DNA of 64,000 nucleotides from Girardia tigrina (lineage: Eukaryota): the NCBI GenBank assembly GCA_001938485.1, contig MQRK01246750.1, forward strand, positions 62,001 to 126,000. Reading direction: 5' to 3'. Shown piece after piece: positions 1-64,000 of this stretch. Within the stretch, counting starts at the first letter, position 1; every line of letters starts with the position of its first letter. Position numbers and translations under genes: made by a program. The notes under the pieces were generated by a model that was not told the DNA's origin, did no database searches, and saw only the letters and a program-made list of their open reading frames with translations.

Positions 1-219
1 ATAAATAATTATTCTTCGTATAAAAATAAAAATCAGTTTGTAAGTTGCTTTAAAATATATGTTAAATTTTAAAAAATTTCGAAGTTATAAATCATAAATT
101 AAATAAATTATTTATAATAAATAAATAAATTAAAATTAATTTAAAATATAATAAATAAATTATTTGCATAACTTATACTTCATTTTATTGTTTGAATCCC
201 ACTGAAATGACTGACCGAA

Positions 220-745
220 TTATATTCTGAAAGAACAGAATCTTCTCACAACTGTATTTTGTTTGAAGCTAATATCGAGTTTAATACAATCACTCATAAC
301 AAAACATTCGATTACAGATGAAATACATTTTCTTTTGAATTCCTCATTGCCTAAATCGCAAATGCGATTCGGTAATTGTAGTCGAATTGTGTATATTAAG
401 AGCTCTAATATGATTTCCAATACTTTTATTGGCATCTTAACTCAAATTGTCTCCAGGATAATTCTCCACAAAACTTTCGTAGCTAGACATCGTTCTTCAT
501 TGATAAATTTTTAGTTCTATTTTTGAACCTCTAATTATTTGAACAAATTTAAATTACAATTCCTTACTAAAATAAATTTAAATTATTTTCAAAAATATTT
601 AAATCAATTTCAAATAGATTTTAAATATTTTGATTAAAATTGTATTTTATATTTATTGATTAAAATCTTCCATCTGGGTGGGAGACACAATTCTAAAAAT
701 ATCAAACAAAACATACAATAAACACCATTCAAAAATATTCCTAAC
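220..745 (+). mobile_element. Highly decayed Penelope-like element fragment (RT thumb to GIY-YIG); member of a dispersed family
   Basis: Homologous to 31935-32420 (inverted), 28080-29280, 44600-45148 and 55330-55862. Translations FLLNSSLPKS, FIGILTQIVSR and SIWVGDT resemble PLE RT-thumb and YVGET motifs. Confidence 0.4.
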
Positions 746-1153
746 AGTGTCAATAACATTTTTTAATAACATTTGAATAACTAAAAACTTCTTTTTTGAC
801 TAAATCATTTATGAAATTTTGTTAGATTGAAATGTACGGTATAAAATTCTGAGCAAACAGACAAATAATCAAATTTGCTACATTGTATATATAGATTATA
901 AAAATTGTTTGACTAAATGCAGTTTTTCTATGCGTCTTTCAATCTTAAAGACACTGAATGAGAATTATGGTATATTTTTATGAATTTTGGGACTTCATAC
1001 ATTTTACAAATCAAAATAGAAACGAATTTATAGCTACTGTTATAAAAGTACCTGAATCTTTAAGGTTTAATTTCGATAAGGTTTGAGAAAGACATCCTCA
1101 AAATATTCATATATAATAATAATATATGTATAATTATATATATATATATGTAC

Positions 1154-3383
1154 TAGGGCGTCACTTAAAAAAAATTCGAAATATTTATTTCTCACCCTTT
1201 AAATCTGTTTTATTTGATATAAAAACTGTCCTAGGAAAATATTATGCAAATATTTTAATATTTAAAGGTAGCCGAACGATCATAAAAGTTCGCATTTTGT
1301 GACTGAAAACCATAAGAACAGATTGAGACATGAAGAATGAATCTATTTATAATGTGTCAAATAATTTTTATTAAATTTCATCAGGTTTTAAATCGTAAAA
1401 CAATTAGTAACTTATACATAATTTGTAAATCTTAAATATTTTGTTTTAGTCACTAATTTTAGATATCGTCTTAGTGATAATATTTTAAAATTTTAATATA
1501 ACATTTATGAATTTATTATTTCTTTTTTTTTAATTTGTGCAAACTAAACAAATAGAATGTATATTTTGGTTTTGTTGATATATTTATGCTTACATGGGGA
1601 CTCGTTCTGAAACACAAGTGTACCTACTTGGTTATACAGTGACTGAACCAGTAGGAGCTAAGTTACCTTCAAATCGTCAAGTATTTGGATTGTTTCTTCA
1701 TCTTCATCTGACTGAAATGCTCTCTACTCACAATGCTGCTAAACAGGTTATCATATATGTTTTATCATTTAAGGAAACGGCCAAGCTTCCAGTCAGACAA
1801 GTGCATCATTGTATTGAGAAATTAGAATATCTGTTTAGTCAGTGGAAAGTTTTGAAGAAACATAAAAACCGTCAAACAGAACTGTACAAACAACAAGAGA
1901 ATGAATTCATTCAAAATTTAGAAAATTTGTTTCATGTGCCTCATGCAAAAACATTAAACATGAAAAACATTCCTGAAGACAAACTGTTTCTTCTAGCCCA
2001 ACGAGAAAATGGTCGCCTTCGTGTAATGAGGTCTTTTGACATGATACCGGTTGAAAAGAAAGACGCATTAATAAAGCAATTGAGAATAAAGAAAAAAAGG
2101 TTTCGTAAGGCCAGAGTATGAAGAAAAACTTAAAACAAAAAGCACATTGTCTGCGACCTCAAGTGATGATGATGCAGACAGAGATGGTTTTGAAGTCCAT
2201 CGTAGTCCATCTCCAAAGCGATCTTTCAGAGCGACTGTTAATATCATTACTCCAGGTCTTACAGCTGCTCTCGATCGAACTGGAATTTCATCCCGTCTAG
2301 CTATATATGCTCTTGCTGAAACAGCGAAAATTTTTGGTCATGACCTTGCAGATTTTAACGTCAATGGAATTTCGATCCACCATCATCGCAAGGAACATCG
2401 AGCTCAGTTTATGAATTAAAGTAAAATTCAGTTTCCCGTGGATACCTGTCTGGTGGTTCATTGGGATGGAAAACTAATAGAATATATCACTGTCAATCAA
2501 TATTTTGATAGACTTCTAATAATTGTTAGTGGTGAAGGAACAAGTCAGCTACTTTGTGTGCCAAAGATAGCTTCTTGAAGATGTTAGATGCAAGCTTCTG
2601 CAATCATGGTAACTCTTGAATCGTGGGAATTGTGTGATTTACGTTTTGATACAACTTCTGTCATCACTGCATGTGGCTAGAAAAAAAGCTATGGTGCAGT
2701 CTTCCTTACCTTCGCTGCCGTCATCATATCATGGAACTACTGATTGGTACTGCTTTTGAGAAAGCAGCTCAATGAATGTGTTTATGCCTTCCAAGTATAA
2801 AGATATTGAAGAAATTTAAAGAGCGATGGAACACCATTGACAAAAATATATTTCATGCTGCACTAACTGATGCTTATGTTCAAAGTAAAATTGTCGATAT
2901 TAGCGATGACATTTTAGAATTCGCTAATCAACAATTGTAGGATTCTTACCAAGTTACTAAAAATCGTGTATCAGCTCTTCAATTGATAAATGATATAGCC
3001 GAAAGAGGTGTAACACTCATTCAACAATATAACAAGAGGCTCACAAACAAAAAGTTGTTGCAGATCACCGGCAGTTATGTCCAACATCAAATAAGATTCA
3101 TTTACAATAACAATAATTAATTTTATTAATTGTAGGGAACAATGAATATTGCTTGTTATTTTATGTTTGTTCTATACATGTTGCTAATTTGTATTTAAGT
3201 CTTCATACCAATAAAAAAAGAAAAAAAATATATCGATTTTTAGTGTACTTGGGTGACCTTTAAATATTATCTAATTTCAAAATAATTTGACGCCGGATGT
3301 TTTTGGAGTAAAAGGAACCACTCGATGAGGTGAGAGCGTTAATTTTGAGAAAAGTAATTCTTTCCTAATAATGAAGTGACACC

Positions 3384-3386
<3 letters not shown>
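1154..3386 (+). mobile_element. hAT-superfamily DNA transposon, probably hATm-like; internally deleted pseudo-transposase
   Basis: TIRs TAGGGCGTCACTT (1154) and AAGTGACACCCTA (3386) match 12/13, with a subterminal TAATATTTAAAGGT inverted match. Fragmented ORF carries KLPSNRQV, VVHWDGKL, FDTTS, CRHHIMEL (CxxH) and NDIAERGV. Flanked by (TA)n. Confidence 0.7.
1594..3060 (+). pseudogene. hAT-type DDE transposase, frameshifted and deleted
   Basis: ORFs 1594-2121 and 2147-2419, then D (HWDGK), D (FDTT), CxxH and E (AERG) motifs in broken frames. Confidence 0.65.
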
Positions 3387-3427
<41 letters not shown>

Positions 3428-4496
3428 CTTTAAAATTTGTTTTACAAATTTTACTTTATTAATTAATACTTAAATTACAATACCTTAAATTCATACAAAA
3501 ATATAAAAACACTATTAAAAATAAAAAAAATTGTTCTCAGTTTAAAAAATTTAATTTAATAAATTTATATTGATAAATAATTATTTTAGTCATTATTCTT
3601 AAGTTAATTAAAACTATGTTTCTTTTGAGATTTTCTATTGTTTTACTTATTTTATCTGTATTTACAACATATAGAACTTGTGCTATGAATAATGTATACT
3701 TCAGTTAGGAATATTTTAAAAAAATTCCTTTTTTATGAGTTTGGAAACAAATTTTAACAGAGTTTTATTTAAACAATTGAAATATTTGAAAATGAAGAGA
3801 ACTGTCATTGCAATAGTTAAAATAATAACAAAAATAGTAACAATATTCAAAGAAGAATAGAAAGAAGAATAACATTATAAGTACTAATTTTAGTATTATT
3901 TATATATTTTATTATTATTTATTACTTATATACATTAAGCTGATTTATTCACAGATTTTTATAGCACGAGAACTTTATTCCAAAGTAATAAATAAATATT
4001 GACACAATAAATAAATATTTTATATATTAAACGTGTAAATTACTTAAAATATTGTATATGTATAATTACATAAAATTATTATCTTTTTTTATAAAACAAA
4101 ACAGAATAAATTAATAAATAAAAAATATTCCAATTAAATAACCTTCATGGGTTCTGTTCAAGGTTTTACTTTAAAGCTGATAAAAGAAGTATCAAAGCTG
4201 GAGCTTTAATCTTTACAAATGACAATTATTCTTTATAAATTACTCAAAATAAATCCAGAACATTATTTTTATTATTCCGATCTCAAAAACTAAAATATAA
4301 GAACTCAACTCAATCCCCAAAAAACAAATTCCAATCTAACAAATGCTGCATTAAATTAATAATTATACAACAATTCTTAAAATAGATTATTTTTCTTATT
4401 ATTTCTTAAAAAATGATTATTTTTTAAGTGAAATTATGATTTCTAATTCTGAATCAACTCTCATCGAAGATAATGTCCATGCATCTAACAATTTTA

Positions 4497-4537
<41 letters not shown>

Positions 4538-4540
<3 letters not shown>

Positions 4541-4848
4541 TCTTGTGATCGCAAGTTTAGTATTTCGAAAATATAATTTGATTAAAGCTTTTTTTTATAT
4601 AATTATTGGACATGTTTCGATGTTTACATACGTCATCATCAGCAATTTTCGGATGTTTAGTAAATGAATATTGAATTGTTTGAAAAATACAATTTTAATA
4701 GATACTTTTAAAGGTAACCAAAAAATTAATTATTATTATTTAATTAGTATTATTGGGTAATAATGGCAAAAAGAATATTTTAATTAATGTAAACATCGAA
4801 ACATGTCCAATAATTATATAAAAAAACTTTAATCAAATTATATTTTCG

Positions 4849-4853
<5 letters not shown>
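4538..4853 (-). mobile_element. Mini Penelope-like pLTR unit with inverted partial copy, inside (TA)n/(GA)n
   Basis: 4561-4629 is inverted at about 4787-4853. It contains a hammerhead and has the same end sequence as 33059-33232. Confidence 0.6.
4605..4646 (-). ncRNA. Minimal type-I hammerhead ribozyme
   Basis: Reverse complement: attg CTGATGA t GACGT atgtaa ACATC GAAA CATG TC caat. Core complete, stem II has one mismatch, stem III is the palindromic CAUG, cleavage site GUC. Confidence 0.75.
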
Positions 4854-4892
<39 letters not shown>

Positions 4893-4896
<4 letters not shown>

Positions 4897-5863
4897 TGGC
4901 TTATTTAAAAGTTGAACTTTATGAATTTTCTTCTTATTACAGTATTTCTTTTTCTGAAATTTAAATTATTGTTTTTATTAAAATAAAGATTGTTATTTCT
5001 ATTTTGCATTTTTTTAAATGTTTTTAACAAATTTTTAAAGTCGTTGATGTTTTGCCAAACTGCCAAGAGATTTCTTACAGATCAGCGAATTTTAATCTTA
5101 GAAGAGTATATTTAATGCAGTGAATCAGCATTGGCAATAGCGCAAAGACGGTATTAATTATTAGCTTTTGCAGGATGGAAAATGACTCTATCAAACTTCT
5201 TAAGCTTTAGGTGTCCTTGATGAACATTCACCCAAACTATTTGGATAAACCAACCTGACTGAGACGGATAACTGTATTACAATTAATACTCAGAATTGGC
5301 GCACAGGATAGTGAATCATAGACTCTGTATTGATTAGAAACCATTTGACAAAACAATGTTTTCTGGTCCTGTCACATGTTTTCGGATGCAAGAGTACAAG
5401 CTTTCAATGCACCGGCACGATTTGGCTTCCCTTCATGACCAGTCGTATTTCTTCATTCGGTGAGTCTGAAGACTTGTAGCTGAATAAAAGCAATAAGTAC
5501 AACGGAGAAACACTTCCTTATCAGTTATATTATCCTGTTCCACGTTCAAATTTAAAGGTCCAGTATGTCTTTCTGTTTCTCCTCTTTGTGCTACTAGGAT
5601 ATTCATAGAACCATTACTTTGGATTCTATGATCAATTAATAAATGCCGTCGTATCCTTAACATTCAAAGCAATATACTTCAAAGTAAATTTGTAAATTTT
5701 ATACAAATTTTTTAAACATACTTCCTCACTTAAGAAACTCTTAACAGTTGATTCTTTCTAAAAAATCTTTTTTTAGTATATTTATACAGGTTTTATATTT
5801 CTATTCTTTAAGATTTTTATATTAAATTTTCTACTTTTCAGGTTTTAAATTGGTCACTTTGTA
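4893..5863 (+). mobile_element. Decayed Tc1/mariner (rosa-like) remnant
   Basis: Around 5405-5485 resembles WPPRSPDLxxxDFFLWGxLKxxVY. Degenerate ends ggtggcttatttaaaagttgaa and ttcaggttttaaattggtcact. Confidence 0.35.
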
Positions 5864-6793
5864 TTAGGTATTTTGGCAAAGACTCTCGTGTCCACCTAAT
5901 TGAGGGTGTTTTGGATGACATAAATATTCATATTATAAAAACTATATTCTTCTTTGTGACCGGAAAATAAAAGTTATACCATCAAATTTATTTGTTAATA
6001 ATAATAATACATATTGGTAAAATTGCGTATTTATGTTTTTAATAAATATATGAAGCTATTTATTTCATTCCTCATTCTAGTAGTTAATAACACGTATTTT
6101 ACGTAAGCTTAGACTGGTGTCCCGAACTCCATCAATCCTTTACATTAAAATATCATGCCCAAAATTAAGTAAATTTTATACTATTAATCAATTTAGAAAT
6201 ACATTTTATTTGTACAAATAATGTCTTTGTAAAAATCTTAAAAAAACTGTTTTCCCATACTCCAAAATATTTTAGTCGGCATTTCGTTTAAATTTAAACA
6301 AATAATCTGAAAATAAATTAAATAATTTGTGAACATGAATGTTTACTGAATTAGAAAATTTATTTAACCGAACGGTTTTTTTTTCATTTTCGATAAAGAA
6401 AAATAATTATTTTTGTTTATTTTGGAAAGTTTTTGGGTTTGAAAATTATTCTTCTTTTATTTTTAATTAAGGAAAGAATTTTCACTTTAACAATACGAAA
6501 TGGGTTTATTTCATACCATCGAGTTTCTAAAGCTTTTGATCACTTAAGATCACTTTATTTTGGATAAGGGTTTAATTTGTCTTTAAATACTTTTAAATAA
6601 TAAATAATTAATAGAGTACTTTTTATATGTAATTTGGAAAACTTGTAAAGAAAAATAAGTTTTCTTCATCTTTTACACTTTTCTCAAAATCAGTATTTGT
6701 TTAAAATAATTTATTCAACCATATAAAATGCTGATTTAAGACCTTTAAAAAGAATAAACATAAATAAGAATATATAAAAGAATTAAGATTATA

Positions 6794-8051
6794 TTAGGTG
6801 GGGGAAAAGAAATCCATTATTTTGACCTGAAATTCAAAACTTTATTTAACATGCTTCGGATTGTCCTCTTGGAGTCAAATATGTACCGTTTTGTTGTATA
6901 ATTAGTTGCCATTTCGAAGGTAGCTTCATAATGCCTATGTCGTAGAAGTCTTGGTCCTTATTGGCGAAAACTGTAGTAATTGATATACACTATCTTCTAT
7001 TGATCCCAATTTCTTATCACTCAGGAAATTTTGCAATGCGAGAAAAAGGTGGTAATCGCTTGGTGGATTATATGGTGGATGCATTAAAACTTCCCAACCA
7101 AGCTCCCTGAGTTTCTGGCGAGTCACTAGAGACGTATGTGGTCTGGCGTTGTCGGGATGGAACACAACACCTCTTCCTTTGGTCAATTCTGGTCGTTTCT
7201 CATCAATTGCTATCTTCAAATGGTCCAGCTGTTGACAGTACAGATCTGAATTTAGTGTTTTGCCATACGGAAGCAACTCATAATAAATGATTTCTTTCCA
7301 GTCCCACCAAATACACAGTAGAACCTTCTTGGCCGTTATTCCTGGTTTGGCGACCGTTTGAGGTGCTTCACCGTGCTTTAACAGCGATCGTTTTCGTACA
7401 ATATTGTCGTATGTGATCCATTTCTCATCCATAGTAACCATCCGTTAAAGAAATGGGTCGATTTCATTTCGTTTGGCCAAGGCTTCACAGATGGAAATTC
7501 GATCCATCATGTTTTTGGTGTTAATTGGTGTGGAACCCAAACATCAAGTTTCTTTTTGAATCCTGCTTTGCTTAAATGGTTTAAAACCGTTTTGTGGTCG
7601 ATCTTCAGCTCCTGTGCGATGCTACGACTACTAACATGCCGGTCAACTTCGATCATTGCCGAGATTTTATCGACATTTTCAACGATAGGCCTGTCTGTAC
7701 GAGGTGCATCTATAAACATCAAAAATGCCTCCACGAATCGACGAAACCAAAATTGCGAGTAATTAGCTGTTACAGTATTGGCACCATAAACACCATTCAC
7801 AATAACAGCCGCTTGGCTGCATTTTCGCCTTTATCGAATAAAAACTATAAAATATACCGAATTGTTTCTTTGTTGACTTCCATTTTTAACACCCCGTAAC
7901 TCAGAACTGAATAAAAAAAGCAAAAAAAAATTTTGTGAAATTACTGTGAAATGTTACCTTGACAAAGAGCATAAATTTGAAATTGTTTGATCGATAAATA
8001 ATGAATTAAAATAATGGATTAAAATAATGGATTACTTTTTCCCCAACCTAA
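6794..8051 (-). mobile_element. Mariner element (DD34D type), full length, frameshifted transposase
   Basis: TIRs TTAGGTGGGGGAAAAGAAATCCATTATTT and AAATAATGGATTACTTTTTCCCCAACCTAA with TA TSDs. Motifs WVPHQL, TMDEKW, HPDNARPH, PPSDYHLF. Confidence 0.95.
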
Positions 8052-8690
8052 TATTAATCTAAAGAAGACCAAATAAATATAACTTAAATAAGCTAATGTA
8101 TATTATTTCTAAACAGCTGTTGAACAACGTTAAGAGGTCTAGTTGGAGGTATAATTGAAGGTAAAGTATTTTATGGAAGAGATTACTATTGTTGGTTTAG
8201 GATTTTGTCGAATATTCTTCAAACTAAATCACTGAAATGAGCTTGGATTATTTATTTTATTTTTACATCACAAATTTCCCGGAAGAATATTTTTGTCTGG
8301 ATTTTACGTTCTATTTTTTTAATTTTTCAAATCAGTATTTCCAACGATTTTAAAGTATAATCTTTGTATATAATTTATTATGGCTTTAATATTTTAATTT
8401 ATGATTTATGACAGTTTCTTTATTTATCCGTTTTTTGACGAACGGTTTTTTTTAATTAAAATGAACAAATACGAAATTATTTGCCAAATATGAATCAACA
8501 TCAATCAAGTTCAAATGAAGAAACTATGACAAGTAAAATATGAATGGTTAGTAACAAGTTTCTGATTGCACAAAATATATAATTCTAAAATTTTTATTAA
8601 GCATTAAAACTTTTCCAAATATTATTAATGTCTATACAAAGTTGCATACTCTCAAATAACATACTCTCATAACATACCTTATAACATCAA

Positions 8691-8841
8691 ACGGTGTGCC
8701 GACATTTAAACACGCGTCAGATAAACACGGCGACATATAATCACAACGACATTTAAACACACGCCAGATAAACATACGACATTTAATCATTCATTAAGTG
8801 TCGTGTGATTATCTGTCGCGTGTTTAAATGTCATGTAACCG
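8691..8841. mobile_element. About 150-bp MITE with subterminal tandem repeats (MULE-like)
   Basis: Ends ACGGT...ACCGT. Repeats of GACATTTAAACAC and CAGATAAACAC on the left, inverted on the right. Confidence 0.55.
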
Positions 8842-10237
8842 TTTCAAAAGATAGACCACGCTTAATCGGATAACCTTTCCACAATGTCCTTGAAGGCCTT
8901 ACTCGTGTTGAAATTTTTCAAACTCTCAAACACAATGGAACATAAATGAGCATCATCCCTGGAAGATGCACGAAGCTGCTCAATGCTATATTCCTAGATT
9001 GGTAATCATATAGAATTATAACTCTCCGAAAACCTTTGGTAAGAGCTGCGTGGTTATCATAAAAAGATCCTCGTATATGGTTTATTATTAAGCTGTGATA
9101 CTTAAATAGGGTTTAGGGAATTTCAATCACGCAACAGTGTACTCAAATGTCACCGCTTCGCATTTTATCTATTGCTTTAAGTGTACATATCCTACATTAT
9201 TCAAATAATTAAACTTATTTATCGTCACTCGTATTGCGTTAACTTCTGACTTTTGTTTTCTTTGCAATTGATCTAAAAATTATGTTCTATAACATAAAAC
9301 CCCCAAAGGAAACCACCTGAAAAAGACTTCAAACAAAAATCGCCCTTCTGTCGGTGAAAAACTGCTTAAGTTGATAATTTTTATGTTTCTTCATATACTT
9401 TACATTACCATAAGTAAATGGATAACCCCTAAAAATAAAAAAAATATTATCTCTTATGAAAAACCTAAATTGCTTTGTGTATTTAAAAAGAATCCAATTA
9501 TTTTTTATCCATAAATATTGTTCTAAATCGATCATGACATTTAAATCTTCAAATGTCTTCCCAATGTCGTTATAATGAATATAAATAAATTTTTTAATAA
9601 TATTTATCTTTTTACATACACTATGCAAAGAAATTAAAACAAATATTTTGCTTCTTATATTTTTTAAATATCTTCAAAATTCAAAACTTATTGCTATTAT
9701 TTTTTAATTTGTCATTATCCTATAGCAATTGTGGCATATCAATTTTATAGAACACTAATATGATTTTCAACGATTTTATTTTTATCACATTTTGAATTGT
9801 CTTAAGAACAATTCTCAGTGAAACTTTCGTAATTCGATATCTAGCTAAACTGACAAGAATTTTTATAAAGAATCGCTTAAAACAATTATTCGAACAAATT
9901 TTCATTTTATACATTTTGTGATTTGATTTTTTTCAATTTTAACTTGTATAATTTTTTCAATGATTTTACCTTTTATTATTAAAAAAAAACATTTATTTAA
10001 TTGATTTAAAATTTTGTTTTAAATTATTTACTTTATCAAAATTAATAATTTGTTTTAAATAGTTTCATATCCTATTTTTCATATCACTCCTCACGAACAT
10101 TAAAAAATACCAATTTTTTATCTGAGTCAGTGAAGCCCATTTCCAAATACTTAATTAACTCAACATTTTTGGCCACCCATCTCTTTTAAGAATTGTATGG
10201 TCTTTAGATGGGATATTTAAACCAAAAAGTCTATAAG

Positions 10238-10760
10238 ATCCACGATATTGGGACGTCAGCCTTTTGCTTCCACACACGATTTTGCAATCCAGTGAGAAAC
10301 GACAAGTCATTGGTAGCAGTACGATTATTCTGCATCTCTTTGGCTGTGTAAGTAGACTTAACACATCCGCAAACGAGCATCTGAAGATTCCTCTCAAAGT
10401 CAGATCTGTAAGGCGGTATACCAGATGTGTTTCTAAGGGGCTCATTTCTGACACTCCTGTCGCTGCAGCATTCGGATCGACGATTGGTACTTGAGTTGCG
10501 TTGTCTTCTGGTATCGCATTCAGTGATTGATTTCTTTCTTCTGATTGTCTGGACTGATTTGTTCTGATCGGAAATATTTGGACTAATTGTTTTTCTTCAA
10601 TTTTGTGCGCTGTTCTGAGTTGTCTGATGAGTCATCTGTTAGTCTTGTAGTTTTTTTCTGCATAGATGGCAATCAAATCCTTCTGGCCCTTCTTCTTGAG
10701 GGATTCTTGGTTTATAATCTTATTTATCGTGTCGATTCAATTCTGTCTGCTCTGCGAATT
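10238..10760 (-). mobile_element. 3' fragment of the zinc-finger RTE-like LINE family
   Basis: Translates to CHLCRKNYKTNR.LIRQLRTAH and RGIFRCSF..VKSTYTAKEMQN, homologous to fingers 2 and 3 at 36668-37130. Confidence 0.65.
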
Positions 10761-11466
10761 CCCTGAAACAAGATTTGTATGAACAGTGAAACAGTTTCAT
10801 CAGTGGTCTGATGAGTTTTAGCATGTTTTCTTATGTGCCAAAATGACATAACTTAACATACCAAATATATAACAAATCAATAACAAATTCATTTTTGTCA
10901 TGGTAAGTTTTAGTGCTAAGGTATATTTGTTCAATTAGTCGTATTAAACACAAATAAAATATCCTTTATAATTTGAGTTTTATAAAATCATTTGGGAAAA
11001 GGAAAATGTAAAACCTGTAGAGAAAAATATGTTAAAATAACTTTTCTTGCAATTTTATTATTCTTTTAATTTGTCAAAAAAATAGTAAATATTTATCTAG
11101 AAATTTTATTATAGGACGATTTCTTGTGTTTATTGTTTGAATTTATTGCAAAGTTAATATTTGTATTGTGAAATTAAATTGTTTTGTTTTAATGTGACTC
11201 TCCAAAACCTAAAAAGTAAACGATTTTTCATGGAAAATTATTTTTTTATCATGTCTTAGGCTTATAATTTTTACTGAATGTTTAATACTTAAAGTCAAAA
11301 CGAATTATGTGTTGAGATTATTTTGATGTAAATTGTTGAAAATTTATTTTTCTTTTTATTATATTATTAATTTAATTTTAAAGATTTACCAATCAAATCA
11401 GTATAATATACGACTCGTTGTTTTACCAGTTTTCGGTTTTTTTAGTAACATAATTTTAATAACATA

Positions 11467-12662
11467 TTAGGTTGTTCGATATGAAATGGGTCAAACTTCA
11501 CACCTTACATTTCAATCGCGTATAACTTAACTTTGAACTATCGTATGAAAATAAATAAGGTATTTCTTGACAGATATATTATNNNNNNNNNNNNNNNNNN
11601 NNNNNNNNNNNNNNNNNNNNNNNNNNNNNNNNNNNNNNNNNNNNNNNNNNNNNNNNNNNNNNNNNNNNNNNNNNNNNNNNNNNNNNNNNNNNNNNNNNNN
11701 NNNNNNNNNNNNNNNNNNNNNNNNNNNNNNNNNNNNNNNNNNNNNNNNNNNNNNNNNNNNNNNNNNNNNNNNNNNNNNNNNNNNNNNNNNNNNNNNNNNN
11801 NNNNNNNNNNNNNNNNNNNNNNNNNNNNNNNNNNNNNNNNNNNNNNNNNNNNNNNNNNNNNNNNNNNNNNNNNNNNNNNNNNNNNNNNNNNNNNNNNNNN
11901 NNNNNNNNNNNNNNNNNNNNNNNNNNNNNNNNNNNNNNNNNNNNNNNNNNNNNNNNNNNNNNNNNNNNNNNNNNNNNNNNNNNNNNNNNNNNNNNNNNNN
12001 NNNNNNNNNNNNNNNNNNNNNNNNNNNNNNNNNNNNNNNNNNNNNNNNNNNNNNNNNNNNNNNNNNNNNNNNNNNNNNNNNNNNNNNNNNNNNNNNNNNN
12101 NNNNNNNNNNNNNNNNNNNNNNNNNNNNNNNNNNNNNNNNNNNNNNNNNNNNNNNNNNNNNNNNNNNNNNNNNNNNNNNNNNNNNNNNNNNNNNNNNNNN
12201 NNNNNNNNNNNNNNNNNNNNNNNNNNNNNNNNNNNNNNNNNNNNNNNNNNNNNNNNNNNNNNNNNNNNNNNNNNNNNNNNNNNNNNNNNNNNNNNNNNNN
12301 NNNNNNNNNNNNNNNNNNNNNNNNNNNNNNNNNNNNNNNNNNNNNNNNNNNNNNNNNNNNNNNNNNNNNNNNNNNNNNNNNNNNNNNNNNNNNNNNNNNN
12401 NNNNNNNNNNNNNNNNNNNNNNNNNNNNNNNNNNNNNNNNNNNNNNNNNNNNNNNNNNNNNNNNNNNNNNNNNNNNNNNNNNNNNNNNNNNNNNNNNNNN
12501 NNNNNNNNNNNNNNNNNNNNNNNNNNNNNNNNNNNNNNNNNNNNNNNNNNNTGTGTTGACAACATGGGGGGATATTTTGATTAAAAATAAAATGTTATTA
12601 TTTAAAAAAAATCGATTTACATTTTACTTTAATTTTGACCCGTTTCATATCGAACAACCTAA
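11467..12662 (+). mobile_element. Mariner element spanning an assembly gap
   Basis: TIRs TTAGGTTGTTCGATATGAAATGGGTCAAA and TTTGACCCGTTTCATATCGAACAACCTAA with TA TSDs. C-terminus CVDNMGGYFD* follows the gap. Confidence 0.85.
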
Positions 12663-12666
12663 TATA

Positions 12667-13068
12667 ATAAGATCCACAATAGGCCTTTTATTGGGACGTC
12701 AGCCTTTTGCTTCCACACACGATTTTTGCAATACAGTGAGAAACGACAAGTCATTGGTAGCAGGACGTTTGTCCGTTTACTATTAAAGATAGACAACCTT
12801 TGTAGTAAAAGCAATGGACATATATCAAAAATTTAAAAGCATGACATTATATATATGAGCCCCTTAGAAACACATCTGGTATACCGCCTTACAGATCTGA
12901 CTTAGAGAGGAATCTTCAGATGCTCGTTTTGCGGATGTGTGAAGTCTACTTACACAGCCAAGGAGATGCAGAATAATCGTACTGCTACCAATGACTTGTC
13001 CTTTCTCACTGGATTGCAAAATCGTGTGTGGAAGCAAAAGGCTGACATCCCAATAGGAGGCCTATTGT
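12667..13068. repeat. Patchwork of LINE 3'-end copies (direct and inverted) plus a copy of 13640-13725
   Basis: 12667-12762 matches 10233-10319. 12763-12848 matches 13640-13725. 12856-13054 is the reverse complement of about 10247-10445, and the block ends GGAGGCCTATTGT. Confidence 0.8.
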
Positions 13069-13499
13069 AAATTAATAATAACATAATTTACATATATGAC
13101 ATATTATATACAGGTTATAATGAATTACACTTATCACAAACAAACAATAACGAAACTACATGACAGACACAATTCCAAATCAACATGCAACATTCCAACA
13201 CAAAACATCAATTATTCAAAATACTCCTCACAAGGGGAATGATGTTTTTATTTTTAATTATTTAAGATTGTTCAAGATGTAAATTAAAAATAAAATTTGT
13301 AATTTTTAATTCCGATTTCAATAAATTATATATGCATATTTACCTTAAAAAAGTAATTACTGTTAAAAATTAAAAAGGACAAAAAACTCTTTAAAATTAT
13401 TTTAGTTAATTTGAAAGAAAAATTATGTATTTGATAAAGAAAAAAAGAACTGTAAAACAAAGGAAATTGTAAATTGTTATGATTATATCAATTGCTTTA

Positions 13500-13790
13500 A
13501 TATGATAATGTAAAAAATTAAAATTTTGATAACTAATAAAGATATCGATTTATCATTTGGATAATTAAATTAAAGTGTTGATGATAACAGTGGATAATAA
13601 ACAACATCAAACCGATACATATACGATCATATTTACCAAGGACATTTGTCCGTTTACTATTAAAGATAGACTGCCTTTGGAGTAAAAGCAATGGACATAA
13701 ATCAAAAATTTAAAAGCATGACATTTCAAGCTGTTAAAGAAGACGATAAATAATTTTGGATTAATCGTTATGGATTAAATATGAATACAG
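13500..13790 (+). mobile_element. Decayed PLE GIY-YIG C-terminus (Neptune-like)
   Basis: FWINRYGLN resembles the ExxWIxxL...GLN end of PLE endonucleases. Confidence 0.3.
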
Positions 13791-13997
13791 GCTCGGAATT
13801 GTTGAATATTTGTATAAAAGAATTAGAACAACGACGTTTCCTACGCAAGAACTCAGCTTGCTAACGACACCAAGAGCAACAAATGGGGCGCCGCATTTTT
13901 ATGGGCGCCGATGGTGGCAGTCAACCCCTTCAGCAAAAGTAATTTTAAAGAGTTTTCAAAGATACTATTGGATAATAATGGATTATATATATACCAT

Positions 13998-14162
13998 AAA
14001 ATTTTGTTTAAATTTTCAACTATCATTTTTGTTTTAAATAAATGAAGTTTATGCACTTTTATTCTTAAAATAATACATATAAATTCATTATTTAAAAATA
14101 AAAGTGCATAAATTTCATTTATTTAAAACAAAAATGAAAGTTGAAAAATTTAACAAAATTTT
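13998..14162. repeat. AT-rich foldback palindrome (arms about 75 bp)
   Basis: aaaattttgtttaaattttcaactatcatttttgttttaaataaatgaagtttatgcacttttatt is mirrored on the right with few mismatches. Confidence 0.8.
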
Positions 14163-15149
14163 AATCGTTGTCTTTTATATCATTAAGGAAAAAAATTGCA
14201 AATAAAAATTCTTTTAATATAAAATATTTTCACTAAAATATCTTCTGCATTCTCTTTGATTATTTTTAATTTCCCTCTATAATTATTAATTAACTCTTTC
14301 AATTTGAAAAGAAATATTTGATAAGATATCAATATTAACTTTTCACAATTTTATTCTTTTATTGAATTAATTAGTCTTTTTTTTATAAATTTTAATTGTG
14401 TTCAAATTTTCTATTGATAAAAAAACGTAAAAATAAATTTCGATTATTTCGAGAATTTATTGTTGAAGAAAATATAAATATGTTTGGTCTTAAAAAAATT
14501 GTTTTATTCGGAAAATTTTTGCAAAAGTTCTTTGATAATTAAAGGAAAATAAGAAATATTTTTATTTGTCTATAATGAATTGGTAATTATTTTGGTTTTT
14601 TCTACATTAATTTCGATAATTATCTGAAATGTTAAATGTTAGTTTGATTAAATTAAATAAATGTTATTTTTTATTTAGTCCAAAATTTATTTTAGAAATC
14701 AGTTTTTTACGGAAGATTTTATTGATTGTAATTTTAAAATATTTTATCTTTAAATAATTTTACAAACTTTTTCGAGACTTTCATTACTTTCCTCTGTCTG
14801 ACCTAAATTGCTTTATAATGAAAAGTAATTCTTTTGAATAAACTCATGAACAATGATATTAAATAACTCTTTTTGAAACTTTTTAATGTTCTTTTCCTAA
14901 AGATTTTAATGTCCATGTTTTCTATTTAAGATACCGTAGATCATATAAATTATTTTTATGTAATTTGACAATATATTTTATACATTAATCATAATTCATA
15001 ATAATATTTTTTATATTATTTTATAAATCATTATTTTACATCAATAATTAAGGTTACTTGTAAACATTTTCAGGATTCCTATAAACATATAAAACATTTA
15101 CAAAAAATACAGTTAACGTGATAATATTATATATTTCTATCAGAAAAAA

Positions 15150-15600
15150 TAGTTGAATCTTTAGGGGGTTTTATAAGTTTGTAAAACATACAATTTTTCC
15201 TACTTCCTTTTGTGCTTATATTAGGTATAATTTCAATTTCAATAATATTTATTCCAGTTGTCTTAATAAATTAAAAGAATTCGCTGACTACATTAAAATT
15301 ACATATATTGGACCGATAAATTTATTCAATTCAGAAAATATCAATAATTCTGCTACAAGATTTAATATTAAAATTTGGAATTGTTATTTATCAGTTTTCA
15401 TCAAAAAGATGTTAACGATAACTATACTCTAAAACACCAATTATCAAATTGACATCGCAGAATAAAACACTTAAGTAAGAAGAAATATGTAATCAATAAT
15501 GAAAGAATTGAATATATTGTAAGATTATACGACGAATTTAAATCAAATGGAGAGATAAATGTTTATTTATTTGAATATACGAAACATGCTAAAGAATAAT
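15150..15600 (+). mobile_element. Decayed MULE transposase C-terminal remnant
   Basis: EFADYIKITYIG...FNIKIWNCY...LTIT resembles the MULE pattern FxxYxxxTYI..WN..RTNN. Confidence 0.45.
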
Positions 15601-15786
15601 TTCTCGTTTAATTAATACATTACGTTATTATTGACTTGTTTGTTCTTTATAAATAATTAATTATTTAAATCTTTTTCTTATTTTTATACCAAATGTCTGA
15701 GGACCATCTAAAAGACAAATTAATCCTTATTTTGAAAAGCCCACAACTGCCATTACCCAATAATAACCCCATAATTATTTTTTTAA

Positions 15787-16049
15787 CACGTTGATCGCCA
15801 AAAGGATTTTCGTAAAATGTCCAAAAATTGTGTTCACGCTTTTAGGTTTAATTAAATAAAAGGGGTTGAGAATATAGTTATTTAATTTGTTTTTAGGTAT
15901 TTTAAGGTGATTTTTTGTGTTTTTTGATGTGCCAGGCGGTTATGTTTAATAGTAGTTTAGTACGGGTAGCATGGCTGACAGGTAGAATAAAAAGCTAGAA
16001 TCAAGTATGTCATTTCGGCAACTGGGTGGCTGACTCGGTGGGCAACGTG
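15787..16049. mobile_element. piggyBac-type MITE (263 bp)
   Basis: TTAA|CACGTTG...CAACGTG|TTAA. Confidence 0.75.
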
Positions 16050-18759
16050 TTAAAAATTAAACTCAAATTTTCGTTTTTCATAACTTAATGAATTTTTAGT
16101 ATTGTTTCGTAGGTATGTCAATAAAAATATCTCGTTGCTTTCAGATCTGAACTAACATTTTGAAGGAAGTCAACAATATCTCTAACAGTCTTGTCTCTTG
16201 TATCATCTTGTTGATATGTCATGCTTTATCTATCTAAAAGTTCTATAACTCAAAATATTTGAGGACACATTTCCTTGCTACAAACATTTTGCTTTTAAGT
16301 TTCCTTTTTCTTTCGTAGGTACAAAGATACTCATGAATCAAAGTAAAAGCTTAATAAATCTTAGTTTTGTTTTCCCATCAAAATAATACTGCAAAATGAA
16401 AATTACATAAAGTTGTAAATTATCGTATTCAACTTGTTCTGAATTCAAACTCAAACTATTATATTATCATTATTAATATTTATATCCTCTCGTATTTACT
16501 GAAGATAAATTCAAATCGACTATGTAATGAAATTTTTTATCGCTTCGATTGTCGTAATTAGTCTGCATTTATATATATATATATATATATATGCATTGAT
16601 ATATGTAGATAAATATAAAAAGAATGCAAACTAAGAAAATGGTGGTTAAAAGTTTAATAAGAATTGTGCTAATCAAAAAAATCTAAATTTGTCTAATACA
16701 TTGGAAAGAACTTGGTATTGGTTTCCTATTAGAAAATATATACTCCTGAAATATTTTATGTTAAGACTGGATGAGAATAAAGAACTTTTAGTTCTCAAAG
16801 AAACTTTCTATTGTCTGTAAATACTTTTTAAATCCTTAGAAGTGTAAAAAAAAATAAAGTTCTAAATTAATAATATATGTTATCTTTTCATTTTTATGTG
16901 AGTTTTAAATTCTCCGAAAACATTTTTTCCATACAAAATTGATAGATGAAAAACGATTTGAATAATTAAAGAAATATATAATATTTGGATAATTCTTAAC
17001 AAAATTATTTGTGTATCAATACATTTTCAAATTACTTTAGAAAGAATATTTACTTCAATAAGTAATAGATTATGTCAGTTTGCAAGACGGACAACAAAAT
17101 ACGAAGGATACAATTCCTTATTAAAAGTAACGAAATAGGAACTTCAACAATGTCTTTCTACTTTATTCTACGGATTAATACATTTATTTTATAATAATAA
17201 TAATAATAATATATCACATAGAAATTGATGATGTGTCAATTTGTAAATTTATTAATAATTTATGTCTCGATTTTATGTTTTTATCACTGAGACTGAAAAG
17301 AATATATTTATAGAACTGACAACTTTGTCTGACGAAATGGTTCAAGATCCGTTCAAGACAAAACTGAAATATGAACCAGACGAATTACGTTTGGAAACAC
17401 AAAAAACATTCTGCCGACAAAACTGACAGTATCCCGGTTCCATGTTAAAAGTTACAATTCATTGTCTTTATTTTAATAAAAAAATATAGATAATAAATAT
17501 ATTACTTTGCTAGGTAGAAAGAAGTGATTAAAGACAAAATATAATCGACATATTTAAAAGTTTGACTAAAAAAAATTATTTTTTTTCTTATTATTTTTAT
17601 TTTTTCGGAAAATATGACAAAGTTACATTGAGTATATAATACAAGTACCATTCGAATTTATATAGACACTGATGTTTTTATAATAATGCATAGAAATAAA
17701 TAATTGTATAGAAGAACTTTGCGTCAGTATTTAAGAAGAAAAAAGAGAATATTATAATCAAAAGTCAAATTTATCATTGACAAATACAAAATATATATAA
17801 TCTCACTGATAGGGAATGTGCATCATACAGATCAAGAGGATGTTCAGGGATTCCTTTGCATTTATAGTTATTAGATTTTATTATTATTATTTCCTTTTCC
17901 AGAGAGTGTCAGAAAGCATTTAAAAATCCAAACAGACATCGTATCTTCTTTAGATTCCAAAAAAAGTATTATAAAAGTAAAGCTTATTAACATCAAAATT
18001 TAAAAAACCAACATTTAGTTCGTGAAAATTGATTTTTGTAGGAAAGTCCCTCAAAAAAAGAAGAAATAAATTAATTCTTACATTTAGCAATGTTATAAAA
18101 GCACTTAGAAATGCATTGAAATACAACAGAATCTTCCAATTTAGTAATGATTTATTGAAAGAGAAAGTTTATTAATATGAAAATTTGTAATATTTCTGTT
18201 TTTTTTAAATAATTTATTAATTTCAGAATTTGCGAGATTTATATTCGATGGGAAATATCGGAGCAGTAAGGAGACAAATCGTGAATTAATAACTTTTTGA
18301 ACTGAAATTTTATTGAAAAAAATATGTTTTTAAGAATTAATATTTTAATTTTATGGTAGAGTATTACTTTACGGATTTATAAAATGGTTTGAAAGACGAA
18401 AATTTGTTTCCTCTTCGTTTACATGTTTGCCGATAAGTATGTATCCTTTCTTTTCATCGTTCATTTTCAGTGTTTTTTACTTTCACTGGTCCTCTACTAT
18501 AATGTATTTAGATTTTTAAAATAAAATTTATGCCACTTTATTTATATTTTATTTTTTTTAATTTTAAGTATGATGAAGGCTTAATAGACTTGGAGATCAA
18601 TCGTCCATTTTTGTCGATTAAAAAGAAAAGCACCTTTATCTCTACAAAGTTCAAGTACTCAATTCCATTCGTCTACAAAGTTCTGTTTCAATTGAGAAAT
18701 AAGGTTTTCGTGCAAGAGAATAAAAAACAAGGCTATTCAAGAATTTTTAACACTTGATA

Positions 18760-19550
18760 AGACTCTAGAAATATATAAGAAGATAATCCATCGTTTGTGA
18801 ACTCAAAAACTATTGATGTTTGAACAGACAATAGCTAATTGATCAAGCAAAATAAAACCACCTCAAAAATGCCAGATATTGAAGAAGTTTTTTGAGTGAC
18901 TCACGTTGAAAACGTGTTTTGTTTGGACGAAAAGATTTCCTTCATGGAAATTGCATAGAACTTTGAAAATTACCGACACCTTTGGTCATCAGGTCTAAAA
19001 AAGCAGAAGAAAAATTGTTGCAACAAAGAAGCTGCTTCCAAAGATTTATTTGGTGTAGAGAGGAGTCTTGGCAAACGATCAATGGATTTTTATCCATAAA
19101 AGCAAAAAGAAATTAAAACTTACATAAGATTTGATTAAAAACGGAGCCAAAAGCAGTCTGGCTTTCTTGGACAAGAAAATCAAAGATCACTCTAGGAAGA
19201 AATTTGAAATCCAAGTACCCTGATCTATCATCACTCGATTGCTCTTTTGTGATGTTTTCGATCAACATTTTTATCGACAGGAAATCAACAATTCAGTGAA
19301 TTTTCGTCCGAAATTGTTAATTTGTTACTTCCAGCATATGTTTGAGTCGGTCAAGTAGCAAAATTAAAACCATTATCCCGCAGGTTTCAAACACCTCGAA
19401 AATTTGTTGTAAAGGTTTATTAGTTTATTTAACCAAAATTTTTTATGTGAAAAACAAAGTTGTTCCATTAAAAATATATTTAATGACATTATTTTTTTAC
19501 GGATCCACCATCCTCTTTCAGGTCAATGATTTATAATTTAATTCACCTGT
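18760..19550 (+). mobile_element. Decayed Tc1/mariner (maT-like) remnant
   Basis: VFCLDEKIS and PDLSSLD-like motifs; possible terminal CACCTG|TA. Confidence 0.35.
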
Positions 19551-19619
19551 ATATAAATTAAAAACTAGTTATTGTGTAATCGATTGCATAAAATCATGTT
19601 AATCAAAAATTCTCAATAA

Positions 19620-19870
19620 GCTGGTTGAGACTGCCGATTGAACATTGATTTTAAGGCAACGTGACCTAATTAACAATGCTTCACACGGCACTCTTTATAA
19701 ATCGACACTTTCTCTGTATCGATTGTTTCAAAACTATGTACAACTTCATTTATATAATACGTCCTTATCGGCCACCCTGTAGCTTAATTTATTCTCTAAT
19801 TATATTATAACGAAAGAATCCCCTTCATATAATTCATAACAAATCGCCCCTAAAATGCTTACTTATAATG
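19620..19870 (-). mobile_element. PLE GIY-YIG C-terminal fragment
   Basis: FETIDTEK...RVPCEALLIRSRCLKINVQ matches the EALxIxxxxPxLNxQ end; homologous to 54890-54980. Confidence 0.55.
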
Positions 19871-20493
19871 GTGCAAAACTAAAATTTGATCTATTAAATG
19901 TCTTTTCATGTTGAAACCATTTCATATTTATCAGTTGCGTTGATATCATTTTCAAAATTTGAATTAGGATTCATAATTGTCAATTTTTTTTGTATTGGCA
20001 CAAAATAATAATTTTTATTGCAAACAAATTTCCAATTTTCTTTTAATAATTGATTCGCCGACATTTATCTTAACAATCAAATTCTGATTAAATTTATAAA
20101 AACTGAAACTTAAAAATAATACCTAAATCGATTAAAATTTATTCTAAAATAATAAAAATTTTAAAAACAAGCAATTCTTTGCAAAATATTTTAAATCTTT
20201 TCTTATTGAAAATTGATTCAATTTATTTTAAAATAATATTAATTTTAAAATTTAGGAAAACATTTTATTCTACCATATTAAAAATTAATTATAGCTTAAA
20301 TGTATTATTTCCAGGAATTATATATTTTAAAATATATTCTATTTTTATTATATTATTAATTTCGAAATCAAAATGTAATTTAAAAATTTTTTTTAAAAAG
20401 ATTTTAAAATTATGTTTAAAAATTTTAATTATTTCTAAATTATGAAAATTTATTAGCGAACAGAAAATTAACTAATTCCTCATAATATAATGA

Positions 20494-21125
20494 TAGTCCA
20501 GAAAAAAACCGCGTTTTTTCACTAAACATAAAATTTAGAAATAAAGAAATAGACTATATTTAAATGAAATATTAACAATGTTAGGTTATGCATCATATTC
20601 TTCATAGGGTACCCTTTTGTCAAGCTGGGACGTCAAGTCGTTACAAAGTATGTCCGTCATAACATCTTTACAAGCTACTCTTTTACATCGTTCTTTCTCC
20701 CACTCCCTATATTGCGAATGAAGTTGTTTCTAATGTCATCTGTAAATTTTGTCACCACTTCTTTAACTCTGTGGAGACTGATTTTATCTCCACCTCATAC
20801 TGTTTCAGTTATTTTCAGTTACTTTTTTATTATTGTGACATAATATTTCTTTAACTACGTACATATCTTTTCTTGTTACCTCCATAATTAATTTTGAAGT
20901 AGTAAACAATTTTTGAATATAGACATTTAATTTTATCGATTTATCGGCATGAAATTCAATGTAAATTTTGATTGAAAAAATAATAGATGCTAGTCTACGG
21001 AAATCTTATAATCCATAAACATAATGTCATGTTTATTATTAAACTAACACTAGTCTTCAAATGAGCTTAAATATCTATGTCTAATTGCTATTTTCTTTAA
21101 AAAAACGCGGTTCTTTTCCGGACTA
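20494..21125. mobile_element. Non-autonomous TIR element (632 bp), superfamily uncertain
   Basis: TIRs TAGTCCAGAAAAAAACCGCGTTTTTT and AAAAAACGCGGTTCTTTTCCGGACTA; no clear TSD. Confidence 0.7.
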
Positions 21126-21799
21126 CATATATTAATGAAATATCTCTTATTTGATTCTTTGATCCTTCTTAGCAGATGAATCAAACTGTTAATCCTCGAC
21201 CAAAGTAAACTTTTAAGGTGTATTACTTAAACTATTCTTAACCAACAGTTCTTTTTGTGTTATTGCCATACAATAAATGCTTCTATTTTTTGTTAATAGG
21301 AATATTTTTATAATTAAAGAAAAATAAATAAATAATGTTTAATAAACATATCACAGAAATTTATGCTTTATACTTTAATAAAAATAATAATTCACGCATT
21401 ATCTTCTCATATAAATTTCAAATAAAACGTAGAAATATAATTCTATATTATTTTACTAATACAGTAATAAAATGTCAATTAAAATATTCCATTTTTCTTT
21501 TTTAAAAAATTCATTGATATTTAAAATTAATTAATTTTTGTCTACTTATTAATTATCTTTTATAAATAATAAATAATACAATATGGTTAAATTACACATA
21601 TTAATTCGTTTTGCAGTAATTTTTCTTTTTATTTTTTTTCTATTTTTTTGTACATTTTTTCAAATATTTAAATAGAACGTTCGATCATCAGTAAATTAAT
21701 TGAAGAGTGTTATTTTAGTTTCCTTCAGGATAAAAGAAAGAACTGAAAATGTCATAATAATGGATGACAAAATAGAGTTTGTATTTCTGCAAAAGAAGC

Positions 21800-22260
21800 A
21801 ACGAAAATTATAATCTTATCAAAAATTTTCTTTTCGGTTTGAATAATTATGTTTACTTTTTGATTTCGAAAGTATATTCAACAAAATTCTTCCCATATGG
21901 CTGGAACTGTGGTGGAATCTCATTTATCAATGCATACTCAATTGGTGAAACGTCACATTCATTTGCGAGACATCGCATTCCTTCTGAAAAGGAATTTAGG
22001 AAAAAGTCGTAATAAATTCGGAAGTTATATTCCTGGGCAAAGAAAACATTGTAACTGAGATAAAAATTCTCAGAATTTCAAAATATTTTGCACTTATGTT
22101 AACATTTATTTTGAGAGTTACATTTGAAACATTTTGTATAAATACTTTGGATCCTAAATTAAAGTCGAAACTGCATTTTTAACACAGAATTATCCTAGGA
22201 CCAAAGATCGAAGACTAAGATTGTTTCACGCTATATTGAAAAAATAAATAAAAATAATCT
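21800..22260 (+). mobile_element. Decayed PLE endonuclease fragment
   Basis: YSIGETSHSFARHR and ETFCINTLDPKL motifs. Confidence 0.4.
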
Positions 22261-23484
22261 GCTTTGTCTATTTTCTATTTAAAATATGTAATATTGCTGC
22301 ATGTAAATGTATTATATTTTCAACTGGACAATTTCCATTTGGAATATTGGCACGGGCTATTTTTTCCCGCAATTCAGACTTTGAGCACCATTGTTCTAAA
22401 CCTTTATTGGTAGTTCCGTAAATGGTTTGACTACAGAATCATTAACTGTACTATATAAGTAACTTTGTTTACCCGAAATGTATATTATATTTATTCATTA
22501 TGGGAAGCGTCGAAGTTTTAATTTTGGATTTCTATTGACTTTTTATTTGTTTAAAGCTACAAAGACTGGCAGAAAAGCAGTACAATCTTCTTGCAGAAAT
22601 CTTTTTTTTACGAAATGTAAGAAATAAGTATTAAAAAGACAAATTAATATTAATTTAATTAAATTATACTTAAATTTTACTAATTGTTCATTTTTATGAT
22701 CTTCGTTATTTTGCTATAATTTGTTATTTTTGAATTAATAATAAAATCAATATTTTTATAAAAAAATAAAGTATAATAAACAGTAAAACAGAAAAATAAT
22801 CTTTTTTTAATTCCATTAAACTATATTAAAAAAAATAAATAAATTTTAAATCTCAAAATTTATTAATGAAATGAGTAAAAAGTATTTGAAAAAATATTAT
22901 CCATGAAAAAATTTCTTAAATTTTATTTTATTAAATTATTAGTATTTTAATTTAAATATTTATTTATTATTTCAGTTATTTATTTTGCAATTACGTTAAT
23001 TAATTTTTTATTTGTAACTAGTAAACGAAAACAAAATATAACAATTTTTGTAAATATGTTTTACAAAAATTTAATTTATGAGTTTATAAATTAATTAACT
23101 GCCATTATTTACCAAAATTTTAGTAACAAACATTTACATCAATATTTTTAATTATATTAATACATATAAATAACAAATTTAATATAAGATTAATATTAAA
23201 ATTAAAATAATAATTTGGGTTTAAAAAGGAAGTTTAAAAACAAATCATTTATTTATTTTCGTTTGAAATGTGATTTCATGATTATTTTTTACAGATTATA
23301 CGAAAACGATACTTTTTGTTTTCTTAAAAGATTTTTATTTAATTTATTTATAATTTTATAAAATATTACAATATTTGCTTATACCGAAAAACAAAGACTG
23401 AAGCATTATCCAGGCAATATATATTCTCGACTTGATTTTGTTTCCATACCCTTTTGTTGAATAATATTGATTAACCTTGATTAA

Positions 23485-23800
23485 CCCTTCTGAGCCTAAA
23501 CTTTTTGGGACGGTCGGGGTAATTGCGATACCCCAATAATTATTTATTTGTTTAATTATTATTGATTATTTATTTTTCCAGTATATACTTGAGTATTGCA
23601 AAAATAACAGGATGAACTTTCAGCTGCAACCCATAATTTTATACCATACTTACCAGGCTTATATCTCATATACACAGAGAAGTGACATTGTTCCTTATAA
23701 GTTGTTAATCGTTCATCTACGGTTATACTTGCATTAGGAGGATAATTTGACATACAACTTTCACAAACCGCTCGAAAATCGACTTGATCGCTTGGTCGTG
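23485..23800 (-). mobile_element. piggyBac transposase fragment with terminal CCCTT/TTAA
   Basis: ITVDERL...YMRYKPGKYGIKLW...YTGK; TTAA|CCCTT at 23481-23489. Confidence 0.85.
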
Positions 23801-24039
23801 CTGACTAGTTTGGTCAATTCTTTCCGATCTTGGAGAACGATCATTAAATAGAATTTTTCAGAAAATGAGTTTGAATTCCCCTCTACTACTACAGTGTCGT
23901 GCTAAAACCTTGATGTATTCTTAATACCCCATAGTCACGAAAGTTATTTATAACTGATTTTATATTTACGCTGCTTTACTATTCCTGATTTGTATTTTAA
24001 TTAATCGGTTATAGTATGGGATTATTAATGATTCACAAT

Positions 24040-24330
24040 ACAACCTCTCATATTATGAGTCATAATGTGAATCAAAATTTGTTTGAAGAAAGGAAGACTT
24101 ATTCTTCAGAGTCTTATTTCTATTTCTAGTCTCATTCTATCTATGCAAAAACCGCAATGATACAAAACCTTTCTTAATTGACTGGTATGGGAATGCTCAC
24201 TAATCCATGTTTTGAGATGACTTGTTTATTTCAACATTGAACGAGTTGAGACATGCAAATTTATATACAAGATTAACTATCATTATACATTCAGTTCTTG
24301 ACTTTGCTGTAAGGAAGTTTTCATGTTATT
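24040..24330 (-). mobile_element. PLE GIY-YIG fragment
   Basis: NLVYKFAC...TSHLKTWISEH; homologous to 35570-35735. Confidence 0.65.
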
Positions 24331-27300
24331 GACACTATCCTAAAATTATCAATATTTTTAAAAATTGTTTTTTTGAAATTTCTAAAGCCTTCAGGAAATT
24401 GTTATTTATGATTTTAGAACTCTTCTTTTTATCCTTTTTTCTTATTCTTTCAGCTTGGATTCTGTCCAACACTAATCTGATATTGGATAATATTTATTAT
24501 AGCACATAATATACCTCAATTAACATTCGCAAATAGAAGAATAACAAAAATGAATATTGTTAAAAAGGTTTTTAAACAAAATTAAATTGAAGTTTAATAA
24601 TTTATATCCTTGTTATCTAATATTTATACTCAATGTATATAAGAATTATTCATGAAAAACTCGTCCAGTGTCTATAGTGAATTTTATTAGTTTTTATGTC
24701 GAGATTATATTACAGCATGGTGTGACGTGAGAGACAAAAAAGATTAGCTTCAGAAATTGGCAAATCAAGGAGAAATTAAATTCCATCTTAAAAATAATGA
24801 TCATTTCCATTGCAACATAAAAATAATTTTATTATTTGATTTATTTTTTCTGAATGTCTTTTAAGCGTACTCTTAGGGGTAGTAGTACCAGGGACTGGAA
24901 ACTGCTTTAATGTAAATTTTATATTATCCCTTATTTTTCTTTTGTTATGTATTTGATATCGGTTGAAGTATTTATGAAATTTGTTAAAATATATTTATTT
25001 GAAAAAATTGGCTTTTCGTTTTATTCACAAACTATACAGAGAGTAATATATTTATTTAAGTAAAGAGACATGTCCTCAATGGGGTACTGTGAGTTTGAAA
25101 GGATTTATTAAGAATGATGGTCATTTTTATTTCCCTAACCCCTTCAAGTATAATTAATTGTCATGTTTCATAACAAATTTCAACAAATTAAAAGTTTTTC
25201 TCTAACAAATTAATGTTTAAAATATAATAATAAGAGTATTAAAATATGTTTTAATCTGTTTCAATTAAATGTGGATTTTTGATGTTTGACTTTTTCGAAG
25301 AGGAAAACGTATTTCTTGTTTTCTTTTCAATTTTAATTAGTCTAAGTCTACGATTAATTATTTCAGCCTCAATTATCTTTCGAGGAAAAAAATGTTAACG
25401 ATATTTCCATTTTGGTATCGAAATAACTTTTCAGTAAATATTGTCGCAAAATAAAATGTTTTTAGATTTTTCTTTCTTCCGACAAAATTTTTTGGGAATT
25501 TTCAATTTATTTTTTATTATTTAAACAGTATTAATTGATAATTATAAATATAATATCAAAAATTTTATTTGTTAATGTAGGAATTTCAATCAATACAAGA
25601 AATTTAATTTTGTGTCTTCTTTGTCAAAAGAATTGATATTATCCTTATGTATTTTATTTGTAAGAAAGATTTTTCATTGTTTAAATTGGAAATAGAAAAT
25701 TTATAATAAATATAAATTAAATTTGATTAAATCATATTATTTTATTACATCCAGAAATTAATTTGAAGATTGTGTGACCTAGCTAACAGTGCATCTTAAG
25801 TCCCTTTCTCTCAATAATTTAACAAATTTTAACATATAACATTAAAATTATTATTTTTGATCTCATTTGAAATTTCTCACTTTTATCAATGATAACGAAC
25901 CTCAGACTCTCTAGGTATTTAAGACTGATATTTAAGATATTATAAAAACAGATCATGTTAAAATTAACATGAGTACCAAGTTTCAAAATTCATCATTGTA
26001 TAGAGCCCAATAAACCCTTGGAATGCCAGTACTTATCAGCATTACTGTGTCACAACCAGAATTTGTAGTCCTGAAAAGGACCGTTTTACTTTCTCTAATG
26101 CCACCCTTACAATGACACCCGGACGCTCTTACAGCACTCTTTCTGTCTCTTTCTCTTGACACTTGGGTTCTTACTGTGCCACCATTTGGCATGGTTGTAA
26201 AAATCCCCTTCATCTTGAACGGGACATCAGCAAGCAGCCGATTTAATTATTTTTTCTATTTTTCATTATTTTCACAATATCGGTTTAGATTTTATATTGT
26301 TTTGAGAGTGGATATTTCGGATTTTTAATATTATATTTTTTTTAATATTATATATATTTTCTATAATTTTACTACGACACAGGCCTCCCCCACCAAAGCC
26401 GCAGTGTCACAGCTGCGCAAATGCAATGACTCAGCAATCATAACTTTATTAAAAGTCAACTTTTTTTAATTTTTTAACAAAACATTTTATAATAATTATC
26501 GTGTAATGTAATTTTTATATTAAAAAATATTTACTGACTCATATTTTCAATTTAGATAAATATTTCAATTTTGTATTCTAATTTTAAACATTTTAATATA
26601 ATTTTAAATGTTTTATGAAAATATTGGTATTTATAACAATAGCATTTTTAGTAATTTTCTGATTAATTTAAAAATTGGTAATATTATTTATTTTCCTTTA
26701 TTTTAAAACATTGAAAGTTTGTTTATTATAACTTCGTCAATAGAAAAAAAAATTTTCAAAAATTTTTTATCCTTAATTTAATTATCTTTATTTTTTACTT
26801 TATTTCTAACAATTTTTTATTAATTTAATAAACTAAATATATATTTATATATTAACAAAATTGAGTTTCATAATTTGAAAAATTTGTGTTTCTATCCTGT
26901 CCGACTCTTTGAAGTGACTTTTTTTCCTTTCGTCGACAGTCGACTAAAAGAGGCTCCGGTGAATTTTTTTGTCATATTTTAGTTTTTTTATAATGTATCA
27001 AAACAAATTTTTTTTAGATAATTTTCTTTTTTATAATATCTTGGTAATTTTAATTAATTAAAAATATAATAATAAAATTCACACATTTATTTACATTTCT
27101 CGAAAAGAAGCAATAAAAATCAATATATAAAAAATTAATTACTCGATAATACTTGATTTAAATAAAAATTTAATCAAATATATTTTATTTAATGTTTTTG
27201 AAAATCAAAATTATTATTCAAATTACCATTAATATTTTTTCAAAATTATTATTAAGAAAATAGAAAACACAGATTTAAATATATCAAAATATATTAAATA

Positions 27301-27876
27301 CAACAATTTATAAATAAAATAATATTACTAAAATTAACATAAGAACAAAAAGTGTTTATGATTATTAATTACCTGATTAATAATTATAATCCCTGGGTCG
27401 AAAGTTAATTGATTGTTGTACGATCTATATTTGGTTTTCTTTTATGTCTTTTTGTGAGTTTCATTAAATGAAGGGGTCGCAAAAGTGTTTCTGCATTTAA
27501 GATAACTAACTTTGTTAATACAGCATAATCTAAAATTTTGCCAAGTTTTGGAAATTCAAAAAACTGGCCAAATATGGAGTATCAAAAGTACTGGGGTACG
27601 TTCAAACTATTGAAAAATTGACTAAAATGTGAGGGTGCTCAAATTTAGAGTTTACCAATGTTAGAGGTTTAGCTAGCTTTAATTAGACTTTTTAGTACTG
27701 CGTTGGCATTAAAGTTTTGTATCTTTTGATATGTGCACTTGTCGTGGCATTTTTATTAATAAAATATGCACTTAATAATTTTTTAAAACACTAATATTTT
27801 TGGTACTATAAAACGCCATTTTTATGTTTTAAAAACTTAAAGTTTTTCACACATTTTTGCGTGGAATTCTCAACAT

Positions 27877-28070
27877 ATGAAAGGAGCAATTTCGAACAAT
27901 TTTCTTTTATAAGTTCAAGCTAGACCAAAGTGCTGCAGAGATGGCTTGAAAAAATAACGTTGTTTGAAGCGCGAATATTGTAGACAAAACTATTGGAAAA
28001 CGTTGGTTACAGAAATTTTTACGAGAGATTTTGGTTTTGAAGATGCGCCACGAACAGGTCTACCTACAAT
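27877..28070 (+). mobile_element. Mariner transposase 5' fragment
   Basis: YKFKLDQSAAE...RWLQKF...EDAPRTGLP. Confidence 0.6.
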
Positions 28071-28079
28071 AATCTATGT

Positions 28080-29280
28080 GAGGAATATTTTAAATTGTTT
28101 GAATGTGAAATGTAGTGATGCTGTATGTTGATTTGAGTATATTGAATTTAGAATGGTGATTCTCCATCCAGATGGAAATTGGTATTTTTTTATTAAATTT
28201 AAAGTGATTGACTATTCGCACATAATTAAAATAATCATTTTATAAGTTCATATCTTTAATTTCACAATTAAAATTAAGTTTAATATTTTTAGTAAAATTT
28301 AAATTAAATGCATTTTTAATAATTTGATGACATTTTTATTATTTGGGGATTTATTGAGGAATGGTAAAATTTATTATTTTTAATTAATATTTTCTTAGAA
28401 GTTAAATATTTTAAAAAATGACTTAGAAAAATTGTTCGAATAATCATTATTAAAAAGAAAAATAAGAAAACCAATTAGAACGATGACAAACGATGAAAGA
28501 TCTTCTGAGAGTCATAATGATCTTAAATGTGATTGTAATTGTAGTGACCACAATTTATTAATTTAACAATTAATTTAATTTTAACTAAATTAATTATTAA
28601 TCAACTAATTTAATTTTATCAAAACTAACAAAAAAAATGTGCAAAAAAATACGAAATTTAATTTAAAAAAATGGAGTGAATCGACAACATTAGAACGTAA
28701 AGAAATGTCGGAAATTAATTTAAAAAAAAGAATTAACTAAATTAATTTTGTTTTAACCAGGTAAATAAATCTTATTTCCGGTCGATTATGTGAATCTTTT
28801 TAATGGCAATAAACATTTTCAATATTTTTCGATTTTCTTTTTATCTCATTCTGGCATTTTCTACTTGAAGTTTTTTTCTATCACAACCTCTGTTTACATC
28901 TACCTATATCTCTCTCTTTCTTTCATATATCTCCAAAATGTATATCAGCTCATTAGAGGATTTATGCGTCGAAAACTGTTTCGATTTTCTCACAAAGCTG
29001 TTCGACAACTCACCGGACCTCAAATTGCATCGACATCATCCCGGAGCTGTCGGGCAAGATAGCAGCCCCACTATATCCAAACGCCATCCGAAACCGATAG
29101 GATATTACTTTTCTTCAGTAGTTTCTCTCGATCCAATTCCCAGGATCGATTCACGACGATCGGGCCAGCCCAGGTCTCACGTAGACGATGTGGCACCCAC
29201 TTTACAGTAATAAAAATTCAAATGAGAATTGTCTCAATGTTCTTAATAATCTAGAATGACGAAAGGAGAGTTCAGGTTTT
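28080..29280 (-). mobile_element. Decayed PLE-like repeat, interrupted by a solo LTR
   Basis: Colinear with the reverse complement of 44600-45148 on both sides of the 28534-29206 insertion. Confidence 0.5.
28534..29206. mobile_element. Solo LTR (673 bp)
   Basis: TGTAA...TTACA termini, 5-bp TSD GTGAT/GTAAT (one mismatch). The empty site is seen in the paralog at about 44690-44715. Confidence 0.75.
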
Positions 29281-30009
29281 TTTTCAAAGTTATAAATATT
29301 GTAAGTGCACACGGACTTTTGGATATCAGAGTTAAATTGTAAGTTGGATAATTGGATTCTGGAGAAAAAAAGGCATTGTATTTTCAGCAGCCTCTTTTTG
29401 AAAAATCATGTAGGTTTACATTTAACTTCATGATTAATTAAAGATTTAAAATTCGACGCAGTTAAACTATTTCTATCAAAAAAAACTTTTAGTTTGATCT
29501 TCATCGTGTACTTCGTTTTTTTGTAAACCCTAACTCCGGCTTTAAAGCAAGATTAAAGCTAGTTTGAAACCACAGACACTAAATTTCAGAAGATATAAAA
29601 AAACAATCAGTTTTACACAAACTTTATAATATTAATATTATTTTTACTTATTATTAATTTATTGTTGTTGATGTTTTTACTACATTAAAAATTAAAACAA
29701 TAAAATAGAGTTACCTCTTCACATTTGATTAGAATTTATGATTTTCCAAATATTCGAATGAAAATAAATTGATGTAAAATAAGAATTTTAAAGCAAAATT
29801 CTAAGAAAATATTAAAAATGATTTCAGATGACATTTGTCTTTTAAAGTTGTCTATATATATTAAGTATAATTTGTCAGACCGAGTTCGATAAAAAATAAA
29901 TAAGAAATCTAACCGAAATTTTATAACAAAACATAAATAATCTATTTTGTTACATATAAAACATATTTTGTTTTAAAATCAAATTGAAAATTTTAAAAAT
30001 TAATTTGAG

Positions 30010-31200
30010 TAAAAGGAATTCTGATATTGATGTCACAAATACTTCTCTCGTGGCGACTAACGCTGCAATGGATATCTTCACAGGTCAACTAGATTGTATG
30101 GGTAAAATTTCGGTGGACGTAAAAATTAAAGAAAAACGGAGAAATATAACGTTCTTCGTAGTAAATGACATAAAACCAGGCATAATAGGAGGAATAGAAT
30201 TGCAGATGGCGTTTGGAATCGAGTTACATTGGAAAAAGAAAGAAAATGGTGTGAACGAACAATTTTATCAAGTATGTAACTTAGAAGCCAAATTTGGACG
30301 TAAGGTTACAAACGAGGAAAGATTCAAAAGAGCAATGGAAATAATGAAAATTGCAGATAAACCAAAGATTCTTGATATTTTTAAAAACATTAAGGAGTTT
30401 TTATGGCTGATAAATGGGATATCGGATGTACGACGATGATTAAACATAGAATAGACACAAAAGGACCTCCAATTAACCTTACACATGGACAACCATTTAA
30501 TCTGGAAGAAAAGATCGATGAGACTTAAGAATTTGTGGGAAAACAACATTATTAAGAAATGTAATTCACCATGGAATACACCGATGATTTGTGTATAGAA
30601 GAAAGAAAAGAATGATGTTAGAATTTGCTTGGATTTTAGACCGCTAAACCTAGTCACTTAGAGACAGGCAATTCCTATGCCAAATATGATAGAAATGATG
30701 GACAAATTATATGGAACCAGATATTTCACATCAATCGATCTATGTAATGCATACTACCAGATTGAACTAGAGGAAGATTCAAAGCTAAAAACGAAATTTT
30801 CCACAAAGCTAGGACAATTTTGTTTCAATAGAATGCCTTTTGGTATAGCAGCGGCACCGGCAACGTTTCAAGAACTCATAACAAAGGTGCTTGGTGGCAT
30901 AGAACAGACAGTGCTATATAATTGTTGGAACAACATTACGAAATTTTTGATAAAGTATTAGACAAAATCGGGAAAGCAGGTTTAAGAATTAATCCGGAAA
31001 AGTGCCATATACTAAAAACGGAAGTTAAATTTTTCGGACTTGTAATTATACAGATAAAGGTATACAGATGGACCCATCTAAATTAGAATCTATAAAGACA
31101 TTTGAAAAACCGAAATGTGTAAAGAATCTAAGAAGTTTCCTTGGAATTCGCAATTATTACAGACGATTTGTTAAAGACTACGCAACAAAGGCCATGGCAT
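30010..31200 (+). pseudogene. Ty3/Gypsy pol remnant (protease end, RT, connection)
   Basis: SPWNTPMICV, VRICLDFRPLN, IDLCNAYYQI, MPFGIAAAPATFQ. Has stops and frameshifts, and YxDD is deleted. Confidence 0.9.
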
Positions 31201-31711
31201 AAAGTGGTTGTAATGGCAATATCATTTTTATTTTATGAAATTTATTTGTTTCATTGCCATTTAAAATCTCATAAAAATATAATAAATATTATTATTAATT
31301 TGTTACTTTTCTTTTTATTCTATTTTTTTAACAAATTTATATGGAGTCAAAAAAAATTTTAATTTAATAAAAGCTGATTTTTTTTACCTATAAAAAAATA
31401 ATTGTATGAAATACATAATAAATAATTTTTTAATAAATATATTGTAAAAAAACTCTTCATTTTCATTTAGCAGAATTTAGAAAATTGTTAACGGTAAAAT
31501 AATATGAAAATTGAAACTGAGTTATATTGACACATCCTTTGTAGTAGTGATTTAATTCATATTTTTCAAACGATGGGAAAATTTATTTGATAATAATTTT
31601 TAATAACTCCTCATTTATTTTCGAATTTTGATTAATTAATGAAATTTCTTGCAGTAATTATATACATATTATGTTTTATTATTCCTTTCTGTACGTATTG
31701 TTTTAAGATTA

Positions 31712-31845
31712 ACCGTCTATTTCGGTGTATAAGATGACCCTTTATTCTTAAAAAAAAGTTGCTGAAATTGTAGGATAAGGCAAACTAATATTTTTGGGAC
31801 AAATTTTTAGGCTTAAAGTGTCATCTTATTCAGAAATATGTGGTA
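31712..31845. mobile_element. Degenerate Tc2/pogo-type MITE
   Basis: Ends ccgtctatttcggtgtataagatgac and gtcatcttattcagaaatatgtgg resemble CCGTA...TATAAGACGAC TIRs. Confidence 0.35.
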
Positions 31846-31934
31846 TATCATATGAGCAATAATGATTATTCTTACTCAAGACTCCCATTTTCTAACAGTT
31901 AGTATTCCGAATTAAAACTATTAAATACTAATTG

Positions 31935-32420
31935 TGAGGAATACTTTTGAATGGTGTTTATTGTATTTTGTGTTCGGTATGTTATTTTTAGGATTGTGTT
32001 TCACCCACCCAGATGGAAGATTGGTATTTAAATGTTTTGAACCATCGAATTATTTGGACAATTTCAAAATTTGAATAACAACTTTAAAATTAAGTTAATA
32101 CATTTTAATCTATAAATATATAATAATATGTTAATAGTGAATTATAATGTAAATGTTTGTTTAATCATAAATAATATATTTAAAATTGATTAAAATATTT
32201 TTGAAAATAATTTTAAAATATTTTAGTCAGGAATTGTGATTTAAATTGTGAATTAAATTGTAATTTAAATTTTTTCGAATAATTAGAGGTTTAAAAATAG
32301 AATTAAAAATTTATCAATCAAGAACGAGGTCTAACTACGAACGTTTTTTGGAGAATTGTCCTGGAGGCAATTCGAGTTGTGATGTCAATAAAAGTATTGG
32401 AAATCGTATTAGTGTTTTTA
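31935..32420 (-). mobile_element. Decayed PLE-like repeat (paralog of 400-745)
   Basis: Translates SSIWVGETQS...TEH and NTISNTFIDITTRIASR. Confidence 0.45.
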
Positions 32421-32429
32421 ATACTAATA

Positions 32430-32560
32430 CAGTCTACTCCGGCTAATCCGAACCACCGGCTAAACCGAACACGGAAAATTCTCCTATGTTTTCTAATATA
32501 ATTTTCGCTTAACAAAAACCGAAAAACTGGCAAAATCGAAAACCGAACGACTTTATGAGA
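32430..32560 (+). mobile_element. pogo/Tigger-type transposon end
   Basis: TA|CAGTCTACTCCGGCTAATCCGAAC followed by a repeated CCGGCTAAACCGAAC motif. Confidence 0.55.
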
Positions 32561-33058
32561 ACGGGCTCAACAGATACTTTGTACTTTTGTTCGTCTAATC
32601 TGAAAAGTACATAAGTGCGTACTATTTCTAATACGATTTCCACTACTTTTATTGGCATCACAACGCGAGTTGCCTCCAGGACAATAAGATGATTATCATA
32701 ATATTATTTGATTAGCAAAATCCGATTATTTCTTCATGAGAAACGTTAAAGTGTTTTGATAGAGCATAATTTTTTTTCATTTGAAAAAGTGAGTTCGTTT
32801 TTTGTTTTAATAATTTATGTTTGTCTTTTGTTTTATTAGAGTTTCTCGTGAAACTATTTTAGAGAAAAAATATCTTTAACTGGGATTTATAATATCAAAT
32901 ATATTTTGTTTTTATTTAATAGAAGTTTACTAAAACGCATTTCAAGAATTAAGTATCTAATTTTATATAAATATTTTTTATTTAAATTTATGATCTGACC
33001 GTTTATGTTTGATATGAAAATTTTGAAAAAAAATTATTTATATATATATATATATATT

Positions 33059-33232
33059 GAGTCTTGTGAACGCAAGTTTAGTATTTCGAAAATATAATTT
33101 GATTAAAGCTTTTTTAAAATTGTTTAAATTGATTAAAGCCTTTTTATATAATTATTGGACATGTTTCGATGTTTATATACATCATCATCAGCAATTTGAA
33201 AACAATTTTAATAGATATATTAACTTTAAAAG
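33059..33232 (-). mobile_element. Mini PLE pLTR unit in (TA)n
   Basis: Shares sequence with 4538-4650 and 4690-4714; flanked on both sides by (TA)n. Confidence 0.6.
33154..33195 (-). ncRNA. Minimal type-I hammerhead ribozyme (perfect core)
   Basis: Reverse complement: attg CTGATGA t GATGT atataa ACATC GAAA CATG TC caat. 4-bp stem I, 5-bp stem II, palindromic stem III, GUC site. Confidence 0.85.
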
Positions 33233-33653
33233 GTATATATATATATATATNNNNNNNNNNNNNNNNNNNNNNNNNNNNNNNNNNNNNNNNNNNNNNNNNN
33301 NNNNNNNNNNNNNNNNNNNNNNNNNNNNNNNNNNNNNNNNNNNNNNNNNNNNNNNNNNNNNNNNNNNNNNNNNNNNNNNNNNNNNNNNNNNNNNNNNNNN
33401 NNNNNNNNNNNNNNNNNNNNNNNNNNNNNNNNNNNNNNNNNNNNNNNNNNNNNNNNNNNNNNNNNNNNNNNNNNNNNNNNNNNNNNNNNNNNNNNNNNNN
33501 NNNNNNNNNNNNNNNNNNNNNNNNNNNNNNNNNNNNNNNNGTTAAATTATTAAAATAAAACATGTAAAAATGAATTAAATGTATCTGAAACGCAAAGATA
33601 TAAATTTATTTTAGATATATAGAACTACTAGTTCTTTAGTTATTTAAAAAGTG

Positions 33654-34406
33654 TTAATTTGGGGATAATTGTGCAATTGCTTTCAGATACATAAGGACAT
33701 CCGCTCTTCCGTAACCGGCTATAGCACGTCTGACTCTGTCCACTAAGTCTCGATATTTCTTGACACCTATTTCCTGGATTCCTGTAGCCCCTTGCATGAA
33801 TGCTGCCTTATGTTTTTGACAATCCTTCTCCAACCCTTCGATGAGCAACCACATTGAAGGATGACTGCACATGAATAAGGATTGAATTCCATGATACCAC
33901 CCTTCGACGATGTTTGTGGTCTGTGCGATTCCATCACCGGCAGAGTCGTATTGATTCCACATAGGGATTGGAAACGTCGCTGAGCCAAAATTGTTGCCTC
34001 TGCCTCGAAGTCTTCTACCTCTAATATAGCTGTGTTCAAAGTAAGATAGAAGCTCATTCATTTTATCATGTTCTGGCATCTGTTCAGTTAGTAAGTCGAA
34101 TGACTCAGCAACATCATCAACCGGTACATGAGCTAGTGCTGATAAACATCGAACACATCCACGCAATTCGTCGTCATTTTCGTAATCAGTCTTCATTCCC
34201 AGTTCGTTGACCTTGCGTATAACACTCTGGCTGAGATAAAAATAGCAACCTGTTACCGATGCTTCTGGATATCCATGATTGAATGCTCCCATAGCCGCTT
34301 GTTCAAAATCGTTAAGTTAATCAATTGGATGAATAGTCCGGGGTGATCAGTCCGGGATGAACCGTCAGCTTAGATGAAACGTCCGGGGATGAACAGTCCT
34401 AGAACC
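33654..34406 (-). mobile_element. MULE element, internally deleted: 5' end joined to the C-terminal transposase half
   Basis: DFEQAAMGAF...GCYFYLSQ...WNQY...TTNIVEGWYH in an open 212-aa ORF. Terminal GTCCGGGGATGAAC-type repeats at 34335-34406. Confidence 0.85.
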
Positions 34407-34421
34407 ATATATATATATATA

Positions 34422-35235
34422 CACTACTCTTCAAAAGTTTGGACTCATATGTTAAAATCGCCTTTTTTTGTATTTGTCAATTGCATTATAGTTTTGAAAC
34501 AGTTAGATCTAACTCAATTTTATGGAACTACATTTTATTAATGTTTTTAGCTTTGTCTTTTATTTCTCATTTATTTATTGTATCAAAACAGGATGACTTT
34601 TAAAATATATAAAAATATATAATATTAAAATTTATGACATTGAATTACATTGAAGTATTTTTTGAACTTGAATCAGTTTTTACTCGATGAATCTATACTA
34701 TAAAATGCGCGCAAATGGCCTCGATTGTATTTAGCCGTCGATTGTCTCTCAAGTTATAAATATTGACACTTTGATACTTGAAATACAATTGCACATTGTA
34801 GAAGATTTTAATCAATATTACTGCTTCAAAATTGTATGACAAGTCTTGAAAATGGCAAAAGACAAGCATAAATCGAAAGAAAAAAGTGCTTAGATAGTAA
34901 TTTTGAAGAAAATCGGCCATTCAGAGCGAAAAATTGCTCAAATACTGGGAGTTTCACTGAAAGGAGTTTATATAGAATCGGAGAGATTCTCTGAAACCAA
35001 CACATTTTCCGACAGAAAACACTTTGGCCGACCCTGGAATTGCGACCACAATCGCCTGGTATAAATCTGATGGAACTATTGTGAGATCAGCTGAACAAAG
35101 AAGCACGGAAACAGTGTCAAACTAGAGAATTGCACTTTTGGGAATGTCTTCAGCAGGCTTAGTAACGATTGAAACCAAAAAGTTTCCATAAATTAGTCTA
35201 TAGAATGCGCAGAATTTGTGGGGCCATAATCAATA
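34422..35235 (+). mobile_element. Internally deleted Tc1-like element
   Basis: TA|CACTACTCTTCAAAAGTTTGGACTC end. HTH region GHSERKIAQILGVS...GRP, then PQSPGINLMELL and RMRRICGAII. Confidence 0.75.
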
Positions 35236-35306
35236 TTTATTATTGAGTATTGTGAATGCTAATTTAATATTTTTGAAAAATAATTTTGTTAAATTTTTTT
35301 TAAGAA

Positions 35307-35346
35307 ATTGTACATGTTTCGGAAATTTTTCTTCCATCATCAGCAA
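35307..35346 (-). ncRNA. Minimal type-I hammerhead ribozyme in the PLE pLTR
   Basis: Reverse complement: ttg CTGATGA t GGAA gaaaaat TTCC GAAA CATG TA caa; GUA site. Confidence 0.8.
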
Positions 35347-35738
35347 ATATATTTATTAGTTATTTTTCTTCTTCTTTTGTTTATTAATGTTACTTTTTTA
35401 TGAAATTATTAAAAGGGAACTATGTAATTAAATATTTATTTAATTTAAGATATTATTGGAAAATAACGGCAAAATGTTTTTTTAATTAAAGGTTTTAAGG
35501 TTTGAAACCGCTTTTCTTTGTCCATTTTGAATATTTATTAATGGATTATTGTGTATTATTAATAATGATTTACAGAACTGTCTCTCATAATGTGAATCAA
35601 AACCCTTCTGTAAAACAGAAAACTTATCTTTGAAAGAGAAGAGATTCTATTTTTACAATCAAGAACTTTACTCGATCGACTTGATTATGAATGCTCACTA
35701 ATACGGGTTTTGAGATGACGATTTGTCTCTAAAAGATG

Positions 35739-36274
35739 GGCCTCCCATCTCTCACAAATAATATAGAACCTCTATGCTCCTTAGAGGATCCTCTCAAACT
35801 AAAGAGTCACTAGCAGCATATAATATAGGCTTCCTACGGGGTCGAATAGTTTCGGTCTCCGAGATCTTTTCGGCTTCCCAGTAAGAAACGACCACCCTTG
35901 GGTTGAATATCCATGGTTCTCCATACCTTTGGCTGTATTCGTGGACTTTGTACAGCTGAAAAAGGGACATCTGAACTCTCTCCTTGCAGTTAGATCTGCA
36001 ATCCTAAAAGTCAGATTTGTTTCTTCAGTACCTATCACTTCCTTCACCGCCATCGAGATAGTCGGGGGAGGGTTCGTCACGGATTGAATCTGGTTGCCTG
36101 AATGTTGAGGTTTTCTAAGACTCTTACTTCTGTGTTATTTGTTGAACTGGTTTGTGTTGGTGTCATTTTCGGTTCTCGAATTTCTTCTGTTTTCTCAAAT
36201 TTATGATCCCGGTTTAGGTGCCTTGTCAGCTACCACATCGTTTTGTATGACTTTTTGCATAGTGTAAATGGGAA
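35739..36274 (-). mobile_element. 5'-truncated second copy of the zinc-finger RTE-like LINE
   Basis: LCKKSYKTMW*LTRHLNRDH and FRCPFFSCTKSTNTAKGMENHG; ends at GGGAGGCC, which matches 36598. Confidence 0.8.
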
Positions 36275-38822
36275 TTGTAATTGTAAGGTAGGCCTCCTCC
36301 CCGCGGTAACCCGCGCTAATGACTCGTAGAGCCTATAAGGAGCCGAGTCGGTTGTATCATTGGGTGTCACCCCTCAACTGATCATGGGCCCCGCCATTAG
36401 ACGTTTCCACGATCCCGCTCGGATAGCATGCCTTTAAGGTGGTGGATTGCTAGCCCTCGCCCTTCGTACTATCGTTGGTCGGCATCCAACAAAGGCATGC
36501 TTCGGACACTTTGGCCTAGAGCGGACTTTAGTTTCCCAGAGACACCACGTGGAGGTATGTCCGACTGGCTTAACACAGGTTACCAAAGTAACAGGTTGGC
36601 CTCCCATCTCTTTCGAATGGTATTGAGCCACTAGGCTCTTTAGAGGGTCCACCCAAACTAAAGAGTGCTAGCTGCCCCCCGATAGGCCTCCTACGGGGAC
36701 AGAGTGCTTCAGTCTCCGAAATTTCTTGGGCTTCCCTGTTGCAAACGACCAATCATGAATTGTGGTACCATGATTGAGCATCCCTTTGGCTGTATTGGTG
36801 GACTTGGTACAGCTGCGAAAGGGACATTTGAACTTTCCCCTCGCATTTGGATCTGCGATCCTAAAAGACAAATATGTATCTTCGGGATAAGTCGTTTACT
36901 CCACCACCGTTGAAATAGTCGGGGTGACTGTTGTTGGCTGAAAATTGGTCTTTTGGATAAGTGTGGGTTCTTCGTCTCTGTCTGGATTGTCGCTTCTTCT
37001 GTTGGATTGCATTGATGATTCTGTCTGATATTCATTGATATTCTCCTTCGCTTCTATTCGATGATCTTTACGCAGATGCCTAGTGAACCATCCTTTCGTT
37101 TTGTAACCTTTGCTGTATTTGGTACATTTAAACAGTTTTTCATCTTCTGGGAGCTGAAGCGGGATGCTTACTGTGGATTCCGTGTGATCCCGCTTGAGAT
37201 GTCTATTTAGCTCCTTTTGTTCGGCAAACTCTTTAAAGCAATCTTCTATCGTACATTGAAGGAGTTTATCTCTCTCATTGATTAATTTTGGCAGATCGGC
37301 TCTTGTTCTGTTCTGCTTCCCTTCTCTTATTAAGGAGTTGATGTATTGCCCTCTTTCTATTGTTGGGTCTCTGTAGACAATGTGCTGTATGAAGTTTTCA
37401 TACTTTGCACTATCTCCAAAGAGCCACTGTATATCCACTCTGAGGCATTTGGGAGAGCTTGCTTCTTTCTCCCACTGATCTTCTTTCCCATTCACATTGT
37501 TGCTCTCCACACACACCTCATAATGTTTGGTGTATCAGAGGTGTCCAACCTGCTATGATAGGCAAGTCTTCTGCTTGCAATGATATCCATGGGGAGCAGG
37601 AGTCCAATGTCGATAGTGTCCATTTGTATCCTCTCAGTCTTCTGCACTTTCATGATTGTGCGAGTACACAAATTATGAAAGGCAGCCAGCATATTGATTG
37701 TTTTGTTACCTGTTCGCCAACTCTCACAACTGTAGTATACTACGGGAAGTATGCAAGAGCTGACAATCTTCTTCTTGTTCCATAAAGAGAGTTTGGAGCT
37801 CCTCAGAACCGGTTTGAGGTCCCTGATCTTCCTGGTACCCTTTTGAATTCTTTCTCTTATTTCATCTTCAGCGGTGCCATTTGAGGAGATTGTGGAACCC
37901 AAATAGACGAATTTGCATACACACTCAATACCAGTCTCAAGCTGGTGTCTGGCGGTGAGAACTTTGGTATGTCCGTTTAGGTTCATAACTTTGGTCTTAT
38001 TGATATTGATCTTTAGTCCTAAATCTACAAATGAGTCATTCATTAGAATAAGGTTTCTGATAAGATTGTTCCAGTCGGTGTCTATAAGACAGAGATCGTC
38101 TGCGTAAGCCAGTCTGTTGATATCGAGGCAGCTTCCATCTTCAGTAGTCATCTTTGCTCCTCCTGAGAGACCATATAATATCGCTCGTTTCAGGACTGTA
38201 TCGAAGACGATATTGAATAGGAGCGAACCTAAAACACAACCATGTCTAACTCCTTTGTTCATATTGAAGGTTTTATCCCCTATTGAACCTCTAAATCCCT
38301 CATGAAAGGCTTTGATAACTTCAAGCATTCTCCCCCTTATCCTTAGTTTCTTTAAACAGCTCCAGAGAGACTCCCGGGGGACGCTGTCGAATGCTTTCTC
38401 CAGATCTATAAAGATTACAAAAATGTGGATATTTTTGTATCTTGCTTCTTCCTGTAGCTTTCTCAAGATGCTGATAGATTGTTACGTTCCTCTGCCTGTC
38501 CGGAATCCAAATTGCCATTCGTCCAGTGAGGCTTCAATTATTGGAGTGATACGATTAGCAATAAATCTCGCAAAGACTTTACCGCTTACGTCTAGTAGAA
38601 AAATACCTCTATAGTTACTCTGGTCTTTGCGAGATCCTTTCCCTTTGAATAGAATGACCACTCTGGCCTCTCTCCCACTTGGTGGGAACTCTTCCACACC
38701 GTCCCATATATTCCTGAAGCATATTTCCAATAGGGAGATAATATTCGTACCTCCCCATTTATATACTTTAGGAATAAGTCCATCTGAGCCTGCTGCTGTA
38801 ACCTGCTGCTGGAAAATAACAG
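36275..38822 (-). mobile_element. RTE-like non-LTR retrotransposon, 5'-truncated and frameshifted, with three C-terminal C2H2 zinc fingers
   Basis: NYRGIFLL, QFGFR, FIDLEKAFDSV, GVRHGCVL, YADDL, YLGS. Fingers lie in ORFs 36896-37516 and 36668-36871. GC-rich 3' UTR and (TTACAA)2 tail. Confidence 0.9.
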
Positions 38823-39256
38823 GTACGAGTTTTTACACCCGTTACACATCAAATTTATAAACCAGATTAGTTTTCAATCCCCAAATAGTTTTCGATTTAT
38901 TCGAGAAGAAGCTTTGAACTTTGGATGTAATTGAAGCTGCTGTGACATTACATATATTCGTGCAAATACTTTTCTTAAATGCTTTAAATCATTCAGAATA
39001 TTGTATTTTGATTATTATTGTTTGTACTCCTCAATTTTTTCTTTATTTAGTCCTTTTTTAACCCGTGTTTGGTACATAATTTTTCCAATGTAACCTTAAT
39101 GTTGTGATCTATTTTTTTTGTTTTTTGTACATGTTATCCATCAAGCGTCCTCTAAAAATATTTAAACCATGTTTTGTGGTTTCAAAATTGGAAAACAAAC
39201 TCCAAACTCTGTGGACTAAGCCCTTTATCACACCATCTATATAACTAACAAATATA

Positions 39257-39296
39257 ATTGCTGATGATTGAAGAAGAAATTCCGAAACATATTCGG
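39257..39296 (+). ncRNA. Decayed hammerhead in the inverted pLTR
   Basis: attg CTGATGA t tGAAgaagaaaTTCC GAAA cata tt; stems III and I are mutated. Confidence 0.5.
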
Positions 39297-39859
39297 TTTC
39301 TTAAAAAAGTTTTAAGAGTTATTTTTCACATATTTATATCATAGAATCTTCATTAAAATAAATATAATAAACGCTGATAAGATCATCGCACGTCAGAAAA
39401 AGGAATTTATTTTTTAAAAAGTTTCATAATTTTGATATTTCATACTATTTTCATCTATTTGTAAATTTTAAAATTTATATGTAATTTTAAAGTTAAGTCC
39501 CTTAAAGAGGTTAGAATTCTTCAATTAATTTTTCCGAGAATCTTCTTAAATTACTTTGGAATATTTTCATGACACTCCTAATATTTTTATCAATGTAAAT
39601 TATACAGAACATAAATTTTTTTGGGAAAATTTTGCTGTGAAATTCGTTAATAATTATCATACCTCTAACATAGGATTTATGGTCATCGATTTAGGAACAA
39701 TCTTGTTAATCAATAAGTTAATTAACAAGGTGTTAAACTTATTCAAAAAAACATTTCGAAAATAGAAGCATTTGAATATATATTAGAATGTCGGCTTACA
39801 CAGAAAAATGTCCGACAAGTACCTAAAATGTTTTTAAATAACTTGTATCTCAGTAAAAA

Positions 39860-41133
39860 TTACATATATCAAGTTGTTTCAAAAGAAATACAAGTTTTTT
39901 AACCTTAAAGTAAATTGTGGCGACTTAATTTCAAAAAAAAATTGATTGAAATAATTCGTTGAAGGCATTTTTATTATCGTCTTATTAGGGTGAAACAAAA
40001 GTCTTTTCGTAATTTTTATTAAAAATTTAAATATAATTTTATAACAAATAAAAAAACATTTAAGTTTCAAAGTAAAAGCCATTTGAATCTATAGCTTGAA
40101 CCCTTCTATGGGCAAGTTGTGCGATCCCGCTGAGGTACCAATCCTTGTTCTTAGAAGCGAAGAACTGGTGACACCCGTTTACGACCTCGACCAGGTTATT
40201 GAAGCTGCGACCACGAAGAAAGTGTACCATAGAGCGGAAAAGGTGATAGTCGGATGGCGCAAGATCCGGACTATACGCTGGGTGTGAAAGAAGTTCAAAG
40301 GTGTCGAGATTTGTGATATTTTTTTGTTTGTTTGGCGATGTGCGGTTTTGAATTGTCCTGTTGTAGAAGAACTCGATTGATCAAAGTGGGGTATTTGTCG
40401 CCAAGTGCCGCATACATTCGATCAAGTTAGGCACAGTAAAGGTCAGCGTCGATGGTACGATCATTTGGAACCAGCTCGGAGTGAATCACGCCTTCGAAAT
40501 TCCACCAAACACACAAAAGTGCCTTCCTTGAGAAACGATCTCGTTTTGCTACCGGTTTCACCATTTATCCTGGGTCTAACCATTGATTTTGTTGGTCTGG
40601 ATTACTGAACTAAACCCACTTTTCATCGCAAGTTACAATTCGATGGATAAAACGGTCATCGCACGGATTTTCAAGCAATTTTTGACAAGTTTCGAAACGC
40701 TTTTTGACTTTAATTTGTGTCAATTCATGAGGCACTTTTCGACATCGTCTATTGACCTTGCCAAGAGCGTGAAGGTGTCGTACAATAAATTTTTGAGGAA
40801 ACTCGAGTTCGGCCGACAATTTGCAAGTACTTATTGATAGATTTGTCTCGAGGGCTTCACGAATTGCTCCGGAATCTACAGTGAAAGGTCGGCCTGAACG
40901 TACATTGTCTCCGAGGTCAATGTCGCCTTCGTTGAACCTTTTGAACCAATTTTGTGCAGTACGATTTGAGACCACATTATCGCCTTCACCTTCGCATATC
41001 TTCTTTGTTGCTGCAGTTGCGTTTAAGCCCTAGTTCCAGTAATGGCGTAAAAGAACACGAATTTCAAAATTTTCCATGATTTTTCTAAAAGACCATAAAA
41101 ATTATATTAACGACTAATTAGAAGTTTTAATAT

Positions 41134-41170
<37 letters not shown>

Positions 41171-41265
41171 GATAGAGCAGTTCAAGAGGTTTAAAAACAT
41201 ATACACATGTATAAANCTAAAAGACCATAAAAATTATATTAACGACTAATTAGAAGTTTTAATAT

Positions 41266-41304
<39 letters not shown>

Positions 41305-42200
41305 GATAGAGCAGTTCAAGAGGTTTAAAAACATATACACATGTATAAAAATATCTTTATTTGGTAATAAGAAACAATAGAACAAAAAGACGTAGAAAAT
41401 ATGAAAAGACTTTTGGTTCACCCTAATAGTTTATGAAGCACTAATTCTCGAGGAAGTTTTACAAATGTTTGAAGAATGATAGTCGGTCGACAAGAGGTCA
41501 CTTGAGTCTTCCTTCAACTTCTGTATGGTCAGTTGTAAGACATGTGACCGAGCGTTATCATGAAGAAAAATCAGTTTTTTTCTGAGCAATGCTGAGCACG
41601 TTCGTTGAAATTTTGGTACGTTTCATAGATTTGTTGGCAGTTCTTTTCTGTTGTAATTTTTTCACCTGGTTTCAGGAAGCTGTGTTTGATTAGCTTTTTA
41701 GAAGATCCACTTTTTATTGCGCAATACAATTCGGTCGAGAAACAGATCATTTTTTATGAGTTTAAGAAGAGACGATGACAATTCAAAACAGCATTTTTTT
41801 ATTTTAGTTAAATTCCTACAGCACTCACTTTTCGAGCTTTTTTGACTTACTGATTTGCTTCACATTGCGAGAAACAAATGAGGGATCAACATGGAGCTCT
41901 TTTACGAGCATCCAAATAATTGTGCAAGGATCATTCTCAATCAACACCTTCAATTGGTCATTGTCAATCCCCGATTGGCGGAAACCATAAGGCTCATATT
42001 AAAAGCTGGTATTACTAGAGCGAAACTTTGAACATCAGCACTGTACACTCGTTGACACATCCTTTGTCTAACACTTCACTAATGTTTTGAGTTATTTGAG
42101 CTATATAACGCCCTAAATTGAACTCATAAAAGAAAATATTGTCAAAATCCCGTTTTGATATCATCAAACTAAAAGTCATTTTGACTTAAAAAATTCGAAA
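39860..42200 (-). mobile_element. Older decayed mariner that hosts the 39985-41426 insertion
   Basis: FLHDNARSHV and TDYH.FKHL*NFLEN at 41430-41580 continue as DDNKNAFNE on the left of 39983. Confidence 0.6.
39985..41426 (-). mobile_element. Mariner element, full length, defective
   Basis: TIRs TTAGGGTGAAACAAAAGTCTTTTC and GAAAAGACTTTTGGTTCACCCTAA with TA TSDs. Motifs RSGRP, VPHEL, TCDEKW. Confidence 0.92.
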
Positions 42201-42256
42201 TATAATTGAAATAAATATTTAGAAAGAATATAAAATAAGCTTTCAAATGATAAATA

Positions 42257-43130
42257 CTGTATTACTCCGATTTAACTCCGCGGCGTTGATTTCAAATGCG
42301 GATTAGAAGATACAGCGTTAAATCGTAAAACGAGTTTATTTTATTAAAATTAAAATATTTTATTAAAAAACAATAATTTGTTTGGAAATATATAATATTG
42401 ACGCTTATTTTTTTATAGAACAGAATGCCGAGCAAACGATCACATGACCTTGCTTTCAAAAAGAGAGTAGTCGACCTATCAAAAATCATGGGAAATCGTC
42501 CAGTAGCAGTTCAGTTTCATGTTGAATAAAAACGGATTCATAAGTGGAGACAAAGGAAAGTAACTGGAAAGTTTTCAGATCTTAATAAATCAATACGACA
42601 ACATCTTTCTGGTAGTGGTCTTAAAGCTATTAATGAAGAAATGAAAATTAAATTATGACAGTGGATTTCAGATGAGCGCTCGCTCTTTCAAGCAAATTTA
42701 TATGCACCAAGATTACTAATCTAGCCAACGATTTCCATTTCAAAGCAAACCGTGGATGGATAGAAAAGTTTATGACGCGTCTTAATTTCGTCTTTTGTAG
42801 TAAAACAACAACTGGACCACGACTTTCACCAGAGTTATCAGAGCAAGTAATGGATTTTGTCTGTTAATACAAAGAACAACGATGCCAACATCAACTACAG
42901 CCAGAAAATATTGGTAACATGGATGAAACCGCAATATGGGAGGATGTGCCTGAAGATGTAACAGTCTATACTTACGACTGGACATGAAAAAATAGCATCA
43001 CATTGTGCCTGTCAGCTATAACTGATAATATAAATTACCTCCTTTTGTCGTGTTTAAAGGAAAAAGAATACCGACGGGGTTGATAGGAATATGAGGTGTC
43101 ATCATTGAACTGTTTGACAATGGTTGGATG
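42257..43130 (+). mobile_element. pogo/Tc2-like transposase remnant
   Basis: MPSKRSHDLAFKKRVV, FKANRGWIEKFM, IGNMDET, KLPPFVVFKG, NGWM. Confidence 0.8.
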
Positions 43131-44189
43131 AAGCCGAACAATTTATATAATAAAAAGAAGGTTTTTTGATATACATTTGCTTTAAATAAAACAAATCAAA
43201 AACCTGCATTTCTTTTGCAACAACCTTATAACATTTTGCAAGAGAAAAGATTAAGGAAAAAAAGAAAAGAGATCTCAAAGATCTTTTATAATCAACCAGA
43301 AAGAAAACATTGTTTTTTTTCGATTATTATATGCAACAAAATCACCAATTCAAATTAGAATATTTTATTTATATTTTAAAACTTTAAATTTTGTTTCTTC
43401 AACATTTCTCGTACAAACTTCATCAGTTTTTTTGCGTTATTTCCAACACAAGTTTGATTACATACTAAATTTACAGATTAAAACAAAATTTACCAAATTT
43501 ATAATTTGACATTTTCAATTGCTGGTAGAGCTTTTGTGGAATAATTCATGTAAAAACAACATTTAAAAAATGTTTTAATTTAATGAATGTGTTTACCGCT
43601 TCATATTGCTTCATTTTTGATGGTTTATATTTTTTAAAAAATATTAATTTTATAATAGGAATGAATTTTTGAATTTTACGGCAATTATAAAAAGAAATCT
43701 TCTGAAAGATAATAGAAAAGAAAAATGTATTTTTCGGAAAAAAATCAAAATGTGAATAAAGAATATTTTTCGAATTTTAATTTTAAAAGAAATCTTTGAG
43801 TAATTCTTATTTTGAGAATGGACTTGATCCAAAAAAAATAAAAATAATTGAGTTGGGATTTCTTTTCGTTTATCCGATATTAGAAGAGTATAATCATTTG
43901 TTGGGAAAATTCAAAAGGAAGAAAAAACTATTTTTTTTAACTATTATTTTAAGATTTTTATTTAACAAAAAACATTTACTAACAGAATATGTGTTTTTTT
44001 TAACATTCTCTTTTAACGTTTATATAAAATAGCATAAATAAAATATATAAATATCTACGTTTGAAGGTCTTTGAAAGAATTTTTAATAATAATAGTGACG
44101 AATTACAACGAAAACATTGGAAAGAAATTGAGAGGATCTAGACAAAACTTTTTTAATAACTTGGAATATTATCGCCTTCAGTCTTCAAA

Positions 44190-44535
44190 TGAGAACTTCT
44201 TTATCATGCGCTAAGACAAGTAGTAAAAAATTAGCAACAGATCAGAATAGCCAAAGGTTTATCTTTATTGAGAATGTTTCAATCAAAATATAGTTTTTTA
44301 TGCTTTACGAATTAAATGAATCGCTTTCCTTTGGAATATAATAATATAATATTAATTTAATATAATAATATAATATTAATTAAAGGATGACAAAGGATTT
44401 CCTTCTTTCCTTTGGGTCAAAGGTTGTAGGAGCTAGCCAGCCCTTAATGACATAGAACTTTGATGTGTCATGTTTTGTGGTTTCAAAATTGGAAAACAAA
44501 CTCCAAACTGTGTGGACTAAGCTCTTTATCATTAT
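44190..44535. repeat. Patchwork of three near-identical copies of nearby sequence
   Basis: 44190-44333 is rc(46523-46665). 44388-44460 is rc(47067-47141). 44471-44531 matches 39168-39230. Confidence 0.85.
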
Positions 44536-44599
44536 ATTATTATATTCCTTAAACTTCAAATAATATTAATTTTGAAAAGATAAAAAGTATGAATGATGA

Positions 44600-45148
44600 T
44601 TTATTTTTATAGATCTTTAAACATGGAAGTGGATTTCTTTAAATACCATTGTTAGGTTCTGTTAAGAACATTAAGACAATTTTCATTTGAATTTTTATTA
44701 TTATCACATTTAGAGTCATCACAACTCTCGGAAGATCGTTCCCAATTTGACGTTGCTCTAATTGGTTTTTTTATTTATATTTTTAATCATGATTTTTCGA
44801 ACAATTTTTCTAAATCTTTTTAAAATATTTAATTTGTAAAAATACTATTTAAAAATAATAATTTTAACTATTTCTCTATAAAAACTCAAAATAATAAAAA
44901 TTTTATAAAATTGTAAAAAATGAATTTAATTTAAATCTAATTAAATTCTTTTCTTTTTTTTAAACATTAAACTTATAAAATTATCAAATTATTATTTTAA
45001 TTATGTTCGAATAGTCAACCACTGTAAATATAAAAAATACCAATTTCCATCTTGGTGGGAGAATCACTACTCTAAATTCAACAAACTCAAATCAACATAC
45101 AGCATCACTACATTTACACATTCAAACAATTTAAAATATTCCTCACAG
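44600..45148 (+). mobile_element. Decayed PLE-like repeat (paralog of 28080-29280 and 55330-55862)
   Basis: Clear nucleotide homology, e.g. ctcaaatcaacatacagcatcactacattt. Confidence 0.45.
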
Positions 45149-45382
45149 GTTCGATATCAACAGTTGAAGTGATGACACCAAAATTTTATAAATATAACAC
45201 ATTAATATATTTTTCAAACAAATTTTCTAGGAACATTTTTTCTTTTGAACAAACCATTTATACATATAGATAATGAAATATAAATATGAATACTTAATTT
45301 ATTATTTCTTTAATTTGGGAATCTTCGAAATTAATTTTACAATATTACTTTTATTAAATTTTAGCCTTTATAATTTCGTTAA

Positions 45383-45632
45383 CCTTACAATGCGTCGTTA
45401 TTCTTATTTGAATCAACGACATTTTATCTCAATATTTTTTTAACCAACTCCCATTCCCTGAGTATTAACGTATTGTGAATCTATAAACAATATCTATGGA
45501 ACGATTAATAACCCGCCGGCATCGTTGCAATCTATTTTACAGATGAAAACGACAGTAATAGTAATAGTAATAGAAATAGAAATAGAAAAAATAGTAATAG
45601 AAAAGTATAATAAAAAATGGCGCATTGTAGAG
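45383..45632. mobile_element. piggyBac-type MITE (250 bp)
   Basis: TTAA|CCTTACAATGCG...CGCATTGTAGAG|TTAA. Confidence 0.65.
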
Positions 45633-46449
45633 TTAAAAATCTTTTATTTAATTTCAATTTAGAAATCTTCATTTCGGAGATTTTACAATTTATAAAGTTT
45701 TCATTTTAATCCTCAAAATATATATTTTTCTTTTATTTAAAAAAAATTTACCTAACTTTTCCAATTTATTATTATAAAAAATTTGCATTTAAAAAATCTT
45801 AAATTAAAGCTCCTCATTTTTGTTTTAATCAAATTTTCATTTTTTATAATGATTTTTTAATAATGAAATTATCATTTTAGACTTTAATTTAAAATATTTT
45901 CAAACCGTAAAATGTTTCAATGTTTTAATTTATAAAGACACTTTTAAATATTTTGAAAATTCCTTTGAGAGATTTCTAATACTAAAATTCAAAATTATTT
46001 GTGAGCTCCACAAAATCCTAACAATTACAACCATTTTTTAATTTTATTAAATAAATGAAGATAAATTCGATTTCTTTCACGGATTTTGAAACTTTTTTGG
46101 TGCATTTTAAGCTCTACAATATGACTTATAATATTGCACTGGTGCAAGAACAGTTTTAGATGGTCTTCATTAATTGAAGATTGCTAAATTCAGAAATGAC
46201 TCCCTCTTTATATTGACTCCCTCAGTTTATTTACAAAATATTAATCTTTAAGTTGATTTCCTGTAACATTTGATATCATATCGCATCACATGTTGTATCT
46301 TCAATCTTGATGTGGGACATGGGCTTTGTTGACTGCTTGAATTAGTTACCAGGTGTCTGAAAACAATGGCAATTTAACTTTTGAATAGTTAGAATCACAA
46401 TAAATATAATAATTTGTATGTTATTTGGAGCTCTTTTAATCTAGATTTC

Positions 46450-47146
46450 AAATGTCGCAAAAGTGTATGAATAGAGCGGATATTTGCCATTCTATCTGCA
46501 GCAAATTTACGAATGAATTTCAACAAAGGAAAGCGATTCATTTAATTCGTAAAGCATAAAAACTATATTTTGATTGAAACATTCTCAATAAGGATAAACC
46601 TTTAGCTATTCTGATCTGTTGCTAATTTTTTACTACTTGTCTTAGCGCATGATAAAGAAGTTCTCGTTTTTCAATGTCTTTACGTGCTCCTATGGTCTCA
46701 AGGGAACAAAAGGGTCATGATGGTTTCTTGTGTCTGATAATTTATATATTGAAATTTTCTTTTAAAAATAGGAAAGTAATTCTAAATCCAAATCTTGTTT
46801 ATCCCTCGATGTCAGTTTCACTGAATCTGTCCATCAAATGAGTTATATGCTGAATGAAGAACATTAATTAGAAACAGAATGAAATACAGACAGATAGTAA
46901 AGTTGAAAGAAGCATTTTGGAATTTTGATACTTTTTTAGAAAATTATTTACGATAAATACAATTTGTAGATATTTTCAGATTTAAAGGTTCGATTTTGAA
47001 GTTGCCATTTTGGTATAAAAAGTACTGCTGTTTCGTAAGCAAGTGAAAGAGTTGAGATAAGAGTTCAGTTCCATGTCATTAAGGGCTGGCTAGCTCCTAC
47101 AACCTTTGACCCAAAGGAAAGAAGGAAATCCTTTGTCATCATTTAA
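46450..47146 (+). mobile_element. Chapaev3-like (CMC) transposase remnant
   Basis: KA*KLYFD*NILNKDKPLAILICC and APMVSREQKGH resemble YFG..DQDKPWAPHICC..PMVWREQ..H. DPKERR resembles P.EWRLF. Confidence 0.55.
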
Positions 47147-47183
47147 TTGATCCAAAAATGTTCTATTACCTTTCATGTACATA

Positions 47184-48466
47184 TTAGGTTGGCCAAAAAA
47201 GTCATTGCGTTTTTGAGTACGTCCTAATAAAAAGCTTGAAAATATAAAACGATGTGATAAAATCTAAATTCAATTATATATTCTGAAACCTTAATTTTCA
47301 GACTATGTTTATACAAAATAAAAATTGATTTTGTTTTAATTTATTACTTTACCGTCAATTCGAAATGGAAACTCAAAATGAGCATATTCTTCATGTTTTG
47401 ATGCATTATTTTCGCAAAGGGAAAACCGCTGTGACAGCTCATAAGAAGATATGTTTTGTATATGGTAGTGACTCCTTAAAACTTCGACTGTGTCAATACT
47501 GGTTTTCTAAATTTCGTTCTGAAAAATTTCATCTGAAAGATGCACCACGCTCCGGTCGACCAGTTGAAGTTGATGATGACAAAATAACAGTACTGATCAA
47601 ATCTAATCCACATATGACGACAAGAGAAGTTGCAGAGACTCTGGAAATATCAAAATCAAGTGTTGGAAGTCATTTAAAGAAACTTGGATTCGTCAGTAAA
47701 CTCGATATGTGGTTACCACATGAACTGAAAGAAATTCCTTTGGTAAAACGTATAGACATTTGCAATTCCCTTTTGAAGCGAGAACAAAGTGATCCATTTT
47801 TGAAGCGCTTGATTACGAGTGACGAAAAATGGATTGTTTACAACAATTTGGAACGCCGACGATCATGGACAAAACGTGGTGAGCCTGCCAAAACGATCCC
47901 AAAAGCAGAAATTCACCAAAAGAATGTTATGCTTTCCGTCTGGTGGGATTTTAAAGGAATTGTGTTTTTTGAACTCCTTCCGAGGAATGAAACCATCAAT
48001 TCAGACAGATATTGTGGTCAGCTGGAGAAATTGGCTCATCAATTCAACAGGAACGTCCTGAATTGGCAAATCGAAAAGGAGTTGTAATTCAGGATGATAA
48101 CACAAGACCGCATACAAGTTTGACCACTCGCCAGAAACTCTTATCACTGGATTGGGAAGTTTTGCAGCATCCATCGTATTCTCCAGACTTGGCTCCATCG
48201 GATTTTCACTTATTTAGATCACTGCAGAATTCCTTAAACAGAAAAACATTCGCCAGTGATGATGACATCAAATCGTTCCTAGACGGCTTTTTTGCTGACA
48301 AAGGCAAAGGTTTTTATGAATCAGGAATAATGAAGCTACTGGAAAGGTGGAAGAAAGTAATTGAAAATAATGGACATTATATTGTGTAAAATTATTTGTA
48401 CATCCATGTCATTTTTTGATAATAAATATTTTAGTAAATAATGCAATGACTTTTTGGCCAACCCAA
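47184..48466 (+). mobile_element. Mariner element (1283 bp), nearly intact
   Basis: TIRs TTAGGTTGGCCAAAAAAGTCATTGC and GCAATGACTTTTTGGCCAACCCAA with TA TSDs. Confidence 0.97.
47365..48389 (+). pseudogene. Mariner DD34D transposase with a single frameshift near 48034
   Basis: WLPHEL, TSDEKW, QDDNTRPH and YSPDLAPSD across two overlapping ORFs. Confidence 0.95.
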
Positions 48467-48902
48467 TATAACTGAGACGTATAAAGAACAACCTGGATTT
48501 TAAAGTATATCAAGCCATGTATTGCCTCCAACTACACAAATGTGGTCAACATCGTAATATAGCTAGATATGACTGCGGCCTATTTTTTTTAACTATTTTT
48601 AGAATTTGCTTGCACAAAAAATCAAATTAGATGATCCAAAGCAATGTGACCGATAAGGTATTTGGAAATATATCTTGAAGAAATATATCAACAAGTCGAG
48701 GACCAACATATCAGAGGACTACATCTGAATATTCTACGTAAAGTTTCGACCTCAGATGAAGGAGAACCATTTGAATAATTGTTTTTATATTCATGTAAAA
48801 TGAGTAATTATATATACTTTCTTGTCATCTTACTCCTAATGGTTCTATGTAAAGTTTCAGTTTATGGTAAACTCAGAAAACTTTTTCAGGTCAAGTCACA
48901 TC

Positions 48903-49510
48903 ATGTATTAAACTAACTCATAAGAATGGACTTTACAAAAATCAAAAGACATTTTACCAATAAATCATTGGATAAAAACGAATTTATTTCGTAATTCTTA
49001 AAAATTAATTAAAAATACATTAAAAACAATCAATTACATTCTCGGAAATCCGCCATCGGCAACTATCAATTGCCGTTTGAAAAAAACGATACGTTTACTC
49101 TATCGTTCCATACTTTAACCAGAAACGGAGATATATGATAAAGATAACAATTGATAGTCAACCAAAAGCTCATGTTTGAGATGAAACATCTCACACTCAA
49201 TGCAATCCACTCAATTTTAGACTTATTATCAAATCTATCGATTAGATTTTGGATGTTCGATTAGCTTTTGTTAGCTGTCAATTGTAATATTTTTCATATA
49301 CCTCGGTTACATTGTGAAGTACGGAAAGATAGAGTAAGTAATTGATGGCTGACAATGGTTGGTTTGCGAGAATGGAATTGATTGTTTTTAGTGTATTTTT
49401 ACTTATTTTTCAAGAATTATGAAATAAATTCATTTTATCCAATGATTAATTAGTTAAGCGTTTTTTTTAATTTTTGTAAAGTCCAGTATTATGTGCTAAT
49501 TTAATACAGG
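48903..49510. mobile_element. About 600-bp foldback MITE with long imperfect TIRs
   Basis: tgtattaaac...ggactttacaaaaat...aatcattggataaaa...aaaaacaatcaatt is mirrored on the right; arms exceed 250 bp. Confidence 0.75.
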
Positions 49511-51289
49511 TTTAATTTGTAAAATATTATTGTTTAACAATCATATTATCTTTAATTTTAATATACATAAATAGTTATCTTTTGTCATTTGAAAACAAAT
49601 AATTTAATATTATCAATCATTTTATATATTATCGTAATTATTGTCATTTATACCATCCATGCATAAAGTTCCGTAGATAGAATTTATAGAATTTCCTTCT
49701 ATATTTCCTGTCTAGTGGGTTTAGTAATTTAAGTATACTATAAACATTGTATAAACTAAGTTTTCTCTCTATACCAGAGATAAATATATCAAAAATTATA
49801 TTTTAAATCTCTTGTCGTGGATTTCGGGAAATATATTTATTGTTGATGGGTTTTATATTTTGTGAAGTTTAGGGGACTAAAAATTTAAATATTCATTCAA
49901 AACATCATACTGATTAATGGTTAATGGATAGTAAAGGAAGTGCTTTGAAATTTTCAGTCTCTGTTTTACTTTGAATCAAAAAAAACAAACAAGAATTTCT
50001 CTCGGCGGGTTTAAGATACTTTAAATTTCGTTGATTGTTTCACATAAATAATGAAACTTTATATTAGATTTAACTTTTAGTTTTTATTTGGATTTAATGG
50101 ATCGATTTTGAGCTACGTAGTGCCGAAAGGTTTCTTGAGCATATAAAATAGACATTATTTATTATATATTATACATTACTTAAATACAGGAGTAAGGTTG
50201 TGCTCTCTGCATTTTGACTTATTTTTTATATATGAGTTTCATATGTTATGTTATTTAGACCTTAGGTTTTAAGACTATGCATAAGATGCTTTCAGAACCG
50301 AGAAGAGGAAGAATGTAATTCAAATAATTGGGGCAGAGGTCACTTTTTGTTGTGACTCGAATATTGTCCACATCTTAGACAGTCACAATTAATTCAAAAC
50401 AAACAACAAATCACTAAGAGCCATCCGCTAACAAAATTTATTAAAAATTCAATTTATTCAATCAAGATTGTATTTGGGATTATTCAAACAAAATTATTTT
50501 CTTTTTTATGTTAATAATTAATTAATTAAACAAACTATAATTAATTAATTAATTAATTGTTAATAATAATAACTTTTTAAACCATTTATGTGAGAACAAT
50601 AAGATTAGGAAAAAGCATGAATAAACTTATTTTTTATTATTGTTTTCTTAATTTAATAAAAATTTAAATAAAAATTAATTCGAAATTTTAATTACTAAAA
50701 TTGTGTACTAAATAAATTGAAATAAAATTCAATTACGATTTTGGTAACGAATTAGTGGACTCAATTAAAAAAGTAAAAATCATTATAATTGTAATAATTA
50801 TAAATAAATAAATATTTGATATAGGTAAAAATATATATCTTGATATTAAAAAATCGATTAAAAAGGAACTTTAAAAAATTACATTTAATTACCGTGACAG
50901 AATAAAACAAACCAGTGAGTCGAATTATCCGGTCGTTCATCTGAAGCAGAATATTAATCCAGAACACCTCGAGTGATTCGGCTAACTAATTCCCAAATAA
51001 TCTTCGTCAACTAAATTCGTTTTAAACTATCTTCTGAAGTAATCGCAACCAATAAAAAGAATATTTTTCCCGCTCATACCTCTATCTATTTACTGAAATT
51101 CAGGTTTTTTGAAACTACGGAATCTAAGGTAGCCAAGGTCCAGTCGTTTCAGTTATGTTAGATTAATTATTTCGGTACGACTATCGCTGGACCAATTTGC
51201 TTGTTCAGAGACAATCACAAAACTTTTTATCTTTCCGTTTTATAGTTAACGAATTCTTAATAAACTTTTGTTAAACGAATCGTTTTCAT

Positions 51290-51490
51290 TTGAAGTGACT
51301 TGTCATATTTACATTGAAATTGATATCATTTGTGATACCACATTTTTGTAAATAGACAATGTTCGATATTTTACATGTATGCATTTCTCTACTTTCACTT
51401 CTTTTAATGCTTTATGTTTTACTGTGGTCATGTAGATTTTCTTTCGCACGTTTCGCCATCTTTATTATTGTACAACACTTACATTCTTTT
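51290..51490 (-). mobile_element. Neptune-type PLE fragment (Cys linker plus GIY motif)
   Basis: ECKCC...MHTCKISNIVYLQKC. Confidence 0.5.
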
Positions 51491-52439
51491 ATGATTCTCT
51501 GTAATTTTTATTTTATTGTATTTTTTTATTTCTTTATTTGCCTGTAAGATTGGGTTATAAAAAAAGAAAAGAGAAAGAAAAGAAGAAAAAATTATTGTTG
51601 AGAAAAAAAGAAAAAAAGAACAGATGACAGAAGAACAATAATTAATTATTTATTTATATAATTAATTGCCAAGGGCAATATATAGAATTAAATATATATA
51701 TATATGTGTGTGTGTGTGTGTTAATTTAAACGTATTACATTTGTTATAACTATTTTCAAATGAATTATAACTAATAATTCGGATTTTAAAAATATATACA
51801 ATTATTAAACAAACAATAAAAAGAAACAAATATCAAATCCAAATTTGAGAGAAAACATTCAATGAAAAGAAAAATAAATATTATATTTTATTATTTTCAA
51901 AGAAAAATAACAGAATTTTTTGTTTTAATTCATTAAAGAACATTTGAATTGATAATTTTGTCAGTTTTATTTCATCATAAATTCCGATTTTTAATATATT
52001 TCGATAATAATATAAAAATTTATTATGAAATTTGGAAAAATATTTTTCTTAATTCCTTACGCAATTTTGTGGTTTCATTGAGTCAATAATGTGAGTTGAA
52101 AATTCTTTTTGATATTTAACAAAAAAACAGAAAGATAAATAAAAGGAAACAATACAGATATGATAGCTTCCTTCTTTTGATTTATTCCTATTTATTAATT
52201 AATAGATAATGAAGATTATTGATCAATAAAAAGACAGTTAAATATAATGATAATAATAATTGTGATAAACAATTGTATGCTATATTATTTCCCATTATTA
52301 TTAATACAAAAATCACTGACTCTTATCTTCAAGAATACCAATAAAATTTTATATTTTTTACATTGGGGTTTAATTTAACAAAAATGTTTTGGTGATGAAA
52401 ATGTTTAAATGCAAACTTTTAAGTAATTCATGTAAAGTG

Positions 52440-52940
52440 TTTTATATCAGATATTTGGATCCTATAATTAACATTCAAACTGAAGTTTCTACAACTTTGA
52501 GAGTTTTAAAATGATTAAACGATGGTGCATTAATTAAATAGTCCCTAAGTGACACAATATAAGTAAATTTCTTCTTAAATATCCTGTTTTGATGGTGACA
52601 CAATATAAGTAAATTTCTTCTTAAATATCCTGTTTTGATGGTGACACAACCGGTGATATATAACCTGTCATAATATATCAAGTATCTCCCATATGGATGA
52701 AGGTTCCTACTGAGAATGCATCATAATGTTATCAGATTCATAATGACAATTAAAAACCAAAATAACTTCGCGATTCCAAATTTAAATAAATTACCTTAGC
52801 GAACGAGATACAAGAAGGGCGAAAAACACGACAATGCAAACCCGATGTAGAGGAACACATATGAGTTATACGTACTCTTAGGAATTAAAATTCAAAGGAA
52901 AATTTTTGAAAGTAATGATAAGAAATCATATACCAAAATA
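52440..52940 (-). mobile_element. Decayed CR1-like LINE C-terminus with a 46-bp tandem duplication (52549-52649)
   Basis: TYNSYVFLYIGFALSCFSP resembles LYxSYVRPxLEYAxxVWSP. YLIYYDRLYITGCVTIKTGYLRRNL resembles LxYxDRLxxLxLxTLxxRRxRxDL. Confidence 0.5.
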
Positions 52941-53408
52941 CTAAATAAGAAAATAGACAAATGAAATTATATTTAAATTATTTAATTAATTACAATTTTA
53001 TAAAACACTGGTTAGCAAAAATAAAACTTAAATAATGCAGTTCCTTAAATCAAAATTAATAATTAATCAATCGGATTGAATATATTTTTGAAAAAGTATT
53101 TTGTTTGAATATTCAGAAATACCGATCGGATTAAAAAAACAGTGTGTTGACAGAAAATTTCAAAACAATCTATTCGTATCAAACAATTTCGCAATTAAAT
53201 TCCAATTCGCAATCCGAAGATTCAGATTTATCGTATATTTGAACATTTATCGATTATATTATTTGATCCACTAACCGAATATTTTGATTCGTTCCGTATT
53301 GGTGTAATCGATTATTTTATTGTAAAATATAAATTATTATAATGGATATTTGTTCTATTCTGAGTGGTGTGCCCCCGATACTAACACATACCATGTCAGG
53401 AAATTTAA

Positions 53409-53624
53409 CCCTCAATAACCTAGAGTTTCAATTTTGATACCAATCTTTTAAACGTTCTTTATGGCGTTAATGTCTGAAGTATCAAAATTGATACCTGTTT
53501 TTTTCTAAATAAATATGTAAAATAAATATTGTGATTTTTTAGCTATTTTTCCCTTCATCTAGACCCTCGAGCAAACACAGTAATATTAAAAATAAATCAC
53601 TTTCGTAAATCAGGCTACTAAGGG
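53409..53624. mobile_element. piggyBac-type MITE (216 bp)
   Basis: TTAA|CCCTCAATAACCT...AGGCTACTAAGGG|TTAA (10/13 TIR match). Confidence 0.6.
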
Positions 53625-54774
53625 TTAAAATAAGAATCCTCACATTAACTCACTTGATTTATTCCAAATTCATTTTTATATTGACCAATAATAAAAATTA
53701 TAAAAAGAAAATTAATTGAAATATTAGGTGGATTCATATTCTATATTATATTATTTGAATATTATATTATGCGGTAATATATTATATTATCTACGATAAG
53801 GAAAACAAAATTTAAAGAATATAAATAGTAAGTAAAGCATAATTGACAGTCAAATAAATCATAAATGAAATCATTTAATTTTTTCCTCAGTTATGATGAA
53901 AACTATTTTTATTTGTATATATTAATTATTATTTTTATTTAGGAAGATTTATTTTTCAAGAAAATATTTGTTTTGTAGTTGAAAATGAGTTCAAAATAAT
54001 GATTCTCTGTCTAAATGGAATGAAATATTATGAGATATTTAGAGAATTTTACGGATCATTTATTTCTAATAAAAATAATATATTTATTTTTAAGTAACTC
54101 ACTAACCGTTTCTAAAAAAGGTTAGTTGAAAAATTAAATGCACATTTAATTGTTTTAGTGATCGAATGTTAACAATTATCTCAGAGGAATAACAAGATCG
54201 ATTGAGATATTATAAATATATAACACGCGAAAGTAAATAAAACCTTTCCATCTCACCCTAAAAGGGTATTAGATTTGTCCTGCAGATTAAATATCTATTA
54301 TAATTGTAGTAAAAGAATAAAACAAATGAACTATAAAAAGAATTCAGTATATTAAAAATAAACTCCTGAAAAACAAAAAATTTAAGCTAAATACTTCTAT
54401 GAACAACGTTAAAATGTACATTTGGATTCTTCGATGAGAGGTTGGATGTGTGTTTGCTTTAACCAGTTAGATGGGAATTACGTCTCTTGGTTCCTTTAAA
54501 AGACAGTATAACCTCTAAATTAAGCAAAAAATGGAGAACGGTAAAACATAGTTGTTAACATCTCCATGTTAATTTTCTCCAATTTCATATGCCAATAATG
54601 TACCATTTTCACTATAACCAATCATAAAAAAATCATCTTCCTCCAAAAGTAGAATTGACCAAATTCAGAGGGTTTCCATTGATTTTTAAAAGATTCTTTA
54701 TAAGAAATTTAAAAAATAATGCCAATTTTTTGTATTAAAATCAAAAAATGCCATTAAGAAAATCAAATTTGATT

Positions 54775-54980
54775 GCAATATATTTTGGTGAGTTTTCCAC
54801 CATCTTCAGGCTGAATTAACAACAATTTTTCTGTCTTATATATAGCAAATTGATAATTATGTAAACATCTTGCGTAATAACTAATTAAGTATTTTCAACA
54901 AATTGGAAGAGAGACTTGTTTGGACATTAATGGACGGATTAAGTGATTTAATCAATAATGCTTCACAAGTAACTCTTTCC
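54775..54980 (-). mobile_element. PLE 3' end with a decayed hammerhead (54775-54812)
   Basis: RVTCEALLIKSLNPSINVQ, then gc CTGAAGA t GGTG gaaaact CACC aAAA tata tt gc (G12 mutated). Confidence 0.6.
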
Positions 54981-55329
54981 CAATAATTTTTAAAATTACT
55001 GCACAATATTTTAAAATTATTTTAAAATATTTCTTTTTTTAAAAGACTGTTTTTAAAAGTGGCCAAAAGGAAAAGTTGAGCAATTTAAGGATTTGCTAAC
55101 TTTATAGGTTATATTGTATATGAATTACAAATATGAAAATATTATTGAGTATTGTGGATTCAAATTTAATTAATAAAAATGCTTAAGTTGAGTTATATTA
55201 GATTATAAACACATATTCAAAAAACACTTCTTTGAAGATAATTGGGAATTAATTGTGTAAAAGAACCTCGCATGAACAGGAAATGGTCAGTGATATCCTA
55301 AAATAATCGTTCCAATTTTATTATATGTA

Positions 55330-55862
55330 GAGCCGAAGCTTAATACTGTTAAGAACACTGAAACAGTTTTTTTCACAACATTGTTACCACAATGAGAATT
55401 GCTTCCGTGACTGTTCTCGGATGATCCTTCACAATTATGTATTGTTTTTCTGAGTTTTAATCCTGATTATTCGAAAAAAATTCTTCATTTCTTAATTTTG
55501 AAATCTTTGAGTGGAATTAATAATTTGAAGTTTATTGTTCATTTAAACGATTTATTAGATTTCATTTTATATAAATATTTTGAAATATTATCTTTTTTTA
55601 AATTATGACCCTCAAAATTTATTTTATTTCAGTTCATTGAAACTATTTTTAATTTCGTTTTTCACTAATATTTTTAAATATAATCTATTTAGATGTTATC
55701 ATTTTATTATTAATAGTAACTTAAAATTTTAATTGTGTTCGAATAATCAGTTTTCACAAGTATAATAACACACCAACTTTTAACTGTATTTGTGAATCAC
55801 CTTCTAAGTTCACCATACTAAAGTCAACATACCACATACATACCCATTTTAAATATTCCAAA
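55330..55862 (+). mobile_element. Decayed PLE-like repeat (paralog of 44600-45148)
   Basis: Shared blocks ttaagaaca, ctcgga.gatc, tgttcgaata and gtcaacatac. Confidence 0.4.
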
Positions 55863-57553
55863 CAAATAATTTTATTATTATTATTAAGATTAATGTACAA
55901 ACGGGTCTCTGAAAAACCCTATTGAGCATGTTTAGATGGCATAATAATCCATTGATGACATAATCATCGCTTGCTTATATAAGCAGATTATTATTATTAT
56001 TATTATTATTAATATTTTATATATTATTAAAATTTTCATTATTTTAATTTTAATTTTAATTTTATTCTTTATGTTATTTCTACTAAACTATAAAATCTTA
56101 GTGATCTTTCAAAGTTTGTATCTTCTCGGATTCCATATATGTACACATTTAAAGCGTTAGATGAAATTATATTTTCTGTTTATTTTAATCCTATCAATAT
56201 CATTTAACTAAATATTTAGGAAAAGATTAAAAGAATAGATAGAAACAACAAAAATAGCACCTCTACTATAAAGTAATTTTCAAGACTATTTCAAGAATCA
56301 AAATATAATAAAATATACAGACAATCTTCAATAATAAATCAAATTAAATATGTTTGATGACTAAATATTCTTTTATCTTTATTGTATTAATTATTTTACC
56401 GAATGTTCTTGAATGAATCGATTGCCTTTAATTATATTTTTTACTACAAACTAATTTTTCCGACCCTTCCTGATAATAAAAGAAAGCCTTTTCTAGATCA
56501 TTTTAATGGGGAGGAAAGGTATGAACTTATGTCTACATTTATTTCTTTCACTATATTTATTAGGCTTTTAATTTAATTTATTATATTTTAATTGACAATT
56601 TTAACAAATAAAATAAAAATATTTAAATTTAAAAATAGCAAAATATTGATACAAAAGTAATATTTTTTAGGTGGAAAATCTTAAAATTGTTAGATAAAAA
56701 TTGCAATTATAAATCTTCTTTTCTAATATCATTTATCACATAATTACATTTATCACATAATGATTAAATTACTTGATAAAATAATTTAATTATATAATAA
56801 AATGATAAAAGGAAATAAGAAACTTTCAATTACTTTCTATTATGTTTTATGAAAGATTGTAAAAGTTCTAAATGGTGTTTCCATTACATAAAAAAATTAC
56901 AATAAATATTTTATTTCCCAATGAGATACTTAAATAATTTACATAAAAAAACGAAATTTTAAATATTCCAAATGTTTTACAATTTTCCTAGCAAAATAAT
57001 TACTTCAGAAGAACGTAATTTCCTCTTCCTTTTGATTTAATCTTAGAATATGTAATAAAGGTCCATAACAATCTTCACGAATTGTTTTCTGTACAGTCTA
57101 CAAAAAACGTATAGGAATAAAATTTACAACTTAAGCCCATCTTGGAAAGTGAGATTTGATCGAATTTCAAATCCCAGAGGTTACCCGTGCAAACACAGCA
57201 AAATTATCACATTTGAACCGCTGATTTTGGGGAAATCATTTAACACAGAAAATTAAAGACGCTTCTCCAACAAATTGAATTTAATCTTCATATTAGTAAT
57301 AAAAATGAGAAAATTATTTTTTTTCATCAATTTCCAAATAATTTTCTCCATAATTCATTAAAAACAAAATTTCTTTTCTTGAAATATTCGTTTAAAAATT
57401 TCCATTTAGTTATTTGGTTATTTTTTCTCAATTTATTTTATTCATTTATTTATTTCAATATTATTTAATTTAGAAATATATGTATTTATTCAAAAACATA
57501 TTTATATATATAGTAAATTCTGTGTAACTCGCCAAAATCAGTAAATCCAAAAC

Positions 57554-57856
57554 AATAATAATAAATAAAAAAGTTTTAAAAACCACGTTTTCATATGGAC
57601 TAAAAAGAGGAAAATAATTTTTTTCTAGATATGTGAGAAATTTTATACCTAACCAAAAACGTGGGCGGATTTCTGAATTACTGCTATTAGTAACTGCTAT
57701 TTTCTCTTTACTGCTTTTTAGTAACAATCGATTATTTCTATGTCCCACGTTTTTGGTTAGATATAAAATTTCTCACATGTCTAGAAAAAAATTATTTTCC
57801 TCTTTTTAGTCCATATGAAAACGTGGTTTTTAAAACTTTTTTATTTATTATTATTT
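57554..57856. repeat. Near-perfect inverted repeat (arms about 113 bp, spacer about 75 bp)
   Basis: aaaaccacgttttcatatggactaaaaagagg...aaccaaaaacgtggg mirrored by cccacgtttttggtt...ccatatgaaaacgtggtttt. Confidence 0.85.
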
Positions 57857-58189
57857 TCTTATNNNNNNNNNNNNNNNNNNNNNNNNNNNNNNNNNNNNNN
57901 NNNNNNNNNNNNTGTCTAGAAAAAAATTATTTTCCTCTTTTTAGTCCATATGAAAACGTGGTTTTTAAAACTTTTTTATTTATTATTATTTTCTTATTTT
58001 TTAGTAGTATTATTATACTACTTAGTATTATAATACTACTTATTATTATAAGTAGTATACCAAGATTTAATTTTATAATTTATAAATTTTATATTTTAAT
58101 TTAGTCCATATAAAATTAAAATTAATTAATTTGAATTTATTAGAGCATTTTTGAGATCCAGAGATGCTAAAATCTCAAAATGTCAGGAA

Positions 58190-58325
58190 GAAGAAGCCTA
58201 CGTAAAAAATTTCAGAACGATCGGATGAGTGGAAGTGGTCTAAAAAAGCGTGTGAAAAGTGAAACATCACAAACAAACAGAAAGACAGACAGAACCCAAA
58301 GCAAGTTATGTAAAACGTGGTAAAA
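58190..58325 (-). mobile_element. Possible Helentron/HINE-like non-autonomous element end
   Basis: Reverse complement starts TTTTACCACGTTTTA, followed by a (CTGT/TTGT) microsatellite and a CCGATCG...GAAATTT core. Confidence 0.3.
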
Positions 58326-58944
58326 TAGGTAACTCAGACAAATTTTCGAGTTAAACAATAATTAATTTTTCAACTTACTAATTAAATTATTTGTTTTTTT
58401 AACTCACATAACATTAAGCAACTTATTAAACCATTTTTAAACCATGGAAAAGTCAGATAAAACAACAGAAAATAAAATTATAGAATAACTATTTTTTATT
58501 AATCTTTACTATCCAATCAATCAACGTTCCAGGCCTTTTATTTGCAGAGCCTTGTTAATCAAATCGATTCCACTTATTGCGTCCACATCATAATTCTGTA
58601 AATCGTTAAAATATTTATTCATAGTGTCTAGTGCTGAATATAAATCTTCTTAAGATATTTTGAGGGTTCAATTTTTGCTAGAGAAATTATAATTAGAATC
58701 AGATAAGAAAGTTTGATTTTGCTTTAATAAATCCTGATCTTTTTCGCTATTTTTATTTACCAACATATCATTAAAATCATATCCACATTCAAGAAATTCT
58801 ATCTCATTCATTGGATCACTTATTCCAGCCTTTGTGATAAATTCTTTAAAAGATTAAATTTTATCCTCAATAAATTCCTCAGTATTATTTTTTTCAGTTC
58901 CCAAACTCTTTTATATACAAAAATTTATTATAAAATAATGTTTT

Positions 58945-59830
58945 TTATTTTCCCAGGAGGGACTTTATCTGATTGATTGATCGGCTTTTTTTGTCTTCAG
59001 AATCATCAGTCGCCCCTTTGGTGATCACTGCAACTTGTATAGGACAGCTACTTCACAGGCTTTATTCAGAGCTCATCAGCATCTTCGGCTTCCTCGAATA
59101 TTGAACCTTCAATCTCAGGGGCTCTTGGATTGTGGAATAGATTGCTTGTGTCCCTTCCATCACCGAATGCAGCTCATTGACGCGCACTCCATCGAATATT
59201 GGATCTGATGGTTGCGTTTGCAATGGCCTTCTTCTTGTCTGAGAGGAAGATGGCCCTGAGTGGTTTGATTTTATCGGGGATCTAGGTTCCTAAAGTTCCT
59301 ACAATTAATGTAAACAATAGTACTCTGTGATCGCTGTAATGATTCCTTATGGATTCCGCCAGTGGTCCATAATATTCGAGATTGTCCTTATTAGCACGTT
59401 TCAGATTTTTTCCTCATCAAAGGGCCAATTAACATCTATTAAGACAATTCTCTTTTTCTCAGGGAAGTAAATCTGCAAGTCAACTCTGAGTGGGGAGTAA
59501 ACAAAGCGACATTGAACGTTGACATAGAGTTCAGCGTTGCAGTACTGGCGAATTTCTGAAGCTAGAATGTCAAGAACGGTATCATGCCGAACATTAATGT
59601 AGGACATGAGGGAAGGACAGCAACAGAGAACATGTTTGAGAGTTTCCGCATATTCCCCGCATTGCCTACAAGGAGCAGTTTCCCCAAACCGACATTTAAC
59701 TGGGAGAGTTTATGAACGACCCTTCTGAATGAATTGCCAAAGATAGGTGACTCTTGTAAACAACAGAGGTCGTGAATGTAGATAGCGAGAGGGCAGATGC
59801 CGATCGACCCGCACTATTCTACTCAGTCCA
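58945..59830 (-). mobile_element. RLE-type (NeSL/Utopia/R5-like) non-LTR retrotransposon 3' fragment
   Basis: WQFIQKGR..LP, CCHC knuckle CRQCGEYAETLKHVLCCC, RHD, LRVDL..IVLIDV..PFD, IVGTLGT; A-rich tail. Confidence 0.85.
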
Positions 59831-60429
59831 GGAATAAAGATAATGGAGGGAAAGACATCTGGTACATCTTTTCAAGAATTTACAAGAAAAAGTATTTCAT
59901 CTTTGAGATTTAATTGTTTATAGCACAAGAATGTATCAAAATCAGATTCCATTGTTTCAATGATGTGTGTTAACTTTTTCTCATTGAAGATGACTTTGAA
60001 AGCCTTAATAATTCTTGGTCTAGTGGTTGTTCTCGAGCTGTCAAAGTTGGAGGTAAATAAATTAACTTAATCATTTTAAAACCAATTATTATTTTATGAG
60101 CTTGTTAATTATCAATCTCAAGAAATAATTTTTGTATTTTTTGCTAATTCCATACTAATTCAAGAATATCCATAATTTGTTAGAGTATTTATAATTAGCG
60201 ATTTCCTTTACATTAAAACTGTTAAAATACCTATTAATCTGTTTTAGTTCTGGATATATTACAGAGTTGTGCACAATTATATATACTGTGTTTTTAACCA
60301 TCTATGACTCACTACCCTGTACGACAATGCTGGTACTGTAGTCTCTATAATACTCAATTATCCGTTCAGTTGGGGGAGGCTTAAAAATAATGTGTGCACT
60401 AATATATATATATACTGTGTTCAATCATA

Positions 60430-60679
60430 TTGGGTTGAGGAATAAGTTACCGCCGTTTTTTGAAAAATTAAAATTTTATTTTTTAACAAAAAAGTTACTA
60501 CAAATTAATCACAAATATAATCTCCGCCATTGTTCACGACTTCTTCCCAACGTTCAACGAGTTTTTCAATGCCTCTTTTGTAAAAATCGCCCAGTCTTGA
60601 CTCAAAAATTGATTAAAATTGATTGACTAAAAACTGATTAAAAATTCAAAAAACGACGGGAACTTATTCCTCAACCTAA
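60430..60679 (-). mobile_element. Internally deleted mariner (250 bp)
   Basis: TIRs TTGGGTTGAGGAATAAGTT and AACTTATTCCTCAACCTAA with TA TSDs; FYKRGIEKLVERWEEVVNNGGDYI. Confidence 0.9.
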
Positions 60680-60759
60680 TATATTTACTATGTTCACAAA
60701 TATATATACTGAAGCTAATTTTTTTAATATAATTAATTTAAGAAATATTCAAATAAATA

Positions 60760-61387
60760 CTTAAATTAATATTGTAGCACAAAACAAAACAGAAAATCTA
60801 ACTTTTAGTAATTTGAAACCACTGCAAGATTTTTTACATACGGATTTATAATTTATAGAAAATGGAGACCGGGAATCATAGAAAATACATCTTACATCTA
60901 CGTTGTACACATTATCGACGCCATATTTGCTTATTAATTTATGTAGATGGACAAAGAAATCATCAAAATTTCTTTTTTTCAATGTTAAAAGATTCACCGC
61001 GCAACTTTCTCAATTTTAAACCATTTCTTAGTCTAAAAGCCTCTAACCACCCATTAGATGCTTTGAAATCTGTTTTTTTCTTGTAGCGCATAAAAAAGTG
61101 TTTTTGCTCAATCAAATTATCATAAATAATACCACCCAAATTTTCTATTTTATTAATATATTTTAACTCTTGCTTTTTTTACATTCTCCTTTTCATCGTT
61201 CGACATTACGAATAATAAATCCTTCTTTCTTTTAATGTCGTTTATATCTCTTCTTGATATATTCTTTCGGATTTCTCTGCAAAAAATTTGCAATTCTTTG
61301 GTGTGATACTTCTGTCCTACTATGAAAGTATCTAATAATTTCAATTTTTTCTAAATCAAAAGAGTTGTAAGAATTCGTTTTGGCATG
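60760..61387 (-). mobile_element. Tigger/CENP-B-like pogo transposase remnant
   Basis: FKASNGWLEAF, LRGES, VYNVD, KVRFSVLFCA. Confidence 0.7.
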
Positions 61388-62549
61388 AATAAAAAATTGT
61401 CATGTTAATTTATTTAATTAATTCAAATAGTTTTTTTTTATAATTCACCAATTAGCATTATAAAATTCTTTCAAATAAAAAAGTAACTTAGACAAAATGG
61501 TGAGTTATATATATATATATAATCTTATAATATTTAATCTTCAGTATACTTTTTAAGAATTATGTGTGATAAAAGTTAAAAAAAAAATAACCCTCTTAAT
61601 ATAAAAAAAATGAGAATTATACTCAAGTCAAAATGATCAAATAAACAATTGATTTTCGAAAAAAATCAAAAAATAACATTAAAAAAATAAAATATGAAAA
61701 TGTCAACAAATAATAATTTTTAAAAAAAGTAAAATTCAATAAAAATACGAATAATTTTTTTAAAAAAATTATTATATAAACTGAAATTTATTTTAATTGT
61801 ATCTTTTATGATAGTTTTTCATATTTTTTCTCTCCATCAATTTGAATTTAAATGAAAATCATTTACTTTATGCCTATTAATTAACAAATTTAATCAATTT
61901 TTTAGCAGTCAAAAATCATTTTAAATTTTAATCTAAAAGAAAAATAATAAATTGAAAAAAAAAATAAAGTAGAAAAAAAACAGAAAAAAAATTCAATGAA
62001 TATATACGTTCAAAATTTAGTCAAAATTTTTCTAATATAAAAAAAAAGAAATAATTAATTAATTAAATAAAATGTCATATAATGGACTACTGAGATGAGT
62101 TTGAATAAAAATTTAATAGATAAATTAAAAGTGAAATTTTATCAAATAGTAAAATTTTGCTGAATGGGAAAATAAAAATTGTTTTTAATAAATATGATAT
62201 TAATAAAATTTTAAAAATATATTACCAAAAATATGTATTTATTATCAATAAAGATCAACCATCATAAAGAAACAAGAGAGTCAATTTCCAAGGACCTAAT
62301 TTAATATATAAAATTTCGAAGTCTATTTTTTACAATAATTAATAAATTTGGTGCATGATGCAAAGAATTTTTATGTTACTTGTGTTTAGTACTGTTTTAC
62401 TTTTGTTGCGGAGTTTACAACTGTATGTTAAAATCCTCAAGTCTCCTTAATTGCTGGAGGTCAGACTTGTGATTATCAAAATAGTGACTTTATTGGATCA
62501 GGTAATTAAATTTATTCTAATAAAATTTGGAATGTTTTAGGTGCTATCA

Positions 62550-63060
62550 ATTTGTATAATTCAAAGTCAAGAAATGTAGGAGAAATTATAAATTTTGAAG
62601 GATTCTTATATTTAAGAAACAAAATCCAATCAAAGACAGTTAACGAAAAGTGTATGAACATGAAAAAGTTGTCTAACTCAAAATCTTCAAATTTGACTAA
62701 AACAAGAATCTCCGGGAGTACTGGTACACATTGTTTCCTCTGAATTCTATTGACGTCGGAGTAAGAAAAAAACAATTTTCATAGCAATTCCTACCACAAT
62801 ATGGAATCCCCTTACAGAATCGTACACCATGTAATGATCGAAGTTAATGAGGAAATTCATCAGCTTCAAGTTCTATAGTTAACTTTCGGCAGATTATTAG
62901 ATTGAATAGAATAATAGTGTACAACCTTCCTTCAGCATCTTTCATTTTAAGCAAATTTTATAAATATTGTAATCATTTTATAATATAATAGTGATCAATG
63001 TAGAGATAATGGAATTATGATTTTCAGTACAGATGAATCTCCTGAATAGTTACAAGAATA
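62550..63060 (+). mobile_element. Decayed MULE N-terminus (FLYWCH-like)
   Basis: GEIINFEGFLY...KC...H and IMIFSTDES. Confidence 0.45.
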
Positions 63061-64000
63061 TTGAAAAAAATTTTAATAAAACTAATACTATGATAAAATA
63101 TTGCCTAAAAGAGAAATAAAAAAGAAATTTCTATCCGATAAACTTTTTAGTGAAAGAGTTAAAATAACAGGGCTTTTTTAACATATTGATGGGAGGGGCA
63201 ATTGCCCCCAACCCAGTGAGCAAAAAATCCACTCTAGTCCGAGGTAAAACTGAGAGTCTGGAGGGGCAATTTAGAAAAAAACATATCTTAAAAACATAAA
63301 TATTCTACTTTTGAAATTAGACATTTGAATAAATTAACATTGTATACTTATCTTGAGTAGCTTATTTTTTCTTTCGTCTGTTCTCTTCGATTGATCTATA
63401 TTGGATAATCCTGTACATAACAAAAACGTAATATTGAATGTTTCACGATCAATCAAACTCATGAATATAAGAATGTTGTCAATAGGCACAGGTCATTTAT
63501 ATTTATGGATCTATAGTAAAAACTTGTAATTAAGACACGCTTAAAGATTATAAAAGGTCTGTGATCATTTCTTATACAAAAATAATGAGATAATTCGATA
63601 AGGCAATTAAGTTCTACTAATTTATGTCGTAATAATAACTAATTTCATAATGACTTTGATTAACACTTTATGATATTTATAAATGTTCAATATGACGTTA
63701 CTCACACTGAACTTGATAAGTCTCCTTCGGCGCTATAGAAACGTACTTTTGTAAGTAATATTGTCATTGGTAAGACCTAATCCTCACAGCATGCTTCCAG
63801 AAAGGCTTGTTTCATTTTACAACCTGGCAGTTTCATCACATTTCATGAATACCTAAGCTGAGACAACTAACCCTTGCATTATGATCGTTAAGAAATTGCA
63901 AGGAGCCTGAATGTTTCATCCTCGTATTGCTGGGACAGAGTTATTTAGAGTGAATGAAAGAGATTTATTTAATTTACTTAAGTTGAAGTATTTTTTTAAA

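Follow-up and report, generated by a model that had tools for sequence, protein, structure and literature searches.

Penelope-like retrotransposons (PLEs) carry hammerhead ribozymes in their pseudo-LTRs (pLTRs). The closest described motif is the min-HHR that Cervera and De la Pena reported in 2014 (PMC4209133). According to the main text of that paper it is a type I ribozyme with a short helix I, a nucleotide that separates position 9 from 10.1, a G10.1-C11.1 pair and palindromic positions 15.2-16.2 and loop 3. Its dimers cleave weakly, and it occurs in thousands of mostly solo copies that belong to several families, some of them standing as inverted pairs 100-700 bp apart. A second reference point is PAc, the Anolis carolinensis Poseidon described by Frangieh et al. 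2024 (PMC11167929), whose hammerhead is reported to cleave only with the PLE protein; insertion persists in PAc ribozyme mutants, and none of the RNA reads terminates at the cut. Type I hammerheads related to those of PLE pLTRs are also described in non-LTR retrozymes (bioRxiv 10.64898/2026.07.22.740005), which the preprint defines by the presence of two or more hammerhead-bearing units in tandem.

The motif that we analyzed lies on the minus strand of the window, by which we mean the whole 64,000-nucleotide stretch of Girardia tigrina DNA under study (Table 1). A sequence-only reading had claimed a complete minimal hammerhead at 33154-33195. The string is present as it had been given: the core elements CUGANGA, GAAA and UH are complete with all core nucleotides intact, helix I falls in the range of 4-5 bp, helix II starts with G10.1-C11.1, and the nucleotide after A9 is an extra U. 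The motif is thus a min-HHR, a kind that has already been described. It shares with the published examples the type I topology, the short helix I, the nucleotide between 9 and 10.1, the G10.1-C11.1 pair and the palindromes, and the thousands of mostly solo copies in several families with occasional inverted pairs are found here as well (PMC4209133). However, helix II has 5 bp here and 7-8 bp in S. mansoni.

Table 1. Features of the hammerhead locus and of related insertions in the window (coordinates of the window; strand "." where none is assigned)
Feature	Position	Strand	Remarks
Minimal type I hammerhead, family A	33154..33195	-	complete core; cleavage predicted between 33158 and 33157
Stem I, 5' arm	33195-33192	-	pairs with 3' arm 33157-33154, 4 bp
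Core CUGAUGA	33191-33185	-	followed by extra U at 33184
Stem II	33183-33179 with 33172-33168	-	5 bp, 6-nt loop
Core GAAA	33167-33164	-	read from the sequence
Palindromic stem III, ACAUGU	33159..33164	-	predicted pairing between copies; duplex -4.6 kcal/mol
C17	33158	-	predicted cut directly 3' of C17
5'-truncated PLE 3' stub (~185 bp)	33055..33238	-	last ~45 nt of pLTR, hammerhead, tail
Tail, corresponding to ORF start	33055..33157	-	ends at the +70-79 cluster of 3' ends
AUG in palindrome	33160..33162	-	likely PLE ORF start in longer copies; out of frame in the stub
(TA)n tract, 3' flank	33041..33057	.	from the sequence
(TA)n tract, 5' flank	33236..33250	.	from the sequence; then 290-N gap
Second family A insertion	4538..4853	.	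minus-strand stub, hammerhead core from 4642, C-A mismatch in stem II
Sister PLE, family B	35238..39238	-	~76% to family A; intact hammerhead 35307-35347

An Rfam scan of the window gave no hammerhead match at E<=10. As a monomer the 42-mer folds no better than its shuffles (z -1.13), the minimum free energy (MFE) structure differs from the active fold, and stem III is energetically costly, with +3.2 kcal/mol compared to -2.2 kcal/mol without it. Since both Rfam and monomer folding are silent, recognition depends on core sequence, copy number and covariation and not on folding energy. The pattern of the family to which the motif belongs, family A, has 3,716 matches in the 1.43-Gb genome, and the reversed-pattern control has 0. 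With stem II fixed at one length and loop 3 left free, a generic core was matched 24,233 times genome-wide, with 8 matches in the control. The motif is not a chance string. The genome holds at least 24,233 minimal cores at this one stem II length, and these are mostly members of TATA- or TTAA-loop families that far outnumber family A.

The same reading had set beforehand a lack of stem II covariation across genomic copies as a result that would speak against a ribozyme, and covariation is present across the genomic families. A search that excluded the family A stem II returned 3,961 further cores (control 0). From 30 loci of this search we took 15 distinct motifs without any pairing filter, one edge match being omitted. 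Of these 15, 12 have a paired stem I and 10 a paired stem II, where shuffled motifs reach means of 3.8 and 3.9, respectively. The observed pairing was attained in 0 of 10,000 shuffles for stem I and in 1 of 10,000 for stem II, a comparison in which relatedness between the motifs is uncontrolled. Among 13 representatives, 6 of 8 pairs are altered on both sides, a figure that is biased by the pre-selection of these motifs for pairing. Within family A itself a variant replaces G-C by U-A in stem II. Loop 3 is palindromic in 91 of 100 among the generic cores listed, as judged by eye, with three main palindromes. Stem I, stem II and the palindrome thus covary across families.

The claim that minimal type I hammerheads with a palindromic stem III reside in PLE pLTRs is borne out by longer copies, which join the hammerhead to a GIY-YIG nuclease upstream and to a reverse transcriptase (RT) ORF downstream. 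The sequence upstream of the hammerhead translates to the C-terminal end of a GIY-YIG-type nuclease, and in 19 of the 30 loci fetched by a nuclease-region query the hammerhead follows 416-493 nt downstream on the same strand. In the flanks of 28 loci and of the window copy the 5' ends are ragged within a common AT-rich region, and the tail is common to all. Overlapping fragments from different copies give the N-terminus, a DKG motif, the RT and the C-terminal nuclease; an intact full-length copy was not seen among the copies examined. Pieces of the family ORF match Pfam RVT_1 with E 2e-6 to 5e-3, both under the curated cut-off, and Pfam GIY-YIG was not called at cut-off (E 0.19 in one scan, no match in the scan of the window ORFs). 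Sixty homologues with RT domains came from a search of longer proteins, and the family ORF aligns at both of its ends to full-length RT homologues of 760-900 aa. Among solved structures only weak matches to retron and group II RTs were obtained, and telomerase was absent from them.

The nuclease has C..C between the GIY and YIG positions and is without a CX2-5CxxC linker. The definitions in PMC8557442 place a CCHH, linker-less GIY-YIG nuclease in the Penelope/Poseidon type, and the features seen here fit an EN+ PLE of this type, the assignment being made by motifs. A tail beyond the pLTR and inverted 5'-truncated copies are present, as in EN+ PLEs. Like PAc (PMC11167929), family A is a PLE with a C-terminal GIY-YIG nuclease and AT-rich targets. 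Inverted PLE pairs were seen at 4538-4853 of the window, in C138735 and C199435 and at locus L181, and some of their junctions use letters of stem I or of the palindrome as microhomology. Locus L078 carries an inverted upstream piece.

The copy in the window is very probably a PLE pLTR hammerhead that was 5'-truncated between TA repeats, a lone monomer that is predicted to be likely non-cleaving. The stub aligns to three other copies (L012, L036 and L223) except for one 30-nt duplication; its lower end is blurred by the TA repeat. The duplication lies in the tail and shifts the frame. The window sequence holds no tandem partner of the stub; the assembly gap of 290 N at 33251-33540, whose content is unseen, adjoins it and may conceal more of the element or a second copy. 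The nearest family A core, with a mismatch in stem II, stands at a distance of ~28.5 kb, and an inverted piece at 4787-4853 belongs to the second family A insertion.

It could be argued that the stub is a unit of a non-autonomous non-LTR retrozyme, a tandem repeat giving circular RNA, and not a truncated autonomous PLE. Retrozymes do have type I hammerheads, reportedly derived from PLE pLTRs (bioRxiv 10.64898/2026.07.22.740005), and locus L026 has two same-strand cores 447 nt apart. However, L026 also has an inverted copy between its two cores, which is the PLE pattern. A tandem array is absent at the stub, which is solo and continuous with a PLE ORF, unlike the repeated units by which retrozymes are defined, and the ragged 5' ends run into the nuclease ORF. 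This continuity with the RT-nuclease ORF largely refutes a retrozyme origin, which we consider highly improbable.

The surroundings of the stub are mostly mobile-element debris, and among 12 window ORFs Pfam found mobile-element domains only, or nothing. A 220-aa open frame at 33657-34316 (minus) has no Pfam match; its product we take to resemble a DNA-transposon protein. At 26043-26087 (minus) there is a match to the histone 3' stem-loop (RF00032, E 0.0049, under the gathering score), and no histone ORF was recognized near it. Expression was judged from assembled RNA contigs, not from raw reads, and metagenome runs with small shares were left out. No RNA contig showed transcription of the stub locus, and the unique flanking DNA is almost without cover. 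A host gene around the stub was not indicated either, as no spliced joints were seen in 24000-33250 in four runs, although the absence of contigs is weak evidence.

Two copies of the ribozyme would pair through the 6-nt palindrome and thereby build stem III, as the anatomy of the motif and PMC4209133 suggest. The active family A dimer is predicted at -10.2 kcal/mol, compared to -18.4 kcal/mol for the best two-strand fold. Because the active dimer is less stable than the competing fold, the activity is likely weak and probably needs the PLE protein. For active elements we thus envisage a ribozyme that is dimer-dependent and probably protein-assisted. This would agree with the low dimer activity described in PMC4209133 and the protein dependence described in PMC11167929.

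A partner for the stub itself might be found on the same strand ~2.1 kb upstream, beyond the 290-N gap, where the family B core has the same palindrome ACAUGU. The family B element is enclosed by an inverted repeat, made up of 35289-35363 and a degenerate family B hammerhead at 39261 (plus). The stub would be functionally active if it formed a mixed dimer in a read-through transcript, or if it cleaved in trans with family RNA. Such a read-through would start from the family B element or from the LINE inserted in it, which lie on the same strand ~2 kb upstream; we judge this whole scenario, source included, to be improbable. Both cores are intact, and a mixed A/B dimer can be drawn at -9.0 kcal/mol with a stem I of 4+3 bp; family sequence also occurs in contigs from runs whose RNA origin was recorded or guessed. 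However, the competing folds are more stable (MFE -13.5 kcal/mol for the mixed dimer), the probability of stem I in the native flanks is < 0.1, published dimers cleave weakly (PMC4209133), and the unique flanks are almost without contig cover and show no spliced joints. We therefore favor a likely non-cleaving stub, because it is a lone and apparently untranscribed monomer. As one dead stub among thousands, the single locus matters little; it is the set of families that bears on the purpose of PLE hammerheads.

If cleavage shaped the RNA from which new copies are made, the ends of genomic copies should be informative. We aligned 63 family A copies; 8 poorly aligned rows were dropped, the stub at 33055-33238 among them. 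Ten of the 63 copies run on into ORF or N and 53 terminate. Counted from the cut, the terminating copies end at +35-37 (n=6), +45-52 (n=28) and +70-79 (n=16), with three in between, so that 50 of 53 fall within three end clusters, in positions blurred by the TA flanks. As in PAc (PMC11167929), the 3' tail is set by clustered ends past the cut, with three clusters in family A compared to two in PAc. At the cut itself, 3' breaks account for 6 of 100 among the matches listed (223 in all); 4 are distinct and 2 are genuine family A copies that stop exactly there (L177 and L178). Breaks at a neighboring position look similar among the matches listed (443 in all). The four distinct breaks at the cut (L175-L178) all continue with TGT. 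By eye, 5' junctions were found at the cut in 8 of 100 among the matches listed (188 in all), one base downstream in ~18 of 100 among the matches listed (153 in all), and one base upstream in 1 of 36. Insertion ends, 3' as well as 5', are hence not piled up at the cut above neighboring positions among the matches listed.

This bears on the proposal made in PMC4209133 that cleavage defines the RNA template. Monomers would be cut from tandem transcripts and perhaps circularized, as an obligatory step of transposition. The two copies that stop exactly at the cut are in line with it, and a religated circle that is internally primed would also yield tails past the cut. On the other hand, the ends are not piled up at the cut, and PAc ribozyme mutants insert normally in vitro (PMC11167929), so that we regard obligatory template cutting as unlikely, though less so than an active stub. 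The lack of a pile-up argues instead for templates that are uncut or religated, as in PAc. Most likely, new copies are reverse-transcribed from RNA that is intact or religated at the ribozyme, and reverse transcription would start 35-79 nt past the cut, as suggested by the positions of the copy ends.

The second line of evidence on ribozyme function is the position of the start codon. Where family A copies reach the ORF, its frame begins with the AUG of the palindrome, 2 nt before the cut. The 30 loci obtained with a query downstream of the AUG include 9 copies with a 5' hammerhead; the frame runs on into the ORF in 6 of these, and the other three have an A-run change or a deletion. It holds in 17 of 21 copies among 30 loci in a set that is biased, as the protein query began at the Met. 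The frame aligns from its residue 3 to residue 2 of the full-length homologue P0004. In family A, three out-of-frame AUGs precede and overlap the stem III AUG, and for this reason its use as the start codon is what we infer.

Other families place an AUG within the motif as well, and, read from the tails alone, a similar N-terminal peptide follows from it. The AUG lies in the stem III palindrome in families A, B and D and in stem II in family C (in frame in 6 of 7 copies, tails alone), and in families D and F an AUG is formed by A9, the extra U and G10.1 (tails alone). In five families the AUG always precedes the cut: its position moves and the order is kept. The one copy of family G shows no clear frame from the motif, and the most abundant hammerhead families have a palindrome without AUG. 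A start codon within the hammerhead and upstream of the cut is also found in PAc (PMC11167929); its ORF begins at stem II, 26 nt ahead of the cut, and that of family A in the stem III palindrome, 2 nt ahead of it. The main text of PMC4209133 does not contain 'start codon', 'ATG' or 'AUG'; its supplements may already list these motifs or start codons.

Since the AUG is upstream of the cut, cleavage would remove the start codon: the frame indicates that the cut would separate the AUG from the ORF. The role of the ribozyme is therefore most likely the processing or silencing of the element's own RNA and not the making of template ends. That copy ends do not lie at the cut and that the start codon stands just upstream of it in several diverged families together favor a regulatory role over template processing. 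One may speculate, with some reserve, that PLE hammerheads are translational off-switches. The protein of the element would bring about the decapitation of the mRNA that encodes it, and insertion would do without this negative feedback. This idea presupposes protein-dependent cleavage as in PAc, where it was shown experimentally (PMC11167929); family A is known here from its sequence. If it were true, the conserved extra U would in part be a letter of a start codon.

A side finding on the same element is more interesting than the hammerhead stub. The nuclease genes of family A are often interrupted just after an 11-nt stretch that codes for the YIG motif. At this site 801 of 1,485 copies are intact for 8 further bases; 80 nt upstream, at a control site, the figure is 1,495 of 1,745. 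The excess of interruptions is ~37%, and about a third of family A nuclease genes are affected. Where mapped, the inserts are a LINE and a short partner of ~416 nt, and one or the other follows the site in 18 of 24 PLE loci, in a sample depleted of intact copies. In the family B element of the window the same motif is split by two stacked inserts at 35735-38830 (minus). The LINE 5' junctions at the YIG site differ between loci. Viewed from the LINE, 6 of 30 3'-end loci run into PLE nuclease, as do, by eye, 21 of 100 among the 3'-end matches listed. Loci with the LINE or its short partner include L084, L151, L163 and L186-L215. The LINE has an RT and C-terminal C2H2 fingers, and an APE-type nuclease fragment is found in L040.

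The LINE and its short partner are likely a PLE-targeting retrotransposon. Non-LTR elements that target transposons are known in general (PMC4640811), and in titles and the starts of abstracts we found no paper on a LINE that targets PLEs. Should both prefer the catalytic motif in the nuclease of the PLE, this would be a clear example of a retrotransposon that targets another. A single event may be the origin of some of the short-insert copies. Where LINE 3' ends lie off target, the first 2-11 letters of the PLE target site often come next, which suggests microhomology priming or an RNA reaching into the target. We had considered the short insert as a tRNA-derived SINE and dropped this in favor of a putative HDV-like fold. 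Rfam gave no ribozyme family match on 7 loci with the short insert. Judged by eye, its 5' end resembles a double pseudoknot of the HDV type in which variants differ by compensatory changes, and this putative fold can be drawn at L044, L113, L199, L206 and L208 and at ~36420-36580 (minus) of the window.
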